Positions 1 to 62,675 of a DNA stretch of 62,675 nucleotides are shown piece after piece. Each line of letters opens with the position of its first letter. The stretch's first letter is position 1. Under the pieces are notes generated by a model. The model was not told the DNA's origin, did not search any database, and saw only the letters and a list, made by a program, of their open reading frames with translations. This DNA is from Tolypothrix carrinoi HA7290-LM1. Its GTDB lineage: Bacteria; Cyanobacteriota; Cyanobacteriia; Cyanobacteriales; Nostocaceae. Position numbers and translations under genes: made by a program. The stretch lies in NCBI GenBank assembly GCA_019358935.1, contig JAHHIK010000043.1, positions 1 to 62,675 on the forward strand. The letters are read 5' to 3'.

Positions 1-126
1 ACCAACATTGCTGAGTGAACTGCGTTAACTATCGCTCGTTGGTCAATTCGTCACAGCCTTTGAATTCATCCCAACACGCTCCCTGAGTACAGGTACAGTG
101 TGGGGCTTCTTCCGCTTCAAGCTAAA
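1..126. mobile_element. Probable end of an IS200/IS605-family element that continues outside the window
   Basis: Imperfect subterminal hairpin (cccaacac...gtgtgggg) followed by cttcttccgcttcaagctaaa, then an abrupt switch to very AT-rich DNA. Resembles cyanobacterial tnpB-element ends from recollection; left versus right end not determined. Confidence 0.4.
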
Positions 127-269
127 TCATAGGAGTATTTTTTTATTTATTGTTTATATAAAAATACCAAAAAAATTGGTAATCAAGAATTCTTAAGGTT
201 GGTATTGTTAGAACTGAGAGTTGGTACTTGGTAGGTAAATAATGGTGGTAGTACCTTGTGTAAATTACT

Positions 270-479
270 TTAAGTAATTTCATCATCACTACCCTCTAAT
301 TCGCTCAAAGCCTTAGCTATAGCCTGTCTACAGAATTCTGGATAGTTATCGAGAGATTTTACTTTCGCTTCTACTTCCTCTGTCACTCTAAAAGCTAACC
401 TCCCTGTTAGTGGTTTATCTCTATCAGTAGTAAAACCATGTCCTTTTAAACTTTCAGGATTCCCTTTAGGGTTAGGCAT
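270..479 (-). CDS. Small ribbon-helix-helix (CopG-like) DNA-binding protein, copy 1
   Basis: 69 aa; MPNPKGNP start; alternating beta-strand LAFRV followed by two helices (EFCRQAIAKAL); paralog at 828-1031. Confidence 0.65.
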   Translation of the reverse strand: MPNPKGNPESLKGHGFTTDRDKPLTGRLAFRVTEEVEAKVKSLDNYPEFCRQAIAKALSELEGSDDEIT

Positions 480-612
480 TAATTAAGAAATATGAATAAA
501 ATTTTAAACGTTAGTGAACATACGTATAGAGGATTTAATTGGTAGGGGAATACTTTGGACGGTTCTCCCCTACCAATATCCATTAACAACAATCAACGGA
601 CATTATCATTTT

Positions 613-831
613 ATGTTCACTCGAAGCGAATTGGAAATTAAAACCCTTGGGGAACTTAAGGGACTGTGCAAGCAGTACGGACTTAAGCCACTGGGGAACC
701 CTGCTTATAAAACTGCTTGGATTGACGCTTTGTTGACTTTTGCGGCTATTGCGTTGCGTCAGATGAAGGAAGGGGAAGGACTGACAAGAATGACATTTAT
801 TGGCTATAGTGTCTTGTGTAAATTACTTTAA
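613..831 (+). pseudogene. Truncated copy of the HeH/Rho-N-like protein gene at 1156-1533
   Basis: Identical protein MFTRSELEIK...LTRMTF for 62 codons, then breaks at about 800 into the boundary of the next module. Confidence 0.75.
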
Positions 832-1031
832 GTAATTTCATCCTCACTACTCTCTAGTTCGCTCAGAGCTTTATAGATAGCCTGTCTACAGAATTCTCGA
901 TAATCATCTATTGTTTTAAGACGCGCCATTACTGACTCAGGAATTCTTATTGTCAGTTGCGCTTTAAGCGGTTCATCTCTAGTTGTGGTAAATGGTTGCA
1001 GATTGTCTGGGTTCCCCTTGGGGTTAGGCAT
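828..1031 (-). CDS. Small ribbon-helix-helix (CopG-like) DNA-binding protein, copy 2
   Basis: 67 aa; LTIRI strand plus EFCRQAIYKAL helix; clear paralog of 270-479. Confidence 0.65.
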   Translation of the reverse strand: MPNPKGNPDNLQPFTTTRDEPLKAQLTIRIPESVMARLKTIDDYREFCRQAIYKALSELESSEDEIT

Positions 1032-1155
1032 TGATTAAGAAATATAAATATATATTGATTAACGCGAGTTCGCGTGAATTAATTATTAATTGGCGGGTGA
1101 AAACTTTCCTACGGTCACACCCACCAATATCCACCTTTTTAAAATGGACAATTCC

Positions 1156-1533
1156 ATGTTTACACGTTCTGAATTGGAAATCAAAACTTTAGGGGAACTT
1201 AAGGGACTGTGCAAGCAATACGGACTTAAGCCACTGGGGAACCCTGCTTATAAAACTGCCTGGATTGACGCTTTGTTGACTTTTGCGGCTATTGCCTTGC
1301 GTCAGATGAAGGAAGGGGAAGGACTGACAAGAATGACCTTTAAAGGTTATCAGGATTTAGGGCAAGCACTAGATCAGATGGGACAACCTACAGACCAGCA
1401 AGCTGCATTAATTAAAGCAACGATGCAAGGAAAGCGTTTAGAGTATCCCCATCGCTACGACCAGGAAGCACTGCTTAACTTGCATAAAGCTAAGATGCAT
1501 TTGGAACAAGCGCTTGACTTGTTGAACATGTAA
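1156..1533 (+). CDS. Hypothetical protein with N-terminal HeH/SAP/Rho-N-like motif
   Basis: ELEIKTLGELKGLCKQYGLKPLGN..K..WIDAL fits the helix-extension-helix pattern. The ATG at 1156 matches the start of the duplicated copy. Confidence 0.65.
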   Translation: MFTRSELEIKTLGELKGLCKQYGLKPLGNPAYKTAWIDALLTFAAIALRQMKEGEGLTRMTFKGYQDLGQALDQMGQPTDQQAALIKATMQGKRLEYPHRYDQEALLNLHKAKMHLEQALDLLNM

Positions 1534-1565
1534 GGCATTGTTGTATTCTCAAGTAATCTCAAAAG

Positions 1566-1593
1566 ACTCTTACTTTCGGGTAGGGGTATTTTT
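1566..1593 (+). terminator. Putative intrinsic terminator
   Basis: actcttact-ttcg-ggtaggggt stem (several G-U pairs) followed by attttt, just after the 1533 stop. Confidence 0.45.
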
Positions 1594-1621
1594 CTATATG
1601 TTGTTGAAAGTACTTTAAGTA

Positions 1622-1763
1622 TAGGACTTACGCAAAATATCTCTCAAACTCCTATTTCTTCGTGTCCTTCTCTTCGAGACGCGAAGCGCGAACGTGCCTT
1701 CTCCTTCGGAGACGCCAAGGGCGAACGCGGTTCGTTATTCCATAAAGGAGTGCGTCAGTCCTA
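1622..1763. mobile_element. MITE-like element (142 bp) with 13-bp terminal inverted repeats
   Basis: TAGGACTTACGCA ... TGCGTCAGTCCTA (1 mismatch); flanked by 24-bp direct repeats at 1598-1621 and 1764-1787; contains two small two-hairpin repeats. Confidence 0.75.
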
Positions 1764-1962
1764 ATGTTGTTGAAATTACTTTAAGTTATTACTTTAAGTA
1801 GAATAGACAAGATATCTCTATGAGCATCTGTTAAGCATGATGCATTTGTATAAAGTAATGCTTAATTAAAACTCAAAACTGAACTTGAGATGATTTCGCA
1901 TTTCATGAGCATGATTTCATGCTTAAAGGCTGAAAGTACTGATTTAATAATGTTAATATCTT

Positions 1963-3690
1963 ATGCTTGAGCATGATGTGATTATTATCGGGGGGGGATT
2001 GGCAGGATGTCGCGCAGCAGTGGAAATTGCCAGAACCGATCCTAGCTTGAATGTGGCTGTGGTGGCGAAAACTCACCCGATTCGTTCGCACTCGGTAGCT
2101 GCCCAAGGTGGGATGGCAGCGTCGCTGAGAAACGTCGATACAGAAGATAGCTGGGAAGCACACGCTTTCGATACTGTCAAGGGTTCCGATTATTTAGCAG
2201 ACCAAGACGCGGTAGAAATTCTTACCCGTGAAGCACCAGATGTGGTGATTGACCTAGAACACATGGGTGTTTTATTCTCTCGCTTAAATGATGGTCGCAT
2301 TGCCCAACGCGCTTTTGGCGGACATTCTCACAATCGTACTTGCTATGCTGCTGATAAAACCGGTCACGCAATTTTACACGAATTGGTGAATAATTTGCGC
2401 CGCTACGGTGTGCAAATTTATCAAGAGTGGTACGTAATGCGCCTGATATTAGAAGAAGGTCAGGCGAAAGGTGTGGTGATGTATCACCTTTTGGATGGGC
2501 AAATAGAGGTGGTGCGGGCTAAGGCGGTGATGTTTGCTACAGGTGGCTATGGTCGCGTTTATAACACGACTTCTAACGATTACGCTTCTACGGGTGATGG
2601 TTTGGCGATGACAGCGATCGCCGGTTTGCCACTGCAAGATATGGAATTTGTCCAGTTCCACCCCACTGGATTATATCCCGTCGGGGTGCTAATTTCCGAA
2701 GCGGTGCGGGGCGAAGGCGCTTATTTGATTAATAGTGAGGGCGATCGCTTTATGGCGAATTACGCTCCCAGCCGCATGGAACTTGCCCCGCGTGATATTA
2801 CCTCGCGAGCGATCGCTTACGAAATTCGCGCCGGTCGTGGCGTTCATCTAGATGGTAGTCCAGGCGGTCCGTTTGTCTATCTCGACTTGCGTCACATGGG
2901 CAAAGAAAAAATTATGAGCCGCGTTCCCTTCTGTTGGGAAGAAGCACACCGCTTAGTTGGTGTAGATGCGGTAACGCAACCGATGCCAGTACGTCCAACC
3001 ATTCATTATTGTATGGGTGGTATCCCAGTTAACACTGATGGTCAAGTCCGCAGTAGTGGTGAAGGGCTTGTTGAGGGCTTCTTTGCTGCTGGGGAGACAT
3101 CTTGCGTTTCTGTACATGGTGCGAATCGTCTTGGTAGTAATTCGCTGTTGGAATGCGTGGTTTATGGAAAGAGAACCGGAAGTGCGATCGCTCGATTTGT
3201 GCAAAACCGCAAATTACCCACAATAGACGAGCAAAGTTACATAAAAGAGGCAAACCAACAAATTCAAGCTTTGCTAGATCAGCCTGGGAAGTATCGCATT
3301 AACCAAGTGCGTCAAGCCTTCCAAGATTGTATGACAGAATACTGCGGCGTTTTCCGCACCCAAGAATTAATGCATCAAGGCTTAGAAAAAATACAAGAAT
3401 TACAACAAAAAGCTTCGCAGATATACTTAGATGACAAAGGCAATTCTTGGAATACAGAAATTGTTGAAGCCTTGGAAATGCGAAGTTTAATGGTGGTAGG
3501 GCAAACGATTCTTTCCTCAGCCTTGAATCGTCAAGAAAGTCGTGGGGCACATTTCCGCGAAGATTATCCGCAGCGAGATGATGAAAACTTCCTCAGACAC
3601 ACATTGGCTTATTATTCACCGGCGGGAATTGATATTCAATATCGCCCGGTGACGATTACCATGTTTGAGCCAAAAGAGCGGAAATACTAG
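1963..3690 (+). CDS. sdhA: Succinate dehydrogenase/fumarate reductase flavoprotein subunit
   Basis: GGGLAG FAD motif, [10 protein letters not shown] covalent-FAD His, [28 protein letters not shown]. Confidence 0.97.
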
Positions 3691-3701
3691 TCATTATATC
3701 T

Positions 3702-3735
3702 TGGGGTGAAAAAATAGCTTTTCTTCACCCCGAAA
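3702..3735. terminator. Hairpin after sdhA
   Basis: ggggtgaa...ttcacccc inverted repeat just after the stop. Confidence 0.5.
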
Positions 3736-3852
3736 ATACAATGATACACAAAAATATCAGCTTTTATGTCAGTCCTGATAGAATTTCTGGGTGGGTGGGA
3801 ATACTAGGTTTATGCAAACAGCTATTCAGAAAAATTGTGAGGCTTAAAACCC

Positions 3853-4263
3853 ATGCCAGAAACGAATATTAGCGATTTGGTAGCTCATCCTTTAGCTAGA
3901 TATCGCAATCATTTGGAATTCAATGGATATCAGGTTGAAGAAGGTGAAGAGCTACTTTTGTGCCGTCACCCCCGAAAAAGCAATTTGATTATTAGATATA
4001 TTCCTAGTAGAGGAGTATTAATCAGAACTCTTTATTCTATTGAGCAAAATATTAAGAGAATACACCTCCTAGAATATATAAACGAATTGAATTCAGAGTT
4101 CATATTCATGAAAGCATATATTGATGAAGATAATGATCTGTCCATAGAAACGTTTTGTGAGGGTGAGTATGACAGAACAAATTTCTCAATTCTGTTGGAC
4201 AATATTGAATACGACATGGAAATTTTTGGTAATCACAAGCTAACACAAGAGTATTTGCAGTAA
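3853..4263 (+). CDS. YbjN-like domain protein
   Basis: 136 aa acidic; LLEYINELNSEFIFMKAYIDEDNDL pattern typical of the YbjN/T3SS-chaperone-like fold. Confidence 0.6.
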   Translation: MPETNISDLVAHPLARYRNHLEFNGYQVEEGEELLLCRHPRKSNLIIRYIPSRGVLIRTLYSIEQNIKRIHLLEYINELNSEFIFMKAYIDEDNDLSIETFCEGEYDRTNFSILLDNIEYDMEIFGNHKLTQEYLQ

Positions 4264-4426
4264 GAATAAAGGTTAAGTAGTGTCCATCGTAACTTTGGCA
4301 ATATCAGCAAAATCGGTGGACAACATCAACCCTTTATGAGAACATGCGATCCCTGTTTTCAAAACAGCGATCGCATTACATCTTTTCTGATAAGCTACGG
4401 TTGGTGTGTTTGTTTGGAGTTGTTAG

Positions 4427-4609
4427 TTGCCGACACAGAAACAATCGGATACAGCGATATATCTTTGCCAGTTACTATCTAATTTTTATCAGCCGATCCA
4501 AGTTTTCCGCTACGACCAAAAGTTGAAAACGCTCTATATTCAAGCTGGTGTAACTGATGAAATTGCAGTCATAATTGATCGAGATGGAAATTCAGACTTT
4601 GTTCTATGA
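4427..4609 (+). CDS. Small cyanobacterial protein, DUF6888-like
   Basis: PTxxQ...CQLLSNFYQPIQVFRYD...YIQAG; ATGA overlap with the next gene. Confidence 0.65.
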   Translation: MPTQKQSDTAIYLCQLLSNFYQPIQVFRYDQKLKTLYIQAGVTDEIAVIIDRDGNSDFVL

Positions 4610-4815
4610 CGCAGAACTTACACCAAATGACAAACACTGAACTAAAGCAGTATATTTCCAAACATAGAAATGATGAAGAAGAATTTCGGGCTGCATTGGA
4701 AGTTTTGATGAGTCGTAGTGACCCTTCTACAAAGCAACCTTATCCCTTTGATCTTGCCGATCCTGACAGCGAGATAAAAGCTTTGTTAATAGAAAAGCTG
4801 AAAAAAGCTGAATAG
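4606..4815 (+). CDS. Small cyanobacterial protein, DUF6887-like
   Basis: MTNTELKQYISKHRNDEEEF pattern; translationally coupled to the upstream gene. Confidence 0.65.
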   Translation: MTQNLHQMTNTELKQYISKHRNDEEEFRAALEVLMSRSDPSTKQPYPFDLADPDSEIKALLIEKLKKAE

Positions 4816-4905
4816 CACCCATCGGACGAATACAAGATCCTTAGTTATTGTCTAGATTACTTACAACTTTAATGAATGCGGCAGTAATTCATTTGTTTTT
4901 GTAGT

Positions 4906-4961
4906 GCGATAACCCTTTGGGTTAAAGCTTTCCTTCGGAACGCTGCGCGAACGCTTATCGC
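4906..4961. repeat. Small dispersed repeats inside a split HIP1-like site
   Basis: gcgataa...ttatcgc arms enclosing aaccc-ttt-gggtt and ttcc-ttc-ggaacgc-t-gcgcgaac; the latter resembles the units at 1668-1726. Confidence 0.45.
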
Positions 4962-4994
4962 GCTTTTGCCGCACAAACTACAATCACTCTTCTT

Positions 4995-5462
4995 TTGATA
5001 AAAACTGCCATGTCTTTCTTAAAAGCGCATTCCCAAACGTTATATGATACTGACTACTTGCAATGGATAGAAACGACTGTAGAAAAATTGCAAAGTCAGG
5101 ACTACGCAAACGTAGACTGGGAGAACCTGATTGAGGAAATGGCGGACATCGGAAAAAGTGAGCGTCGGAGCCTCAAGAGTAATTTTATTGTAATTTTGGT
5201 GCATTTGTTCAAATGGCAGCTTCAGCCGGAAAAGCAAAGCGGTAGCTGGGAAGCAACCATTATTGAGCATCGTAGACGTGTTAAAGAAGCTCTAGATGAT
5301 TCGCCTAGTCTCAAATCTTATCTTGAAAGCGTCTTTGGAGAGTGTTACGCACAAGCAGTTAAGCAAGCAAAAGCCGAAACTAATTTGCCAGTAGAGTTTT
5401 TTCCTGTGATGTGTCCATACGAGCTAGCAGAAGTGACAGATGATGAATTTTTACCTCAGTAA
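4995..5462 (+). CDS. DUF29 family protein
   Basis: LYDTDYLQW, DWENLIEE..DIGKSE, HLFKWQ.QP, SW..TI..HR, SPSLK.YL, FP..CPY motifs; the true start may be the ATG at 5010. Confidence 0.92.
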   Translation: MIKTAMSFLKAHSQTLYDTDYLQWIETTVEKLQSQDYANVDWENLIEEMADIGKSERRSLKSNFIVILVHLFKWQLQPEKQSGSWEATIIEHRRRVKEALDDSPSLKSYLESVFGECYAQAVKQAKAETNLPVEFFPVMCPYELAEVTDDEFLPQ

Positions 5463-5559
5463 GCACCACACAGCCCAATAGGGTTATACAGAAAGGAAAT
5501 TATTCAAACTTCTTCATTTTTCCTTTGTTGACTTTTAGCTGGGAAAGATGTATAATGAC

Positions 5560-5695
5560 ATTCGCATAGAAGGGGAGTAGCTGCTGGCAAAAAGACTTCA
5601 AAGAAAGCCAGCGCATCTGAATCAACATACTGGTGATAAACCTGGTTCAGATGGCAAGTATTTAGATATTTGATAGCGAGACCTTCACTGAGTTC
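5560..5695 (+). ncRNA. yybP-ykoY manganese riboswitch
   Basis: Signature segments GAAGGGGAGTAG (5569), TCAACATAC (~5622) and GCGAGACCTTC (~5676), directly upstream of a TMEM165/GDT1 Mn exporter. Confidence 0.88.
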
Positions 5696-5779
5696 ACACG
5701 AAAAAGTGTGAAGCTTAGTGAAGTTTCGCAACTCTCATTAAGCTTCACACAGGAAAAAAATCCTTAGGAGCTTGAAAGA

Positions 5780-6400
5780 GTGCTAACAGCTTTTACCGCA
5801 GGTTTATTATTAATCACAGTTTCCGAATTAGGAGATAAAACTTTTTTTATCGCCGCAATTTTAGCGATGCGGCACTCGCGACGGCTGGTATTAATCGGTG
5901 TGACAGCGGCTTTAGCTGCGATGACAATAATTTCTGTGGTAGCGGGACAAGCGGTATCTTTCTTGCCAAAGCTTTACGTTCATTACGCAGAAATTGTTTT
6001 ATTTATCGGCTTTGGTATCAAGCTGCTGTATGATGCAAATCGGATGTCGGCTTTGAGTTGTGATGCAGAAGTAGTAGGAGAGGCTAAAGAGGCGGTAGAA
6101 CAAGCAGAGAAGCAACTGCCCAAGAAAAAAACACCCCTGTCAATTATAATAGAAGCCTTTGTCTTAACATTTATGGCAGAGTGGGGCGATCGCACACAAT
6201 TTGCCACCATTGCTCTAGCCGCTAGCAATAACGCTTTTGGCGTAACCGTCGGTGCCATATTAGGACATTCTATTTGTGCAGTCATTGCCGTAAGTTGTGG
6301 ACGAATGATCGCCGGACGAATTTCCGAACGCCAACTTACCCTAATTGGTGGATGCTTATTTATCGTGTTTGGTGTACTTGCAGCAATCGAAGGGAGTTAG
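5780..6400 (+). CDS. TMEM165/GDT1 (UPF0016) family Mn2+/Ca2+ exporter, Mnx-like
   Basis: Two E-x-G-D-[KR]-T motifs (ELGDKT, EWGDRT); TAGGAG RBS before the GTG start. Confidence 0.95.
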   Translation: MLTAFTAGLLLITVSELGDKTFFIAAILAMRHSRRLVLIGVTAALAAMTIISVVAGQAVSFLPKLYVHYAEIVLFIGFGIKLLYDANRMSALSCDAEVVGEAKEAVEQAEKQLPKKKTPLSIIIEAFVLTFMAEWGDRTQFATIALAASNNAFGVTVGAILGHSICAVIAVSCGRMIAGRISERQLTLIGGCLFIVFGVLAAIEGS

Positions 6401-6406
6401 GAGGAG

Positions 6407-6600
6407 CGTGGTTAGTGGATAGTGGTTAGTGGATAGTGGTTAGTGGTTAGTGGATAGTGGTTAGTGGTTAGTGGATAGTGGATAGTGGTTAGTTGTCCCC
6501 CTGTCCCCTTGTCCTCCTTGTCCCCCTTGTCCCCCTTGTCCCCCTGTCCCCTTGTCCCCATCTCCCCCTCCCCCCATCTCCCCCTCCCCCCCTCTCCCCC
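6407..6600. repeat. STRR heptamer (GTGGTTA/GTGGATA)n followed by 8-9-mer (CCCCTTGT-type) repeats
   Basis: Direct reading; lies between convergent genes. Confidence 0.9.
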
Positions 6601-7470
6601 TCACGGTGTCGGAGAAGCCGTCGGGCTGGGTGAGGCTATTGCTTGTTGGTTAATTTGGTCTTTGTATTGAGCGGGTGCTAAAGTGGCAGCTTTGTCAAAT
6701 AAAGGTTTTGCCTCTTCAATTTTGCCTTGTTCTTTGACGAGCAACGCCTTTGCTAAAACCGGGCGAAAATCTTTAGCATCGCTTTTAATTGCTTGATCGT
6801 AAATAGAGAAAGCTTGAGTGTAGCGTTTTTGGGAAGCGTAGACGTTGCCCAAAAGTACTTGGACAGCGATCGCATCCACACTTCCCGGTTGAATTTTATT
6901 TGCCTGGGTTGAGGTAGTCAGCGTATCTTGCAGCAAACCGATCGCCGCTTCCGGGCGTTTTTGAGATAACAAAAGAGCCACCATGCCTTGTAAAGCTTCG
7001 ATATCCCCTGGTTTCGTTGCCAAAACAGAACGATAAGCTTGAGCAGCTCCTTCTTTATCGCCTATTTGCTGTTTTGCTTGCGCTAGTAGCACCGCGTATT
7101 TCGTTTGTTCTGGATTCAGCTTGACTAGCTTTTCTAAGGGTTCGATAACCGCTTGAATGTCAGCTGGTTGAATTTCACCTTTTCCTTTTTGACTCAGCAG
7201 CTGTAATCTAGCTTGTAATAACCCCTTAAGCGCGGCTTGATTTTCTGGTTCGCGTTGCAAAACTAATTCGTAACCCCGTACTTCGTCTTCCACTTTTGAT
7301 TTTGGGTCAGAAGCAGGCGAAGTGGCGACTTTGGCGCTACTGGTGTTTTGAGTTGGGCGTTGCGTATCATTAAATGCCGTAATTAAGGGAACCAAAGAAA
7401 CCCCGACAAAAGCAACTACTGCCAGCAACAGCACTACTTTAACCATCCAACGATTGCCTTGTTTAGACAC
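6601..7470 (-). CDS. Membrane-anchored tetratricopeptide repeat protein
   Basis: N-terminal hydrophobic segment and several TPR-like helical pairs (LLGNVYASQKRYTQAFSIYDQAI). Confidence 0.85.
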   Translation of the reverse strand: MSKQGNRWMVKVVLLLAVVAFVGVSLVPLITAFNDTQRPTQNTSSAKVATSPASDPKSKVEDEVRGYELVLQREPENQAALKGLLQARLQLLSQKGKGEIQPADIQAVIEPLEKLVKLNPEQTKYAVLLAQAKQQIGDKEGAAQAYRSVLATKPGDIEALQGMVALLLSQKRPEAAIGLLQDTLTTSTQANKIQPGSVDAIAVQVLLGNVYASQKRYTQAFSIYDQAIKSDAKDFRPVLAKALLVKEQGKIEEAKPLFDKAATLAPAQYKDQINQQAIASPSPTASPTP

Positions 7471-7847
7471 AAAACCGTCCTTCTTCTGAATAATGACACT
7501 ATCAGTAACACAAATGTGAAAGTTAAAAATTTTAAAAAGTTTGCGGAATACGGGTATTTAGCTGTGAAATTTATAACAATTAGCAATTTACACTGCTAAA
7601 GTAGGTGATGACTTTGGGGGAAATCCTCTGAAATTGTAGCTATGTTAAGCTGCCGAAACTAGTGTAAAAGCGTTAAATTACACATTTAGTATCTAAATGG
7701 TAAGTTTAGCGTTTAGAGTATCACACAGAGCGCTCTTTCGCGTGGCTAACTTGAAAGAAATATACTTTTAAGCGCCGCACAAACGCTCTTTTCAGCTGCC
7801 TTAGTAAAATCCCACAATGGGATGTGTCTCCGCCGCAAGGAGTTTAT

Positions 7848-8861
7848 ATGAATTCCGACCTGATGCCGTCGTCCGAACCGTCCAAATCTGCCTCTAATCA
7901 AGAGCCAACTAGCCTAGAAGCAGCAAATCAAGTTGAAAAACCAGTCCAAGTTTCTAAACCTGAGAATTCTTCCGTTGAACCCAGCGAGACTGCCTCAGAT
8001 GCAAACTTAGGCAATCGGCAGCAACCGATTCCCCCTCCCAGCGAACCGATGCAATATCGAGCGATCGGCTTAGTCCGAGGTCGCTACGTTGCTAGTAGTG
8101 AACAATTCACTCAAGGAATGCTGCTGACTACAGATGGTGTAGAACTCAATGCCGTCCTTCTTGGTCGGATAATGAGTTTAGTTAAGAATCATTTAGATTT
8201 AGAAAAAGAACATTTGTGGGTAGTATATCCGCGTACAAGGCAAGAAAATGATGCACTGCACCTACAAATTGTCGGGGTTTGGGAGCCAGAAAACCTGGCG
8301 AAACATTCCATAGAAGATGAAGATCAAGACTCAAAGTCACAAGAATTAGTTTCTACTAATGAAGCTTCATCAGAATCCGCAGAAACTACCAGCGCTCTTA
8401 CACCTTCATCAGAAATTACAGATGGTGGTTTTTCGGTTCGTGGTGAAGTAGTTTACCAATCTTTTGACGCTAAAAGCTTAGTGGTCAAGATTAAACAAGC
8501 CCCTCGCAAGACAGATGACAAACCCAAGTATTTCAAGTTGAAGCTTACGGGTGTACTTGGTACTAAAGCTGTCGGTAAGTTTTGGGACTTCCAAGCGAAG
8601 CGAGAAGCTGATTTATTGATGATAGAAAACGCTACGGCGATCGCTGATTTGCCCAAAAAACGCAGACCACCTGAAAAAGGCGGTTTCCGTGGTGGCGGTG
8701 GCGGTCGCGGTGGCGGTGGCGGCAGAAAACCATATCCGCCCAGACGCAGTAGCGGCGAAACCCCCCGCCCAATCAAGAAAGGCGAGTCATCGCCAATGCC
8801 AAATCCCGTACCCAAAGCACCCGCTCCTAAGCCAATAAAACGACCGAAGCCGCAGCAGTAG
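7848..8861 (+). CDS. Conserved cyanobacterial hypothetical protein
   Basis: Long ORF; AGGAG RBS before the ATG at 7848; conserved-looking core QYRAIGLVRGRY...HLWVVYPRT; basic Gly/Pro-rich tail. Confidence 0.8.
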   Translation: MNSDLMPSSEPSKSASNQEPTSLEAANQVEKPVQVSKPENSSVEPSETASDANLGNRQQPIPPPSEPMQYRAIGLVRGRYVASSEQFTQGMLLTTDGVELNAVLLGRIMSLVKNHLDLEKEHLWVVYPRTRQENDALHLQIVGVWEPENLAKHSIEDEDQDSKSQELVSTNEASSESAETTSALTPSSEITDGGFSVRGEVVYQSFDAKSLVVKIKQAPRKTDDKPKYFKLKLTGVLGTKAVGKFWDFQAKREADLLMIENATAIADLPKKRRPPEKGGFRGGGGGRGGGGGRKPYPPRRSSGETPRPIKKGESSPMPNPVPKAPAPKPIKRPKPQQ

Positions 8862-8865
8862 AAGA

Positions 8866-9172
8866 GTGGGGGAGGGGGGGAGAGGGGGACAAGGGGACAA
8901 GGGAGACAAGGGGGCAGGGGGAGTTTGCCTCCTTATCTTCCTTGTCTCCCCCATCTCCCCATGCCCCATGACGCGGCTATGCTTCAAGTCGGCAGAGCCG
9001 ACGGCAGGTGCTACAACGGGGGGAACCCCACGCCAGATGCCTCAACGGAGGGAACCTCCGCACAGCACTGGCTCCGCAACGCACTGCCTCAACGGACACG
9101 CTGCTCAAGTCGGCAAAGCCGCCCACGCAGGTGTCCTCCCCAACGCACTGGCTCCCCAATGCCCCATGCCCA
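8866..9172. repeat. STRR-type repeats containing a nested cluster of ~45-nt dispersed repeats (8971-9153)
   Basis: Intact homologous units at 36048-36091, 58490-58533 and 55542-55582 allow the nest to be parsed. Confidence 0.85.
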
Positions 9173-9175
9173 ATA

Positions 9176-10345
9176 TCAAAACTCTGTCCAGCGGTCTTGG
9201 GGTAAAAACGATCGCTCCATCGGAATTGGGGAAACTGCTTCTGTCAGGGTAAATGTACCAGCCTCAATCCACTGTTTCAATTCTTGTGCCACTTGTCTGG
9301 AAAGATACATACTTGCAAGGGGAGCAACACGCACTGTTTTACCTTCAATAGTGATTCGCCCAGATTTAAGTTGGGCGTAACTCACTAACCCAAAGGTGGG
9401 ACGGACGCGCCGAGGGATGGAAAAGTCTACTATCGGCGCTACTAAGTCTTTGTCAGTCACGCAAGCACGTTCTACGACTTGTTCGTTTAATACCGGAAGT
9501 GGTACGCCTACGCCTAACATTAAGGAAGGTCCGTAACTTTTGAAGTAACAACCGCGTACCCAACGCGCATCCATTTGTTTGGCATCGCCAATTAACGCTA
9601 AAGTGGCGGCAGGACCGATGGGTGTATGATTAGGTAATCGCTTTTGTAAGGGAAAGTGCTGAGTACCTTCCCATGATACATAGCCTACACCACCGCCTAA
9701 GAAAATTCGCGTACCAATGCCGATAAGCTGTAGTTCGGGGTCGTTGAGTAAAGGGGAAATCGCACCTGGGTTAGAGTAAACTGCATTCCCCAAACGCGGT
9801 TGTAGTGGACCGAGATAAGTGAAAAGTGGGCGATCGCCTCCATTCACCCCCACGATAAAATTTTGATAAAGATTGCGCGGATTAAATAAATAAAACTGAT
9901 TTATCGTTTCACGGGTAATTGTGGTTTCAAAGGTGGCACGGGGGTAACAATCTGTTACTTGTCCTTGTGCGCGTACATGTACGGGTTTGCCGGCGATTAA
10001 ATCTTCAATTACATGTCCACCACCGCGTTCCCGGACTTCTTCGCCGTCGGTGACTTCCACGGCACAGCTTGCACCTATGTATAAATCTACTGCCCCAAAA
10101 CCGGAATATACGGGGACACTATCTAACCAAGCGCGGCGAATTTTAATTGGTGGGTCAGTGTGTCCCAAGTTAATAATCGCACCTGATGATTCCATCGGCT
10201 CAAATGTGCCGGTGGTAATGACATCAGTTTCTTTGGCAACTTGAGTAACGCCGACTTCTGCAACTCGTGCTTTGAGTTCTTCAACAGTTAACACTACAGC
10301 ACGTTTGCGGCTAATTTTATCGTTAATTTCAGCAAGCGATCGCAT
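9176..10345 (-). CDS. Homocysteine biosynthesis protein (DUF39, L-aspartate semialdehyde sulfurtransferase-like)
   Basis: DVITTGTFEPMESSGA, GGGHVIEDLIAGK, TDCYPR, FNPRNLYQN, WEGTQH motifs. Confidence 0.9.
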   Translation of the reverse strand: MRSLAEINDKISRKRAVVLTVEELKARVAEVGVTQVAKETDVITTGTFEPMESSGAIINLGHTDPPIKIRRAWLDSVPVYSGFGAVDLYIGASCAVEVTDGEEVRERGGGHVIEDLIAGKPVHVRAQGQVTDCYPRATFETTITRETINQFYLFNPRNLYQNFIVGVNGGDRPLFTYLGPLQPRLGNAVYSNPGAISPLLNDPELQLIGIGTRIFLGGGVGYVSWEGTQHFPLQKRLPNHTPIGPAATLALIGDAKQMDARWVRGCYFKSYGPSLMLGVGVPLPVLNEQVVERACVTDKDLVAPIVDFSIPRRVRPTFGLVSYAQLKSGRITIEGKTVRVAPLASMYLSRQVAQELKQWIEAGTFTLTEAVSPIPMERSFLPQDRWTEF

Positions 10346-10641
10346 ATTTAAATGTAGCGAATTGGTTTAAAGTTCAATTTACTTCAAACTATAGTCAACA
10401 ATAGCTTAGTACGGCGTTACAGAAGTTGGTGTAAATTGAACCAGTAAATTGAAACGCATTAGGTAGTTGATATATTAGGATTAAGAAAAAGATTATACAG
10501 AAAGTTTCCGTATAATAAATAGTTAGGCTGCAAAGTATGGCTATTGTGGAAGACGAGTAAATAGTTAACTTTTCTCTTTTTAAACCGCTTAAAGTTGCTC
10601 AAGCCTGCTATGTTGTCAATAGTTGAGTTAAGCAGGTATTG

Positions 10642-11289
10642 ATGCAACATGTCACCCCCAAGGAAGCAGCAAAAATCCTTGGTGTCCACGTCTCCTCCCT
10701 TAGAAGATGGGAGAACGAAGGAAAGCTCAAAGCAATCCGGACACCAGGAGGTCAAAGAAGGTTCATCCTCGAAGAAATCGAAGAAGTCGCAGGTATCCCC
10801 AGGACAATTAGAACTATTTGTTACGGAAGGGTTTCGACTCATTCCCAATCAGACGATTTGCAGCGACAACTTGAACATTTACGCTCAAGATACCCAGAGG
10901 CTGAAGTTATTTCAGAAACTGGAAGCGGACTCAATTTCCGGAGGAAAAAATTCCTTGCAATTTTGGAACGAATCATCGACGGTGATATCCAACGTATTGT
11001 CGTTGCCCACCCTGACAGACTCGTTAGATTTGGATTTGAACTGGTTAAATGGTTATGCGAAAAATTTGAGTGCGAACTCGTGGTTCTCAATGACCGTAAA
11101 CTCAGTCCGGAAGCAGAACTCATTCAAGATATGTTGTCCATCGTCCACTGTTTCTCTAGTAGGTTATACGGGCTTAGAAAATACAAATCAAAGCTCAAAG
11201 AAGACTTACAAAAAGAAAGCTCGTCATTCGATATCCAAATCGACAAAACTTCAACCGAACAGTGTACAGAAAATCAGGCTATATCCTAG
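10642..11289 (+). CDS. tnpA: IS607 transposase (MerR-like HTH + serine recombinase)
   Basis: EAAKILGVHVSSLRRWENEGKL...RTPGGQRR HTH; YGRVST catalytic Ser; GSGLNF.RK; DRLVRFGFEL; SSRLYGLR. Confidence 0.95.
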   Translation: MQHVTPKEAAKILGVHVSSLRRWENEGKLKAIRTPGGQRRFILEEIEEVAGIPRTIRTICYGRVSTHSQSDDLQRQLEHLRSRYPEAEVISETGSGLNFRRKKFLAILERIIDGDIQRIVVAHPDRLVRFGFELVKWLCEKFECELVVLNDRKLSPEAELIQDMLSIVHCFSSRLYGLRKYKSKLKEDLQKESSSFDIQIDKTSTEQCTENQAIS

Positions 11290-12430
11290 CAAGGAATTAC
11301 ATCTAGTTTGGAAGCGATGGTTAGCTCAGTACCGTTATTATTACAACGAAACTATTAGTTTATTACGTTGTTATGACGGTGTTGAGAAACTTTCGGCTGA
11401 AATATTAGATAAGTTTTTGCAACGACTAGAAAGCTTGCCGGATTGGGTAAAAACAATACCTGGTCATCAACGGCAAGAGGCTTGCTTTGAGGCTTACGAT
11501 GCATTTAATCGAGCAAAGAAAGATGGAGGTTGGGCTAAGTTTAAATCTGTCAAAGCTACAACTCAAACAATACAATTCAAAGTTGGTAACTACAAAAATG
11601 GCACTTGGTATTGTAATACAACTAAAGGATTAAAGTTCATCACGATTAATCAAACCGTCCCAGATCAATGCGAATATGGTACAGAGCTTGTATACCGTCG
11701 TGGTAAGTGGTTTGGGTGTTTTCCTTGTGTTGAAGAAGTTATTACTACTGGTAGCGATAGAGTAATTGCACTTGACCCAGGAAATCGCACTTTTTTGACG
11801 GGGTTCGATGGTGAGAACGTCTTAGAAATTGGTAAGGGAGATATCGGACGCATACAACGCTTGTGTCAGCACCTTGATAAATTAATAAGCCGTTCAACCA
11901 AAGTTAAATGCCGTCACCGCAGAAAGATGCGACTTGCTGCAAATAGAATTAGAGAAAGAATTCAAAGCTTAATTAAAGAGTTGCATAACAAGGCGACTAA
12001 CTTGCTAGTTAATTCTTACAAAGTAATATTCCTACCTACTTTTGATTCGAGCCAAATGGTAATCAAAATTAGAAATGGGAAAAAACGCAGAATTAACAAT
12101 AAATCAGCTAGGCAAATGTTAACTCTTTCTCATCACCGCTTTGAACGACATCTTAAACAAGCGGCATCTAAAAAAGATGTAATAGTCGTTCTTTGTAACG
12201 AGTCATACACCTCTAAAACCTGCGGCAACTGCGGTCATATTCACCACAAACTTGGTGGCTCTAAAATCTTTAAATGCTCACGTTGCGGAATTAAAATTTC
12301 TCGTGATGTAAATGGCGCACGTAATATTTTATTGCGTGCTTTGCAAGCAACTGCCTTTACCGTGACGCACGATAGAATCGTACTTTCAGATGAATCTGAA
12401 TTGACGGATGCCATAGTTAGTCAGGTTTAA
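10649..12430 (+). CDS. tnpB: RNA-guided endonuclease TnpB of pro-Fanzor/Fanzor2-like type (true start uncertain)
   Basis: KIRLYP; RuvC-I ALDPG; IFLPTF where the canonical RuvC-II Glu normally sits; NESYTSKTC; CxxC...CxxC; RDVNGARNI. Confidence 0.93.
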   Translation: MSPPRKQQKSLVSTSPPLEDGRTKESSKQSGHQEVKEGSSSKKSKKSQVSPGQLELFVTEGFRLIPNQTICSDNLNIYAQDTQRLKLFQKLEADSISGGKNSLQFWNESSTVISNVLSLPTLTDSLDLDLNWLNGYAKNLSANSWFSMTVNSVRKQNSFKICCPSSTVSLVGYTGLENTNQSSKKTYKKKARHSISKSTKLQPNSVQKIRLYPSKELHLVWKRWLAQYRYYYNETISLLRCYDGVEKLSAEILDKFLQRLESLPDWVKTIPGHQRQEACFEAYDAFNRAKKDGGWAKFKSVKATTQTIQFKVGNYKNGTWYCNTTKGLKFITINQTVPDQCEYGTELVYRRGKWFGCFPCVEEVITTGSDRVIALDPGNRTFLTGFDGENVLEIGKGDIGRIQRLCQHLDKLISRSTKVKCRHRRKMRLAANRIRERIQSLIKELHNKATNLLVNSYKVIFLPTFDSSQMVIKIRNGKKRRINNKSARQMLTLSHHRFERHLKQAASKKDVIVVLCNESYTSKTCGNCGHIHHKLGGSKIFKCSRCGIKISRDVNGARNILLRALQATAFTVTHDRIVLSDESELTDAIVSQV

Positions 12431-12527
12431 TCGCTTTGATTAGCTTAAAAGTTGCACTAAATGATTCAATTTCTACAATGGAGAAACTCTGGAATCAAAG
12501 TTGCCTAAAATATGAGGAAACTGATGT

Positions 12528-13388
12528 ATGGAAAGTAAATGGATTAGTCATAACGGAGTTCGCCTTTTCTCCGAATCTTTCGGTACTCCAGACGATCCAC
12601 CAATTTTATTAATCATGGGAGCAATGGCTTCAGCCGTGTGGTGGGCGGAAGACTTCTGCTGCCAATTAGCTGCTCTGGGTCGCTATGTAATTCGCTACGA
12701 TCACCGAGACACAGGACGCTCAACAAGTTACGAGCCAGGTCACATTTACTATTCTGTTGAAGATCTAGCGGATGATGCTTTTTGTGTTCTCGATGGCTAT
12801 GGAATTCAGAGTGCCCATTTAGTGGGGATATCGCTAGGAGGATTCCTAGCTCAACTCATGACGCTCAAGCGTCCTCAACGGGTCAAAAGTCTGACGTTAA
12901 TCGCCTCGGAACCCTTGGCTGAGACTGATCCGACCATGCCAGGGATCGATTCATCTGTCCTGGAATACCATGCAAAAGCCAGTGAACTGGATTGGGCAAA
13001 CCGTGAGGCAGTGATTGAATATCAAATTGGTGCGTGGCGATTGATTTCCGGTTCAGCCCATCCGTTTGATGAATCAGCTATCCGCGAATTAGCTGGGGCT
13101 GACTTTGATCGTACTCCCAATCTCATGACGACCTTTAATCATGCCTTGCTTCAAGGTGGAGAAAAATGGTTTAACCGCCTCCACGAAATCGCTGTACCAA
13201 CTCTGGTTATTCATGGCACAGAAGATTGTGTGTTACCCTATGCCCATAGCTTGGCATTACAAGCAGAGATCCAAGATGCTGTATTACTACCATTGCCAGG
13301 AACAGGACACGAACTACATCGCGATGACTGGTCTGTTATTCTTGAAGCGATAGAAAAGCACACTGTATCACAGCAAGAAACAGCCTAA
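12528..13388 (+). CDS. Alpha/beta hydrolase, EstX/EstT/RdmC-like esterase
   Basis: [23 protein letters not shown], nucleophile elbow GISLGG, HGTED, GTGHE catalytic triad motifs. Confidence 0.88.
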
Positions 13389-13469
13389 CAATTCGCTTGG
13401 AGCGGACTATTGAAAGTCCTTGGTACTGAGTTTGAGGTTATTTACAGCCGCTCAAGCGAACCGTTAGAC
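13383..13469 (+). other. attC-type integron cassette recombination site (87 bp)
   Basis: R'' GCCTAAC overlapping the stop codon; R' GTTAGAC; arms ttcgcttg(g)agcgg(a)ct and agccgctcaagcgaa pair perfectly except for two extrahelical bases. Confidence 0.85.
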
Positions 13470-13516
13470 CGCAATCACATAAAATGCGGTAATCATAAGT
13501 GATTAACCGGACTTGA

Positions 13517-13684
13517 TATAAGATAACGTGGCTCTGTTATAAGATAACGTGGCTCTGTTATAAGATAACGTGGCTCTGTTATAAGATAACGTGGCTCTGT
13601 TATAAGATAACGTCGCTCTGATATAAGATAACGTGGCTCTGTTATAAGATAACGTGGCTCTGTTATAAGATAACGTCGCTCTGC
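13517..13684. repeat. Tandem array, 8 x 21 bp (TATAAGATAACGT[G/C]GCTCTG[T/A/C])
   Basis: Counted directly; no spacers. Confidence 0.95.
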
Positions 13685-13970
13685 CAAATATAAAACGATC
13701 GCGACTTATTATTAAAACCTTGCTCTTATACCGTTTCACAAAAATCTTATACAATTCGCTCCCCCTGCTCCTCAGACTAGCCCTGCTACCCAAGTGCCTG
13801 CCTTCACCCGTCAAAATTAGGTAGGGTTGAGTATTACTACCACAGGGCGGAAATAAAGCTACCATTCAAAAAAGCCAGAAAGCTTGTCTTTCAAGCTTTT
13901 TGAATGCTTCAAAAAAATTTCAATGAGTCAAAAAGAGCAAAGACGATTTTTGTCAACCACGGCTATTTGC

Positions 13971-15596
13971 TCAACCCGTAGTGTTTATATTCAGTGGCAA
14001 CCTGACTGTAAAGCTTGCACCCTGCCCTTCACCGTCACTCGCTGCGGTAATAGTACCATTGTGCATTTCCACCAAACTACGGACGATCGCTAACCCCAGT
14101 CCCAATCCCTTATGCCTTGCTGTATATTGGTTATCAGCTTGACGAAATTGCTCGAATACATAAGGCAAAAAGTCAGGACTAATACCAATACCTGTATCAC
14201 TGACGGTGATTTGGGCGTAGGACTCATCTCGCTCTAACCAAATTGCGATCTGTCCTTCCTCTGGTGTAAATTTAATCGCATTAGTCAGTAAATTCCACAA
14301 AACTTGCTGCAATCGATTGGCATCGCCGAAAACTTCGCCGATTGTAAATTCAAGTGCTGACTCAATCGCAATGCTTTTAGCATCAGCTAATGGACGCACT
14401 ACATCAATTGCGGCATTAATTATTTGTGTTAAATCAACTGGGCACAGTTCAAGACGAAGTTTACCTTCACTGATGCGGGAAAAGTCTAAGAGGTCTTGAA
14501 TTAACTCGTTTTGTAACTTGGCGTTACGCTCAATTGTTGCAAGTGCGCGTGCAGTAGCTAAGTCGTCTAACTTGCCACCTTGAATTAACTTTGTCCAACC
14601 GAGTATAGCATTAAGAGGCGATCGCAATTCATGAGATATAATTGCCAAAAACTGATCCTTGGTGCGGTTGCTTGCTTCTGCTTCTGCACGACAGGCTTTT
14701 TCTTGTGCTAACAGTTGTTGCTTTTCTGCTTCGGCTTCTTTGCGATCGCTGATGTCGCGTTGCACAAAAATAAAATTAGTGCATTCCCCTGATTCGTCAA
14801 GCATCGGGGTAATATTTATTTCTGACCAAAACTCCGATCCGTCTTTGCGGTAGTTAATTAGTTCTACCTTTAGTGGCTGATAATTAGCGATTGCCTGACT
14901 AATTTCGTCTAGTACTTTTGGATCGGTTTTCAGTCCGTTGAGGATATTCGGTGTCTCACCTAAAACCTCCTCAGCACTGTAACCAGTCATGTGAGTGAAT
15001 GCTGCATTCACATAGACAATTCGCGCTTTGTTTTCATTAATTAACTTGACTTGAGTAACCATAACTGCATCGGTTACTTGAGATAAAATATAAGCCTGAA
15101 ATTTTAACTGCTCTTGAGTTGCTTTGAGTTTCCACAGCAGTTCTACTTTTTCGAGAGCGTGCTGAAGGGTTGAAAGCAAATTTTCTGCTGTGAGCTGTTC
15201 TTTGGTGAGATAGTCTGTAGCTCCTTTTTTCATTGCTTGGACAGCGATCGCTTCATTACCGCAAGCTGTCAGCATCACCACGGGAATATCTACCTGATTG
15301 GTTGCGTTTCTCAATTTATCGAGAAACTCAAGACCATCCATATCAGGTAGAGAGTAATCGACTACAACACAATCAGGCTGCAAAATCTTGCACAATTCTA
15401 GCGCTTCTTCGCCAAACTCTGACTCGATGACACTATATATGTAGTTCGAGCAGGAGTGTAAATAACGGCGGAAAGTTTGCCTGTCTTCGTGACAATCATC
15501 AACGATGAGAATACTGCGTCGCTTGTGTGCCATTTTTTCCACCCTTAGCGGCAATTCATTTGTGCTTGCTTCCTTAATTGGTTTATTTATTTGCAT
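13971..15596 (-). CDS. Hybrid sensor histidine kinase (REC-PAS-HisKA-HATPase)
   Basis: ILIVDD/VVVDYSLP/DYLTK receiver; YVNAAFTHMTGY...NYRKDGSEFW PAS; SHELRSPL; NAIKFT, DTGIG, GLGLGL. Start could be 15641, 15596 or 15533. Confidence 0.93.
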   Translation of the reverse strand: MQINKPIKEASTNELPLRVEKMAHKRRSILIVDDCHEDRQTFRRYLHSCSNYIYSVIESEFGEEALELCKILQPDCVVVDYSLPDMDGLEFLDKLRNATNQVDIPVVMLTACGNEAIAVQAMKKGATDYLTKEQLTAENLLSTLQHALEKVELLWKLKATQEQLKFQAYILSQVTDAVMVTQVKLINENKARIVYVNAAFTHMTGYSAEEVLGETPNILNGLKTDPKVLDEISQAIANYQPLKVELINYRKDGSEFWSEINITPMLDESGECTNFIFVQRDISDRKEAEAEKQQLLAQEKACRAEAEASNRTKDQFLAIISHELRSPLNAILGWTKLIQGGKLDDLATARALATIERNAKLQNELIQDLLDFSRISEGKLRLELCPVDLTQIINAAIDVVRPLADAKSIAIESALEFTIGEVFGDANRLQQVLWNLLTNAIKFTPEEGQIAIWLERDESYAQITVSDTGIGISPDFLPYVFEQFRQADNQYTARHKGLGLGLAIVRSLVEMHNGTITAASDGEGQGASFTVRLPLNINTTG

Positions 15597-15805
15597 ATAA
15601 TTTTTTTTAATCCCAGGAGTCAGGCGATCGCCTGACTCCAATTAAGCTTTTACTGCCTTTACAGCAGATATTCTTAATTTCCCTTTGCACAAGCAAGGTT
15701 ATCTCTCAAAACTGAGCAAATTATGAACTTATAATAATTTCTATCTAAAGATAGATAGATAATTCCAGATTAGCGATTATAAATAGTTGTATTACCCATT
15801 CCCCT

Positions 15806-15830
15806 AGAGACGTTCCATTGGAACGTCTCT
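15806..15830. repeat. REP-like palindrome of the (GT)AGAGACG...CGTCTCT(AC) family
   Basis: Related copies at 21293-21321, 24986-25014 (inside the TetR 3' end) and 33742-33773. Confidence 0.7.
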
Positions 15831-15835
15831 CCCCC

Positions 15836-16213
15836 CTAACTCCAACCTAAGATTTTTGCCACTTGATCTGCCAGCTTCAAAGGGTCAAAGGGCTTGGCAA
15901 TGACTCCTGCTACGCCTAAGTGAGCAAACTGATTCGGTTCGGCAAACTGTATTTTCGCACTCAGCAAAATGACTGGAATCGATTGGGTATCAGGTTTTTC
16001 TTGTAGATGATGAAATAAAGTGATACCATCCATTTCCGGCAGCATCACATCTAGCAAAATGGCATTTGGCTGTTCAATTTCCGCTATGAGTAACCCTTCA
16101 TTAGCGGTGGTAGCGATGAGTACTTCCCAACCTCCTAAGGTTTCTAAGCAAGTCTGAACTACTTCGCTCAAACGTTCTTCGTCATCAATCAGCAGAATTC
16201 GTCGCATTACCAA
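15836..16213 (-). CDS. Single-domain response regulator
   Basis: ILLIDD, ILLDVMLPEMDG, IAKPFDP. Confidence 0.93.
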   Translation of the reverse strand: MVMRRILLIDDEERLSEVVQTCLETLGGWEVLIATTANEGLLIAEIEQPNAILLDVMLPEMDGITLFHHLQEKPDTQSIPVILLSAKIQFAEPNQFAHLGVAGVIAKPFDPLKLADQVAKILGWS

Positions 16214-16314
16214 AGGAGTATTTTTATAAGCGGTAAAGTTAGCCTACTTTGGCAGGCTCTACTCCTCTTCTAGCCGTGGTGGTAATCTAAAGGTAGATTT
16301 TATTTAAGTCCTTC

Positions 16315-16347
16315 AGAAACCCGACTTCTTTGAGAAGTCGGGTTTCT
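16315..16347. repeat. 33-bp palindrome (AGA[A/T]ACCCGACTTCT-N3-AGAAGTCGGGT[T/A]TCT)
   Basis: 15-bp arms; second copy at 18431-18463. Confidence 0.85.
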
Positions 16348-18397
16348 ACAGCGGTAAGGTGAAATAGAAGGTACTGCCTTCACCGAAAACGCTTTCTACC
16401 CAAATTTTTCCGTTGTGCTGCTGCACAATAGTACGACATATAGCTAATCCTAGTCCAGTACCGCAAAAATTGCGAGAGTCTGAAGCATCAACTTGCTCAA
16501 ACCTACCAAAAATACTTTCTAGTTTATCAGCAGGAATACCCCGTCCTTGGTCTTTGACTTTGAATAAGAGATGGGGAGTGGGGAGTGGGGAGGGGGGAGA
16601 CAAGGGAGAGGGGGGGGACAAGGGAGAGGGGGGGGACAAGGGAGAGGGGGGAGACAAGGGAGAGGGGGGGGACAAGGGAGACAAGGTAGCTATTTCCTCC
16701 TTGTCCTCCTTGTCCTCCTTGTCCTCCCTGTCCTCCTTGTCCCCCTTGTCCCCCTTATCCCCCTTGTCCTTTTGAACTTCTGCACTCAGAGTCACAGTAC
16801 TTCCTGAGGGCGAAAATTTAACGGCGTTTGCTAGCAGGTTGACAAGAGTTTGAATGATGCGATCGCGATCAACACATATCTCAACAGATAGGGGAAAAAC
16901 TGTTAGGTTGATGTTGGCTTCTTCGGCAAAGCATTGCACAGCGTCTATTGCTTGCTGCATTAAAGTAGCAGCATTACATGAATGTTTTGCCAGGACTATT
17001 TTGCCTGATTCGAGTCGCTCTAAATCAAGAACTTGATTGACCAAACGTACTAAGCGTTCGGTGTCAAGCGCGGCAATTTCTAACATGCGTCGCGCTTTTT
17101 GCGGTTGGTTGTCGAGTCGTCCGGAAGCGAGTAATCCTAAAGAACCGCGAATCGAAGCTAATGGTGTTCGCAATTCGTGGCTGACAACAGAAATAAACTC
17201 GCTTTTCATTTTTTCTATAGCTCGCATTTCGGTGATGTCTTCAACCGTTCCGACATGACCAATTAATTCTTTTTGGTCAGAAAAAATGGGAGCTGTTTTC
17301 AGCCGACAAAAACGTATGGTTCCGTCTCGATGAACAGAACGCACTTCCCCAATAAATTCTTGATTTGTTGTTACTGCTTGTAACCAACGAGAAAAATAAA
17401 GCTGACGATCTTCTGGGTGAACGAACTTGACCCAGCCATGTCCTAAAGCTTCTTCAAAAGTGTAACCGCAAATTGCTTGAGCGCGAGGATTGGTGTAGAT
17501 ACATTTACCTTCGGGATTTACTCGAAAGATACCGACTGGGGAAGCTTCGCTTAAAGCGCGAAATTCGTCTTCGCAGCAGCGTAAGGCTGATAATGCAAGT
17601 TTGCGATCGCTAAGTGCGGCTTCTCGTTCGCTAATGTCCCGTCCTTCAGAAATTAGTAATACTATTTTGCCGGTTTCATCTAAAACTGGTTTGAGGGAAA
17701 AGTCAATTGTTTGCACTATTTCTCCCGCACCAAGTATATCTACTTCATAGCGAACAAATTCGCCTTTTGCAGCTTGAGCGATCGCGCTAAATAATTGCGT
17801 TTGTGTTTCTTGAGAAATCGTCCACCATCGCGCTTGCCAAAATCGATGCCCAACTACATCTGTTGGTTGCAATCCGGCAAAATTCAGTGCTGTTTGATTA
17901 GCTTCTAAAAGTGTACCATCCAGTTTTAAAAGCCACATAAATTGAAATGTCTGGTCAAAGATAGCGCGAAATCGTCTTTCACTTTCTTGCAATGCGGCTT
18001 GTGTTTGTTTGCGGTCGGTGATATCCTGAATTTGAGCGACAAAGTAGGATGCTTCACCTTGAGCATCGCGCACTAAGGATACATTCATTAATATCCAAAT
18101 GATATGTCCGCTTTTGTGATGGTAGCTTTTTTCTAGTTGAAAACTGCGGATTTCACCGGATAGCAATTGCTTGATGCTGCGAGCAAACTGAAATTGATTG
18201 TTTTGAGAAGCGATTGCCTGATAAGTTGTCGCTAGCAGTTCTGATTTTGAGTAACTGAGAATTTCACATAAAGCCGGATTGACTCTCAGCCAACGACCAT
18301 CTAATCCTACCAGTGCCATGCCAATAGCTGCGTGGTCAAAAGCACCACCAAACCGTTCGCTTTCTCTTAATGCTTCTTCTGCTTCTCTAGTATGCAT
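16346..18397 (-). CDS. Triple-PAS sensor histidine kinase with in-frame repeat insertion
   Basis: Three PAS/PAC repeats; SHELRTPL; NAVKFS; DQGRG; GTGLGL; DK[GE] and SPLSPP repeats at 16575-16772. Confidence 0.92.
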   Translation of the reverse strand: MHTREAEEALRESERFGGAFDHAAIGMALVGLDGRWLRVNPALCEILSYSKSELLATTYQAIASQNNQFQFARSIKQLLSGEIRSFQLEKSYHHKSGHIIWILMNVSLVRDAQGEASYFVAQIQDITDRKQTQAALQESERRFRAIFDQTFQFMWLLKLDGTLLEANQTALNFAGLQPTDVVGHRFWQARWWTISQETQTQLFSAIAQAAKGEFVRYEVDILGAGEIVQTIDFSLKPVLDETGKIVLLISEGRDISEREAALSDRKLALSALRCCEDEFRALSEASPVGIFRVNPEGKCIYTNPRAQAICGYTFEEALGHGWVKFVHPEDRQLYFSRWLQAVTTNQEFIGEVRSVHRDGTIRFCRLKTAPIFSDQKELIGHVGTVEDITEMRAIEKMKSEFISVVSHELRTPLASIRGSLGLLASGRLDNQPQKARRMLEIAALDTERLVRLVNQVLDLERLESGKIVLAKHSCNAATLMQQAIDAVQCFAEEANINLTVFPLSVEICVDRDRIIQTLVNLLANAVKFSPSGSTVTLSAEVQKDKGDKGDKGDKEDREDKEDKEDKEEIATLSPLSPPSPLSPPSPLSPPSPLSPPSPLSPPSPLPTPHLLFKVKDQGRGIPADKLESIFGRFEQVDASDSRNFCGTGLGLAICRTIVQQHNGKIWVESVFGEGSTFYFTLPL

Positions 18398-18430
18398 TTC
18401 TTTTACATGAAATATGCAGCTATAGCGTTC

Positions 18431-18463
18431 AGATACCCGACTTCTTTAAGAAGTCGGGTATCT
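18431..18463. repeat. 33-bp palindrome, second copy
   Basis: agatacccgacttct-tta-agaagtcgggtatct. Confidence 0.85.
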
Positions 18464-18513
18464 TATCTTGCTTTTTATTATAATAATTATTATTTCTTAA
18501 TTTTTTCCCATTT

Positions 18514-18957
18514 TTAATTATCAGGTAAACTGATTACTCCAAACCAGTATTTACTAAAAATTTCGATTGTCATTTTCAATTTATGGACATCAATTGGTTT
18601 GAGTATATAACTATTTACACCATATTCATAACAAGCTTCAATATCTTTAGGATTTGATGATGTAGAAAATATCACTACAGGAATCATTTTCAGACTATCA
18701 TCCTGCTTGAGTTGGTGTAGAATTTCTCGTCCATCTGTACCTGGTAAATTGAGGTCGAGTAAAATTAAAGATGGACGGGGTGCTGTTTTATTATCTACGT
18801 ATTTGCCAGTATGATAGAGAAAGTCTAAAGCGTCATCGCCATCAGTACAACGTTCAACTCGGTGAGGAAGAGATGCACCCTTCATCATGCGTTGTAAAGC
18901 AACAAAATCTTCATCGCTATCTTCAATAACCAATAATGTTGGAGTTTGTCCAAACAT
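18514..18957 (-). CDS. Phytochrome-associated response regulator (Rcp1/RcpB-like)
   Basis: LLVIEDS, DGDDALDFL, ILLDLNLP..DGREIL, STSSNPKDI..CY..GVNSYI.KP; immediately downstream of the phytochrome. Confidence 0.9.
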   Translation of the reverse strand: MFGQTPTLLVIEDSDEDFVALQRMMKGASLPHRVERCTDGDDALDFLYHTGKYVDNKTAPRPSLILLDLNLPGTDGREILHQLKQDDSLKMIPVVIFSTSSNPKDIEACYEYGVNSYILKPIDVHKLKMTIEIFSKYWFGVISLPDN

Positions 18958-18970
18958 TTACTTACTTACC

Positions 18971-21214
18971 TCAATTTGGTAATGTGAAATAGAAAGTGCT
19001 ACCTTCGCCATAAGTAGATTCTACCCAAATTTTGCCCCCGTGACGCTCGACAATTTTTTTGGCAATAGTTAAACCGGCGCCGGTACCACCACCATATTGA
19101 CTTGCTGTGTGCAGACGTTTGAAAATGCGAAAAACATTATCTAGATGTTTTTGCCTAATTCCGATACCATTGTCTCGCACATAGAAAGTGATTGTGGGTT
19201 GGTTTGTTGCTTCTTGGTCTAAAAAGCCAATTTCTACTGATTTATTCGCTTTCTCGTTGTATTTAATGGCATTGCTGATTAAATTACTAAATACTTCACT
19301 CATCTGAATGCGATCGCATTTCACATCCGGTAATCGTCGGCAAATGCGAATATCTACATTTTTAGTTTCTTTTAGGCTAATTTTTAATACTTCTATCACA
19401 CTTTCTACTAATTCGTTCAAGTTAGTTCGTCGCATTACAAGTTCAACTCGTCCTAAACGAGAAAAATGCAGTAGAGAATTAATCAAATCTTCCATTCGCT
19501 GAGTCAGACGCACCAGAGTTTGCAGTTTAGAAACTCCATCTTCATGCAGCGAATCAGCGTAATCTTCAATCAGAAATGTTGAGTAATTGTGAATTCCCCG
19601 TAGCGGTTCTTTTAAATCGTGAGAAGCAATGTAAGCAAAAGCATCTAATTCTCTGTTACTGCGTTCTAATTCGACATTAATTTTTGCTAATTCATCCGCT
19701 TTTTTGAGTACCATTGCTACAATAGCGCTTTTAAGTTCTAAAGCACCATCAATTTCACATTTTCTCCAAGGTAAAGACTTAAATCGTACCGTTTCTTGCC
19801 ACATTTTAAAAGATTTACGCGGTGATAGATGCAAACTACCATTTTCTTTTACTTCCACTGGTTTGTTGGGATTACCCCCCCATTTTAAAGTTTGAATCAC
19901 TTCTGGACGAAACCACAAAATCCAATGTTTTTGACTTTGAGCAATGGCAAGTGCTAACATTCCACTAGCAACATCTTGAAAATTTTCTGATGCGGGATAA
20001 ACCTTAATGAGTGAATCTGTATAAAAAACGTTATCGTTATTAATTTGCGTCGCTAACCAGTTTATTAAGTCTTGAATCTCCGCTTTTAATGGTGTTTTGC
20101 CAAACAATAGCAATTCTTGATTCAAGCAAACAGCAACACCTTCAGCGCTGACTAATTCTAATAATTCATTTTTCCGCTCAATTAAAGCATCTACCAAATT
20201 TTTTGTTTCGGAAATAGTCTCAAAAAACTTTGATTGAATTGTCTTGAGTTTGAGTTTGTAATCTAAGTCTTCATTTTCTTCTTTAGTCCCAATGTCTAAA
20301 GACATTACATGTCCCAAAAATTCGCAGGCAGTGCGTATATAATAGGGTACATACTTAGGTGTATTATGATGACAGGCAATCAATCCCCATAATTTTTTAT
20401 TTTTGATTAAAGAAATTGACATCGAAGCGCTAACGCCCATATTCTGCAAATACTCAACATGTATGGGAGAAACACTCCTCAAGACTGAATAACTTAAATC
20501 TATTGGTTCATTAGTAACTGAATTATGAGTAGGAATCAGTTCTACAGGTTGATAATTAACGTCAGGAATTAACCGCAACCAATTAAGAATGTATAATTGC
20601 TTTGCTTGTTTGGGAATATCTGATGCGGGATAGTGTAAACTCAAATAAGGAGTCAAGCTTTCTAATCTATCTTCGGCTATGACCTTACCAGCGCCTTCCT
20701 CATCAAATCGATAGATCATAACTCGGTCAAATTCTGTAATTTTTCGCACTTGTTTGGCTAAAACTTGACATAATTCTTGTAAAGTCAGTGTATTTTGTAT
20801 TTGCTTAAGAGGGGCTTTGACTAACTGATAAAAAGTAAAAAAGTCTTGATCGTCTTGTGATGTAACAGGTAATAATTCCAGAATTACAACATCTTGAGAA
20901 TGATGTATAATTCCATCAAATAAGAAAGTATTCTTGGGAGTTGTTAAAGATATTTTGAGGGGATTGATGCTTTCAAAATCGGTAGAAAAACATTGTTTAA
21001 TCTGAGAAATTTGCCGGACATCCAGTAATTCTTTAAGTTGTTTGCCTAGCAATTCTTGGGGATGGATACCAATGAAATCAAAAGTATTTTTGCTAACTTG
21101 TAAAATAGTAAATTCTGGTTCTTGTAAAACAAAAAGAATACCGTATGGTTGAATTAAACCGGGAATGTGAATTTGTTCGCGATCGCAGTTAGTTAAATCT
21201 ACATTTTTTTGCAT
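18971..21214 (-). CDS. Bacteriophytochrome-type histidine kinase (PAS-GAF-PHY-HisKA-HATPase), AphB/BphB-like, predicted biliverdin-binding
   Basis: N-terminal TNCDREQIHIPG Cys; DRVMIYRF; YPASDIP; LRSVSPIH (Ile where Cph1 has the GAF Cys); PRKSF tongue; SHDLKEPL. Confidence 0.93.
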   Translation of the reverse strand: MQKNVDLTNCDREQIHIPGLIQPYGILFVLQEPEFTILQVSKNTFDFIGIHPQELLGKQLKELLDVRQISQIKQCFSTDFESINPLKISLTTPKNTFLFDGIIHHSQDVVILELLPVTSQDDQDFFTFYQLVKAPLKQIQNTLTLQELCQVLAKQVRKITEFDRVMIYRFDEEGAGKVIAEDRLESLTPYLSLHYPASDIPKQAKQLYILNWLRLIPDVNYQPVELIPTHNSVTNEPIDLSYSVLRSVSPIHVEYLQNMGVSASMSISLIKNKKLWGLIACHHNTPKYVPYYIRTACEFLGHVMSLDIGTKEENEDLDYKLKLKTIQSKFFETISETKNLVDALIERKNELLELVSAEGVAVCLNQELLLFGKTPLKAEIQDLINWLATQINNDNVFYTDSLIKVYPASENFQDVASGMLALAIAQSQKHWILWFRPEVIQTLKWGGNPNKPVEVKENGSLHLSPRKSFKMWQETVRFKSLPWRKCEIDGALELKSAIVAMVLKKADELAKINVELERSNRELDAFAYIASHDLKEPLRGIHNYSTFLIEDYADSLHEDGVSKLQTLVRLTQRMEDLINSLLHFSRLGRVELVMRRTNLNELVESVIEVLKISLKETKNVDIRICRRLPDVKCDRIQMSEVFSNLISNAIKYNEKANKSVEIGFLDQEATNQPTITFYVRDNGIGIRQKHLDNVFRIFKRLHTASQYGGGTGAGLTIAKKIVERHGGKIWVESTYGEGSTFYFTLPN

Positions 21215-21439
21215 AATAATTACACTTTGAACTATTAAATGTTTGCTTTTAAATTTAAGTAGTGATTAGTATAGCGTTTTTACATCAGCAATGTAGAGAC
21301 GTTTCCAAAAAACGTCTTTACGGTAAATTTAACGCTCTTATTTTTGATGGTATAGCTATTCGATGTTAGTCAAATTTTTCCCATTGCCAATCAAAGCAAG
21401 ATTAATTTAAAATTAACAATTAATAATATAAATAATATC

Positions 21440-21595
21440 ACTACGAGTGCTGAGAGCAGAGTTAGAGTATTAAGTGTTAACTATTAAGTGTTGAGTATTG
21501 AGTGTTAAGTTAAATAAATTAGTCAAAATTTAAAACTCAAGACTCAGAACTCAAGATTTCTAAACTTTCTCCGACTCGTAACTCAGGACTCAAAA
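21440..21595. repeat. Degenerate heptamer repeats (GTGTTAA/GTATTGA and ACTCAAG types) in inverted arrangement
   Basis: Direct reading. Confidence 0.65.
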
Positions 21596-21602
21596 GTTTC
21601 TC

Positions 21603-23450
21603 TTACCACAGTTGTACCCGTTTTAAACGACTAATAATCCGGGTAATAAGTTCTGGTTCCACAATCGGTTTACCTACATAATCATCTGCACCTGCGGCAA
21701 ATACTTCACGTATGGTATCAGCATTTGTGTCAGATGTCAGTACTACGATAGGTAGATCTCCCCAATGAGGGTCTTGACGTACCACTTGACAAAGAACTAT
21801 GCCGCTGAAGGTAGGCATAGAAGCGTCTAAAATTAGTAGGTCGGGAACTGTGGTAGTTAGCACTTCCCAGAAATTTTGCGGATCTTCTAAAGTTGTGACA
21901 TCAAGTCCCCAAGGTTGTAGTAAATCGCTCAAGGTTGTCAGTACTTGGGGATCATCATCCACGATTAGAACTCTGGCTTCAGTCGCGGTAGCTTGATTCA
22001 GTATCTGGGTGACAGCTTTGAGGATTTGCTGTGGGTCTATGGGCTTGTGTAAAAAGGCACGAGCGCCTAAACGAGCTACTTCTACTCGGTCAAGCAAGCT
22101 ACCCCTTATGGTCAATACTAACACCGGGATTGGAGATTCGCTTTGTGCAAGTTCAGCCAGTAGCGTCAGTCCATTCTCATTAGTGTCAGCAAAAATCAGA
22201 TTGAGCAAAATCGCGTCCGGGGGATTTTGAGCGATCGCTTCTCTACCAGCAGCCAAAGAATTCGCTACTTCTACTCGCAAATTTAAGGTGTACGCCGATT
22301 GAGTGATTTGTTCAATTAATAAGCGATCGTCATCAATTATCAATATTAAAGCAGATTGCTCCTCCAAAACAGGTGCAACAGCACTTAAAGTTGGTGGCTT
22401 TTCTAGTTCTTGTTGCAATAAACTAACTAGTTGCTGTAGTTGTGTTGCTTGTTGTTTTATTGTTTCACTTTCGAGCAACTGTTCAATCTCGCGTGCTAAT
22501 CTCGAACCTTCATTAAAGCCAAAAGAACCCAATGAACCAGCCATTTTATGAGCTTCTAGCTTTGCTGCGTCTTGGATTTGCTCGCTTAGGGTGTCTGTCA
22601 TCAAAGCAGCAACCACCTGCTCAAATAATGCCACCTGACAAGTAAAACTCTCCTTGTTGCGCTGCCAAATAGTGTTAACAGATTCTATCACCATATTTTC
22701 AGCCTGTTGCCTGTCGGCATCAGTAGAAGCTGCGGACGACTCAGGTGCAGGTGTCTGTTCTGGTGGAGGTAAAAGGCGATATCCTAAGCCGTAGATTGTT
22801 TCAATTAAATCAGCAGTCATTCCTGCTGCTTTTAATTTCTGGCGAAGTTTTTTGATGTGAGTTGTCACCGCATCTTCACCCGGATACTCGGCAATCGACC
22901 AAAGGCGGTCTAAAATCATACTCCGGCTAAATATACGTTGCGGATTTCGCAAAAAAAGATGTAATAAACGATATTCTGTTGCTGTCAGTCGTAAAAGCCT
23001 CCCTTCATAAACAACTTTGCTGCTACTGGTGTCAAGTTGTAGCTTTCCCCAAGTCAGTACGGTCGCCAAAATATTACTTCCTCGTCGCAATAAAGCGCGA
23101 ACGCGGGCGATTAATTCTGACACGTCAAAAGGTTTGACCATGTAATCATCTGCACCTGCATCTAAGCCCATCGCCTTATCGGTGCTGCTATCTTTGACAG
23201 TTAATAGCAGAATCGGCATTTGATAGCCGCTAGATCGCAATTGACGACAAAGACTAATACCATCCAACCCAGGCAAAACTATATCCAGGATGATCAGATC
23301 GTATGCAAAGCCTCGCACTAGTTGCAAAGCTGTTTGACTCTCAGCGATCGTATCAACTATGTAATTATGGGATCTGAGCACTTCTGACACCATCGTTGCA
23401 GTAGGCTGATCGTCCTCCACTACTAGAATTTTCATGTCATACTCCGTCAT
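21603..23450 (-). CDS. Multidomain response regulator REC-wHTH-Hpt-REC-REC (RcaC-like architecture)
   Basis: OmpR-type REC plus wHTH (IETIYGLGYRL); Hpt EAHKMAGSLGSFG; two C-terminal receivers. Confidence 0.93.
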   Translation of the reverse strand: MTEYDMKILVVEDDQPTATMVSEVLRSHNYIVDTIAESQTALQLVRGFAYDLIILDIVLPGLDGISLCRQLRSSGYQMPILLLTVKDSSTDKAMGLDAGADDYMVKPFDVSELIARVRALLRRGSNILATVLTWGKLQLDTSSSKVVYEGRLLRLTATEYRLLHLFLRNPQRIFSRSMILDRLWSIAEYPGEDAVTTHIKKLRQKLKAAGMTADLIETIYGLGYRLLPPPEQTPAPESSAASTDADRQQAENMVIESVNTIWQRNKESFTCQVALFEQVVAALMTDTLSEQIQDAAKLEAHKMAGSLGSFGFNEGSRLAREIEQLLESETIKQQATQLQQLVSLLQQELEKPPTLSAVAPVLEEQSALILIIDDDRLLIEQITQSAYTLNLRVEVANSLAAGREAIAQNPPDAILLNLIFADTNENGLTLLAELAQSESPIPVLVLTIRGSLLDRVEVARLGARAFLHKPIDPQQILKAVTQILNQATATEARVLIVDDDPQVLTTLSDLLQPWGLDVTTLEDPQNFWEVLTTTVPDLLILDASMPTFSGIVLCQVVRQDPHWGDLPIVVLTSDTNADTIREVFAAGADDYVGKPIVEPELITRIISRLKRVQLW

Positions 23451-23459
23451 AGCCGAGTA

Positions 23460-24245
23460 TTAACTCATTTGCTGGACTGTTAATTCTGATAAACTGCCTT
23501 GGGTGGAAAATTGAGGAATGAATTCAAGCGATCGCGTTGGCGTTCGCGATCGCACATTTTTCGAGTAAAAGTAAGGATAATAAGTAGAAGCGAGTTGCTT
23601 ACTCTTACCCTGTAGCGTTACCCTTTCTCTCTCGATATCCCCCTCAAGAGTCCCTGTCGTCAGGTAAACTGCTATTTCATGGCGCTTTTGAGCTAATGAC
23701 TGAATCGCTAGTAAAGCTTCTGGGATGACTGCAAATAACGAAGGCTTATTAGGGAAAACAACCGGATCAAAGTACCACCAATTGGCAATATTTTTTATTA
23801 GTCCTAAATGCTGAAAAGCAAGTCGCGTACTTTGGCTTTTCAGGATTTTTAACTCAGGACTTTGCTTTATAATCTTAGCGATCTTTAACTGGGTGCTGCT
23901 ATTTACCCGCACAGACAAAAGTAGTCTCTGCAATTTAGTAGAGTTTTTAGCCACTGAAACACATAAGCCGCTCATATCCAACCTCTTACTTGAGTAAGTT
24001 GTCATCTCCCGAAAGCTAGAGGATAAAAATGAGGAAATGATGAAGAGTGGAAGATAAAGCTTGAGATAGGCGATCGTCCGTATATGCCCGGAGGGTAACT
24101 TTTGCGAAACCCTTCCCTCGAATCTCCGATTCGAGGCAACAAAGCGGAGCTTTGTTGGGGCATAGGACGCGCTTCGCGATCGCAAATTTTTATCTGGGCG
24201 TATAATGCTCAGATTGTCACCGAAAAATGCGATAATATACAGCAT
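23460..24245 (-). CDS. Possible hypothetical protein (start uncertain)
   Basis: 261-codon ORF ending 10 bp before the regulator; no recognisable motif. Confidence 0.3.
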   Translation of the reverse strand: MLYIIAFFGDNLSIIRPDKNLRSRSASYAPTKLRFVASNRRFEGRVSQKLPSGHIRTIAYLKLYLPLFIISSFLSSSFREMTTYSSKRLDMSGLCVSVAKNSTKLQRLLLSVRVNSSTQLKIAKIIKQSPELKILKSQSTRLAFQHLGLIKNIANWWYFDPVVFPNKPSLFAVIPEALLAIQSLAQKRHEIAVYLTTGTLEGDIERERVTLQGKSKQLASTYYPYFYSKNVRSRTPTRSLEFIPQFSTQGSLSELTVQQMS

Positions 24246-24346
24246 TTATCTGCTTCATCGGAATGTGCGATGATTTGGGCATTGTCCAATCGGGAACGTG
24301 CTAATTGATAAGAAAAATTATCTTGATGCTGGATGCTCCCCTTTCC

Positions 24347-24400
24347 TTGACAAAACTGTAAAAAGCATATTATTATTTTATAACGACCGTTCGATATAAA
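24347..24400 (+). promoter_or_regulatory. Sigma70-type promoter with adjacent putative TetR operator
   Basis: TTGACA at 24347, TATTAT at 24371, imperfect palindrome tttataacgaccgttcgatataaa at 24377-24400. Confidence 0.6.
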
Positions 24401-24414
24401 AAAATGGAAAACTA

Positions 24415-25023
24415 ATGCCGAAGATTGTTGACCATGACCAATATCGCAAAGAACTACTTAGCAAATGCTTTGATTTATTTGCCGAGAAAGGCTATGGCTC
24501 GATTACCATGCGCCAAATTGCCGACGGCTTAAGAGTTTCTACGGGAACGCTGTATCATTATTTTCCCAGCAAACAAGCTTTATTTGAGCAATTGATGGAG
24601 GAAATATGTCAACAAGATGTGTCGATGGCAATGGCTGAGTTGTCAGGAACGCAAACGCTGCCAGAACAGCTGGAAATTATTGGCAAATTCCTCAGAAAAA
24701 AAGAGGATTACTTGATTAAATGGACTTATTTATTAGTTGATTTTTGTCAGCATCAAAACTTTAAAGGTATGGAAAATGTTGACGCATTTAATCGGATAAA
24801 CGAGAGATATAAGCAAGCAATATATGATGTTTTAGGTATTCAAGATCCAGTACTTGCCGCCTTTATCTACTCGTTTATTGATGGCTTAATCTTCGAGCGT
24901 CTCTTGAATAATGAAATGGTTTCGATTCCCGAACAATGCGCTTTATTGGGCAAGATGCTAGCTGCATATTTAGAGAAAGAAAATAGTAGAGACGTTCCAC
25001 CAAAACGTCTGTACGGGAGTTAG
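24415..25023 (+). CDS. TetR/AcrR family transcriptional regulator
   Basis: FAEKGYGSITMRQIADGLRVSTGTLYHYFPSKQALF HTH. Confidence 0.95.
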   Translation: MPKIVDHDQYRKELLSKCFDLFAEKGYGSITMRQIADGLRVSTGTLYHYFPSKQALFEQLMEEICQQDVSMAMAELSGTQTLPEQLEIIGKFLRKKEDYLIKWTYLLVDFCQHQNFKGMENVDAFNRINERYKQAIYDVLGIQDPVLAAFIYSFIDGLIFERLLNNEMVSIPEQCALLGKMLAAYLEKENSRDVPPKRLYGS

Positions 25024-25032
25024 GGAAAAATT

Positions 25033-26322
25033 ATGAGTACAAATCTTTTATTTAAAGCTGCAAATCGTTACTGGTTGATTGGTATAATAGTTGCTGCAAG
25101 TGCGATTACAAGCGGAATCGCATTTTATAGTGTTTCTCAATTTGGGCTTGCTGACAATTCTACATCTAATAAAGTAGAAACTATACCTCGCGCTCAAAAA
25201 GTAACAGCGCTAGCACGACTTGAACCAGAAGCAGAGGTAATTAAGTTGTCTGCACCTCTAGCTTTAGATGGCGATCGCATTGCCAAAATATTGGTTAGAG
25301 TTGGTGATACTGTCAAAGCAGGACAAGTTGTGGCAATTCTCGATTCACGCGATCGCTTGCAAGATGCTTTGCAACAAACTCAACAACAAATAAATGTAGC
25401 TTCTTCTAAACTCGCACAAGTGAAAGCTGGCGCAAAAACCGGAGAAATTCAAGCACAACAGGCAAATATTGAACGGTTGCAGGCGCAATTGCAAGGTGAT
25501 AAAATCGCTCAATTTGAAACTATAGCTCGATTAAAAGCGCAGTTACAAGGAGACAACATCGCCCAACAAGCAACAATTAGAAAACTTGAAGCAGAACTTA
25601 ACAACGCCGAAGCTGAATATCAGCGCTATCAACAATTATATCAAGAAGGTGCAATTTCTAACTCTTTGTTTGATAGCAAGCGCTTGAGTGTAGAAACTAG
25701 CAAACAGCAACTAAACGAAGCGAAAGCCGTTTTCAACCGAATCAACGCAACTGGTAACAAGCAAATCAGCGAAGCCAAAGCCACACTCAACCGAATCAAC
25801 GCTACTGGTGACAAACAAATTAGCGAAGCCAAAGCCACATTTAATAGTATTGCCGAAGTTCGTGCGGTAGATGTGCAAGCAGCGCAAACAGAAGTTGATA
25901 ATGCGATCGCCTCAGCCAAACGTGCCAAAACCGACTTAGAAGCAGCTTACATCAAAGCACCAATAACAGGAAAGATTCTCAAAATTAACACGCGAATCGG
26001 AGAAAAGATTAATGATGCTGGCATTGCAGACTTAGCACAAACTGACAAGATGGTTGCAGTTACAGAAGTCTACCAAACCGATATTAATAAAGTTAAACTC
26101 GGACAGCAAGCTATAATTACCAGTCAGGCGTTTTCTGGTAAACTGCGCGGCACCGTTTCTCAAATTGGCTTGCAGGTAAATCGGCAAAACGTGTTCAGCA
26201 ATCAACCCGGAGAAAATTTAGATCGCCGAGTAATTGAAGTGAAAATTCGCCTTCAAAGAGAAGATAGTCAGCGAGTTGCAGGTTTTACTAACTTGCAAGT
26301 GCAGACAGCAATTGAGTTGTAA
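25033..26322 (+). CDS. DevB-family ABC exporter membrane fusion protein
   Basis: VTALARLEP, lipoyl-like GDTVKAGQV, long coiled coil, EVYQTDI, DRRVIEVKIRL. Confidence 0.92.
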   Translation: MSTNLLFKAANRYWLIGIIVAASAITSGIAFYSVSQFGLADNSTSNKVETIPRAQKVTALARLEPEAEVIKLSAPLALDGDRIAKILVRVGDTVKAGQVVAILDSRDRLQDALQQTQQQINVASSKLAQVKAGAKTGEIQAQQANIERLQAQLQGDKIAQFETIARLKAQLQGDNIAQQATIRKLEAELNNAEAEYQRYQQLYQEGAISNSLFDSKRLSVETSKQQLNEAKAVFNRINATGNKQISEAKATLNRINATGDKQISEAKATFNSIAEVRAVDVQAAQTEVDNAIASAKRAKTDLEAAYIKAPITGKILKINTRIGEKINDAGIADLAQTDKMVAVTEVYQTDINKVKLGQQAIITSQAFSGKLRGTVSQIGLQVNRQNVFSNQPGENLDRRVIEVKIRLQREDSQRVAGFTNLQVQTAIEL

Positions 26323-26338
26323 ATTTTCAATGACCTGA

Positions 26339-26362
26339 TTTATAACGAATGTTTGATATAAA
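26339..26362. promoter_or_regulatory. Second copy of the putative TetR operator
   Basis: tttataacgaatgtttgatataaa, 21/24 identical to 24377-24400, at the same distance from the next ATG. Confidence 0.6.
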
Positions 26363-26376
26363 TAGAGGACTTTAAT

Positions 26377-26700
26377 ATGCTTCAAAGTTTCTACTTAATA
26401 CTTTGCATCCTTGGTTTTGTTTTGCCCTATTCTCAGTTCGTTCCGTTTCTTTTGGAACATGGACTTGATATAAAGCTGTTTTTTGAACAGCTTTTTGCTA
26501 ACCGAATTTCTGGATTTTTTGGCATGGATGTTGCGGTGTCATCCCTAGTCCTCTGGACATTTGTATTTTGGGAAGGAACACGTTTGAAAATGCGATATCT
26601 CTGGGTTTACGTTGTCTGCAATCTTTTGGTTGGCGTTTCGTTTGGTTTGCCATTGTTTCTATTAATTCGACAGCACCAAGTTGAACAGCAAACTGACTAA
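26377..26700 (+). CDS. DUF2834-like small membrane protein
   Basis: G.VLPYSQF..F, FAN.IS.FF..D, VGVSFGLPLFL. Confidence 0.85.
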   Translation: MLQSFYLILCILGFVLPYSQFVPFLLEHGLDIKLFFEQLFANRISGFFGMDVAVSSLVLWTFVFWEGTRLKMRYLWVYVVCNLLVGVSFGLPLFLLIRQHQVEQQTD

Positions 26701-26785
26701 TTGTAGTTAGCATTTCAGCGCTGTTAGCGGAGCTTTCCCGTAGGGTAGCGCCGACTACGAAGTTATCAAAACTTAGGACTATAAT

Positions 26786-27952
26786 ATGCTTTCCAAACTA
26801 TTTCGGAAAACTCCGCTAGCGTGGCGGCAGTTAATGAAAGAAAAAACTCGTCTGATAATTGCAGCGGCTGGGATCGCCTTTGCAGACATGCTAATGTTTA
26901 GTCAATTGGGCTTACAAGACTCGCTTTATGACAGCGCTACGCTACCGCATAGCTTACTACAAGCAGATTTAGTACTTATTAATCCCCAATTTCAAACTTT
27001 AGCCTCACCGAAAAGCTTTCTTAGAGAACGATTGTATCAAACATTAGCTTCGGAAAGTGTTGAAGCAGTCAGTTCAATTTATATTGGTATGGGACAGTGG
27101 AAAAATGCTCAGACTCGCTTAAATCGGGCGATTTTAATATGGGGAATAGAACCCGAAGCCCCCAGCTTTAAGTTACCAGAAGTTAGACAAAATGCGACAG
27201 AGTTAAAACTTCTGAATAACGTATTATTCGATCGCGCTTCTCGTCCCGAATATGGTGCGATCGCCAACAAGAAGCAAAAGGATGAGACAATAGAAACAGA
27301 ATTGAATAACCAAAACATTCAAGTAACAGGACTGTTTACTCTTGGGACATCCTTTGGTGCTGATGGTAACGTCATCACCAGCGATTCCACATTTTTAAAG
27401 TTGTTTCCCGAACGTCAACCGCATCAAATAGACGTAGGTTTAATCCAACTAAAATCAGGTATAAATCCTAACATAGCTAAAGTGCAGCTTATCGCCGCCC
27501 TGCCGAACGATGTCAAAGTTTTGACTCGCGAAGACTTTATTGCAGTTGAGAGATATTACTGGGAAAGCCAAGGCACAATAGGCTTTATTTTCGGACTTGG
27601 TGTAGTAGTCGGCTTTATCGTCGGGATTGTGATTGTTTATCAAATACTCTACACCGACGTGACAAATCATTTACCAGAATATGCCACATTAAAAGCAATG
27701 GGTTATAGCGATCGCTACCTCCTCGGTGTCTTGTTACAAGAAGCACTGCTGTTAGCAGGATTAGGGTATATTCCCGGATTTGCGATCTCCATCGGACTTT
27801 ATCAACTGACATATGCAGCGACACTCCTACCGATTGGGATGACACTCAGTCGCGCCATCAGCGTATTTATTTTAACCGTAGTCATGTGTAGTGCATCAGG
27901 TGCGATCGCCATGCGAAAACTACAAGCCGCCGATCCCGCCGACATCTTCTAA
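26786..27952 (+). CDS. DevC-family ABC exporter permease
   Basis: PLAWRQL, GIAFADMLMF.QLG, YQILYTDV..HLPEYATLKAMGY, ADPADIF. Confidence 0.95.
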   Translation: MLSKLFRKTPLAWRQLMKEKTRLIIAAAGIAFADMLMFSQLGLQDSLYDSATLPHSLLQADLVLINPQFQTLASPKSFLRERLYQTLASESVEAVSSIYIGMGQWKNAQTRLNRAILIWGIEPEAPSFKLPEVRQNATELKLLNNVLFDRASRPEYGAIANKKQKDETIETELNNQNIQVTGLFTLGTSFGADGNVITSDSTFLKLFPERQPHQIDVGLIQLKSGINPNIAKVQLIAALPNDVKVLTREDFIAVERYYWESQGTIGFIFGLGVVVGFIVGIVIVYQILYTDVTNHLPEYATLKAMGYSDRYLLGVLLQEALLLAGLGYIPGFAISIGLYQLTYAATLLPIGMTLSRAISVFILTVVMCSASGAIAMRKLQAADPADIF

Positions 27953-27997
27953 CTTTCCTCCTTTGCGTCTTTGCTACGAGTGCGTGAGAAAAATTCC

Positions 27998-28684
27998 ATG
28001 TCAACACAAAGAGTCATCTCCGTCCAAAACCTCAACCATTACTTTGGTAGTGGAGAACTTCGCAAACAAGCATTATTCGACATTAACTTAGAAATTTATC
28101 CAGGCGACATAGTAATTATGACAGGTCCAAGTGGTTCCGGAAAAACCACACTATTGTCCCTCATGGGTGGACTGCGTTCCGCTCAAGAAGGTAGCCTAAA
28201 AATATTATCAGAAGAAATGTGCAAGGCAAGCAAAAAGCAGTTAACTCAGATTCGGCGACAGATAGGCTATATTTTCCAAGCGCATAACCTGATGACATTT
28301 TTGACAGCTAAAGAAAATGTGCGAATGTCTCTAGAGTTACATGACGAAATGTTAAATCAAGATATAGATAGCAAAGCGCTTGCGATGTTAGAAACAGTAG
28401 GTTTGGGAAATCGTGCGAATTATTACCCAGAAAATCTCTCAGGTGGACAAAGACAAAGAGTCGCGATCGCTCGTGCCTTGATCGGTCAACCTAAAATAGT
28501 TTTAGCAGACGAACCCACCGCTGCACTCGACAAAAAATCTGGACGCGATGTCGTCGAATTGATGCAAAAGTTAGCAAAAGAACAAGGTTGTACAATTTTG
28601 CTGGTTACTCATGATAACCGCATCCTTGATATTGCCGATCGCATCATTTATATGGAAGATGGTCAATTAAAAGATGAAGGATGA
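27998..28684 (+). CDS. DevA-family ABC exporter ATP-binding protein
   Basis: GPSGSGKT, LSGGQRQR, LADEPT, VTHD. Confidence 0.95.
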   Translation: MSTQRVISVQNLNHYFGSGELRKQALFDINLEIYPGDIVIMTGPSGSGKTTLLSLMGGLRSAQEGSLKILSEEMCKASKKQLTQIRRQIGYIFQAHNLMTFLTAKENVRMSLELHDEMLNQDIDSKALAMLETVGLGNRANYYPENLSGGQRQRVAIARALIGQPKIVLADEPTAALDKKSGRDVVELMQKLAKEQGCTILLVTHDNRILDIADRIIYMEDGQLKDEG

Positions 28685-28748
28685 TTTAAAGATGCAACAA
28701 AGCAATCTGCTACTCTAGGCGTGCATTGATTCCTTCTAAAAACAGCTA

Positions 28749-29402
28749 ATGGCAATTAATAATATATTTACAGCAGGTGGCGTGGTTATGATACCCCTGC
28801 TGGGGTTTAGCGTGTTGGCGGTGGCGTTGATTATTGAGCGTATCAGGTTTTGGGTCATATTGGTTAGCCGCCAACGCCGGATGGTGCAAGAAGTGCTGAA
28901 TTTTTATCGTCTGAATAATGTAGTTAGTGCGATCGATAAATTACAGCAAAATACTAACTTGCCTCTAGCCCGCATTTTTTTAGCAGCATTAGAATTAGAA
29001 GAAGCGACACCAGAAGACTTTCGTTTAGCATTAGAAACAGCAGCGCAAGCCGAGATACCTTTACTCAAACGATTTCAAAACATCTTCGACACAATTATAA
29101 GCCTTGCACCTTTGTTAGGTCTTTTGGGAACCGTTTTAGGATTAATTGCTTCTTTTGCCTCTTTAAATATAGGTGATGTGGGAGGTTCTCAAACAGCGGG
29201 TGTTACCAGTGGGATTAGTGAAGCTTTAATTTCTACCGCATTAGGATTAGTAGTTGCTATCTTTACACTGTTATTTGCTAATACATTTCGGGGACTTTAC
29301 CAGCGACAAATCGCCATGATTCAAGAGAATGGCGGACAATTAGAATTGCTTTACCGTCGTCGCTATGAACAAGCAAGAATCAAGGCAGATGACAGAAGGT
29401 GA
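28749..29402 (+). CDS. MotA/TolQ/ExbB proton channel family protein (no exbD adjacent)
   Basis: APLLGLLGTVLGLI, GISEALISTALGLVVAI. Confidence 0.93.
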   Translation: MAINNIFTAGGVVMIPLLGFSVLAVALIIERIRFWVILVSRQRRMVQEVLNFYRLNNVVSAIDKLQQNTNLPLARIFLAALELEEATPEDFRLALETAAQAEIPLLKRFQNIFDTIISLAPLLGLLGTVLGLIASFASLNIGDVGGSQTAGVTSGISEALISTALGLVVAIFTLLFANTFRGLYQRQIAMIQENGGQLELLYRRRYEQARIKADDRR

Positions 29403-29496
29403 ACCAAACGGCTGATTTCCATAGAATAAATAAATATTAAGTTTTAGTTAAAAGAAGTTTAAGCTCATCGATTAAAAGTGATAATGATCGCATTTA

Positions 29497-29516
29497 ATAT
29501 GAATGCAATTTCATAT
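29497..29516. promoter_or_regulatory. Putative ArsR/SmtB operator
   Basis: ATATGAA-N6-TTCATAT inverted repeat about 70 bp upstream of the arsR-like gene. Confidence 0.6.
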
Positions 29517-29587
29517 GAATTAGCATTCAGAGCGCGATCGCTTTCGTTAGGTGGGAAAAAATCAGTATCAGCATTAGGGGGCGATAA

Positions 29588-29881
29588 GTGGATAGCACAT
29601 CGCAGGTTGACTGCGTAGAAAGGCTGAAGGTGCTGGCAGATGAAACCCGTCTGGCAGTATTAGAACTGCTAATGAATAGTCCGATGCGTGTAGGGGAGAT
29701 GAACGCGATTCTCGGCTTGGAACAAAGTTTGCTCTCCCATCATTTACAAGTTTTGCGAACCTCTAAATTTGTGGTTAGAGAGCGTGATGGCAAAGCATTT
29801 CTCTACCGTCTAGCTCCGGATGTGGAAGTAGCTACAACTAAAGCGCTGAATCTCGGCTGTTGTGTTCTTTCGTTCAAATAA
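29588..29881 (+). CDS. ArsR/SmtB family transcriptional regulator
   Basis: LKVLADETRLAVL, QSLLSHHLQVLR, ERDGK...YRL; C-terminal CC pair. Confidence 0.92.
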   Translation: MDSTSQVDCVERLKVLADETRLAVLELLMNSPMRVGEMNAILGLEQSLLSHHLQVLRTSKFVVRERDGKAFLYRLAPDVEVATTKALNLGCCVLSFK

Positions 29882-29899
29882 AAGCCCTTATAAAAAAGC

Positions 29900-30757
29900 A
29901 TGATCAAACCTTCACAACTTTTGATACCGCTAGCGATCGCCTTAACATCCTGCGTGTGGTTGCAAGGCTGCTCTTCACCGAACACTGCTGCAACTAATAA
30001 TACAAATCAACTTCAGGGAAAACTAGTACTCACAGGGTCTAGCACCATTGCCCCATTAACTGCGGAAATCAGCAAGCGTTTTGAATCTGGGCATCCAGGT
30101 GTACGAGTAGACGTGCAATCAGGTGGTTCTTCTCGCGGTATAACTGATGCACGTCAGGGCGTGGCTGATATTGGTATGGTATCCCGTGCCTTGAAGCCGG
30201 AAGAAAAAGATTTAAAAGCATTCTCGATTGCCCGCGATGGAGTAACGGTGATTCTCCACAAAGAAAATCCCGTGCAATCTCTGAGCGACAAGCAGGTTGT
30301 AGATATTTATACTGGCAAGCTCACAAATTGGAAGCAGGTAGGAGGTCAAGATAAGGCAATTACCGTTGTTAGCAAAGCCGAAGGGCGTTCTACCCTGGAA
30401 TTGTTTACTCATTACTTCAAGCTGAAGAATACCGATATCAAGGCTCAAGTAGTGATTGGTGAAAACGAGCAGGGAATCAAGACTGTAGCAGGCAATCCCA
30501 ATGCAATTGGTTATGTCTCCATTGGTTCGGCAGAAAATAGCGCGGCGAATAAAGTACCCATCAAGCTACTGCCTGTAAATGGCGTAGCGGCGACAACTGC
30601 CAACGTGCAAAACAGTACATTTCCGATTTCTCGCCCGCTTAACTTGGTAACAAAAACCGAACCCCAAGGACTGGCAAAAGAATTTATTGACTTCGCTCAA
30701 TCGCAGCAGGTAAGTGAGATTGTTAAAAAGCAAAACTTTGTCCTCGTCTCCAAATGA
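29900..30757 (+). CDS. pstS: Phosphate ABC transporter substrate-binding lipoprotein
   Basis: Lipobox LQGC; GSST, GGSSRG, DIGMVSR, AIGYVS, PISRPL. Confidence 0.88.
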   Translation: MIKPSQLLIPLAIALTSCVWLQGCSSPNTAATNNTNQLQGKLVLTGSSTIAPLTAEISKRFESGHPGVRVDVQSGGSSRGITDARQGVADIGMVSRALKPEEKDLKAFSIARDGVTVILHKENPVQSLSDKQVVDIYTGKLTNWKQVGGQDKAITVVSKAEGRSTLELFTHYFKLKNTDIKAQVVIGENEQGIKTVAGNPNAIGYVSIGSAENSAANKVPIKLLPVNGVAATTANVQNSTFPISRPLNLVTKTEPQGLAKEFIDFAQSQQVSEIVKKQNFVLVSK

Positions 30758-31592
30758 CCTGTGGTTAATTTGGATACTGCGCTTCTTGGCAGTAATGGCG
30801 GGAGCGATCGCACTTTTAATTATCGTCTTCCTGATTTTAGAATCTCTGCCAGTCCTCAACCACGTCGGACTTACGCGCTTTTTTACCGACTCCTCTTGGA
30901 ACCCAACCGCAGGGCTATATAATCTCTTACCCATGCTTTGGGGTACACTCCTGGCAATGGTCGGCTCGGTGGTAATTGCTACCCCGATTGGGATTATCTC
31001 CGCTGTCTTTTGCCAATTCTACGCACCACTAACAGTGGCTCGGCTTTACCGTCGCCTGATTGAACTACTAGCGGGAATTCCTTCGGTAGTCTATGGATTC
31101 TGGGGATTGGTGGTGATAGTCCCCCTGATTGGTAGGATACATCCACCGGGAGCAAGTTTGTTAGCGGGTATTGCAATTCTCACGGTGATGATTCTGCCAA
31201 CAATTGCGCTTGTAGCCGATGCCAGTTTAGCAAAAGTCCCAAACTCTTATCTCCAAGGCGCAGCTGCATTGGGATTATCTCGGTGGGCAACTATCCGCCG
31301 GGTGGTGTTTCCGGCTGCCAAATCGGGATTATTTACAGGTTTGATTCTGGAAATAGGTCGCGCGATCGGCGAAACAATGGCGATTTTAATGGTGTGTGGC
31401 AATGTAGTACAAACCCCCAAAAGCTTATTTGACCCCATCCGCACCCTGACAGCAAATATAGCCTTGGAAATGGCTTATGCCACAGCAGATCACCGTTCTG
31501 CACTATTTGTCAGCGGCTTGGTGTTGATGGGACTGATTGTATTATTGGTTGCTGTTGCTGAAGCGATCGGTCACGGGAAAATTTATGGCTAA
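30714..31592 (+). CDS. pstC: Phosphate ABC transporter permease
   Basis: ELLAGIPSVVYG, GRAIGETMA, RTLTANIA; start uncertain. Confidence 0.93.
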   Translation: MRLLKSKTLSSSPNDLWLIWILRFLAVMAGAIALLIIVFLILESLPVLNHVGLTRFFTDSSWNPTAGLYNLLPMLWGTLLAMVGSVVIATPIGIISAVFCQFYAPLTVARLYRRLIELLAGIPSVVYGFWGLVVIVPLIGRIHPPGASLLAGIAILTVMILPTIALVADASLAKVPNSYLQGAAALGLSRWATIRRVVFPAAKSGLFTGLILEIGRAIGETMAILMVCGNVVQTPKSLFDPIRTLTANIALEMAYATADHRSALFVSGLVLMGLIVLLVAVAEAIGHGKIYG

Positions 31593-32454
31593 AAAAAGTT
31601 TAAACAGCCAAAATCTGATGAATTATCAAGATTGGCTGCCAACAATCGTTGTTTGGGCAACTGCGGCTATAGTTACTGGTATTTTCCTCTGGATACTTAG
31701 CGACATCCTCTGGCATGGTATGGGGCACTTGTCTTGGGAATTTCTCACGACTGAACCAGAAAATGCTGGTAGAGAAGGGGGAATTGCTCCAATTCTTGTT
31801 TCCACCGTGCTGATTATGGGGGTGTGTATGGCAGTTTCCATCCCCATCGGCGTTGGTACGGCAGTACTGCTGGCAGAATTTACCCCAACTGATAGTTTGT
31901 TTGGCAAGTTGGTGCGACGCAGTTTAGATGTATTGGCAGGAGTACCCTCGATAGTTTTCGGGTTGTTTGGCAACGTCTTCTTTTGCAAAGTTTTGGGATT
32001 GGGGTTTTCCATTTTGTCAGGAGGGCTAACTCTAGCGTGTATGGTGCTACCAATTTTAATTCGCTCCACAGAAGAAGGATTTCGCGCCGTTGAAAACGAG
32101 TATAGATTGGGTGCTGCTGCCCTTGGTTTCTCCCGCACTACTAGTTTATTTCAAATCTTGTTACCCGCTGCCGTCCCCGGTTTGGTCGTGGGAATGGTGC
32201 TTGGTATTGGTCGAGCAATTGCGGAAACAGCAGCGTTAATTTATACTAGTGGTTACGTGGATAGGATGCCGGAATCACTGCTGGATTCTGGACGTACACT
32301 TTCGATTCATATTTTTGATTTGTCGATGAATGTCTCCGGGGGAGATGCCAATGCCTACGCCTCAGCATTAGTCTTGCTGTTATTGCTACTGTTAATTAAT
32401 GGTACCGCAGCATGGATTGCCGAAAATTGGTTGCATAGGAGAATTATTACCTGA
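31585..32454 (+). CDS. pstA: Phosphate ABC transporter permease
   Basis: GGIAP, LAGVPSIVFGLFG, RAIAETAAL. Confidence 0.93.
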   Translation: MAKKSLNSQNLMNYQDWLPTIVVWATAAIVTGIFLWILSDILWHGMGHLSWEFLTTEPENAGREGGIAPILVSTVLIMGVCMAVSIPIGVGTAVLLAEFTPTDSLFGKLVRRSLDVLAGVPSIVFGLFGNVFFCKVLGLGFSILSGGLTLACMVLPILIRSTEEGFRAVENEYRLGAAALGFSRTTSLFQILLPAAVPGLVVGMVLGIGRAIAETAALIYTSGYVDRMPESLLDSGRTLSIHIFDLSMNVSGGDANAYASALVLLLLLLLINGTAAWIAENWLHRRIIT

Positions 32455-33257
32455 TGGAACCAGAATATTATCTCGCTGCCAATAGAACTTCACAACCGTT
32501 GATTCAAACAGAGAACTTGACCCTGCAATATGGGCAAAAAATAGTTTTTGCTAATATCACCTTGGACGTGAATGCTGGGGAAATACTTGCTTTGGTAGGT
32601 CCTTCCGGTTGTGGGAAAACTAGTTTTCTCAGTTGTCTGAATCGGTTGACAGATTTGATTCCCCAGTGTCGGGTAGAAGGGAAAATTCGCATCGGTACTT
32701 TAGAGGTGTTAAATGCCAAAATAAATGCGATCGCACTGCGACGCAAAGTCGGCATGATATTCCAAAAGCCCAATCCCTTTCCTTTATCTATCTGGAAAAA
32801 TCTGGAATTACCCCTACGAGAACATGGTATCCGCAACCGAGAACAAATTGATGCAATTGTGGAGACAACGTTACAAGACGTGGGACTGTGGGACGAGGTA
32901 AAAGACCGACTGCATACTTCTGCATTAGCGCTTTCTGGGGGACAGCAACAGCGCTTGTGCATCGCTAGAGCTTTGGGTTTGCAACCAGAAATCCTGTTGT
33001 TAGATGAACCTTGTAGCGCTCTCGATCCTATTTCTAGTGCGATTGTCGAGGATTTGATTGTTAGCTTGCGATCGCGTTATACCTTGCTGATTGTTACTCA
33101 TAACCTAGCGCAAGCCAAGCGCATCGCAGATAAAGTTGCTTTGTTTTGGGTGCAGGATGGTGTTGGACAGTTAGTTGAATCAGGTTCTACAAAGCAAATT
33201 TTTGAGAATCCCCAACATCCCTTAACTGCTGCCTATGTGACGGGTGCAAGGGGCTGA
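32454..33257 (+). CDS. pstB: Phosphate ABC transporter ATP-binding protein
   Basis: GPSGCGKT, FQKPNPFP, LSGGQQQRLCIAR, DEPCSALDP. Confidence 0.95.
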   Translation: MEPEYYLAANRTSQPLIQTENLTLQYGQKIVFANITLDVNAGEILALVGPSGCGKTSFLSCLNRLTDLIPQCRVEGKIRIGTLEVLNAKINAIALRRKVGMIFQKPNPFPLSIWKNLELPLREHGIRNREQIDAIVETTLQDVGLWDEVKDRLHTSALALSGGQQQRLCIARALGLQPEILLLDEPCSALDPISSAIVEDLIVSLRSRYTLLIVTHNLAQAKRIADKVALFWVQDGVGQLVESGSTKQIFENPQHPLTAAYVTGARG

Positions 33258-33447
33258 TTGGCAATTCAAAATCGAGGCGAAAACACGCCCTAGGCTTAAG
33301 TTTTGTCTTTGTTACCCGTTTGTGCATAAAGCTGCATGAGTGATTAATTTATAACTCATCACTCACAACTCATAACTAACTAAGGCTTTGGTAGTATTCT
33401 AAAATGGCAAATTCCTTTTTTGGCAAAAGATTTTGAGAGGATACACC

Positions 33448-33654
33448 ATGACTATTTGGGTAAACGAGCAAATTGATCCTTCTGGCATGATTCATGCTTG
33501 TATAGCCTGTTGTGATGAGTCTCAGGCAAAAGATTGCCATGAATCTTTTGAAGACAATTTGACTCAGATGCAAAAAGCAACTGGTTGGATAGCGCGATTG
33601 CGAACAGTTGATTCTTGGGATGAAGTTCCAGTCAATGCTTTAAAACTGAATTAA
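33448..33654 (+). CDS. Small conserved cyanobacterial protein (often labelled glycogen debranching protein; function unverified)
   Basis: GAGGA RBS; MTIWVNEQIDPSG...WDEVPVNALKL. Confidence 0.75.
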   Translation: MTIWVNEQIDPSGMIHACIACCDESQAKDCHESFEDNLTQMQKATGWIARLRTVDSWDEVPVNALKLN

Positions 33655-33741
33655 TTTACTTGCTCGTATCCAATTCCTTCTTTTTTGATTTTTCATCGTT
33701 GAGTGCTCATACCTTCCTAACTACGATTTTCGATATGGTAA

Positions 33742-33773
33742 TTAGAGACGCAAGCGATCGCTTGCGTCTCTAA
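33742..33773. repeat. Perfect 32-bp palindrome centred on HIP1
   Basis: ttagagacgcaagcga|tcgcttgcgtctctaa. Confidence 0.85.
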
Positions 33774-33998
33774 CTATATAGCGTTGCATAAATCCGGAAC
33801 TTGCCTCCGAATATAAGTAAGTACTATCATCACAAGTTAAGAAACGATAAAAGTGCGATTAAAAATTCACATTGTAGTAACAATGAATCCAAATAAACAT
33901 AACATATTATGTAAAATTGATGATTTTTATGAATGTTTAAGAGTTATCATCGAAACCAAGGATTTAAATATAAAACTTGCAAAAACCGAATAAATGTA

Positions 33999-34574
33999 GT
34001 GAACTACCCCAACGTTTACACTTCGGAGCAAGGCTGTCCCATTAATTTAGTTGGCAAACCGGGACAAGCAGTTCAGATTTCGATTCATTTGCCCAGTCAG
34101 TATATCTGTGCCAACCGCGAACGGATATTACCAGATTGGAAAAACCAGCCGTCTTTTTGGGTGGTGATTGTCTTACAGCGATCGCGATATCAATTAGTAG
34201 AAAGTACGAATACAATAGAGAAAGAAAAAGAACGCTTGCGGGAAAAGTTTATGAGGTTTGGCTGTGACGTTGCTTTTAATTTGCGCGATCGCACTTATCT
34301 GACAGACATAATCGACCCCCGCACTGGCTATCCCTTACTTTCCCATCCCGGACAAATTCCCCACGACGACACTGCCGTTGTCAAAGCTTTACTTAACTAT
34401 CCAGTGCTGAAGAATAAATGCCGTGTCTTAATTCATCCCAATTGGGGTATGGCAGTTTATCCAAGCATCTTAATATCCGAAGCTCCCCCAACGATCATCG
34501 AATCGGTAACTAAAAACATAGCCCCCATGCATGGTTGGCAAGAGGTCAGTCAAGAGTCATTAGTTAGTAGTTAG
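33999..34574 (+). CDS. MMADHC/CblD-like protein
   Basis: EKEKERLREKF, DIIDPRTGYP, C.VLIHPNWG.AVYP; start may be GTG 33999 or ATG 33933. Confidence 0.78.
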   Translation: MNYPNVYTSEQGCPINLVGKPGQAVQISIHLPSQYICANRERILPDWKNQPSFWVVIVLQRSRYQLVESTNTIEKEKERLREKFMRFGCDVAFNLRDRTYLTDIIDPRTGYPLLSHPGQIPHDDTAVVKALLNYPVLKNKCRVLIHPNWGMAVYPSILISEAPPTIIESVTKNIAPMHGWQEVSQESLVSS

Positions 34575-34745
34575 TTGCTAGTGGTTAGTGGTTAGTAGTT
34601 AGTTGCTAGTGGTTAGTTGCTAGTGGTTAGTTGCTAGTGGTTAGTTGTTAATTGTTGATTATTTTTGTCTCCCTCGTCTTTCTCATCTCCCCCACTCAAG
34701 AGCACTCCCCCCACTTCCCCACTCCCCCACTCCCCATCTCCCCAT
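34560..34745. repeat. STRR heptamers (GTGGTTA/GTTGCTA) and CCCCACT-type repeats
   Basis: Direct reading. Confidence 0.85.
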
Positions 34746-35809
34746 CAGCTATTTTTCGGTTTACGCACTTTCTGAGAACCAATTGGTCCGAGAATTTGGT
34801 TTAGGCTACGCAATTGTTCAGCTGTACCCATGCAAATCAGCAAATCTCCAGGTAATAAAATAGTATCGCCAGTGGGACCGCCGATGAGAGTGCCATCGGT
34901 GCGACGAATTGCCAGAATTAATGCCCCAGTTTGCGATCGCAATCTTGCTTTCTGCAAAGTTTCACCGAGATACGGACAAATTGCCGGATCGAGCAAAACT
35001 TCTTCCATATATAGTTGTCGGTCTGCACCTGTGAGAATACCATCAACAAAATCCATTACCTGCGGTCTGAGGGCAGCTGCTGCCATTCTTTTACCCCCAG
35101 TAATATAAGGAGAAATCACCGCATCAGCACCACCGCGTTGTAATTTTTGCACAGCTTCTTCTGTACTGGCGCGGGCGATCGCCCTAATCTTTGGGTTCAG
35201 TGTTTTTGCTGAAAGTACTGTATATAAATTTTCGGCATCAGAAGGTAGTGCTGCTACAATACAAATTGCCCGTTCAATGCCAACCTTATAGAGAGTTTCA
35301 TCTAAGGTGGCATCGCCTTGGTATAATGTAAAACCTTCCGATTGTGCTTTTCGCACCGATTCAATCTCCGAATCAATAATTACAAAAGGTACGCCTTCTG
35401 CCCGAAACTCTTTGGCAATTTGACGACCAGTCCGACTAAATCCACAGAGGATGTAATGTTCTGACAAGGATTCCATTAAACGCCGGTGTTGTCGTAATCG
35501 AATTCCTTCTTGAAAATAACCTTGAATTACAGCTTCTGTAAATCTATTGACGATATAACCGATTGTTACCACACCCATTAAAATTAAGGCGATCGTAAAC
35601 AACCGTCCTCGGTTTCCTAAGGGGTGTGTCTCACCATAGCCCACAGTAGCCAAGGTAATCACCGTCATATAAGCTGCATCTTCCCAACTCCACTTTTCTA
35701 CTAAGCTGTACCATAAAGTCCCAATGATGAAGATACCACCGAGGGCAGCGGTTCCTGCCATCAACTCTTTTTGGATGCGACGATATTTTTGCTCAAGCGT
35801 TGAATACAC
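34745..35809 (-). CDS. Potassium channel protein with TrkA-N/TrkA-C (RCK) domains
   Basis: TVGYGE selectivity filter; HYILCGFSRTG, GDAT RCK motifs. Confidence 0.95.
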   Translation of the reverse strand: MYSTLEQKYRRIQKELMAGTAALGGIFIIGTLWYSLVEKWSWEDAAYMTVITLATVGYGETHPLGNRGRLFTIALILMGVVTIGYIVNRFTEAVIQGYFQEGIRLRQHRRLMESLSEHYILCGFSRTGRQIAKEFRAEGVPFVIIDSEIESVRKAQSEGFTLYQGDATLDETLYKVGIERAICIVAALPSDAENLYTVLSAKTLNPKIRAIARASTEEAVQKLQRGGADAVISPYITGGKRMAAAALRPQVMDFVDGILTGADRQLYMEEVLLDPAICPYLGETLQKARLRSQTGALILAIRRTDGTLIGGPTGDTILLPGDLLICMGTAEQLRSLNQILGPIGSQKVRKPKNS

Positions 35810-35824
35810 AGTTTTTCACCATTT

Positions 35825-36155
35825 GGGGCATTGGGCATGGGGGAGGCAGTGCAGTCTTGGGGTCTCCTCAAGTGGAGCATCTGCCGTCATGGGGCATGGG
35901 GCATCGGGCAATGGGCAATTGTTTAATGGGCCCTATCGCAATGGGCATTGGTCCGGACACCTGCACAGGAAGGGCAATGCCCGACTTGAGCAGTGTGTCC
36001 GCCATCGGCAGTGCGTTGGACGGGTTCCCCAATGCCCAATGCCCCATGACGCCAGATGCCTCAACGGAGGGAACCTCCGCACGGCACTGGCTCCCCCATG
36101 CCCGATGCCCCATGCCCGATGCCCAATGCCCAATGCCCAATGCCCCATGCCCCAA
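35825..36155. repeat. STRR (GGGGCAT/TGCCCAA) tract with four embedded ~45-nt dispersed repeats
   Basis: Units at about 35843-35888, 35953-36002, 36006-36030 (partial) and 36048-36091. Confidence 0.85.
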
Positions 36156-36238
36156 ATAATAAGAAATTTTTCGTAATTTCTATCAAACTAGTAAATGACT
36201 ATACGATAAAAAACTTTCAGGAGTGGCGAAGCGTAAGT

Positions 36239-37510
36239 ATGCAAACTTTAGAACAAACAACACCCCCACACTCAAGTTCTGCACAATCTAGCCCCTTTGA
36301 TACAGATAGCTTTAATCAAGTCGTCATGTCCACTTATGCGCGGTTTCCCCTAGCCTTAGAAAAAGGCGCAGGATGCCGCGTTTGGGATACACAAGGGCGC
36401 TCATATCTGGATTTTGTCGCCGGAATTGCCACTTGCACTTTAGGACACGCCCACCCAGCATTAGTAGAAGCGGTGACAAAGCAAATTCAAAAGCTGCACC
36501 ACGTTTCTAATTTGTACTACATTCCCGAACAAGCGGAATTAGCAAAATGGATAGTTGAACATTCTTGTAGCGATCGCGTGTTTTTCTGCAATTCCGGGGC
36601 AGAAGCTAATGAAGGTGCAATCAAACTTGCGCGAAAATACGCACATACTGTGTTGCAAATTGACAGACCAATAATATTAACAGCTCATGCCAGTTTCCAC
36701 GGACGGACTTTGGCAACAGTTACCGCTACCGGACAGCCGAAGTATCAAAAAAACTTTGACCCCTTGATGCCGGGATTCCACTATGTACCTTACAACGATA
36801 TTGCCGCAGTCGAAGCCGCAATTAGCGAACTTGATGAAGGTGATTATCGCGTGGCGGCGATTTTAATCGAGCCATTGCAAGGAGAAGGCGGTGTGCGTCC
36901 GGGTGACGTTACTTACTTCCAAAAACTGCGGAAAATATGCGATGAAACCGGCATTTTGCTGATTTTCGATGAAGTGCAAGTTGGGATGGGACGCAGCGGT
37001 AAATTATGGGGTTATGAACATCTTGGTGTTGAGCCAGATATTTTCACCAGTGCTAAAGGCTTGGGTGGTGGTATCCCCATCGGCGCAATGATGAGCAAGT
37101 CATTCTGCGATGTTTTCCAACCTGGGGAACATGCTAGCACCTTCGGTGGCAATCCTTTTGCCTGTGGAGTCGCGCTCTCGGTTTGTCAGACATTAGAACG
37201 AGAGAATATTTTACAGAATGTCCAGGATCGGGGTGAACAATTGCGAGATGGATTGAAAGCGATCGCTCTTCAATATCCCCATATAATTACCGAAGTACGC
37301 GGTTGGGGTTTAATCAACGGGATGGAGTTGCAAGCAGACATTCAGCTAACCGCAGGTGATATCGTCAAAGCTGCTATGGACGAAGGCTTATTACTCGTAC
37401 CCGCAGGACCCAAAGTTCTCCGCTTTGTTCCACCCTTGATTGTGACAGAAAAAGAAGTAGAAACAGCATTGCAAGCTCTTGAAAAGGCGATCGCAACTGT
37501 AACCGCATAG
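36239..37510 (+). CDS. argD: Acetylornithine aminotransferase
   Basis: YLDFVAGIA, FCNSGAEANEGAIK, FHGRT, EPLQGEGG, DEVQVG.GR.G, AKGLGGG, HASTFGGNP. Confidence 0.93.
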   Translation: MQTLEQTTPPHSSSAQSSPFDTDSFNQVVMSTYARFPLALEKGAGCRVWDTQGRSYLDFVAGIATCTLGHAHPALVEAVTKQIQKLHHVSNLYYIPEQAELAKWIVEHSCSDRVFFCNSGAEANEGAIKLARKYAHTVLQIDRPIILTAHASFHGRTLATVTATGQPKYQKNFDPLMPGFHYVPYNDIAAVEAAISELDEGDYRVAAILIEPLQGEGGVRPGDVTYFQKLRKICDETGILLIFDEVQVGMGRSGKLWGYEHLGVEPDIFTSAKGLGGGIPIGAMMSKSFCDVFQPGEHASTFGGNPFACGVALSVCQTLERENILQNVQDRGEQLRDGLKAIALQYPHIITEVRGWGLINGMELQADIQLTAGDIVKAAMDEGLLLVPAGPKVLRFVPPLIVTEKEVETALQALEKAIATVTA

Positions 37511-37720
37511 GGGATGGGGAGAGGGGGGATGGGGGGACAAGGGGAGGGGGGGACAAGGAGGACAAGGGAGATGGGGGAGACAAGGAAGATGAAAAGACAA
37601 ACTCCCCCTGCCCCCAGCAAGAAAGCCCCCAGCCCCATGTCCTCCTTGTCAAGAAAGTCCCCCTTGTCCTCCTTGTCCTCCTTGTCCTCCTTGTCCCCCA
37701 CTCCCTAATCCCCAGTCCCC
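37511..37720. repeat. 9-mer/heptamer STRR-type repeats between convergent genes
   Basis: GGACAAGGA and TCCTTGTCC arms. Confidence 0.8.
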
Positions 37721-38484
37721 AACTTATTCGCAGTCCGCAAAATCTGCCCTGCTAAAACTGCTGCGCCAAAGCCATTATCAATATTCACTACCCCAACTCC
37801 CGCAGCACATGAATTGAGCATTGTCAAGAGGGGCGCTAACCCACCAAAACTTGCACCGTAACCGATGCTAGTGGGAACGGCAATTACCGGACAATCTGCC
37901 AAACCCGCGACTACACTGGGTAAAGCGCCTTCCATCCCCGCTACGACAATTAACACCGAAGCCGAATCGATGACATGGCGGTTATTCAGCAAGCGGTGAA
38001 TACCGGCAACACCGACATCCCAAAGGCGTTCTACGCGGAAACCAGAAAGTTCAGCGGTGACAGCAGCTTCTTCAGCCACAGGTAGATCGGCAGTACCAGC
38101 CGAAAGAATGCCAATATTACCAGAATACTGAGGTTCAATAGTCGGGGGAGCGATCGCACAAATTCGCGCCAAGTCGAAGTATCGCAAACCGGAAATTTTT
38201 GCTTTAAGTGCAGTGTAAACTTCTGGTTCAATTCGCGTAGCCATCACTACCGGGTTACGCAAGCGCATCACTTCCATAATTTGGGCAATTTGAGCCGGAG
38301 TTTTGCCAGGTCCCCAAATCACCTCTGGGAAACCGGTTCTTAGTTGACGATGGTGATCGATTTTGGCAAACTCACCAACAGGCTCATAAGTCAAGTTTTT
38401 CAGTTTGTCTAACGCCACATTTGGAGTAACGTTACCATTGGCAACAGATTCTAAGAGCGATCGCAAATCTTTTTCATCAGTCAT
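37705..38484 (-). CDS. larB: Nickel-pincer cofactor biosynthesis LarB / CpmA (PurE-like)
   Basis: DHHRQLRTGFPEV, AGTADLPVAEEA, DVGVAGIHRL, VAGMEGALPS, PTSIGYG, VVNIDNGFGA. Confidence 0.93.
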   Translation of the reverse strand: MTDEKDLRSLLESVANGNVTPNVALDKLKNLTYEPVGEFAKIDHHRQLRTGFPEVIWGPGKTPAQIAQIMEVMRLRNPVVMATRIEPEVYTALKAKISGLRYFDLARICAIAPPTIEPQYSGNIGILSAGTADLPVAEEAAVTAELSGFRVERLWDVGVAGIHRLLNNRHVIDSASVLIVVAGMEGALPSVVAGLADCPVIAVPTSIGYGASFGGLAPLLTMLNSCAAGVGVVNIDNGFGAAVLAGQILRTANKLGTGD

Positions 38485-38612
38485 TGGTAATTGGTAATTG
38501 GTAATTGGTAATTGGTAATTGGTAATTGATAATTGGTAATTGGTAATTGCTAGCTTGTTCTTGCCCATTCCCCATTCCCCATTCCCCATTACCCATTACC
38601 CATTACCCATTC
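38483..38612. repeat. STRR heptamers (TTGGTAA)n and (CCCATT[C/A])n
   Basis: Direct reading. Confidence 0.9.
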
Positions 38613-38613
38613 C

Positions 38614-40404
38614 CTAATCAGTTACTTTCAATTCGTAGAGGTTCCAGAATGGACCACCAAGAGCAGTGTACTTCACACCGACAAAGCGATCGCGCACTGC
38701 TTGCAAATTCAACCGTTCCACCAAATGAATAAACGGCAACTGTTCCGAAGCGATGCGCTGATATTCGTAATAATATTCCTTGCGCTTGTTTTCATCAACT
38801 TCTTGCGCTCCTTTAATATAAAGGCGATCAATTTCCTTTTCCCAGTCAGCAGCTTCCCAACCAGTTATCCCCGACTTTCCCGGTTGTGGAGCAATATTAA
38901 ATGCGTGAGATGCACCATTAAGTCTCCAGATATTGCTAGCAGAATGAGGTTCAATTCCGCCACCCTGAAATCCGCCAAGGTAACAATCCCAATTTTGGGC
39001 GACTTTCAGTTTATCTAAATAAGCGTTGAAACTGAGAATTTGCAAATCAACTCTAATCCCTAGTTTAGCCAAATCCCGTCTGATTTGCGCTGCCATATCT
39101 CCTCTAACTTTCCTTTCGGAATTTGTTAGCAAAGTGAATCGTACTTGATTTCCGTCAGCATCAACTAATTGATTTGCCGAGTTATATTTGAAGCCTGCTT
39201 GTAAAAGTAATTTCTTGGCTTTTTCTGGATCGTGATTGTAAACCTTTAAGCCTTTTTCTGGTGGCAAGAAGAAAGGACTTTTGACATAAACAAAGGAATT
39301 TTGCAGTTCACCCAATCCCCGAAAAGCATTTGTTTTCATCGTTTCGCGGTCAAGGGCATAAGCTATGGCTTGCCGAAATTCTTTTTTATTAAACCAGCGA
39401 GACTTGACAGGATCTACAAAAGGCTGACCCTGAGCATTTTTAGCTTTACTCAGGTTGAAAGCAATAAAAGTTGTACTTGTATCTGGTCCACCGTTATATA
39501 TTTTAAACTTCGCTCGCTTTTCCTCTCGCTTCAACAAACTAAACCCTTCCGGAGCAACTTCCAAATCATCCAATTGTCCAGAACGAAAACTAATTAACTG
39601 GTTGTCAGTAGATTCAATAATTTGGTAAACAACTCGCTCAATATAAGGTTGAGGTTTACCTTGAGCATCTTTGCGCCAATAATAGGGATTGCGCTTAAAA
39701 ATCACTCGCTGACTGGGAGTATAGCTTTCCATTACATAGGGACCGTTGCCAACAATTTCTTTCAGATTGGTTCCTGTCGTCCACATTGAGAGAAACTGGA
39801 GATTACCATCAGAACCCTTGGTTTGGGTAGATTTTTTGAGTATATGAGCCGGCAAAATTTCTATTCCACCTACTAATCTTAAAAAAGGAGCAAACGGTTC
39901 CGGCACAGTGAATTCTACCCGACGTTCATCAAGTTTTTTTACTGTTGGTAACTTACCGCTTTCACCAATTTTTAGAGAATCTTTGCTGGGTGCAGGTATC
40001 TTTGGGTTTAGGTAAACATCGTTGTAGGTAAAAAGAATATCATCAGCCGTCATTGGTTGACCATCTGACCACTTAAGTCCTGGTCGCAAAGTAATTACAA
40101 TTCGCTGACCATTATCAGTAACTTGCCAAGACTCAGCTAAAGCAGGCTCAAGCTTAGTCGTGAACGGGTTTGTTGTCATCAACGAGTCAAAAATAAAACC
40201 AAAAACGTTATATGCCGACTCATTCAGCGCCGGGTTAAAAGTTGAAGGCTCACCCGAAGTGGCAAAGACGAGTTGCGGCACCTGAGCTGCTGCGGTTCTG
40301 AAATTAGCCGGGTTACAGGCAGTAACTGTAAGTGCTGTAATTAAAGCCAGAATTACTGATAAACGAAAACGCCTGATTGTGGAAAAGATGCTCGAAAATT
40401 TCAT
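38614..40404 (-). CDS. ABC transporter substrate-binding lipoprotein, family 5 (peptide/nickel)
   Basis: Lipobox VTAC; PALAESW, LRPGLKWSDG.P.TADD, GNGPY, RNPYYW, FRQAIAYALDR. Confidence 0.93.
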   Translation of the reverse strand: MKFSSIFSTIRRFRLSVILALITALTVTACNPANFRTAAAQVPQLVFATSGEPSTFNPALNESAYNVFGFIFDSLMTTNPFTTKLEPALAESWQVTDNGQRIVITLRPGLKWSDGQPMTADDILFTYNDVYLNPKIPAPSKDSLKIGESGKLPTVKKLDERRVEFTVPEPFAPFLRLVGGIEILPAHILKKSTQTKGSDGNLQFLSMWTTGTNLKEIVGNGPYVMESYTPSQRVIFKRNPYYWRKDAQGKPQPYIERVVYQIIESTDNQLISFRSGQLDDLEVAPEGFSLLKREEKRAKFKIYNGGPDTSTTFIAFNLSKAKNAQGQPFVDPVKSRWFNKKEFRQAIAYALDRETMKTNAFRGLGELQNSFVYVKSPFFLPPEKGLKVYNHDPEKAKKLLLQAGFKYNSANQLVDADGNQVRFTLLTNSERKVRGDMAAQIRRDLAKLGIRVDLQILSFNAYLDKLKVAQNWDCYLGGFQGGGIEPHSASNIWRLNGASHAFNIAPQPGKSGITGWEAADWEKEIDRLYIKGAQEVDENKRKEYYYEYQRIASEQLPFIHLVERLNLQAVRDRFVGVKYTALGGPFWNLYELKVTD

Positions 40405-40427
40405 AGTTTCAATATTTGAGTCTTTTG

Positions 40428-41030
40428 CTAAAGTAATTGAGATTGTAGCCAACCGAGGAAGTTTTGAGTTTTGCTGAAATACTGAATACCAGTATTTTGT
40501 AATATTTCTACAACTTCCCGTTTACCAAATTCTTTGGAATTGCTACTTAAAAATACTTTTGTTTTACTATAATGTAAGCGTGCATGGTGAATTATACACT
40601 CTAAAATTAATTTATCCATCAGATGTTTTTGAAGTATATTTCTCCCTAAGCTTTGTTGAATAATTTCTGTTGCTAATGGAATCTCTTCCGCTTTGCTGAT
40701 AAGCTGGTTAAAAGCTATATCAAAACCTTGTACGATTTCATTCTTGTGTTCAACAAAGCTAACTTTGGATTGGTTTAGTAGCGAAAGTAATAACTGTGAT
40801 TTTTGTGAAATTTTATCTCGTTCTGCTTCATTAATTTGAATATCTAACCTGCAAAGGAAATCTTTGTTGTATTTTTCCTCTTGCTCCAATGTTGTAAGAG
40901 CTTCTACATAACAAATGCTCGGTATTGCTAGACAAACAGATGTCGGCGTATTAAAAAGTAAATTTTTTGCTTGCGGATCTTGCCCTTTAGCAATGCCCAT
41001 CAAAAAATTAGTTTCAACGTAAAGTATCAC
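40428..41030 (-). CDS. PIN-domain protein (DUF4935-like)
   Basis: ILYVETNFL, CYVEAL, MDKLILECI, FLSSNSKEF acidic PIN-type motifs. Confidence 0.75.
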   Translation of the reverse strand: MILYVETNFLMGIAKGQDPQAKNLLFNTPTSVCLAIPSICYVEALTTLEQEEKYNKDFLCRLDIQINEAERDKISQKSQLLLSLLNQSKVSFVEHKNEIVQGFDIAFNQLISKAEEIPLATEIIQQSLGRNILQKHLMDKLILECIIHHARLHYSKTKVFLSSNSKEFGKREVVEILQNTGIQYFSKTQNFLGWLQSQLL

Positions 41031-41039
41031 AACAAATTG

Positions 41040-41504
41040 CTAATAAACTTGAGTAGTTCCATCTTCTAATAGTTGTAATAAACCAATATCTGCCATCGGT
41101 TTTGTCAAAGGTGGTATTTCCGATTTCCAATGATAAGCTAAGTCTCGCAACCAAGCTTCTGTAAGGGTTATTAAGTAAAGATTATATATTTTTTTATTGC
41201 TGAATTCTGGTTCATAATGACTCAGCACATCAGGAGTATTAAGACTGAGAATTGGTTCTGATAAATGTTTTCCATCCCATTTAAAAATAACAATATTTTC
41301 TTTGTCAACAAGCATAGCAAAAGGAATCAACGTTTTTGCAGCTTGCAAGTAATCACTAAGTTGCGAGATAGCATTTTCTTTTGCCCTTTTTGTTTTGAAG
41401 TCAAATGGAAAACCTTGGACTTCAGCTATCAGAATAACTTGCCTATCTTTGTCTAAAGCAACGAAATCAGGAAAGTCTACATCTTCTAAGTTTGTAGCTT
41501 GCAT
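41040..41504 (-). CDS. Hypothetical protein with a PD-(D/E)xK-like motif
   Basis: FPDFVALD...LIAEVQ...QL.DY; ends with AWLRDLAYHWK. Confidence 0.65.
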   Translation of the reverse strand: MQATNLEDVDFPDFVALDKDRQVILIAEVQGFPFDFKTKRAKENAISQLSDYLQAAKTLIPFAMLVDKENIVIFKWDGKHLSEPILSLNTPDVLSHYEPEFSNKKIYNLYLITLTEAWLRDLAYHWKSEIPPLTKPMADIGLLQLLEDGTTQVY

Positions 41505-41587
41505 TGTTTCAATTTCTTACCAAGTTCAAGTTTGTTTTATGCGATCGCCTAATAATTACCATCCTAACTACTGTTAAATAAAGTTAC

Positions 41588-42070
41588 TCATTCAGCCATT
41601 AACAAAACAACAGCATAAGCACAAATACCTTCTTCGCGTCCCACCGGACCTAATTTTTCATTAGTCGTGGCTTTGATACCAACTTGATTCGGTGAAAGAT
41701 GCAAAACACCTGCTAGTTTGTCGCGCATTTTATCAATATGTGGTTTTAACTTTGGACGTTCTGCGACTACAACCGAATCAATATTGCCAATTTGCCAACC
41801 GCGATTGCGTATCAGTTTATCTACTTGAGCTAATAACATTAAACTATCAGCCCCCGCCCATTGAGCATCGCTAGGGGGAAAATAATGTCCAATATCCCCC
41901 AAAGACAAAGCACCCAACATCGCGTCCATAATCGCGTGGGTCAGGACATCAGCATCACTATGTCCCAACAAACCAACTTCGTGAGGAATCTTAACACCTC
42001 CCAAAATCAAAGAGCGATCGCTCACCAGTCGGTGAATATCATAACCGTTACCAATGCGAATATTAGTCAT
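41588..42070 (-). CDS. ispF: 2-C-methyl-D-erythritol 2,4-cyclodiphosphate synthase
   Basis: [39 protein letters not shown]. Confidence 0.97.
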
Positions 42071-42074
42071 TTGT

Positions 42075-42285
42075 TGGGTAATGGGTAATGGGGCATGGGG
42101 CATTGGGGAGGCAGTGCCGTGCGGAGGTTCCCTCCGTTGAGGCATCTGCCGTCATGGGGCATTGGGCATGGGGCATTGGGCATGGGGCATGGGGCATGGG
42201 GCATTTGTCTCCCTTGTCTCCCTTGTCCCCCCATCCCCCCCTCTCCCCTCTCCCCTCTCCCCACTCCCCACTCCCTACTCCCCCG
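42075..42285. repeat. STRR tract with one ~45-nt dispersed repeat (42109-42152, minus)
   Basis: aggcagtgccgtgcggaggttccctccgttgaggcatctgccgt embedded in GGGGCAT repeats. Confidence 0.85.
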
Positions 42286-42955
42286 AATTCAACAAATCGG
42301 GACGCCGTAAGCGTGTTCTTTTGAGTTGTTGTTGATAACGCCACTTGGCGATCGCTGCATGATTACCGCTAAGTAACACATCAGGTACTTTCCAGCCGCG
42401 AAAATTTGCCGGACGGGTATACTGGGGATAGTCTAATAATCCTTCCTCAAAACTTTCTGATTGTAAAGACTCGGCTTTACCCACAGTTCCGGGAAGCAGC
42501 CGCATCACTCCATTAATCAAAGCCATTGCCGGAATTTCTCCACCAGTGAGAACAAAATCACCCAAAGAAACCTCGCGGGTAACTAAATGCTGCACCCGCT
42601 CATCTACTCCTTCATAATGTCCGCAAATGACAATTAACTGGTCATAATTTGTCGCCAGTTCTCGTAACAGCGGTTGATTTATCGTTTGACCTTGAGGACT
42701 CATTAAAATAATTTCTCTACGAGGTAAAATCGGCAGCGACTCCACAGCCTTAAAAATCGGTTCTGGCTTCATCAGCATTCCCACTCCACCGCCATATGGT
42801 TCATCATCCACCTTTCGGTGCTTGTCGGTGGTAAAGTCTCGTGGATTAACCAAATTAATTTCGGCAATCTTTTTGGCTAAGGCTTTACCCAGCAGCCCAG
42901 AACTGAGAACAGAGATAAACGAGTCAGGAAATAGCGTAACTATATCAAAGCGCAC
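42275..42955 (-). CDS. trmD: tRNA (guanine-N1)-methyltransferase
   Basis: VDDEPYGGG.GM, CGHYEGVDERV, SLGDFVLTGGE, YPQYTRP, VLLSGNH. Confidence 0.97.
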   Translation of the reverse strand: MRFDIVTLFPDSFISVLSSGLLGKALAKKIAEINLVNPRDFTTDKHRKVDDEPYGGGVGMLMKPEPIFKAVESLPILPRREIILMSPQGQTINQPLLRELATNYDQLIVICGHYEGVDERVQHLVTREVSLGDFVLTGGEIPAMALINGVMRLLPGTVGKAESLQSESFEEGLLDYPQYTRPANFRGWKVPDVLLSGNHAAIAKWRYQQQLKRTRLRRPDLLNSGE

Positions 42956-43006
42956 AGTAATTCGTATTCAAGGACACTAATCTTAAATTGGCATGTCTGG
43001 AGAAAA

Positions 43007-43076
43007 GAGGGAGCAGGGGGAGCAGGGGGAGCAGGGGGAGCAGGGGGAGCAGGGGGAGCAGGGGGAGCAGGGGGAG
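43007..43076. repeat. 9-mer tandem (GGGGAGCAG)n
   Basis: About 7 copies. Confidence 0.9.
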
Positions 43077-43204
43077 AAATATTTCTTTTTTCTTACCATG
43101 AGTCCTTTTTCCCTTTACCCTTTTCCCCTCCTCAAATTGCCCCTTGCAAGAGTGCCCTTTTTCCGACTGATGTTGCGTCAAAGACTTATGGAGCTTCATC
43201 AATA

Positions 43205-43218
43205 GTATCTAAAAGTAC
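43205..43218. promoter_or_regulatory. Putative NtcA binding site upstream of cphB
   Basis: GTA-TCTAAAAG-TAC matches GTA-N8-TAC; cphBA1 is known to be NtcA-regulated in Anabaena. Confidence 0.6.
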
Positions 43219-43676
43219 CAGAGAAGATTAGATTTTCTGCACCAGCAAAAGTTTTTCTAATTACTTAATTTATGTTTAAATATTGTGACAACTACATTTA
43301 AATTAATAATCGAAGCAAGTTAACAACTTCCACCTGATGCATCAAGCCAGCCTCAGAAAAAAGCGTGCGCTCCACCTGCTTTCCCCAAGCAGTATTTTGC
43401 CAGTCTGGAAAATTAGGACAGGTGAAAAACACTCTTCTTTGCGCTCTCGAAACGGCAAGGGACACTACCGCTCGTTGAAGTACGATCTGAAGGAAGCATC
43501 AATTTCTCCCTACCTTCAGGGCGTGTCTACTACGTCAAGCAACAGAGCATGCGTTGGCAGCAAAAGCCGCAACAAGAGCACCTGTTTAAGTGTCCTCCTT
43601 TGAAGCGAAGCGGGAACATCATCAGAAAAAATGAACCTTGTTTTATTCATCCGAGGTTGTTGACAGGAGAAACACA

Positions 43677-44540
43677 ATGCCGCAATTAAAAGCTAAATCG
43701 CTGGAAATGAGGACACCATCTGCAACTAAGACCGCCGTACTGGTTATCGGAGGCGCAGAAGACAAAGTTCACGGACGTGAGATCCTCAGAACTTTTTTTG
43801 GACGTGCCGGTGCTAGCAATGGCTATATTACAATAATTCCATCAGCCTCCCGCGAACCTGCCATCATTGGTGGTCGGTATACCCGGATTTTTGAAGAAAT
43901 GGGTGCTAAAAAGGTTGAGATATTAGACATTCGGGAACGGGATCAGTGTGAAAGCGCCGACACAAAAGCATCCTTAGAAGCCTGTACCGGGGTGTTTTTG
44001 ACAGGGGGGGATCAATTGCGCCTGTGTGGTGTGTTGGCGGATACGCCAGCAATGGAAATTATCAGGCAACGAGTGAGGGCAGGGCAGCTGACCTTAGCAG
44101 GTACTTCGGCAGGGGCAGCAGTGATGGGGCATCATATGATTGCTGGCGGTGGTAGTGGTGAGACACCAAAACGTTCTCTAGTTGATATGGCAACAGGTTT
44201 GGGATTTATTCCGGAAGTGATTGTCGATCAACACTTTCACAATCGCAATCGGATGGGAAGGTTAATTAGCGCGATCGCCGCACATCCCGATCGCCTGGGC
44301 ATTGGCATTGATGAAGATACTTGTGCCATGTTTGAAAGGGATGGTTGGTTGCAAGCTATGGGCAAAGGCAGTGTCACAATTGTCGATCCCACAGAAGTCA
44401 CTCACACTAACGAACCCCATGTAGGAGCCTCAGAACCGCTAACGGTGCATAATTTGCGACTGCATATCCTCAGTCATGGCGATCGCTTTCACCTCTACCA
44501 ACGCACCGTCCTGCCCGCTGTACACCGTATTTCCAGCTGA
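43677..44540 (+). CDS. cphB: Cyanophycinase
   Basis: IGGAEDK, FLTGGDQLRL, GTSAGA, DQHFHNRNRMGRL, GIDEDT; AGGAG RBS. Confidence 0.97.
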   Translation: MPQLKAKSLEMRTPSATKTAVLVIGGAEDKVHGREILRTFFGRAGASNGYITIIPSASREPAIIGGRYTRIFEEMGAKKVEILDIRERDQCESADTKASLEACTGVFLTGGDQLRLCGVLADTPAMEIIRQRVRAGQLTLAGTSAGAAVMGHHMIAGGGSGETPKRSLVDMATGLGFIPEVIVDQHFHNRNRMGRLISAIAAHPDRLGIGIDEDTCAMFERDGWLQAMGKGSVTIVDPTEVTHTNEPHVGASEPLTVHNLRLHILSHGDRFHLYQRTVLPAVHRISS

Positions 44541-44549
44541 CGGAATAGA

Positions 44550-44563
44550 GTATCTAAGGTTAC
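44550..44563. promoter_or_regulatory. Putative NtcA binding site upstream of cphA
   Basis: GTA-TCTAAGGT-TAC, nearly identical to the 43205 site. Confidence 0.6.
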
Positions 44564-44722
44564 ACTGTGTTGACCGCTAATTTCTCGCTAGCTGGAGAAA
44601 AATAACAATCATACCATGTAAAAAGAAAAAACTGTTTGTCATGAACAGTTTAGCGGTCAATTCCAGTATGAAACTAATAGAAAACTAGAATTTAGGTTCC
44701 GAATCTCCATCTACCTATTCCC

Positions 44723-47425
44723 ATGAGAATCCTCAAGATCCAGACATTACGCGGCCCCAATTACTGGAGCATTCGACGCCACAAGCTCATAGTCATGCGC
44801 CTCGACTTGGAAAATCTCGCCCTTGCGCCCTCGAATGAAATTCCTGGCTTCTATGAAGGATTAGTTGAGGCACTGCCAAGTTTGGAGGGTCATTATTGCT
44901 CCCCTGGCTGTCGTGGTGGCTTTTTGTTACGGGTTCGCGAAGGCACCATGATGGGTCACATCGTCGAACACGTAGCCCTAGAACTCCAGGAATTATCCGG
45001 AATGCAGGTAGGCTTTGGTCGGACTCGCGAAACCGCCACACCTGGGGTTTACCAGGTAGTAATTGAATACCTGAATGAAGAAGCCGGACGCTATGCAGCA
45101 CGCGCAGCAGTGCGGTTGTGCCAAAGCATAGTTGATCGAGGTCGCTATCCCAAAGCCGAATTAGACCAAGACTTACAAGACTTAAAAGAATTGTGGCGTG
45201 ATGCTTCCTTAGGACCCTCAACAGAAGCAATTGTTAAAGAAGCCGAAAAAAGAGGCATTCCCTGGATGTCTCTGCCGGCACGCTTTTTGATTCAGCTGGG
45301 CTACGGCGCAAACCAAAAGCGGATGCAAGCCACAATGACCGATAATACCGGCATTTTGGGCGTAGAACTCGCTGGCGACAAAGAAGCCACCAAACGCATC
45401 CTCGGTGCATCAGGAGTGCCAGTCCCCAGAGGCACGGTAATCAACTTCTTGGACGATTTGGAAGAAGCTATAGAACACGTTGGCGGCTTTCCCATCGTCA
45501 TCAAGCCTTTAGATGGCAATCACGGACGCGGGATCACCATTGATATCCGCACCAGAGAAGAAGCTGAAGCCGCTTACGATGCCGCCAGACAAGTTTCCCG
45601 CGCAATCATTGTTGAGCGCTATTATGTCGGGCGCGACCATCGAGTACTGGTGGTAAATGGCAAAGTCGTAGCAGTAGCTGAACGCGTGCCAGCTCATGTA
45701 GTTGGTAATGGCAGATCCACTGTAGCCGAACTAATTGACGAAACCAATCAAGACCCAAATCGCGGTGAAGGACACGATAACGTCCTGACAAAAATTGAAC
45801 TAGACCGCACCAGTTATCAGCTACTAGAAAGGCAAGGCTACACCCTCAACAGCGTGCCAAATAAAGGTGAAATGTGTTATCTACGGGCAACTGCTAACCT
45901 CAGTACAGGTGGTATAGCCGTAGACCGCACCGACGAAATCCACCCAGAAACCGTTTGGCTAGCACAACGGGTAGTCAAAATTATCGGTTTAGATATCGCC
46001 GGACTTGATGTTGTCACCACCGATATTAGCCGTCCTTTGCGCGAAGTTGATGGCGTAATTGTCGAAGTTAACGCTGCCCCTGGTTTCCGGATGCACGTTG
46101 CCCCCAGCGTTGGCATTCCCCGCAATGTCGCTGGCGCAGTCATGGATATGCTGTTTCCCAACGACCAAGCCAGCAGCATTCCCATCCTCACTGTGACCGG
46201 TACAAACGGCAAAACCACCACTACTCGCCTGCTAGCACACATTTGCAAGCAAACAGGTAAAGTTGTCGGTTATACAACCACAGATGGAACTTACATCGGT
46301 GATTACTTAGTGGAAACAGGAGACAATACAGGTCCCCAAAGCGCTCACTTAATTTTGCAAGACGCAACTGTAGAAGTAGCGGTACTGGAAACGGCTCGCG
46401 GCGGTCTTCTCCGCTCAGGGCTGGGTTTTGAAGCCGCAAATGTAGGTGTGGTATTAAATGTTGCCGCCGACCATTTAGGCATAGGCGACATTGATACTAT
46501 CGATCAATTGGCAAATCTTAAGAGTGTGGTAGCCGAATCTGTGTATCCTGATGGCTATGCAGTACTCAACGCCGATGATGTGCGAGTTGCGGCGATGGCA
46601 GAAAAAACCAAAGCGAATATTGCTTACTTCACCATGAACCCAGATTCGGATCTGGTGCGAAAGCACATCCAAAAGGGTGGAGTCGCAGCAGTGTATGAAA
46701 ATGGCTATTTGTCAATAGTCAAAGGCGATTGGACGCACCGGATAGAAAGGGCAGAAAATATACCTTTGACAATGGGTGGACGTGCGCCGTTTATGATTGC
46801 TAATGCTTTAGCAGCTTCTTTGGCAGCGTTTGTGCAAAATGTGACAATTGAACAGATTCGGGCTGGGTTAAAAACCTTCCGCGCTTCGGTGAGTCAAACG
46901 CCGGGACGAATGAATTTGTTTAATTTGGGGAATCATCACGCTTTGGTAGATTATGCCCATAACCCGGCTAGTTACGAAGCTGTGGGTTCATTTGTCCGGA
47001 ATTGGAATACGGGACAAAGAATTGGCGTAGTTGGTGGACCAGGCGATCGCCGTGACGAAGACTTTGTTACTTTAGGTAAACTGGCAGCAGATATTTTCGA
47101 CTACATCATCGTCAAAGAAGATGATGACACGCGGGGACGTCCACGAGGTTCAGCAGCAAGTTTGATTACCCAAGGTATCACCCAAGTCAAGCCTAATTGC
47201 CGTTATGAAGTCGTTATGGACGAAACGCAAGCAATTAACAAAGGTTTGGATATGGCTCCTGATAACAGTCTGGTGGTGATTCTACCAGAAAGTGTCAGCC
47301 GCGCTATTAAGTTAATTAAACTGCGCGGTCTGGTTAAAGAGGAGTTACATCAACAAAATCCTACAACTAATGTTGTAGATTCCCAGATAGGGGTGACATC
47401 TTCTGTGTTAAATAAGCTGTTATGA
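44723..47425 (+). CDS. cphA: Cyanophycin synthetase
   Basis: LRGPNYWS, GHIVEHVALELQ, ATP-grasp KPLDGNHGRG, EVNAAPG, Mur-ligase TGTNGKTTT, DYAHN. Confidence 0.98.
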   Translation: MRILKIQTLRGPNYWSIRRHKLIVMRLDLENLALAPSNEIPGFYEGLVEALPSLEGHYCSPGCRGGFLLRVREGTMMGHIVEHVALELQELSGMQVGFGRTRETATPGVYQVVIEYLNEEAGRYAARAAVRLCQSIVDRGRYPKAELDQDLQDLKELWRDASLGPSTEAIVKEAEKRGIPWMSLPARFLIQLGYGANQKRMQATMTDNTGILGVELAGDKEATKRILGASGVPVPRGTVINFLDDLEEAIEHVGGFPIVIKPLDGNHGRGITIDIRTREEAEAAYDAARQVSRAIIVERYYVGRDHRVLVVNGKVVAVAERVPAHVVGNGRSTVAELIDETNQDPNRGEGHDNVLTKIELDRTSYQLLERQGYTLNSVPNKGEMCYLRATANLSTGGIAVDRTDEIHPETVWLAQRVVKIIGLDIAGLDVVTTDISRPLREVDGVIVEVNAAPGFRMHVAPSVGIPRNVAGAVMDMLFPNDQASSIPILTVTGTNGKTTTTRLLAHICKQTGKVVGYTTTDGTYIGDYLVETGDNTGPQSAHLILQDATVEVAVLETARGGLLRSGLGFEAANVGVVLNVAADHLGIGDIDTIDQLANLKSVVAESVYPDGYAVLNADDVRVAAMAEKTKANIAYFTMNPDSDLVRKHIQKGGVAAVYENGYLSIVKGDWTHRIERAENIPLTMGGRAPFMIANALAASLAAFVQNVTIEQIRAGLKTFRASVSQTPGRMNLFNLGNHHALVDYAHNPASYEAVGSFVRNWNTGQRIGVVGGPGDRRDEDFVTLGKLAADIFDYIIVKEDDDTRGRPRGSAASLITQGITQVKPNCRYEVVMDETQAINKGLDMAPDNSLVVILPESVSRAIKLIKLRGLVKEELHQQNPTTNVVDSQIGVTSSVLNKLL

Positions 47426-47495
47426 ACAAAGAGTTAGGAATTAGGAGTTAGGAGTTAGGAGTTGGGAGTACTCCTAACTGCGCTCCTCATCACTC

Positions 47496-47672
47496 CTAAC
47501 TTTTTACATCTTCTTCCGGACTGGTTTCGTCACTGGGATTTTTCATTTCATCTTTAAACCCCCTGAGGGTTTTGCCCAGTGCGCTTCCTAGTTCCGGAAT
47601 TTTTTTTGGTCCAAAAATTAAAATAGCAACTATAGCGATTACACCCACTTCCGTCCATCCCAGTCCAAACAT
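47496..47672 (-). CDS. tatA: Twin-arginine translocase TatA/TatE subunit (58 aa; absent from the ORF track)
   Basis: Translated by hand: MFGLGWTEVGVIAIVAILIFGPKKIPELGSALGKTLRGFKDEMK...; AGGAG RBS. Confidence 0.93.
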   Translation of the reverse strand: MFGLGWTEVGVIAIVAILIFGPKKIPELGSALGKTLRGFKDEMKNPSDETSPEEDVKS

Positions 47673-47757
47673 ATGCGTCTCCTGTCAACTCTTGTTTATT
47701 AACTATAGATAAAAGTAGTAAGCGTTTTAACGCTTAATGAAAGGACTGAAGTCCTTA

Positions 47758-49167
47758 CTACTCTTCTCGCGTAATCGGTATCCCTAACCAATCGCTTAAT
47801 TCATGCGCTAGCCATTCGAGTTCAACTTCAGATTTGACAATACCATTATTAATACCTATTTCATACTTCTGGACTCCTGCCCAAATTTCTAATTGCGCCG
47901 GCACTTGAAAGCGGTTTCCTTGAGAGTCTTTAGTAAAGTGGCTGTCAGTGTAAACCAACTTAGTAATATCTTGTGTTAGCGATGGACGTTGATAAAATTT
48001 AAATCCAAATATCTTTGTAGTGAAGGCAATTTGCTGCTTTGTCAAGCGCAATCCGGTACTTTTGAATAAAGGAAACAGTAGCAAAGATGCCAGATGAAAG
48101 CCAGCACCCCAAAAAGGAAGGGAGAATAAGCCAAAGATAACATTGACAGGAAAAGGAGCGGCAAGAGCGGCAGTTGTCCAAAAAAATATAAATGAATTCC
48201 AGGCGATCGCAAACAAACCCGTGAACACCATTGATGACTGAAAGCCAGCCGGCGGAATGAGAATTAGCAGAGAATCTCTATCTTTAGTAAGTTGAATTTT
48301 ACTACCACTTGGTTTAGTTAAAGCTAAAGCACTGATTCTTGGTTGTGAATCATCCAAAGCTGCAAGTGCTTCAACAGCAGAACTCAAACGCTTTTCTAAA
48401 CTCGGTTCAGTCATCCAGCGCAACCAATCTGTAAAAGCGGGACTGAGATTAGCGATATGCTCAAAGGAAATGCGAAAATCATGAAGGGGTAAATCTGCTG
48501 GGTGTAAACCCGTGACCAAGTAAATTAACGTTGCACCTAAACTATAAAGGTCAGAGGCGCTAGTTGTGCGATCGCCAAATTGTTCAGGTGGCATATAACC
48601 ATATGTTCCTACTACAGTGCGAGTTCCGCTTTCTTTGGCAACAGTCTGCACCGAGCCAAAATCTACAAGGTATACTTGACCCGGACTATTACCAGTGCGT
48701 TGGCGTAGCCCGCCGTAGGCATCGCCCAATAAAATATTGCTAGGCTTAATATCGCGGTGAATTACAGACGGATGCAGCCCATGCAAGTAAATAAGAATAG
48801 ATAAAAGTTCTTTAGCTATTTCTTTTACTTCCGTTTCCGTAAAACTACGCCCACTGTTTAAGTATTGCTCTAGAGTTTGTGCCGGGATATAAGACTGTAC
48901 TAAAGCAAATCCTTTAAGAGAAGGTGAATTTACCTCAAAATAATCTAAATAGCGCGGAATACAGGGATGAGACAACGATTTTAACGTTTCGGCTTCTCGT
49001 TCAAACAGCTTGAGATCGTCCCATTCAAAATCACTGTTAAAAGAAAGTAACTTTATTACAACTAATTCCTCAGTTTCCAAGTTACGGGCTAAAAGCGATC
49101 GCCGTCCCGCCTTTTTTCCCAACTGTTGCTGAATTTGATAGCGATCGCCTAATATTTGACCATTCAT
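47758..49167 (-). CDS. Serine/threonine protein kinase with C-terminal membrane segments
   Basis: VVIK, HRDIKPSNI, DFG, GTYGYMPPEQ, SDLYSLG; two TM helices. Confidence 0.95.
   Translation of the reverse strand: MNGQILGDRYQIQQQLGKKAGRRSLLARNLETEELVVIKLLSFNSDFEWDDLKLFEREAETLKSLSHPCIPRYLDYFEVNSPSLKGFALVQSYIPAQTLEQYLNSGRSFTETEVKEIAKELLSILIYLHGLHPSVIHRDIKPSNILLGDAYGGLRQRTGNSPGQVYLVDFGSVQTVAKESGTRTVVGTYGYMPPEQFGDRTTSASDLYSLGATLIYLVTGLHPADLPLHDFRISFEHIANLSPAFTDWLRWMTEPSLEKRLSSAVEALAALDDSQPRISALALTKPSGSKIQLTKDRDSLLILIPPAGFQSSMVFTGLFAIAWNSFIFFWTTAALAAPFPVNVIFGLFSLPFWGAGFHLASLLLFPLFKSTGLRLTKQQIAFTTKIFGFKFYQRPSLTQDITKLVYTDSHFTKDSQGNRFQVPAQLEIWAGVQKYEIGINNGIVKSEVELEWLAHELSDWLGIPITREE
48700..48720. mobile_element. 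21-nt SDR5-like insert inside a HIP1 site, in frame in the kinase
   Basis: GCG[ttggcgtagcccgccgtaggc]ATCGC; removing the 21 nt restores GCGATCGC. Confidence 0.8.
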
Positions 49168-49346
49168 GACAAAAAAGAAGAGTAAAGGGTAAAGGGCAAA
49201 GGGCAATCATGAGAAGGGGGAAAGGGAAAAGGGGAAGGGGGAAAGGAAAAAACTCTTCTTCCTTTACCCTTTACCCTTTACCCTTTTCCCCTCTTAAAAA
49301 AGCCCATTCCCTATTCCCCATTCCCCTTTTAGTTTAGTAAAATTCT

Positions 49347-49949
49347 ATGCCCTCCCAACTTTGGCCCTACATTACTCCTGGTATCCCTGATGAGTTGTTT
49401 GAAAGCCTACCGGGAATTCCTCTTTCACAGCGCGAAATTCGCCTGCTGTTGATAGCTCAACTGCGTCTGTTACCCAATTCAGTGTTGTGGGATATTGGCG
49501 CGGGAACAGGTACAATTCCGGTAGAAGTGGGGTTGTTGTGTCCTGAGGGGCAGATTATCGCAGTAGAAAGAGATGAAGAAGTAGCCAACTTAATTCGGCG
49601 TAACTGCGATCGCTTTGAAGTAAAGAATGTTGAAGTCATTGAAGGTAGTGCCCCAGAGTGTTTGCACAATCTTAAACACAAACCCCATCGCGTCTGCATC
49701 GAAGGAGGACGTTCCATCCAAGAAATTTTGCAAGCAGTTTGGAATTATTTACCTTTATCCGGTCGAGTTGTCGCCACAGCTGCTAGTCTAGAAACTCTGT
49801 ATGCTATTTCTCAAAGCTTTTCTGTGCTGCAAGCGAGGAATGTTGAAGTTGTCCAATCGGCAATTAATCGCTTAGAAACACGCGGCTATTCGCAAACCTT
49901 TGCCGCCGTCGATCCTATTTTTATCCTTAGTGGTGAGAAACTAGACTAA
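49347..49949 (+). CDS. cbiT: Precorrin-6Y/cobalt-precorrin-6B C15-methyltransferase
   Basis: PGIPDELF, EIR, WDIGAGTGTI, IEGSAPE, GRVV. Confidence 0.92.
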   Translation: MPSQLWPYITPGIPDELFESLPGIPLSQREIRLLLIAQLRLLPNSVLWDIGAGTGTIPVEVGLLCPEGQIIAVERDEEVANLIRRNCDRFEVKNVEVIEGSAPECLHNLKHKPHRVCIEGGRSIQEILQAVWNYLPLSGRVVATAASLETLYAISQSFSVLQARNVEVVQSAINRLETRGYSQTFAAVDPIFILSGEKLD

Positions 49950-50033
49950 ATCTGAAGGATGAAGGCTGAAGGATAAAGGATAAATAACAACTCAAACTTC
50001 AAACTTCATCCTTTATAATTCACACTTATATCT

Positions 50034-50927
50034 ATGCCTTGGTCTCGAATTATTAGTGGAATTGTGGCGATCGCCGTTGCTTTAAGTGCGACCCTTTTAG
50101 GGGGTTGGTACTTTACTATTATGTTTGCGGCGATTATCTTTTTGGGTCAACAGGAATATTTTGATTTGGTGCGAAGCAAAGGTATCGCTCCTGCCGCTAA
50201 AACTACTCTTGTTGTCAGCCAAGCTTTGTTAGTGATTTGTACTCTTAATGGCTCTTTAGCTGATGCTGTCACACCATTAGCCGGGACATTTATTTGTTTT
50301 TACTTATTGTTTCAGCCGAAGATGGCAACGATCGCCGATATTTCTGCTTCGATCATGGGGTTATTTTACACTGGTTATTTGCCAAGTTACTGGGTAAGGT
50401 TACGCGCAATTGATAGTTCTAGTATCAAAAATCTACCTTTAGGTGGGTACTTACCCCCAGATTGGCTAGATATTATTCAAAAAGGAAATTTTGCTTACCT
50501 ACCACAAGGTTTGACAGCAACAGCGCTGACCTTCCTCTGCATTTGGTCAGCTGACATCGGCGCTTACACTTTTGGCAAATTCTTCGGTAAAACTCCCCTA
50601 TCTGATATCAGCCCGAAAAAAACCGTTGAAGGAGCAGTATTTGGCATTAGCGCCAGCGTTCTCGTAGCCGTGCTAGGAGCTTACTTTCTCAACTGGTCAA
50701 AACCTCCTTTGACTGGTATGGCGCTGGGTTTGCTGATTGGGATCGCTAGTCTTTTGGGCGACCTCACCGAATCTATGCTCAAACGCGATGCTGGGGTAAA
50801 AGATTCAGGGCAATTAATCCCAGGTCACGGCGGCATCTTAGATCGTACTGATAGTTATATTTTTACCGCTCCTTTAGTTTACTACTTCGTCACACTTGTA
50901 TTGCCATTGTTAGGGCATGGGGCATAG
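50034..50927 (+). CDS. cdsA: Phosphatidate cytidylyltransferase
   Basis: ISPKKTVEG, GDLTESMLKRDAGVKDSG.LIPGHGGILDRTDS. Confidence 0.96.
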   Translation: MPWSRIISGIVAIAVALSATLLGGWYFTIMFAAIIFLGQQEYFDLVRSKGIAPAAKTTLVVSQALLVICTLNGSLADAVTPLAGTFICFYLLFQPKMATIADISASIMGLFYTGYLPSYWVRLRAIDSSSIKNLPLGGYLPPDWLDIIQKGNFAYLPQGLTATALTFLCIWSADIGAYTFGKFFGKTPLSDISPKKTVEGAVFGISASVLVAVLGAYFLNWSKPPLTGMALGLLIGIASLLGDLTESMLKRDAGVKDSGQLIPGHGGILDRTDSYIFTAPLVYYFVTLVLPLLGHGA

Positions 50928-51168
50928 GGCATTGGGCATGGGGCATGGGGCATGGGGCATGGGGCATGGGGCATGGGGCATGGGGCATGGGGCATGGGGC
51001 ATGGGGCATGGGGCAAGTGAAATACGCGATCGCTTCTTTTTATTCCCATTGCCCATTAAACAATTGCCCATTAAACAATTGCCCATTGCCCATTAAACAA
51101 TTGCCCATTAAACAATTGCCCATTAAACAATTGCCCATTAAACAATTGCCCATTAAACAATTGCCCAT
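50912..51168. repeat. (GGGGCAT)n STRR followed by 15-bp tandem (TTGCCCATTAAACAA)n
   Basis: About 14 heptamers, then about 7 copies of the 15-mer. Confidence 0.9.
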
Positions 51169-51220
51169 AGACATAATAAAAAATCAACAATAATTATTTT
51201 AAGTTTTTAATTCTTAATCA

Positions 51221-51934
51221 TTAGGGATTAACGTTAATCCGTCCGCGACAGACTAGTTTGCCTGGGATCAGCGTTAATTCTTGGATATCCACATCTGAAC
51301 CTAGATCCAGATAGTGTCCTTGATTACCCTCTGCAAGCACTGCGGTGTCCTGTTTTATTTGGATTTGTGATAGTTGCAATTCATGAGTGCTGAGTAATTC
51401 TATGCTTACACTCATCTCAATCGTGGTGGGATTGGTTACGTCTGTATGAATTCCGCAAACTATCAATTTATTATTTGCAAGAGAAATTTTCTGCCAAGCA
51501 GTAGGCTTGGCATTTGGACTGTGTTCTGGTAATAGTTTTAGCAGTACATCATTTAAAGCAGTCGATAATAATTCCGATGAGAGAGAGGCTTTGAGATCCT
51601 CCTCGTTCAGGATTACCTCGCCAACTACAGGCACTGTTTCTAACAGTCGCAGTGGTTGTCCCTTGAGTACTGCGCCGATGTTTATCCTTATATTTTCTGC
51701 GTTTAGTAAAATTTCTGTGAGATGGAGACCTTGGTAAATTGCATGAGTAGCAAAAATAGATACTCCAGGAATGCGACCGGAAAGAAGTTGGCGATCGCTT
51801 GCTTGAATTTCCACTTTTAGTTGCGATATCTGGCTGACTTGCGATCGCAACCACAGCAATAGTGCTGTTTTTAGTACATTGGTGATGATGCGTATCTTCT
51901 GAGGATTTTTGGGTGATGAATTTTCTTTATGCAT
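51221..51934 (-). CDS. DUF2993 (LmeA-like) protein
   Basis: LWLRSQV, LLSGRIP.VSI, INIG.VLKGQPLRLL, DLGSDV.I.EL. Confidence 0.85.
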   Translation of the reverse strand: MHKENSSPKNPQKIRIITNVLKTALLLWLRSQVSQISQLKVEIQASDRQLLSGRIPGVSIFATHAIYQGLHLTEILLNAENIRINIGAVLKGQPLRLLETVPVVGEVILNEEDLKASLSSELLSTALNDVLLKLLPEHSPNAKPTAWQKISLANNKLIVCGIHTDVTNPTTIEMSVSIELLSTHELQLSQIQIKQDTAVLAEGNQGHYLDLGSDVDIQELTLIPGKLVCRGRINVNP

Positions 51935-52078
51935 CTAATCAACTTTTTGATAAGTATCTATATGACAAGCAAGCAGGGCGCTCAAACAAAATTCAACTGT
52001 AACATTTGTGGCTATCGCCAACAAAGTGCAATTATTATAGATAATTTAATACTTTCAAAAATAATAAGTAATTTCCAC

Positions 52079-52873
52079 ATGGAGGAAAGGTTACAAAAGA
52101 TTCTATCTAAATGGGGTATAGCCTCAAGACGCGAAGCCGAAGAAATGATTGTGCTTAAGCGGGTGCGGATCAATGGCGCATTGGCGCACTTAGGTCAAAA
52201 AGCTGACCCCGAAACAGATACCATCACAGTAGATGGCAAACCGATATCTGGTCTTGTGCGTCCAGCTTTAATTTATCTGTTATTACACAAACCAGCCGGA
52301 ATAGTTTCCACTTGCGACGATCCCCAAGGACGACCAACAGTGCTGCATCTATTACCGAAAGAATTAAGAGAAAATCAAGGCATTCATCCAGTTGGTCGTT
52401 TAGATGCATACTCTACAGGGGCATTAATACTTACAAATGACGGAAACTTAACATTTGGGTTAACTCATCCCAGCCACAGTATTCCTAAGACTTATCGTGT
52501 TTTGGTAAAAGGTCATCCTCCAGAATCAGTGTTACAAAAATGGCGTCAGGGTGTGATGTTGGAGGGTAAAAAAACGCGATCGGCGCAAGTGCGTCTAAGA
52601 GAAAGTTTGGCAGATGAAAGCTGCCTAGAAATTATTTTAAAGGAGGGAAAAAATCGTCAGATTCGCCGTGTAGCCGAACTGCTGGGATATCCAGTGATTA
52701 AGCTGCACCGCACAGCCATAGGTCCAATTCAATTAGAAAAGCCCGGAGAACCTTTATTAGCTGAAGGTTCATATCGTTCCCTAAAAGATGATGAGATTCG
52801 CTTTTTGCAAGAGCAAATTAAGCACATACCTATTAATGATTCCGCTCGGTTTAGGAGTATCAAACAATTATGA
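52079..52873 (+). CDS. rRNA pseudouridine synthase, RsuA/RluB family
   Basis: S4 domain ERLQKILS..GIASRREAE; HKP.G; VGRLD; EGKNRQIRR. Confidence 0.95.
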   Translation: MEERLQKILSKWGIASRREAEEMIVLKRVRINGALAHLGQKADPETDTITVDGKPISGLVRPALIYLLLHKPAGIVSTCDDPQGRPTVLHLLPKELRENQGIHPVGRLDAYSTGALILTNDGNLTFGLTHPSHSIPKTYRVLVKGHPPESVLQKWRQGVMLEGKKTRSAQVRLRESLADESCLEIILKEGKNRQIRRVAELLGYPVIKLHRTAIGPIQLEKPGEPLLAEGSYRSLKDDEIRFLQEQIKHIPINDSARFRSIKQL

Positions 52874-53655
52874 AGTGGCAAAAAAGCAAGGATGATAATC
52901 AACCAATAGTTTCTGCGGATCAATTACGAGCCGAAAAGTTGGCAGAATTAGGTGGTCAACTTTGGGTAAAGCGTACTGAACAAAATTTATCCTTGGATGA
53001 AATGGTCGTATTAACCATGATTCCCCGTCGATTGTTGCAAGCGATCGAAGAAGGTAATTTAGATGATTTGCCAGAACCAATTTATATTCGCGGTTTAATT
53101 AGGCAATTTGCTGATGCATTGGGGTTGGATGGAGCGGAATTTGCTCAGAGTTTCCCCGTAGGCTCAAATCGCGTTAACCTTACACCTGGTTGGAAACCTA
53201 CACCTTTCGGTCAACTGCTGCGTCCTTTTCATCTTTATGTGCTTTACATTGCTTTGATTGTCTGTTCTGTTAGCGGTTTGTCTCAATTATTGAATAATGC
53301 CGCTATCGAAGCGAACAATAGCCAAAGCACCGAAAAAGCACAAATTAAGCCGAAACAAACACCTACTGTGCAAATTCAACCTGTTAGCAATATCAGCAGT
53401 AACGGACAGGCAGTGCAGATTGGTGTCACCTTAAAGGAGAAATCTTGGATTCGCGTAGTCGCTGATGGCAAAACTGAATTTGAGGGGGAATTGCCAGAAG
53501 GAACCCAACGCACTTGGAAAGCTCAAGATCAACTGACAGTCAAAGCCGGCAACGCTGGGGGTGTGTTGGTAAGTGTCAATAAACAGGAAGCCAAGCCAAT
53601 GGGAGATCCTGGGAAAGTCAAAGAAGTCATAGTTGCTGCTAAGGCTGGGACTTGA
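52870..53655 (+). CDS. RodZ-like protein (HTH, TM, DUF4115)
   Basis: LQAIEEG...LPEPIYIRGLIRQFADALGL; SWIRVVADGK; GNAGGV. Confidence 0.88.
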   Translation: MKWQKSKDDNQPIVSADQLRAEKLAELGGQLWVKRTEQNLSLDEMVVLTMIPRRLLQAIEEGNLDDLPEPIYIRGLIRQFADALGLDGAEFAQSFPVGSNRVNLTPGWKPTPFGQLLRPFHLYVLYIALIVCSVSGLSQLLNNAAIEANNSQSTEKAQIKPKQTPTVQIQPVSNISSNGQAVQIGVTLKEKSWIRVVADGKTEFEGELPEGTQRTWKAQDQLTVKAGNAGGVLVSVNKQEAKPMGDPGKVKEVIVAAKAGT

Positions 53656-53875
53656 GGAGCAGGGGGAGATGGGGGGAAAGGGAGACAAGGGGGACAAGGA
53701 GGACAAGGGGGACAAGGGGGACAAGGGGAAAGGGAAAAGGGGAAGGGGGAAAGGGGAGGCAGTGCGGTCTTGGGGTCTCCCCAAGTGGAGCACCTGCCGT
53801 GAAAGGGGAAAGAATTATTACCAATGCCCAATGCCCAATGCCCAATGCCCAATGCCCAATGCCCACTCCCCCTAC
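53656..53875. repeat. STRR tract with one ~45-nt dispersed repeat (53757-53800, minus)
   Basis: Near-identical to the unit at about 35845-35888. Confidence 0.85.
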
Positions 53876-53876
53876 C

Positions 53877-55385
53877 TCACTTCACTTGCGGGGCGCGACC
53901 GTAGATTGTGGTGAGATTTTTCAGCTTTGATCTTAATTCATGGGTTAAAGCTTCTGTTTGATATCGCCACTCCCAGTTACCTTCGGCAACACTAGGCGTA
54001 TTCATCCGCCCTTGGCGATCTAATCCTAAAACATCTTGTAAGGGGATAATTGCCTGATTTGCTACAGAACTCAAGGCAAGTCGAATTAAATCCCAGTGAA
54101 TGCCTTCAGGACTGACAGAACCTAAATAAAGCAACAAGTTTTGCTTTTCCCAGTCCGACGCTTGATTGAACCAGCCTATGGTTGTGTCGTTGTCGTGAGT
54201 GCCGGTGTAAACTACGGCGTTACGCGGGTAATTGAACGGTAAAAAGCCATTACCGGGATCGGAACCAAAGGCGAATTGTAAAACTTTCATGCCGGGAAAC
54301 TCAAATTTGTCGCGCAGCGCTTCTACTTCCGGGGTGATTACTCCTAAATCTTCCGCCAAAACCGGCAGCTTGCCCAATTTCTGTTTGATTTCCTGAAATA
54401 ATTTGTCTCCTGGGGCTTTGATCCACTCTCCGTTCATGGCTGTTTGTTCGCCTTGTTTCACAGCCCAGTAAGCTTCAAATCCGCGAAAGTGGTCAATGCG
54501 AATTACGTCTATGTAATCCAGCATTGCTTCAAAGCGCTTCACCCACCATTTAAAGTTTTGTTTTTCTAATTCCTCCCACTTGTAAACTGGGTTGCCCCAC
54601 AATTGACCGGTGGCGCTAAAGTAATCTGGTGGAACTCCTGCCATTAGTGAGGCTTCTCCTGTGTTTTCATCTAAGCAAAAAATATCAGGATTAGACCAGA
54701 CATCAGCGCTGTCGTGAGCTACGTAGATGGGGATATCACCAATAATTTCTATACCAGCCATGTTGGCATAGTTCTTCAACTCAGACCACTGGCGGAAAAA
54801 TTCATATTGCGTGTATTTGTAATAAAAAATCTCCGCATCCATTTCTTGCCGCACTCGATCCATTGCTTCTGGTTTGCGCGATCGCACTTCTGGTTCCCAA
54901 GTATGCCAGCTTGCACCGCCATTAGCATCTTTCAATGCCATAAATAACGCATAATCATCCAGCCAATAAGCTTTGATGTCACAAAAACCCGCAAATTCTT
55001 TTTGTTGTGTCGGTGCTGTTTGGGTTTTAAAGTTCTCACAGGCTTTCTTTAACAGCCCAATCTTAAATGGTACAACCTGCTCGTAGTTGACTTTATTCGG
55101 CTCAAATCCTGGTAAATTAGCAAAATCTTCTTCTGATAGCAAACCTTGCTCTAACAGCTTTTGGGGGCTGATGAGTAGAGGGTTTCCTGCTACTGCTGAA
55201 TAAGAAGCATAAGGAGAATTACCGTAACCAGTCGGACCTAATGGCAGAACTTGCCAATATTGTTGCTGAGTTTCTCTAAGAAAATCAATAAAGGCGTAAG
55301 CCTCTATGCCTAAGTCACCAATGCCGAATCGACTGGGAAACGATGTGGGATGAAGTAAAATACCGCTGGATCTGAAAAAAGGCAT
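53877..55385 (-). CDS. malQ: 4-alpha-glucanotransferase (amylomaltase)
   Basis: GILLHPTS, WQVLPLGP, GDIPIYV, GVPPDYFS.TGQLWGNP, RIDHFRG, AEDLG, YTGTHDN. Confidence 0.97.
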   Translation of the reverse strand: MPFFRSSGILLHPTSFPSRFGIGDLGIEAYAFIDFLRETQQQYWQVLPLGPTGYGNSPYASYSAVAGNPLLISPQKLLEQGLLSEEDFANLPGFEPNKVNYEQVVPFKIGLLKKACENFKTQTAPTQQKEFAGFCDIKAYWLDDYALFMALKDANGGASWHTWEPEVRSRKPEAMDRVRQEMDAEIFYYKYTQYEFFRQWSELKNYANMAGIEIIGDIPIYVAHDSADVWSNPDIFCLDENTGEASLMAGVPPDYFSATGQLWGNPVYKWEELEKQNFKWWVKRFEAMLDYIDVIRIDHFRGFEAYWAVKQGEQTAMNGEWIKAPGDKLFQEIKQKLGKLPVLAEDLGVITPEVEALRDKFEFPGMKVLQFAFGSDPGNGFLPFNYPRNAVVYTGTHDNDTTIGWFNQASDWEKQNLLLYLGSVSPEGIHWDLIRLALSSVANQAIIPLQDVLGLDRQGRMNTPSVAEGNWEWRYQTEALTHELRSKLKNLTTIYGRAPQVK

Positions 55386-55650
55386 TGCTTTTCCTAAATT
55401 ATGGGAAGATGCGATCAAGAGCGAATTTATCACGTAATAGTTGTTGGTTGTAAGTTGGAGCGTTGTTAGTGGGCATTGGGCACGCTCGCAATGGGCATTG
55501 GGAATGGGTAATGGGTAATAATTCTTTTTCCAGTCGCCATGACGCGGCTATGCTTCAAGTCTTTTGACCGAACGCACTGGCTCCCCCATGCCCCATGCCC
55601 CATGCCCCATGCCCCACTAACCACTAACCACTAACTACTAACTAATAACC

Positions 55651-56082
55651 ATGTCTTACCGCAATCCGGCTCCGACAGTTGATATCATCATCGAATTGGT
55701 CGATCGCCCTCATCGACCAATAGTGTTAATCGAAAGACATAATCCTCCTTTGGGTTGGGCGATTCCTGGTGGTTTTGTCGATTATGGGGAATCTGTGGAA
55801 GTGGCGGCGCGGCGCGAAGCGCAGGAGGAGACGGGTTTGCAGGTAGAATTAATAGAACAATTTCTGGTGTATTCTGACCCTAGTCGCGATCCCCGTCAAC
55901 ATACGCTGAGTATTGTGTTTTTGGCGACGGCGACGGGGGAGCCAAAAGCGGGGGATGATGCGAAAGGTGTCGGGATGTTTGAGTCTTGGCGTGTGCCTGG
56001 TAATTTATGTTTTGACCACGATCGCATTTTGCGCGATTATTGGCAATATCGGCATTATGGTATACGTCCGAGGTTGGGGTAG
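55651..56082 (+). CDS. NUDIX hydrolase
   Basis: [25 protein letters not shown]udix box; RDPR. Confidence 0.95.
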
Positions 56083-56147
56083 GGGCGGGGTTTCCCCGCC
56101 CGTAGAGTAACGAACCGCAGAGGCGCAGAGGGCGCAGAGGAGGAGAG

Positions 56148-56537
56148 ATGAGTAAGAGGGTGATTCGGACAGAAGAGGCACCGGCGCCGGTGGGACCTTA
56201 TAATCAAGCGATCGCTGTTTCTGGTGAGTTGGTGTTTGTGGCGGGGCAAATTCCCCTTGATGCGGGTTCGGGGGATATTATTGGGGTGGGGGATGTGACG
56301 CAGCAAACGCAGCAGGTAATGGCGAATCTAGAGGCGATTCTGAATGCTTCTGGGGCGGGGTTTGATGATGTGGTGAAGACGACTGTGTTTTTAGCTGATA
56401 TGAATGATTTTGCGGCGATGAATGCTGTTTATGCGAAGTATTTTGATGAAGCTACTGCGCCGGCGCGTGCGTGCGTGCAGGTGTCGCGTTTACCTAAGGA
56501 TGTTTTGGTGGAGATTGATTGTATTGCGGTGATTTAA
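56148..56537 (+). CDS. ridA: RidA family enamine/imine deaminase
   Basis: [33 protein letters not shown]...LVEID. Confidence 0.93.
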
Positions 56538-56582
56538 GATGAAAATCTTTGGTCAGATGATTTTAAAACTAGGAGATTATAA
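56538..56582 (+). pseudogene. 3' remnant of a DUF4258-type gene
   Basis: Reads DENLWSDDFKTRRL* directly upstream of a YgiT-type zinc-finger gene, the usual partner. Confidence 0.55.
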
Positions 56583-56584
56583 GT

Positions 56585-56996
56585 ATGAGGTGTGTCAAGC
56601 AGAAGGGTGTAGGGTGTAGGGGGTAGGGGGTAGGGGAGAAGACGGGACTTGTCGGGGCGTATGATTCCCCGACCAATGCAATCGGGAGCGAAAAACGGGG
56701 CTTGTAACCCAAAGGTTGTTGTGGTCTTTCCACCCTATACCCCACACCCCACACCCTACACCCCGCCCCAACGGGGCTTGGTCATTTGTAAGCATGGACA
56801 AACTAAACCAGGCTTGGTGACTGTCACTTTAGAAAGAGACGAGTGTATAGTTGTTATTAAAAAAGTGCCGGCAGAAGTTTGTGATAACTGCGGGGAATAT
56901 TACTTGAACAATAGCATTACTGAGCAAGTGTTACAACGAGCAGATGTGGCTGTTAATAATGGCGCTGAAGTTGAAATAATCCGATATGCAGCTTAG
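56585..56996 (+). pseudogene. YgiT-type zinc-finger (MqsA-like) antitoxin gene interrupted by an insertion
   Basis: ATG AGG TGT | insertion | GTC ATT TGT restores MRCVICKHG...VPAEVCDNCGEYY; TAGGAG RBS upstream. Confidence 0.85.
56596..56780. mobile_element. 185-bp MITE-like insertion
   Basis: CAAGC...GCTTG termini, GT duplicated on both sides, inverted GTAGGG[T/G] and CCCCACA heptamer arms. Confidence 0.7.
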
Positions 56997-57014
56997 ATTG
57001 CGAAAAAGGTATCA

Positions 57015-57260
57015 ATGAGCAAAACATTAACGGTTACATTTGATGGTTCTGTTTTACGACCAGATACACCGCTTGAATTAGAACCGAACAAGCGCTACTT
57101 AATTACTATTGTTTCTGAGGATAATAACTCATCAACCGCTGATGTGTGGGATGTATTAGAAGATTTAGCCAGAACAGTTGATGCACCAGATGATTGGGCA
57201 AGTCAACATGACCATTATCTGTATGGCACACCAAAACGTCAGCCTGAAATTAATACATGA
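57015..57260 (+). CDS. Putative antitoxin (AF2212/DUF104-like)
   Basis: TFDGSVLRP..PLEL N-terminus and DWASQHDHYLYG C-terminus typical of PIN-toxin partners; stop overlaps an ATG (ATGA). Confidence 0.75.
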   Translation: MSKTLTVTFDGSVLRPDTPLELEPNKRYLITIVSEDNNSSTADVWDVLEDLARTVDAPDDWASQHDHYLYGTPKRQPEINT

Positions 57261-57394
57261 CGGGCGATCGCGTTGCTTTTTGGACGCTGTTTGGCAAGGT
57301 TTGGGGAAAATATTATTTTAGGACGTTTGATTAAGTGCGATCGCTCTCCAAATTTGGGAATACTTACTTTAGTAAACTCAAGGGAGTAAGAAAA

Positions 57395-57868
57395 ATGGCA
57401 GACAATAAAATCAGTGCGAATCTTTCTGCAACAGATCGGCTGGCAGTAATGGATGCGATCGCGACTATTCGCGAAAAGTTACCGTTTTTGGTTGATTTGA
57501 CAACGGAAGACCGCCGAACGATGCTGAAGATGGGAGATAAAAGTCGGGCTTTTGTCAGCAAAGCTTTGGAGGTAGCGACACAAAACCCGGAATTTTTGCC
57601 TCGTTCTTTTAATGTCGAGGAAATGCGCCGAGATTTGGCGCTGTATGAGGCGTTGTATCCAATTTTGCTTTCTTTAACTCAACTGCAAGAATTGGTGGAT
57701 GACACTTATATAGCTATTGGTAGTGAAGCGTATGCAGCAGCGCTGGCTGTTTACAATTATGCCAAGGCTAGCGGTGATGTGACTGGTTTAGATGCAGTCA
57801 TTGATGAAATGGGACGCAGGTTTACCCGTCGATCTAAGAAAAAGCAACCTGAAACTTCCATGAACTAA
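57395..57868 (+). CDS. Conserved all-helical hypothetical protein
   Basis: GGGAG RBS; KLPFLVDLT.EDRR.M.KMGDKS.AFV.KA, VDDT.IA.GSEAY..AL.VY, basic tail. Confidence 0.85.
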   Translation: MADNKISANLSATDRLAVMDAIATIREKLPFLVDLTTEDRRTMLKMGDKSRAFVSKALEVATQNPEFLPRSFNVEEMRRDLALYEALYPILLSLTQLQELVDDTYIAIGSEAYAAALAVYNYAKASGDVTGLDAVIDEMGRRFTRRSKKKQPETSMN

Positions 57869-57899
57869 AGCTGGAAATAAGCGGTTTGCCGAAATCAAT

Positions 57900-58070
57900 G
57901 TAGCCGACAGGCTGAAGTCTGAGGCTACACCAACCAAAAAGTAGCCGACAGGCTGAAGCCTGAGGCTACACCAACCAAGTTTGCCTGCGCGGACTATTAG
58001 CTTACAACCATATTCAGCCTGCGTAGGCAGGCTTCGTTCGTATAGCCCCACCCTTCTAGGGTGAGGGCTT
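57900..58070. repeat. REP/BIME-like composite palindromic element with a 36-bp duplication
   Basis: Direct repeats at 57900-57935 and 57941-57976; hairpins gcctgcgtaggcaggc and caccct-tct-agggtg. Confidence 0.7.
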
Positions 58071-58099
58071 TCAATTTTATATGTCAAATATTAATGTTT

Positions 58100-58372
58100 G
58101 AGCTTCAGAAGGTCAACTTCGAGCTTCAGAAGGTCAACTTCGAGCCTCAGAAGGTCAACATTGAGCTTCAGAAGGTCAACTTCGAGCCTCAGAAGGTCAA
58201 CTTTGAGCCTCAGAAGGTCAACTTTCAGCTTCAGAAGGTCAACATTGAGCCTCAGAAGGTCAACCTTGAGCATCAGAAGGTCAACTTCGAGCTTCAGAAG
58301 GTCAACATTGAGCCTCAGAAGGTCAACTTCGAGCTTCAGAAGGTCAACTTTCAGCCTCAGAAGGTCAACTTC
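58100..58372. repeat. Tandem array, 13 x 21 bp ([G/C]AGC[T/C/A]TCAGAAGGTCAAC[T/A/C]T[C/T])
   Basis: Counted directly; invariant 13-bp core and four variable positions. Confidence 0.95.
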
Positions 58373-58477
58373 GAGCTTTTGAGGAGCGATCGCACTTCAA
58401 AATAAATCATTAATGTTTACATTAGCCTTTGGGAATATTTACTAAGTACAGCTTTGCATTAATTTGTAGCGTTTTGA

Positions 58478-58540
58478 AACGCAGAGGGGAGGCAGCGCGT
58501 TGCGGGGGTTCCCCCCGTTGTAGCGACTGCCGTCACGCAA
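58478..58540. repeat. Dispersed repeat, identical copy at 62341-62404
   Basis: aaacgcagaggggaggcagcgcgttgcgggggttccccccgttgtagcgactgccgtcacgcaa. Confidence 0.9.
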
Positions 58541-58743
58541 AGTCAGCGCAGAGTAACGCAAAGTCTTTCTGAAATTAATAGCGCCAATTCTTTGCGTGCC
58601 TCTGCGCTTACCTCAGCGCCCCTTTGCGTTTAAATTTCAACCCTCAATTAGCCCAGTCTACAAATAAATTTCTCACAATCCGAAATCCGGGGTGCGTAAT
58701 TAGTAGCTACAGTGTAAGTAATTCCACTCCGGCACTAACAGAA

Positions 58744-61419
58744 GTGAATAACCCACAAAAAAAGCCCAAGAGCTTACAAGATATCCTCCAGCAACGGCAG
58801 CAATCAGGCTTTGTCGGGCGTGAAGAACAAGTTAGCCTGTTTCGTCAAAATCTGGACTTGTCTCTAGAAGACTCGCGCAGGCACTTTCTGTTTAACGTTT
58901 GGGGTCAAGGGGGTGTAGGTAAAAGCACACTGTTACGCCAGTTTCGCAAAATCGCGGAGTCAGCGAAAATCATCGCCGCTCATACAGATGATAGTGAAAA
59001 ATCTGTCCCCGAAGCTATGGGTCGTCTGGCTGAACAGTTGGAACAGCAAAATTATAAACTGCCGCAGTTTACTGAACGCTACAAAGTTTATCGTCAGAAG
59101 CGGCAAGAATTAGAAAGCGATCCCGAAGCACCTCAAGGATTTTCGGCTTTTGTGGGCAAAACTGTGGCAAAAACAGGTGTGCTTTTAGCGCGTCGAGTTC
59201 CGGTTGGGGGGGCTGTATTTGACTTTATAGATGAGGATGCTGTAGCTTCGCAAGCTGGGGAATGGGCATCTTATGTAGCGAAGAAATTAACCAACAAAGA
59301 TGAAGTTCGCTTAATTCAAGAACCTGTGGAAGTGCTGACTCCGCTATTTTTGCAGGATATTTCCAAATTAGCCGAGAAGTCTGGCGTTGCCCTGTTTTTC
59401 GATACTTATGAATGCACCGAGGATTTTCTCGATAACTGGCTGCGGGAAATTTTAGAAGGTCGTTACGGTGAAGTTCCTCTAAATATATTAGTTATTATCG
59501 CCGGACGGCAAGAATTAGATAAAAATCATTGGGCGCCTTACGAGGGGTTAATGATTCGTTTTCCTTTGGAAGCGTTTACGGAAGAGGAAGCTCAACAGTA
59601 TTTGACTCGTAAAGGCATTACCAACAGTCGTGTTATTGAAGTGATTTTACGTCTTTCTGGACGCTTGCCGCTATTAGTGGCAACTTTGGCGGCTGAAAGT
59701 CCAAAAGACGCCAGTCAAGTAGGCGATCCTAGTGGTACGGCTGTAGAACGCTTCTTAAAATGGATTGACGATCGCAAGCGGCGACAATTAGCTTTGGATG
59801 CGGCAATTCCGCGTTGTTTAAATCGAGATGTGTTAGCGAAGTTGCGAGGAGAAGATGAAGCTGACGATCTGTTTAACTGGCTGAAAGAAATGCCGTTTAT
59901 TGAAGAACGTACTGAGGGCTGGGCTTATCATGAAGTCGTCAAAACGCAAATGCTCCGCCACAAGCGTCTTTCCTCCCCACAAAGTTGGGCTGACCTTCAT
60001 GGCAAGTTAGGAGAATATTACGACACGCTGCGAAATAATCTGCAACTAAATGAAGAAAAGAAACACCGCGATCCTACTTGGCAAAGTCACGCTTTAAATG
60101 TTTTGTATCACGGCTTATGTCAAACACCGCAAAAAAGTTTGCCCATAGCTCTCAATGAATTCCTTGCTAGTCTCTACAATCAACGCTCTTTTGCCCTTCG
60201 GTTGGCAGAAACAATGGTGCAGGCTGGTAAAAATGCGGATAACGGTGAAATTAAATGTTGGGGGGAGCAGTTAGCCAATGGATTAAATGCTTATGAAGAA
60301 AAACGCTACGAACTTGCTGTAGATATGTTTACAGCACTGCTAGAGCATTCTGAAATTCAGTCTCAGTGGCGATCAATTGCTTTAAGTTGGCGAGGTTATA
60401 TTTACCGCTTGATGCAGCGTTACGAAGAAGCTCTCAAAGACTTTGACCCTGCCATTGAACTTAATCCTAAATACGATTGGGCGATCGCAGGTCGAGCTTA
60501 TACTTACTGCTCGATGAAACGTTACGAAGAAGCTCTCAAATACTTTGACTGTGCCATTGAACTTAATCCTAAATACGACTGGGCGATCGGACATCGGGGT
60601 GATACTTACCGCTTGATGGAGCGTTACGAAGAAGCTCTCAAAGACTTTGACCGAGCGATTGAACTTAATCCTAAATCTGATTGGGCGATCGCACAGCGAG
60701 GTGAAACTTACCGCTTGATGAAGCGTTATGAAGAAGCTCTCAAAGACTTTGACTGTGCCATTGAATTAAATCCTAAATACGATTGGGCGATCACACAGCG
60801 AGGTGAAACTTACCGCTTGATGAAGCGTTATGAAGAAGCTCTCAAAGACTTTGACTGTGCCATTGAATTAAATCCTAAATACGATTGGGCGATCGCACAG
60901 CGAGGTGAAACTTACCGCTTGATGAAGCGTTATGAAGAAGCTCTCAAAGACTTTGACTGTGCCATTGAATTAAATCCTAAATACGATTGGGCGATCGCAC
61001 AGCGAGGTCTAACTTACCTCATGGTGAAGCGCTACAATGAGGCTCTTGAAAACTTAAACAGTGCTATCAACTTAAAACCTGATAATGATTGGTATCTTTA
61101 TTGTCGAGCTTTAGCCTACCAAGCTCTCAATCAAGTAGACAAAGCACGAATTGACCTTAATAATGCCACCAAACTTGCTCAACAAAATTACCAAAAAGAT
61201 GCTAAAGACTGGCGCAATACCTTTAATCTCGCTCTTTACTATCTAATTGGTGGAAATGTTGAATTATCACAGCGCTTCTATCAATATGCTCTCTCTAGCC
61301 ATGCACCCTTAGATTCGATTCGTCTAGCAATTCGTGACTTAGAGGGCTTTTCAAGCATCTTCCCTGAGTATATCGAAGCACAATCTATGCGAAAGTTCTT
61401 GCAGTCTTCGCTGAGGTGA
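58744..61419 (+). CDS. P-loop ATPase (AAA_16/STAND-like) with C-terminal TPR array
   Basis: FVGREEQ, GQGGVGKS Walker A, LFFDTYE Walker B, IIAGR, GRLPL (GxP), 34-aa TPR repeats; GTG 58744 is the likely start. Confidence 0.9.
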   Translation: MNNPQKKPKSLQDILQQRQQSGFVGREEQVSLFRQNLDLSLEDSRRHFLFNVWGQGGVGKSTLLRQFRKIAESAKIIAAHTDDSEKSVPEAMGRLAEQLEQQNYKLPQFTERYKVYRQKRQELESDPEAPQGFSAFVGKTVAKTGVLLARRVPVGGAVFDFIDEDAVASQAGEWASYVAKKLTNKDEVRLIQEPVEVLTPLFLQDISKLAEKSGVALFFDTYECTEDFLDNWLREILEGRYGEVPLNILVIIAGRQELDKNHWAPYEGLMIRFPLEAFTEEEAQQYLTRKGITNSRVIEVILRLSGRLPLLVATLAAESPKDASQVGDPSGTAVERFLKWIDDRKRRQLALDAAIPRCLNRDVLAKLRGEDEADDLFNWLKEMPFIEERTEGWAYHEVVKTQMLRHKRLSSPQSWADLHGKLGEYYDTLRNNLQLNEEKKHRDPTWQSHALNVLYHGLCQTPQKSLPIALNEFLASLYNQRSFALRLAETMVQAGKNADNGEIKCWGEQLANGLNAYEEKRYELAVDMFTALLEHSEIQSQWRSIALSWRGYIYRLMQRYEEALKDFDPAIELNPKYDWAIAGRAYTYCSMKRYEEALKYFDCAIELNPKYDWAIGHRGDTYRLMERYEEALKDFDRAIELNPKSDWAIAQRGETYRLMKRYEEALKDFDCAIELNPKYDWAITQRGETYRLMKRYEEALKDFDCAIELNPKYDWAIAQRGETYRLMKRYEEALKDFDCAIELNPKYDWAIAQRGLTYLMVKRYNEALENLNSAINLKPDNDWYLYCRALAYQALNQVDKARIDLNNATKLAQQNYQKDAKDWRNTFNLALYYLIGGNVELSQRFYQYALSSHAPLDSIRLAIRDLEGFSSIFPEYIEAQSMRKFLQSSLR
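60380..61010 (+). repeat. 102-bp coding tandem repeats (about 6 TPR units)
   Basis: HIP1 or near-HIP1 at 60481, 60583, 60685, 60787, 60889 and 60991 (exact 102-bp period). Confidence 0.92.
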
Positions 61420-61435
61420 ATTTTTGTTAAGATAT

Positions 61436-61549
61436 GAGCGATCGCGCTTTTTAATTGAGCCGAGACAAGAGAGCGATCGCGCTTTTTAATTGAGTCGAGA
61501 TAAAAGAGCGATCGCGCTTTTTAATTGAGTCGAGATAAAAGAGCGATCG
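61436..61549. repeat. 3.3 x 35-bp tandem repeat, each unit starting at HIP1
   Basis: gagcgatcgcgctttttaattgag[c/t]cgaga[c/t]aa[g/a]a. Confidence 0.9.
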
Positions 61550-61553
61550 TCTA

Positions 61554-61670
61554 CCACCTGGGGTTAAAACCCCAGGCTAATAGCTTAAGTCCACTTAAGT
61601 GGACTAGCAAAAGATTTTAGTCCTCTTTAGAGGACTTTTGCTATTAGCCCGGAAATTCATTTCCGGGTGG
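61554..61670. repeat. Multi-hairpin REP/MITE-like element
   Basis: cctgggg..ccccagg, ggctaatagc...gctattagcc, agtccac-ttaa-gtggact, agtcctc-ttta-gaggact, cccggaaat-tc-atttccggg. Confidence 0.75.
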
Positions 61671-61852
61671 GTTTGATGGCTGTTGCTGGGTGGGTTTGAT
61701 GGTTGTTGCATTAATTAAAAAAGAGCGATCGCTTTCTCAACTTCACTCTTCACAAATAATATTGTTAAAAATTTAGCCGCCAAGTGCATCAGTTAATTTA
61801 AACTACACCCATATAAGGATGAAGACTGTTGAAGTTTAACAAGGAGAATCAC

Positions 61853-62329
61853 ATGACAGTCAATTCCAAACCTACATATTTAGTGTTCGGTGACTTTTAC
61901 ACCTTTCTCGCTACCGGGGAAGATACCGATGGAAAATATTCTCTCACCGAGATGGTGATGCAACCGCAAAGCACTACACCACCGCACATTCACGATCGCT
62001 TTGAAGAAGCGCACTATATTCTTGAGGGAGAAGTTGAATATCAACTTGACGACAAAACTATCGTCGCAACTCCTGGAACCTTCCTTCAGTTTCCCATCGG
62101 ACAAGCCCACGGCTTTAAGAACGTCACTTCACAACCTGCTAAAGTCTTGGCTTTTCTGACACCACCAGGAGGTGAGCAATTTTTTGCAGAATTCGGGCAG
62201 CAAGTCAACCTCCCGATGAGCGAAGAAGAAAAGTAGAAACTTTTGGTTCCCCCTACTCCTGACGACTTTGAAAAATTCGTTGAACTCGCTGTGACAAAGT
62301 ATAGGGTACAATTGGCTCCACAGCTTTAA
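61853..62329 (+). pseudogene. Cupin (quercetin dioxygenase-like) gene with an internal in-frame TAG
   Basis: PPHIH...E..YILEGE and P.G.AHGF cupin motifs; TAG at 62234-62236 followed by 30 in-frame codons KLLVPPTPDDFEKFVELAVTKYRVQLAPQL*. Confidence 0.7.
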
Positions 62330-62550
62330 GGAAGAAATTTAAACGCAGAGGGGAGGCAGCGCGTTGCGGGGGTTCCCCCCGTTGTAGCGACTGCCGTCAC
62401 GCAATGGTGAGCGCAAAGGTGAGCGGAGTTTTTATTAGGGTATAAGCGATCGCTTTCAATGTCTTCAAGTCGTCTTTTTGGCAACTTAAATAAAAAAATG
62501 CAGTACTTTAGTCATGGTTAGGTCATGACCAAAGTCCGATGAAATAACTT

Positions 62551-62675
62551 TTGACATCCTCCCCGGTCTGAAGACACGGGGATTCCAAGAATCACTTCTT
62601 GGGTTTCCTCTTTCCGCGACTCGGCTTATTTAAAGGAGTTTCCCCACCCAAACAGAGGTCGATGTCTCCAGAGGC
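62551..62675 (-). mobile_element. tnpB: Right end and 3' coding tail of an IS200/IS605 tnpB element
   Basis: Minus strand reads ASGDIDLCLGGETP...KPKK* (stop 62592-62594), then gaatcccc-gtgtcttcagacc-ggggaggatgTCAA, a typical right-end hairpin and terminal tetranucleotide. Confidence 0.8.

Follow-up and report, generated by a model that had tools for sequence, protein, structure and literature searches.

Cassettes that carry an attC site with no integron integrase nearby have been described as CALINs (PMC4889954) and SALINs (10.1101/2022.09.11.507474). In these papers attI could be sought only within classes 1-3, and missing intI pseudogenes are taken as a sign that many such sites are not relics. 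The class 1 site attI1 has L and R boxes, a G^TT crossover, and two upstream direct repeats, DR1 and DR2 (PMC8946536, PMC3518468). Among cassette cargo, the clinical estX gene has three tested cyanobacterial relatives (NOD-1, OCA-1, OCB-1), which are 60-62% identical to EstX and are reported to act on 16-membered macrolides (PMC12910000). The main text of that report has no match to "attC" or "cassette" and a single one to "integron", in the introduction, so the cassette nature of the cyanobacterial esterases appears to have gone unnoticed there. IS607 elements have been studied for their GG-core recombination and for retention by TnpB (10.1101/2023.11.20.567912), and some of their TnpB proteins are pro-Fanzors, described in the supplement of Yoon et al. 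2023 (PMC10711439) as shorter for want of a disordered N-terminus.

We analyzed a 62,675-nt stretch of the Tolypothrix carrinoi HA7290-LM1 genome (hereafter, the window) and found what is very probably an integron relic, comprising a truncated attI, the first cassette, and its attC without an integrase, that came in as a transferred fragment and subsequently received an IS607 insertion. It resembles CALINs and SALINs in its attC cassette and in the lack of a nearby integron integrase, but differs by its recognisable attI. A CALIN comprises two or more attC sites lacking intI and the window has one; in the classes of IntegronFinder the site is likely a SALIN.

The attC (13383-13469, + strand, 87 bp, crossover after G13463) has R'' and R' boxes, a bottom-strand hairpin, and extrahelical bases. 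The fold of its bottom strand has a z of -4.69, equaled by none of 200 shuffles. A heuristic attC finder was noisy, and a covariance model built from 19 attC sites of intI-linked arrays, all from other genomes, was used in its place. The model has covariation support and, run on a clinical array as a positive control, recovers three attC sites. For the bottom strand of the site it gave 77.9 bits (E 7e-17) and for the top strand 25.3 bits, with the runner-up in the window at 11.5 bits, establishing the attC that an initial annotation had proposed from the letters alone. An Rfam scan of the window gave no matches at gathering scores.

The same annotation took GTTAGGC at 10522-10528 as the 5' boundary of the cassette. 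This 7-mer has 407 copies genome-wide and is weak evidence alone. IS-free alleles joining the leader to the esterase gene, expected if the boundary was real, are present in three other genomes (L033, L052, and L053 support the cassette limits). In the G030 allele the homology begins exactly at 10522 and 10554 is joined to 12456, and the same join was found in L052 and L053; across these alleles, the homology starts at or crosses G10522, at a G^TT core complementary to R''. A chance 7-mer is thereby ruled out. The cassette (10523-13463, + strand) is 2941 bp with the IS and 1038 bp without its 1903 bp, the roughly 1-kb unit that had been predicted, and the alleles confirm that the IS607 element came later. 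The cassette recurs amid varied neighbors and with varied attC loops. At the IS joint, 1903 bases are missing from contigs of runs X3 and X4 (empty site). In run X1, the likely source run, the contigs, a form of data that loses rare variants, contained no cassette-free, excised, or IS-free joint.

The crossover lies between G10522 and T10523, and the DNA to its left is a truncated integron attI (10467-10528, + strand), of which 55 bp left of the crossover and the R box remain. It shares 83-94% identity with the DNA upstream of intI in 8 of 15 intI-bearing loci, and its homology to these platforms stops at G^TT, before unrelated cassettes. An HMM trained solely on intI-linked platforms matches it with an E of 1.8e-9, and a core model with 2.6e-10. 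As in attI1, there are L and R boxes, both intact in the window, a G^TT crossover, and repeated upstream units; attI1 has two direct repeats, whereas the cyanobacterial attI has about five 25-bp palindromes over ~250 bp, spaced from the intI start to the crossover in intact platforms. Only the last one is left in the window (10492-10516, no strand assigned; hairpin fold z -4.03), with the upstream palindromes missing; its right arm (10510-10516) forms the L box, and 5 bp separate this from the R box. The initial annotation had viewed this hairpin as a possible remnant of a previous att site. The hairpin stands, but an earlier attC was rejected, since the hairpin can be aligned to the attI platform and gives no signal with the attC covariance model. 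Similar palindrome arrays were found in four intI loci from other families, and we infer that the palindromes are likely accessory IntI-binding units. A 10/12 sigma-70 match, from promoter scans that give consensus matches only, crosses the host/attI junction and is a candidate Pc. The literature searched contained no account of a cyanobacterial attI.

The attI is not adjoined by intI as in a complete integron. In the whole genome no IntI was detected (best match 53.8 bits vs the cut-off of 265), which does not bear out the intI looked for elsewhere and rejects a trans-acting IntI encoded by this genome. The generic tyrosine recombinases have ≤22-28% identity over long stretches, and none of the 24 genome matches lies on the window's contig, consistent with the absence from the window noted earlier. 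The only intI trace is a 31-codon stub on contig C28. The assembly is in 184 contigs (completeness 99.65%), so an intI may be hidden between contigs. As the genome lacks an IntI, the cassette is likely unable to move.

A block from 10467 to 13483 is common to the window and L052 and extends beyond both att crossovers. In L052, this attI, cassette, and attC recur together with a 14-bp stretch past the attC (13470-13483, + strand; the right end of the common block), with identities of 96.6% and 97.9%, next to an internally deleted intI fragment and in a different gene neighborhood. The 14-bp stretch is likely a stub of the donor array's next cassette. No part of the block was found in 11 hcyBio-flanking stretches from 10 congeners, whose host homology ends at or before 10466. 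No flanking duplication was seen at the relic, unlike at the C28 relic. Because neither block end is at an att crossover, the block likely arrived as a transferred fragment. The anatomy suggests that, in the donor integron, an IntI likely placed the esterase cassette at attI by attI x attC recombination, of which the G^TT junction is the visible product. The block, from 10467 to at least 13483, would then likely have been inserted into a variable intergenic site through recombination independent of an integrase, as its ends off the crossovers and the different neighborhood of L052 indicate.

Such relics are common in the family. Among 301 family genomes, 175 have attI-like matches and 13 have an IntI above the cut-off. 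The 69 non-self attI loci inspected comprise one with intact intI, 19 with intI fragments, and 49 without intI, and integrase-less attI relics are thus the rule. At the crossover, 37 of 40 loci in one set and 29 of 29 in another retain the G^TT, the loci having been retrieved with an attI query that favors intact cores. Loci L252/L140 and L253 have one intI-deletion junction in common, along with ~150 bp of flanking DNA and a portion of the second cassette, and their first cassettes differ, with the switch at G^TT. Of the 9 solitary attC sites in the genome of the window, 3 are preceded by an attI relic.

The cassette switch, together with the intact L and R boxes, the conserved G^TT, and the few genomes with IntI, could mean that an orphan attI is still a functional landing pad for an IntI from elsewhere, so that the relics form a distributed integron. 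This seems doubtful to us, because the switch is documented by a single informative pair, homologous recombination with another array could yield the same swap, the query favors intact cores, and attI1 recombines less upon 5' truncation (PMC3518468); the contigs of run X1 also lack an excision joint. A landing pad would be compatible with origin as a transferred fragment. In principle, excision by attI x attC is possible, and a visiting IntI would release a 2.9-kb circle including the IS, probably inefficiently. The broadest version, which we regard as speculative and unlikely, is that scattered integrase-less attI pads swap cassettes when an IntI passes, with cargo that includes an EstX-type gene and a TnpB transposon homing into empty cassette copies, the N-terminus of its nuclease lying inside the transposase gene. 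The pads of such a distributed integron would occur in a third to over half of genomes, often at several loci.

Decay of a resident integron on the spot, as opposed to import of a fragment, is improbable for this locus. Decay in place is seen elsewhere, at a platform next to a ribonucleotide-reductase-beta-like gene (named by sequence reading) that is intact in G370 and variously deleted in seven g57 loci and one congener; but this conserved flank is missing from the window's genome, the 11 congener stretches hold no integron DNA at this site, and the near-identical L052 block lies among different genes. Least credible, and contradicted at this locus, is the initial proposal that an IntI-like enzyme acting in trans placed a solitary cassette at a secondary site of the genome (attC x attG): according to 10.1101/2022.09.11.507474, such insertion is documented and lone attC sites are frequent, the genome has its nine solitary attC sites and no IntI, and the G030 allele begins at the crossover beside non-attI DNA, but here attI occupies the 55 bp left of the crossover, in place of the host DNA that would flank both crossovers of an attG, host homology in congeners ends before the block, and the 14 bp right of the attC recur in L052 in another neighborhood. 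The remainder of that proposal, an integron cassette with this 5' boundary and a later IS607 insertion, holds within the transferred-fragment reading.

The cargo of the transferred fragment is a gene (12528-13388, + strand) for a 286-aa EstX-like alpha/beta-fold macrolide esterase, scoring 439.1 bits with NF052610 (cut-off 420). It has 62% identity to EstX, matches the PDB entry of EstX with an E of 8.5e-121, and retains the catalytic triad known from EstX (PMC11214618) as S102-D233-H261, which places it by sequence with the Est-type macrolide esterases. It is below the cut-offs of the EstX model NF033124 (418.5 vs 600 bits), and so not EstX sensu stricto, and of the EstT model (345 vs 450). 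Two of the nine EstX residues compared, as interpreted from PMC11214618, differ (A34 and I173). The locus is like the clinical estX cassette in family, triad, and an attC at the end, and differs in the attC itself. The esterases NOD-1, OCA-1, OCB-1 belong to the same family and have the same triad, a likeness drawn via EstX. By analogy with these relatives (PMC11214618, PMC12910000), the esterase is predicted to act like EstX and likely hydrolyzes 16-membered macrolides. The covariance model found an attC beside the same esterase in 11 of 15 cyanobacterial loci scanned, and none at loci L033, L036, L058, L061, and L062 or fragment L034; L084 is a weak-scoring fragment. The esterase was absent from all 32 intI-linked stretches checked, so no complete donor integron has come to light.

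The IS607-family element (10555-12457, + strand, 1903 bp) has ends common to paralogs on contigs C73 and C178 and to relatives. The dinucleotide AC is found at both junctions (10553-10554 and 12456-12457), with no longer target duplication, whereas the studied elements have a GG core. A GAC target is supported by five copies aligned without a presupposed motif; the left-end motif search presupposed a G before AC, so only these five count, and no clear left end was seen in L011 and L022. Its tnpA (10642-11289, + strand; NF033518, 198.3 bits, cut-off 110) encodes a 215-aa serine recombinase with an N-terminal MerR-type HTH and a Resolvase domain, followed by tnpB, as in the IS607 family. The junctions and the empty alleles show an insertion at the AC core in the cassette leader, and TnpA, going by its family, would have carried it out.

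The tnpB frame (10649-12430, + strand, 593 codons) is above the NF040570 cut-off, with D376, E518, and D553. It has the pro-Fanzor pattern of DPG at RuvC-I and a glutamate six residues before the zinc finger, and resembles the IS607 pro-Fanzor TnpB (PMC10711439) and Fanzor2 (9b0l, PMC11832414) in DPG and Ealt, the IS607 TnpA partner, and the cyanobacterial host. Unlike those, the frame is open through all of tnpA, its first ~210 codons overlapping tnpA in the +1 frame, and the distal part of the frame matches the Fanzor2 N-terminal domain. The top PDB match is Fanzor2 (9b0l), with a folded core from about residue 205. In AlphaFold, the full frame has a mean pLDDT of 61.6, residues 1-103 are below 50, and only a helix (108-118) and a strand (148-152) appear in the N-terminal region, a model that fits a folded extension as well as the lack of one. 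A predicted omega-RNA (approximately 12300-12477, + strand) covers the right-end hairpins, judging from how the last 160 nt fold in four copies. Its predicted guide, within 12458-12477, is cassette leader and matches the IS-free L052 allele after GAC at 20 of 20 positions; as genomic self-targets of predicted guides, the best matches had 13-14 of 20. From its sequence, TnpB is predicted to be an RNA-guided DNA cutter that would cut IS-free cassette copies, and such cutting would favor retention of the IS.

These results address an open question, the source of solitary integrase-less cassettes: many of them sit behind an attI relic once the attI of the lineage is known, so that a missing intI pseudogene says little in favor of secondary-site insertion. 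The analysis also yields a cyanobacterial attI that can be searched for and whose palindrome array is unexplained. The locus is a further chromosomal case of tnpB overprinted on tnpA and suggests that pro-Fanzor proteins are annotated with a truncated N-terminus. Finally, EstX-like macrolide esterases of cyanobacteria prove to be integron cassettes, and this connects a pool of such genes in the environment with the same capture system by which clinical estX spreads.

The locus is an integrase-less integron relic anchored on an attI site, in which a pro-Fanzor IS607 element has invaded an EstX-like cassette. Its neighbours are a homocysteine-biosynthesis gene (hcyBio, PF01837; 9176-10345) on the left and, from 13971 onwards, a histidine kinase gene on the right; the genome measures 7.96 Mb (184 contigs, completeness 99.65%). 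Relatives named among the database matches (Nostoc, Fischerella, Rivularia) suggest that the host forms heterocysts. The gap between the two genes (10346-13970) is hypervariable, with other DNA in nearly every congener, and 10467-13483 had no match in any of 11 stretches from 10 congeners at this position. In the right flank (13484-13683), ~8 tandem 21-bp units come after a 40-bp repeat that is dispersed in the genome, where it has 16 matches.

The initial annotation had described a well-formed attC at 13383-13469, and this was upheld: its bottom strand folds at z -4.69, and a covariance model, proposed there as a check, scored it at 77.9 bits (E 7e-17, bottom strand). The 19 aligned attC sites behind this model all belong to arrays that are linked to intI and lie in other genomes; 96% of its cells are paired, with covariation exceeding all 500 shuffles. 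In an array of clinical origin it recovered three attC sites; elsewhere in the window it gave ≤11.5 bits, and no other attC was found there. At the opposite end, GTTAGGC (10522-10528) and the hairpin (10492-10516) were both present as claimed. The IS-free alleles whose existence had been suggested were also found. In one of them (genome G030) homology starts exactly at 10522, as expected if GTTAGGC is the 5' cassette boundary, and 10554 is joined to 12456. The same join occurs in L052 (Nostoc sp. NIES-4103), in L053 (Fischerella muscicola) and in contigs of sequencing runs X3 and X4, which both agree with L052 and are perhaps not independent. Without the IS the cassette measures 1038 bp, close to the predicted 1 kb. 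At 12526, just before the esterase start, the leader in the window is 10 bp shorter than in L052, X3 and X4.

The covariance model placed an attC directly behind the esterase gene in 11 of 16 cyanobacterial loci scanned (L035, L052-L057, L059, L060, L063 and, weakly, the fragment L084; the fragment L034 was left out of this count) and in none of L033, L036, L058, L061 and L062. Further attC sites lie near the cassette in L055, L057, L059 and L060. L036 (G322:C131) is an esterase-gene relative interrupted by a different insertion of ~1.2 kb. L033 (G030:C1, ~1118326-1119313) is an IS-free cassette copy with homology from the crossover, adjoining non-attI DNA and with a truncated attC; it is a candidate for a true secondary-site insertion.

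Sequence homology identifies the left boundary of the cassette as an integron attI. The 55 bp left of the crossover (between G10522 and T10523, G^TT) are common to the window, L052 and L053, and in 8 of 15 intI-bearing family loci the same DNA (83-94% identity) precedes intI by ~230-290 bp. The remaining seven comprise four with a 5'-truncated intI, one GC-rich and foreign-looking, and two with short traces only. In locus L097 (G022:C14), the DNA around intI is GC-rich and lacks the cyanobacterial platform, and the contig is possibly foreign or a contaminant. The platform homology stops at G^TT, with unrelated cassettes beyond. The L box is the right arm of the hairpin, 5 bp from the R box. 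Intact platforms have ~5 palindromes, at about -255, -215, -183, -142 and -30, of which the window retains just the last; in other families of the phylum, related arrays with the same ending were found at 4 of 15 intI loci, and more diverged ones at 2 more. Since a core-site-like heptamer opens each palindrome, these may be accessory IntI-binding sites, the counterparts of the DR1 and DR2 repeats of attI1 (PMC8946536). No description of a cyanobacterial attI was found in the literature searched, which covered few subscription journals.

An IntI-like enzyme acting in trans had been thought to place the cassette at a secondary site, an attC x attG route known for solitary cassettes (10.1101/2022.09.11.507474). 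No IntI over the cut-off was found elsewhere in the genome (best TIGR02249 score 53.8 bits vs 265), and the sole match to family IntI proteins was 23 residues on contig C28. After secondary-site insertion, each crossover would be bordered by host DNA; here attI lies left of the crossover, and the block common to the window and L052 (10467-13483, 96.6-97.9% identity) extends past both, which contradicts this placement. In L052 the block has different neighbours and adjoins an internally deleted intI fragment. A shared block that passes both crossovers among different neighbours points to transfer of an integron fragment, probably by integrase-independent recombination.

Integrase-less attI relics are common in the family. 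A 64-bp attI query matched 175 of 301 family genomes at E ≤1e-4 and about 109 (hand count) at E ≤1e-10; IntI passed the cut-off in 13 of the 301 and in none of 10 congeners. From the 291 non-self matches we examined 69 loci. Of these, the best 29 had one intact intI, 7 fragments and 21 without intI (two duplicate L052 and L053 over the compared stretch, and kin are not independent), and 40 more, hand-picked from four genera, had no intact intI, 12 fragments and 28 without. An attC on the right strand lay downstream within 1.5 kb at 11 of 26 loci and, in the second set, within 2.5 kb at 19 of 40. In T. carrinoi, an attI relic precedes 3 of 9 solitary attC sites. In the available text of Cury et al. 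(PMC4889954), intI pseudogenes were near just 15 of 279 CALINs (attC clusters without integrase), and attI was searchable for classes 1-3 only.

A second T. carrinoi relic (C28, ~39000-40500) keeps a 31-codon intI stub, attI and the palindrome array in full; with them are a cassette encoding 182 aa, its attC, and a further cassette that is truncated. Two imperfect 109-bp copies (83%) of the start of the adjacent gene flank this relic. A third (C12, 51720-53262) has four palindromes, a more distant attI type with its crossover at 51880, and beyond it a two-gene cassette and an attC. Loci L132/L142, L220, L222, L224-L227, L230 and L141 share an integron locus adjoining a ribonucleotide-reductase-beta-like gene, intact in genome G370 and deleted to varying extents in the others. 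Loci L252/L140 and L253 (genus g52) have the same intI-deletion junction and a related second cassette; their first cassettes differ, with the switch at G^TT. This hints at cassette exchange after integrase loss; homologous recombination would also explain the pair.

The IS607 element (10555..12457) is 1903 bp long with AC at both junctions, as judged from paralogs on contigs C73 and C178 and from relatives, whereas studied IS607 elements use a GG core (PMC10711439; 10.1101/2023.11.20.567912). All 5 copies that were aligned with no motif imposed have G before AC. TnpA passes NF033518, and TnpB fits the published pro-Fanzor pattern, with Fanzor2 (9b0l) as its closest solved relative. Past the right end, the next 20 bases agree with the IS-free allele of L052 at 20/20 positions, behind GAC (L053, 14/20), and on this basis TnpB is predicted to cut empty cassette copies, the guide boundary being uncertain by 1-2 bases.

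The tnpB frame opens 7 nt past the tnpA start and is stop-free across all of tnpA (10649-11289). Among 37 tnpA copies (47-100% TnpA identity, window included), the +1 frame had no stop in 28, one in 6 and more in 3, against 2-6 stop-free copies expected from synonymous shuffles; the +2 frame had 5-19 stops. Third-position divergence was 0.17-0.31 in tnpA vs 0.34-0.43 in tnpB alone, about half as variable. In several relatives tnpA apparently starts with ATT, ATA or ATC. A profile of the extension and first helix matched Fanzor2 residues 79-171 (E 5.7e-5, the non-overlapping helix giving part of the score), which take in its N-terminal domain (PMC11832414); residues 1-103 of the frame were disordered in a structure model. 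The tnpA/tnpB overlaps in the accessible parts of PMC9956272, PMC10530073 and the Yoon supplement are partial only, and no full overlap was found in the literature searched; bioRxiv supplements, outside that search, may bear on the point.

For excision, an outside IntI would have to recombine the truncated attI with attC; shortening attI1 lowered recombination without abolishing it (PMC3518468). In the excised circle, which would include the IS, the core would again be perfectly complementary. No excision joint was present in run X1 (contigs only).

The cassette gene, which sits behind the 1.9-kb IS, is predicted from its sequence to encode an EstX-like macrolide esterase. It scores 439.1 bits against NF052610, the model for alpha/beta macrolide esterases (cut-off 420), but fails the cut-offs of the EstX and EstT models. 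Identity to the EstX of enterobacterial plasmids is 62%, and S102, D233 and H261, the EstX triad (PMC11214618), are conserved. Three cyanobacterial EstX relatives are active on 16-membered macrolides (PMC12910000), in a report whose available text never uses 'attC' or 'cassette'. A Nostoc plasmid that was typed as conjugative carries a 96.5% identical esterase (L198, NZ_CP026682.1) with only half an attC left. The parts of the relic are all of known kinds; within the literature searched, three things are new: an attI of cyanobacteria together with its array of palindromes, the high frequency of attI relics without an integrase, and the finding that the esterase of cyanobacteria is carried as a gene cassette.

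Follow-up and report, generated by a model that had tools for sequence, protein, structure and literature searches.

We found that one stretch of DNA in an intact IS607 element of Tolypothrix carrinoi HA7290-LM1 encodes, with high probability, both the transposase TnpA and, in a second reading frame, a predicted N-terminal domain of Fanzor2 type that belongs to TnpB, which is likely an active RNA-guided nuclease. Our confidence extends to the mechanism and to the origin by overprinting that are set out below. The window (the whole stretch of DNA that was analysed, 62,675 nt; GCA_019358935.1 JAHHIK010000043.1:1-62675) contains the following features.

10552..10554, + strand: GAC target motif, with AC as the inferred crossover core and GAC as the predicted TAM; before the left end in 14 of 17 aligned rows
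10555..12457, + strand: IS607 element, intact, 1903 bp with the AC core counted once; limits from divergence outside in three genome copies and other relatives
10555..10641, + strand: left end, non-coding, with short direct repeats (15-nt repeat pair at 10557 and 10615); from alignment
10642..11289, + strand: tnpA, serine recombinase of IS607 type with 215 aa; has a MerR-type HTH and a resolvase domain, the latter with Ser65 of YGRVS; PF00376, PF00239
10649..12430, + strand: tnpB frame, 593 codons from its first ATG (putative start codon), +1 relative to tnpA, which it overlaps with its first 214 codons
10952..11257, + strand: predicted overprinted Fanzor2-type N-terminal domain, residues ~102-203, with FW helix, LP, NSWF and basic thumb-like stretch; from profile and structure alignment to ApmFz2 53-130 and from selection tests
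11075..11086, + strand: N143-S-W-F, aligned with ApmFz2 N82-S-W-Y by the family profile
11774..11782, + strand: RuvC-I D376-P-G, by motif; aligns with ApmFz2 D324
12035..12037, + strand: P463 at the canonical RuvC-II Glu position (VIFLPTF), by profile alignment and motif
12200..12202, + strand: alternative catalytic Glu E518 (NESYTSKTC), six residues before C525; aligns with ApmFz2 E467
12221..12286, + strand: C4 zinc finger, Cys 525, 528, 543 and 546, by motif and Pfam
12305..12307, + strand: RuvC-III D553 (RDVNGARN), by motif; aligns with ApmFz2 D501
12317..12457, + strand: predicted omega-RNA scaffold; hairpin 12317-12339, helix 12347-12352 with 12450-12455
12458..12477, + strand: predicted guide, in the host DNA that separates the element from the esterase gene; assumed to be as long as in other TnpBs

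Alignment of genomic copies, which the first-pass annotation had proposed for fixing the ends and inferring the TAM, placed the left end at 10555 and the right end at 12457, not near 12480 as had been claimed. On the right, conservation breaks off behind TTGCAC, at 12457, in each of the 15 ends shown (22 tried), and on the left it begins directly after GAC, the three rows that depart from this being diverged or rearranged. The base preceding GAC was usually a purine (A 9, G 3, C 1; 13 loci). At two sister copies, on contigs C73 and C178, the interrupted host frames continue through the junction with AC counted once. This makes AC the core and GAC the target, and a filled right end reads CAC. 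No target duplication was found besides the AC core, and no terminal inverted pair was present among the 25 longest of 139 repeat pairs, so the element has the shared dinucleotide and lacks the terminal inverted repeats and target duplication, as expected of IS607. Most IS607 members end in GG, according to a passage of a 2026 review, and the AC core of this subfamily is a deviation from typical IS607 rather than an exclusion from the family. The ISXfa1 nuclease has the TAM GGG and spares the right end CGG (Yoon et al. 2023, bioRxiv 10.1101/2023.08.09.552727); because this pair parallels GAC and CAC, the TAM of the present nuclease is predicted, by analogy, to be GAC.

The genome holds two further copies at ~82% identity and one distant copy. 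The C73 copy (G000:C73 31401-33305, L037) is intact and breaks the frame of a gene resembling, by eye, a zinc metallopeptidase. The C178 copy (G000:C178 ~5870-7770, - strand) has one stop in tnpB and an altered 3' end, and interrupts, by eye, another transposase gene. The fourth and distant clade member (G000:C80 ~19520-21160) has a TnpA 43% identical; the overlap recurs in it, beginning near tnpA codon 21, and some of the zinc-finger Cys are missing. No empty site or circle joint was seen in four contig sets, which as contigs cannot show absence. The 931 bases downstream, sought for the empty site of the 10555..12457 copy, were not found in the 40 related genomes searched, and the search of the genome itself yielded no unbroken flank for any of its three copies. 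Promoter-like sites numbered 6 against 5.0 expected, and no terminator was found.

Upstream, a homocysteine biosynthesis enzyme (9176-10345, - strand; PF01837, 500 bits) is divergent from the element and lies 209 nt from its left end. On the 3' side, a hydrolase (12528-13388, + strand) reaches 439 bits on the NCBIfam model for alpha/beta-fold macrolide esterases (cut-off 420); a DNA search of 40 related genomes did not find it, a hint that it was recently acquired. A tandem repeat at ~13490-13870 is visible as repeated short peptides in two reverse-strand ORFs.

TnpA scored 198 bits on NF033518 (cut-off 110) in an intact frame, and its PF00376 and PF00239 matches give the N-terminal HTH and serine recombinase domains that define an IS607 transposase. 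The tnpB frame is also whole, as the first-pass annotation had claimed in linking an intact nuclease to an intact IS607 recombinase. Its account of the catalytic residues likewise held: RuvC-I is D376-P-G at 11774, the canonical RuvC-II Glu is replaced by P463 at 12035, the alternative Glu is E518 at 12200, six residues ahead of C525, and RuvC-III is intact with D553 at 12305. In the profile alignment with a TnpB chain of canonical type (9yyg), the Pro of LPTF is paired with the E of that chain's VEDL. The protein passes the guided_TnpB model (133 bits, cut-off 100) and fails the IS200 and IS607 TnpB models. Canonical IS200/IS605 elements have a Y1 TnpA and the canonical RuvC-II Glu; here the TnpA is a serine recombinase, a Pro occupies the Glu position, and TnpB scores 70 bits on NF038281 against a cut-off of 425. 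TnpB matches the published pro-Fanzor/Fanzor2 sequence pattern, which less than 1% of the more than 140,000 TnpBs in the set of Yoon et al. fit (bioRxiv 10.1101/2023.08.09.552727). The DPG motif and the loss of the canonical Glu in favour of one six residues before the zinc finger are both pro-Fanzor characters. By analogy, the tnpB product is likely an active RNA-guided nuclease.

In a quick-method tree of 79 proteins, built from the last 390 residues without ApmFz2 or named references, a branch with SH-aLRT 96 parts 61 clade rows from 18 other TnpBs of the same genome. The clade rows are cyanobacterial, giant-virus-type (20, of which 12 are GVMAG-named and 8 were assigned by us) or from other viral contigs. 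TnpB thus groups with giant-virus proteins apart from the genome's other TnpBs, in keeping with the phylogeny that had been suggested as a check, and clusters as pro-Fanzors do with Fanzor2. All 15 loci of relatives in the genome collection are cyanobacterial, and the clade is present in 21 of the 301 genomes of the phylum searched, across 15 genera. Table S5 of Yoon et al. 2023, in the portion available, lists Scytonema, Aetokthonos and Anabaenopsis relatives among its pro-Fanzors (10 of 12 places shown for one motif), and a locus from one listed species matched ours at 82%. The pro-Fanzor label given in the first-pass annotation is thus borne out by the motifs, the IS607 TnpA, the cyanobacterial relatives, the tree, the best match to ApmFz2 and the Table S5 labels; because that table lists close relatives as pro-Fanzor, the group is also one already described. 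Fanzor2 proper is encoded in eukaryotes or their viruses; the present gene has a bacterial genome context.

Pro-Fanzors have been defined as shorter than Fanzor2 and devoid of its N-terminal segment. Here, the tnpB frame is open through the entire tnpA gene, in the +1 frame, and the selected open frame adds ~100-200 residues. An ORF overlapping all of tnpA was implied by the first-pass start coordinate, yet went unremarked there. We compared 39 elements with TnpAs below 70% identity (median 44%), namely cyanobacterial clade loci and 30 viral-contig loci picked for a stop-free tnpA, thinned to that identity. Over tnpA codons 86-195 these had 0 stops in the +1 frame against 301 expected, and 267 in the +2 frame. 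Seen and expected +1 stops were 47 and 52 in codons 1-20, 11 and 44 in codons 21-50, and 6 and 58 in codons 51-85. The 48 cyanobacterial loci examined comprised 28 clade loci with intact tnpA, 8 without tnpA, 11 with a short or broken tnpA and 1 control; in all 28 of the first kind, +1 stops were confined to codon 20 or earlier.

Other IS607 transposase genes do not keep this frame open. Among 30 cyanobacterial NF033518 loci found by TnpA family alone, 27 had 5-17 stops in the +1 frame, two had none (both of DPG type) and one had a single stop; DPG occurred in 0 of the 15 stop-bearing loci that had a long downstream ORF. The viral loci comprised the 80 best of 478 matches and the 80 best of 429, a choice that favours close relatives; in the resulting unselected listing of 160, 44 had a near-full tnpA, 36 of them without a +1 stop and all of these with a DPG nuclease in frame +1, and the other 8, without such a nuclease in that frame, had 4-31 stops. 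These contigs were reached by profile searches, a single-protein search of them having given no matches.

The constraint on the second frame is a protein signal beyond stop avoidance. Across the 39 elements, residues were kept far more often than TnpA's own residues and the absence of stops would force: S144 in 38 (11.4 expected), F146 in 38 (12.9), W145 in 36 (14.4), L117 in 39 (17.8) and P120 in 31 (7.6), with W106 also far above expectation. The corresponding z values are overstated, because kin are not independent. Fourfold-site divergence in tnpA was 0.18 over codons 86-190 and 0.32 over codons 5-85, against 0.43 in tnpB-only DNA (10 close copies). Thus, purifying selection acts on the second frame.

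With a loose cut-off, a profile of the overlapped stretch built from cyanobacterial loci found 102 of the 150 proteins in the library, and many of the matches were strong. Among the 80 best viral matches, 16 loci had a whole nuclease frame with only a stop-ridden tnpA remnant beneath the N-terminal domain, and in most of these the nuclease frame starts ~10-15 residues before the FW motif. In 23 loci where the domain lies under a near-full tnpA, the FW-to-SWF span was 43 residues; in 6 freed loci it was 35-39 or 61 (29 of the 80 matched the pattern). Six loci of giant-virus type (L095, L097, L101, L117, L122, L127) carry tnpA on the opposite strand, and most of their nucleases retain a shortened N-terminal domain. 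The five of these tnpAs that were scored have a closed +1 frame with 15-31 stops, and no clear domain remnant was found in the +1 frame of the opposite-strand genes (one weak match, E 0.07).

The overlapped stretch is homologous to the N-terminal domain of ApmFz2. Residues 53-130 of ApmFz2 form a domain unseen in other TnpB structures and called unique, its origin not being given in the available part of the structure paper, which also reports that Asn82 and Ser83 contact the omega-RNA pseudoknot (Schargel et al., PMC11832414). The N-terminal profile matched 9B0L residues 54-170 (E 1e-14), and other TnpBs were matched only from their first strand. Residues 102-570 of an AlphaFold model align with 9B0L 53-518 (VIA; Z 23.9, rmsd 5.3 over 415 residues), and the ISDra2 TnpB and Cas12f chains align with it only from ~201 (VIA). 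The model is confident from residue 201; most of residues 1-200 have pLDDT below 50, except for islands at ~103-121 and 140-156. The N-terminal domain of Fanzor2, with its RuvC-R and thumb parts, therefore has a counterpart here, the thumb equivalence being by position and charge only. Because this domain is written inside tnpA, the earlier description of the nuclease as compact is probably wrong, and the protein is likely ~500-590 aa.

These results bear on whether the element is an ordinary short pro-Fanzor, in which TnpB would start near the end of tnpA (~390-400 aa) and the open +1 frame would be a by-product of TnpA codon use or of RNA or DNA constraint. One database entry for the gene is indeed 399 aa and begins at residue 195, eight pro-Fanzor-labelled rows among the Table S5 close relatives are shown at ~380-401 aa, the supplement of Yoon et al. 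calls pro-Fanzors shorter, and canonical TnpB functions from the same starting position. However, zero stops were seen where 301 were expected, the +1 frame is closed in other IS607 tnpAs, and the domain outlives tnpA and matches a solved RNA-contacting domain. The 399-aa entry, moreover, begins at an Ile codon, and from M1 to the WED strand the frame has no further ATG except M148. We therefore regard a short TnpB as very improbable and read the word shorter in the pro-Fanzor definition as an annotation artefact. Database entries usually begin after the overlapped stretch; another entry for this gene has 593 aa and begins at 10649.

For the full-length nuclease we infer a start at 10649, 7 nt beyond the ATG of tnpA, since no other ATG of the frame precedes the conserved FW motif. 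We go no further than this because residues 1-85 are weakly constrained and the 5' limit of the frame varies among relatives, from before tnpA codon 1 to codon 79. Two other starts were rejected: M148 would remove the invariant W145 and the FW helix, and TTG103, which lies behind GGAGG, is not kept in relatives. The left end holds a likely ribosome-binding site, which both start codons may share.

Alternatively, ribosomes translating tnpA might shift by +1 into the domain, or translation might begin at an internal non-ATG codon around 85-103; the product would then be a TnpA-HTH fusion or a ~500-aa protein rather than one of 593 aa. Such a route would suit the poor conservation and predicted disorder of residues 1-85, the freed relatives that begin only ~10-15 residues ahead of the FW motif, and a likely ribosome-binding site that, as read from the sequence, is better spaced for the tnpA ATG. 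We consider it unlikely all the same, since tnpA codons 21-85 already show a shortage of stops (17 seen, 102 expected) that sets in gradually rather than at a sharp edge, an in-frame ATG lies upstream of the FW motif in 37 of 37 elements where the motif was located, and the ATG at +7 is retained in close relatives.

The first-pass annotation had put the omega-RNA at about 12300-12480; the region was about right, with a predicted scaffold at 12317..12457. The 158 nt ahead of the right end fold with z = -2.05. In the helix 12347-12352/12450-12455, 5 of 6 pairs show changes on both sides in an 11-sequence alignment, the changes being supplied by only 3 diverged sequences and the helix being partly coding. 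For the two helices tested, 0 of 500 shuffles reached the covariation score and slid controls collapsed. The 3' strand of the long-range helix adjoins the guide, where ApmFz2 has its pseudoknot, so that the predicted RNA has the structured right end with pairing beside the guide that is found in Fanzor2 and TnpB systems. An Rfam search returned no family and only one chance-level match. The guide would derive from the 70-nt gap before the hydrolase ATG, which the first-pass annotation took to be the hydrolase leader. In the diverged relatives L021 (right end), L046 and L020, the letters adjoining the right end change together with their pairing partner, which suggests that other core dinucleotides and TAMs occur within the clade.

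From IS607 and Fanzor2 work, we propose that TnpA would excise and insert the element as a double-stranded circle through the AC core. TnpB, translated from the ATG at 10649, would bind RNA from the 3' end of its own gene together with ~17-20 nt of flanking DNA, and the overprinted domain would brace RuvC and grip the RNA helix beside the guide. By the same analogy, TnpB would cut an empty site (GAC plus guide match) with D376, E518 and D553, repair would restore the element, and the filled right end, reading CAC, would be spared.

If the architecture were right, the copy might still be non-functional, or the nuclease might bind without cutting. The three genome copies are only ~82% alike and so give no sign of very recent movement, the C178 copy carries the tnpB stop and changed 3' end described above, and no assay of a cyanobacterial pro-Fanzor was found in the parts of the literature covered. 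Against this, both frames, the three catalytic residues, the four Cys, both ends and the RNA helix are all intact at 10555..12457, and ApmFz2, with the same triad, cuts DNA and requires E467 (Jiang 2023). Either case is, in our judgement, quite improbable.

An older, widespread TnpA fold together with a clade-confined domain is the usual argument for the second frame being the newer. Most likely, the domain was overprinted on an older tnpA and later freed from it in some viral lineages. In the TnpA tree the overlapped elements do not form one clade: non-overlapped forms fall both outside and among them, four of the latter (L217, L218 of G000:C50, L224 and L233) with local support of 87-90. In these four the tnpB partner has perhaps been swapped. 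Because the tree gives no single overlapped clade, the case for a direction of origin is built on distribution instead of a rooted tree. The opposite history would have the overlap originate in giant viruses or phages and reach cyanobacteria only afterwards, making the element a descendant of Fanzor2; we consider this somewhat unlikely. The overlap is common to giant-virus contigs, cyanobacterial rows fall in more than one group among viral-contig rows in the nuclease tree, and the supplement of Yoon et al. has pro-Fanzors nested inside Fanzor2 with a direction that cannot be fixed; on the other side, TnpA and IS607 are broad in prokaryotes and the clade is spread over the 21 genomes and 15 genera noted above. 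The three main groups within the clade are not resolved in the nuclease tree, which supports neither direction.

Going beyond overprinting in this element, we consider it moderately probable that the Fanzor2 N-terminal domain, with the basic disordered stretch later read as an NLS, was born de novo by overprinting of an IS607 transposase gene. The whole pro-Fanzor clade would then be dual-coding and annotated 100-200 residues too short, the two starts 7 nt apart would share one ribosome-binding site and set the transposase:nuclease ratio, and the GAC TAM would be unlike the known G-rich IS607/Fanzor2 TAMs. This would supply an origin for the domain called unique in the Fanzor2 structure paper, and would be a rare case in which the birth of a folded domain in a second frame can be traced through stages that survive today: elements with full overlap, others whose tnpA has decayed while the domain above it is intact, and others whose tnpA now lies on the opposite strand. 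A further consequence would be that pro-Fanzor editors cloned from database annotation are likely truncated proteins.

The catalytic rearrangement was already known; the points of interest are the dual-coded N-terminal domain and the AC/GAC target. Like the pro-Fanzors of Yoon et al. 2023 (PMC10711439; bioRxiv 10.1101/2023.08.09.552727), the element has DPG, the shifted Glu, an IS607 TnpA and cyanobacterial relatives. Unlike them as treated there, namely as shorter than Fanzor2 and without the N-terminal segment, it has this region inside tnpA, which would remove the sole discernible difference between pro-Fanzors and Fanzors stated in that supplement (PMC10711439). Some sequences in the tables of that paper do contain the N-terminal domain, and the word overlap is absent from the journal text and supplement in the form available (PMC10711439). 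In our literature search, figures aside, whose locus drawings could show the overlap, no published description of a tnpA/tnpB overlap of this kind was found; one paper with both Fanzor and overprinting, in the text available, uses the terms for unrelated genes (PMC11071296).

ISArma1 and the eukaryotic IS607-like elements are similar in that cyanobacterial IS607 is closest to the eukaryotic copies and IS607 is said to consist of two ORFs that overlap (Gilbert and Cordaux 2013, PMC3673617). That description, in the part available, gives the overlap without extent, frame or function, and reports a 100-aa N-terminal insertion in an amoeba ORFB that is not linked to ORFA.

Canonical IS607 elements (ISXfa1, H. 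pylori IS607 and the C50 element) share the serine recombinase, the lack of terminal inverted repeats and target duplication, the dinucleotide core, and a right end that differs from the TAM at the third base (CGG and GGG in ISXfa1, CAC and GAC here). They differ in having the canonical Glu, a GG core and a tnpB that begins at the end of tnpA; the C50 element of the same genome has a 16-nt tnpA/tnpB overlap and 25 stops in the +1 frame.

The best PDB match, by sequence (profile E 1e-66), Foldseek and VIA, is the mimivirus Fanzor2 ApmFz2 (L79; PDB 9B0L; PMC11832414, PMC10530073), whose own locus was not identified among the viral-contig matches. It shares with the present TnpB the catalytic triad, the N-terminal domain with its NSW motif, and the domain order, at ~20-22% identity. 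ApmFz2 has a GGG TAM and a 247-nt RNA (PMC11832414), whereas a GAC TAM and an RNA of ~140-160 nt are predicted here.
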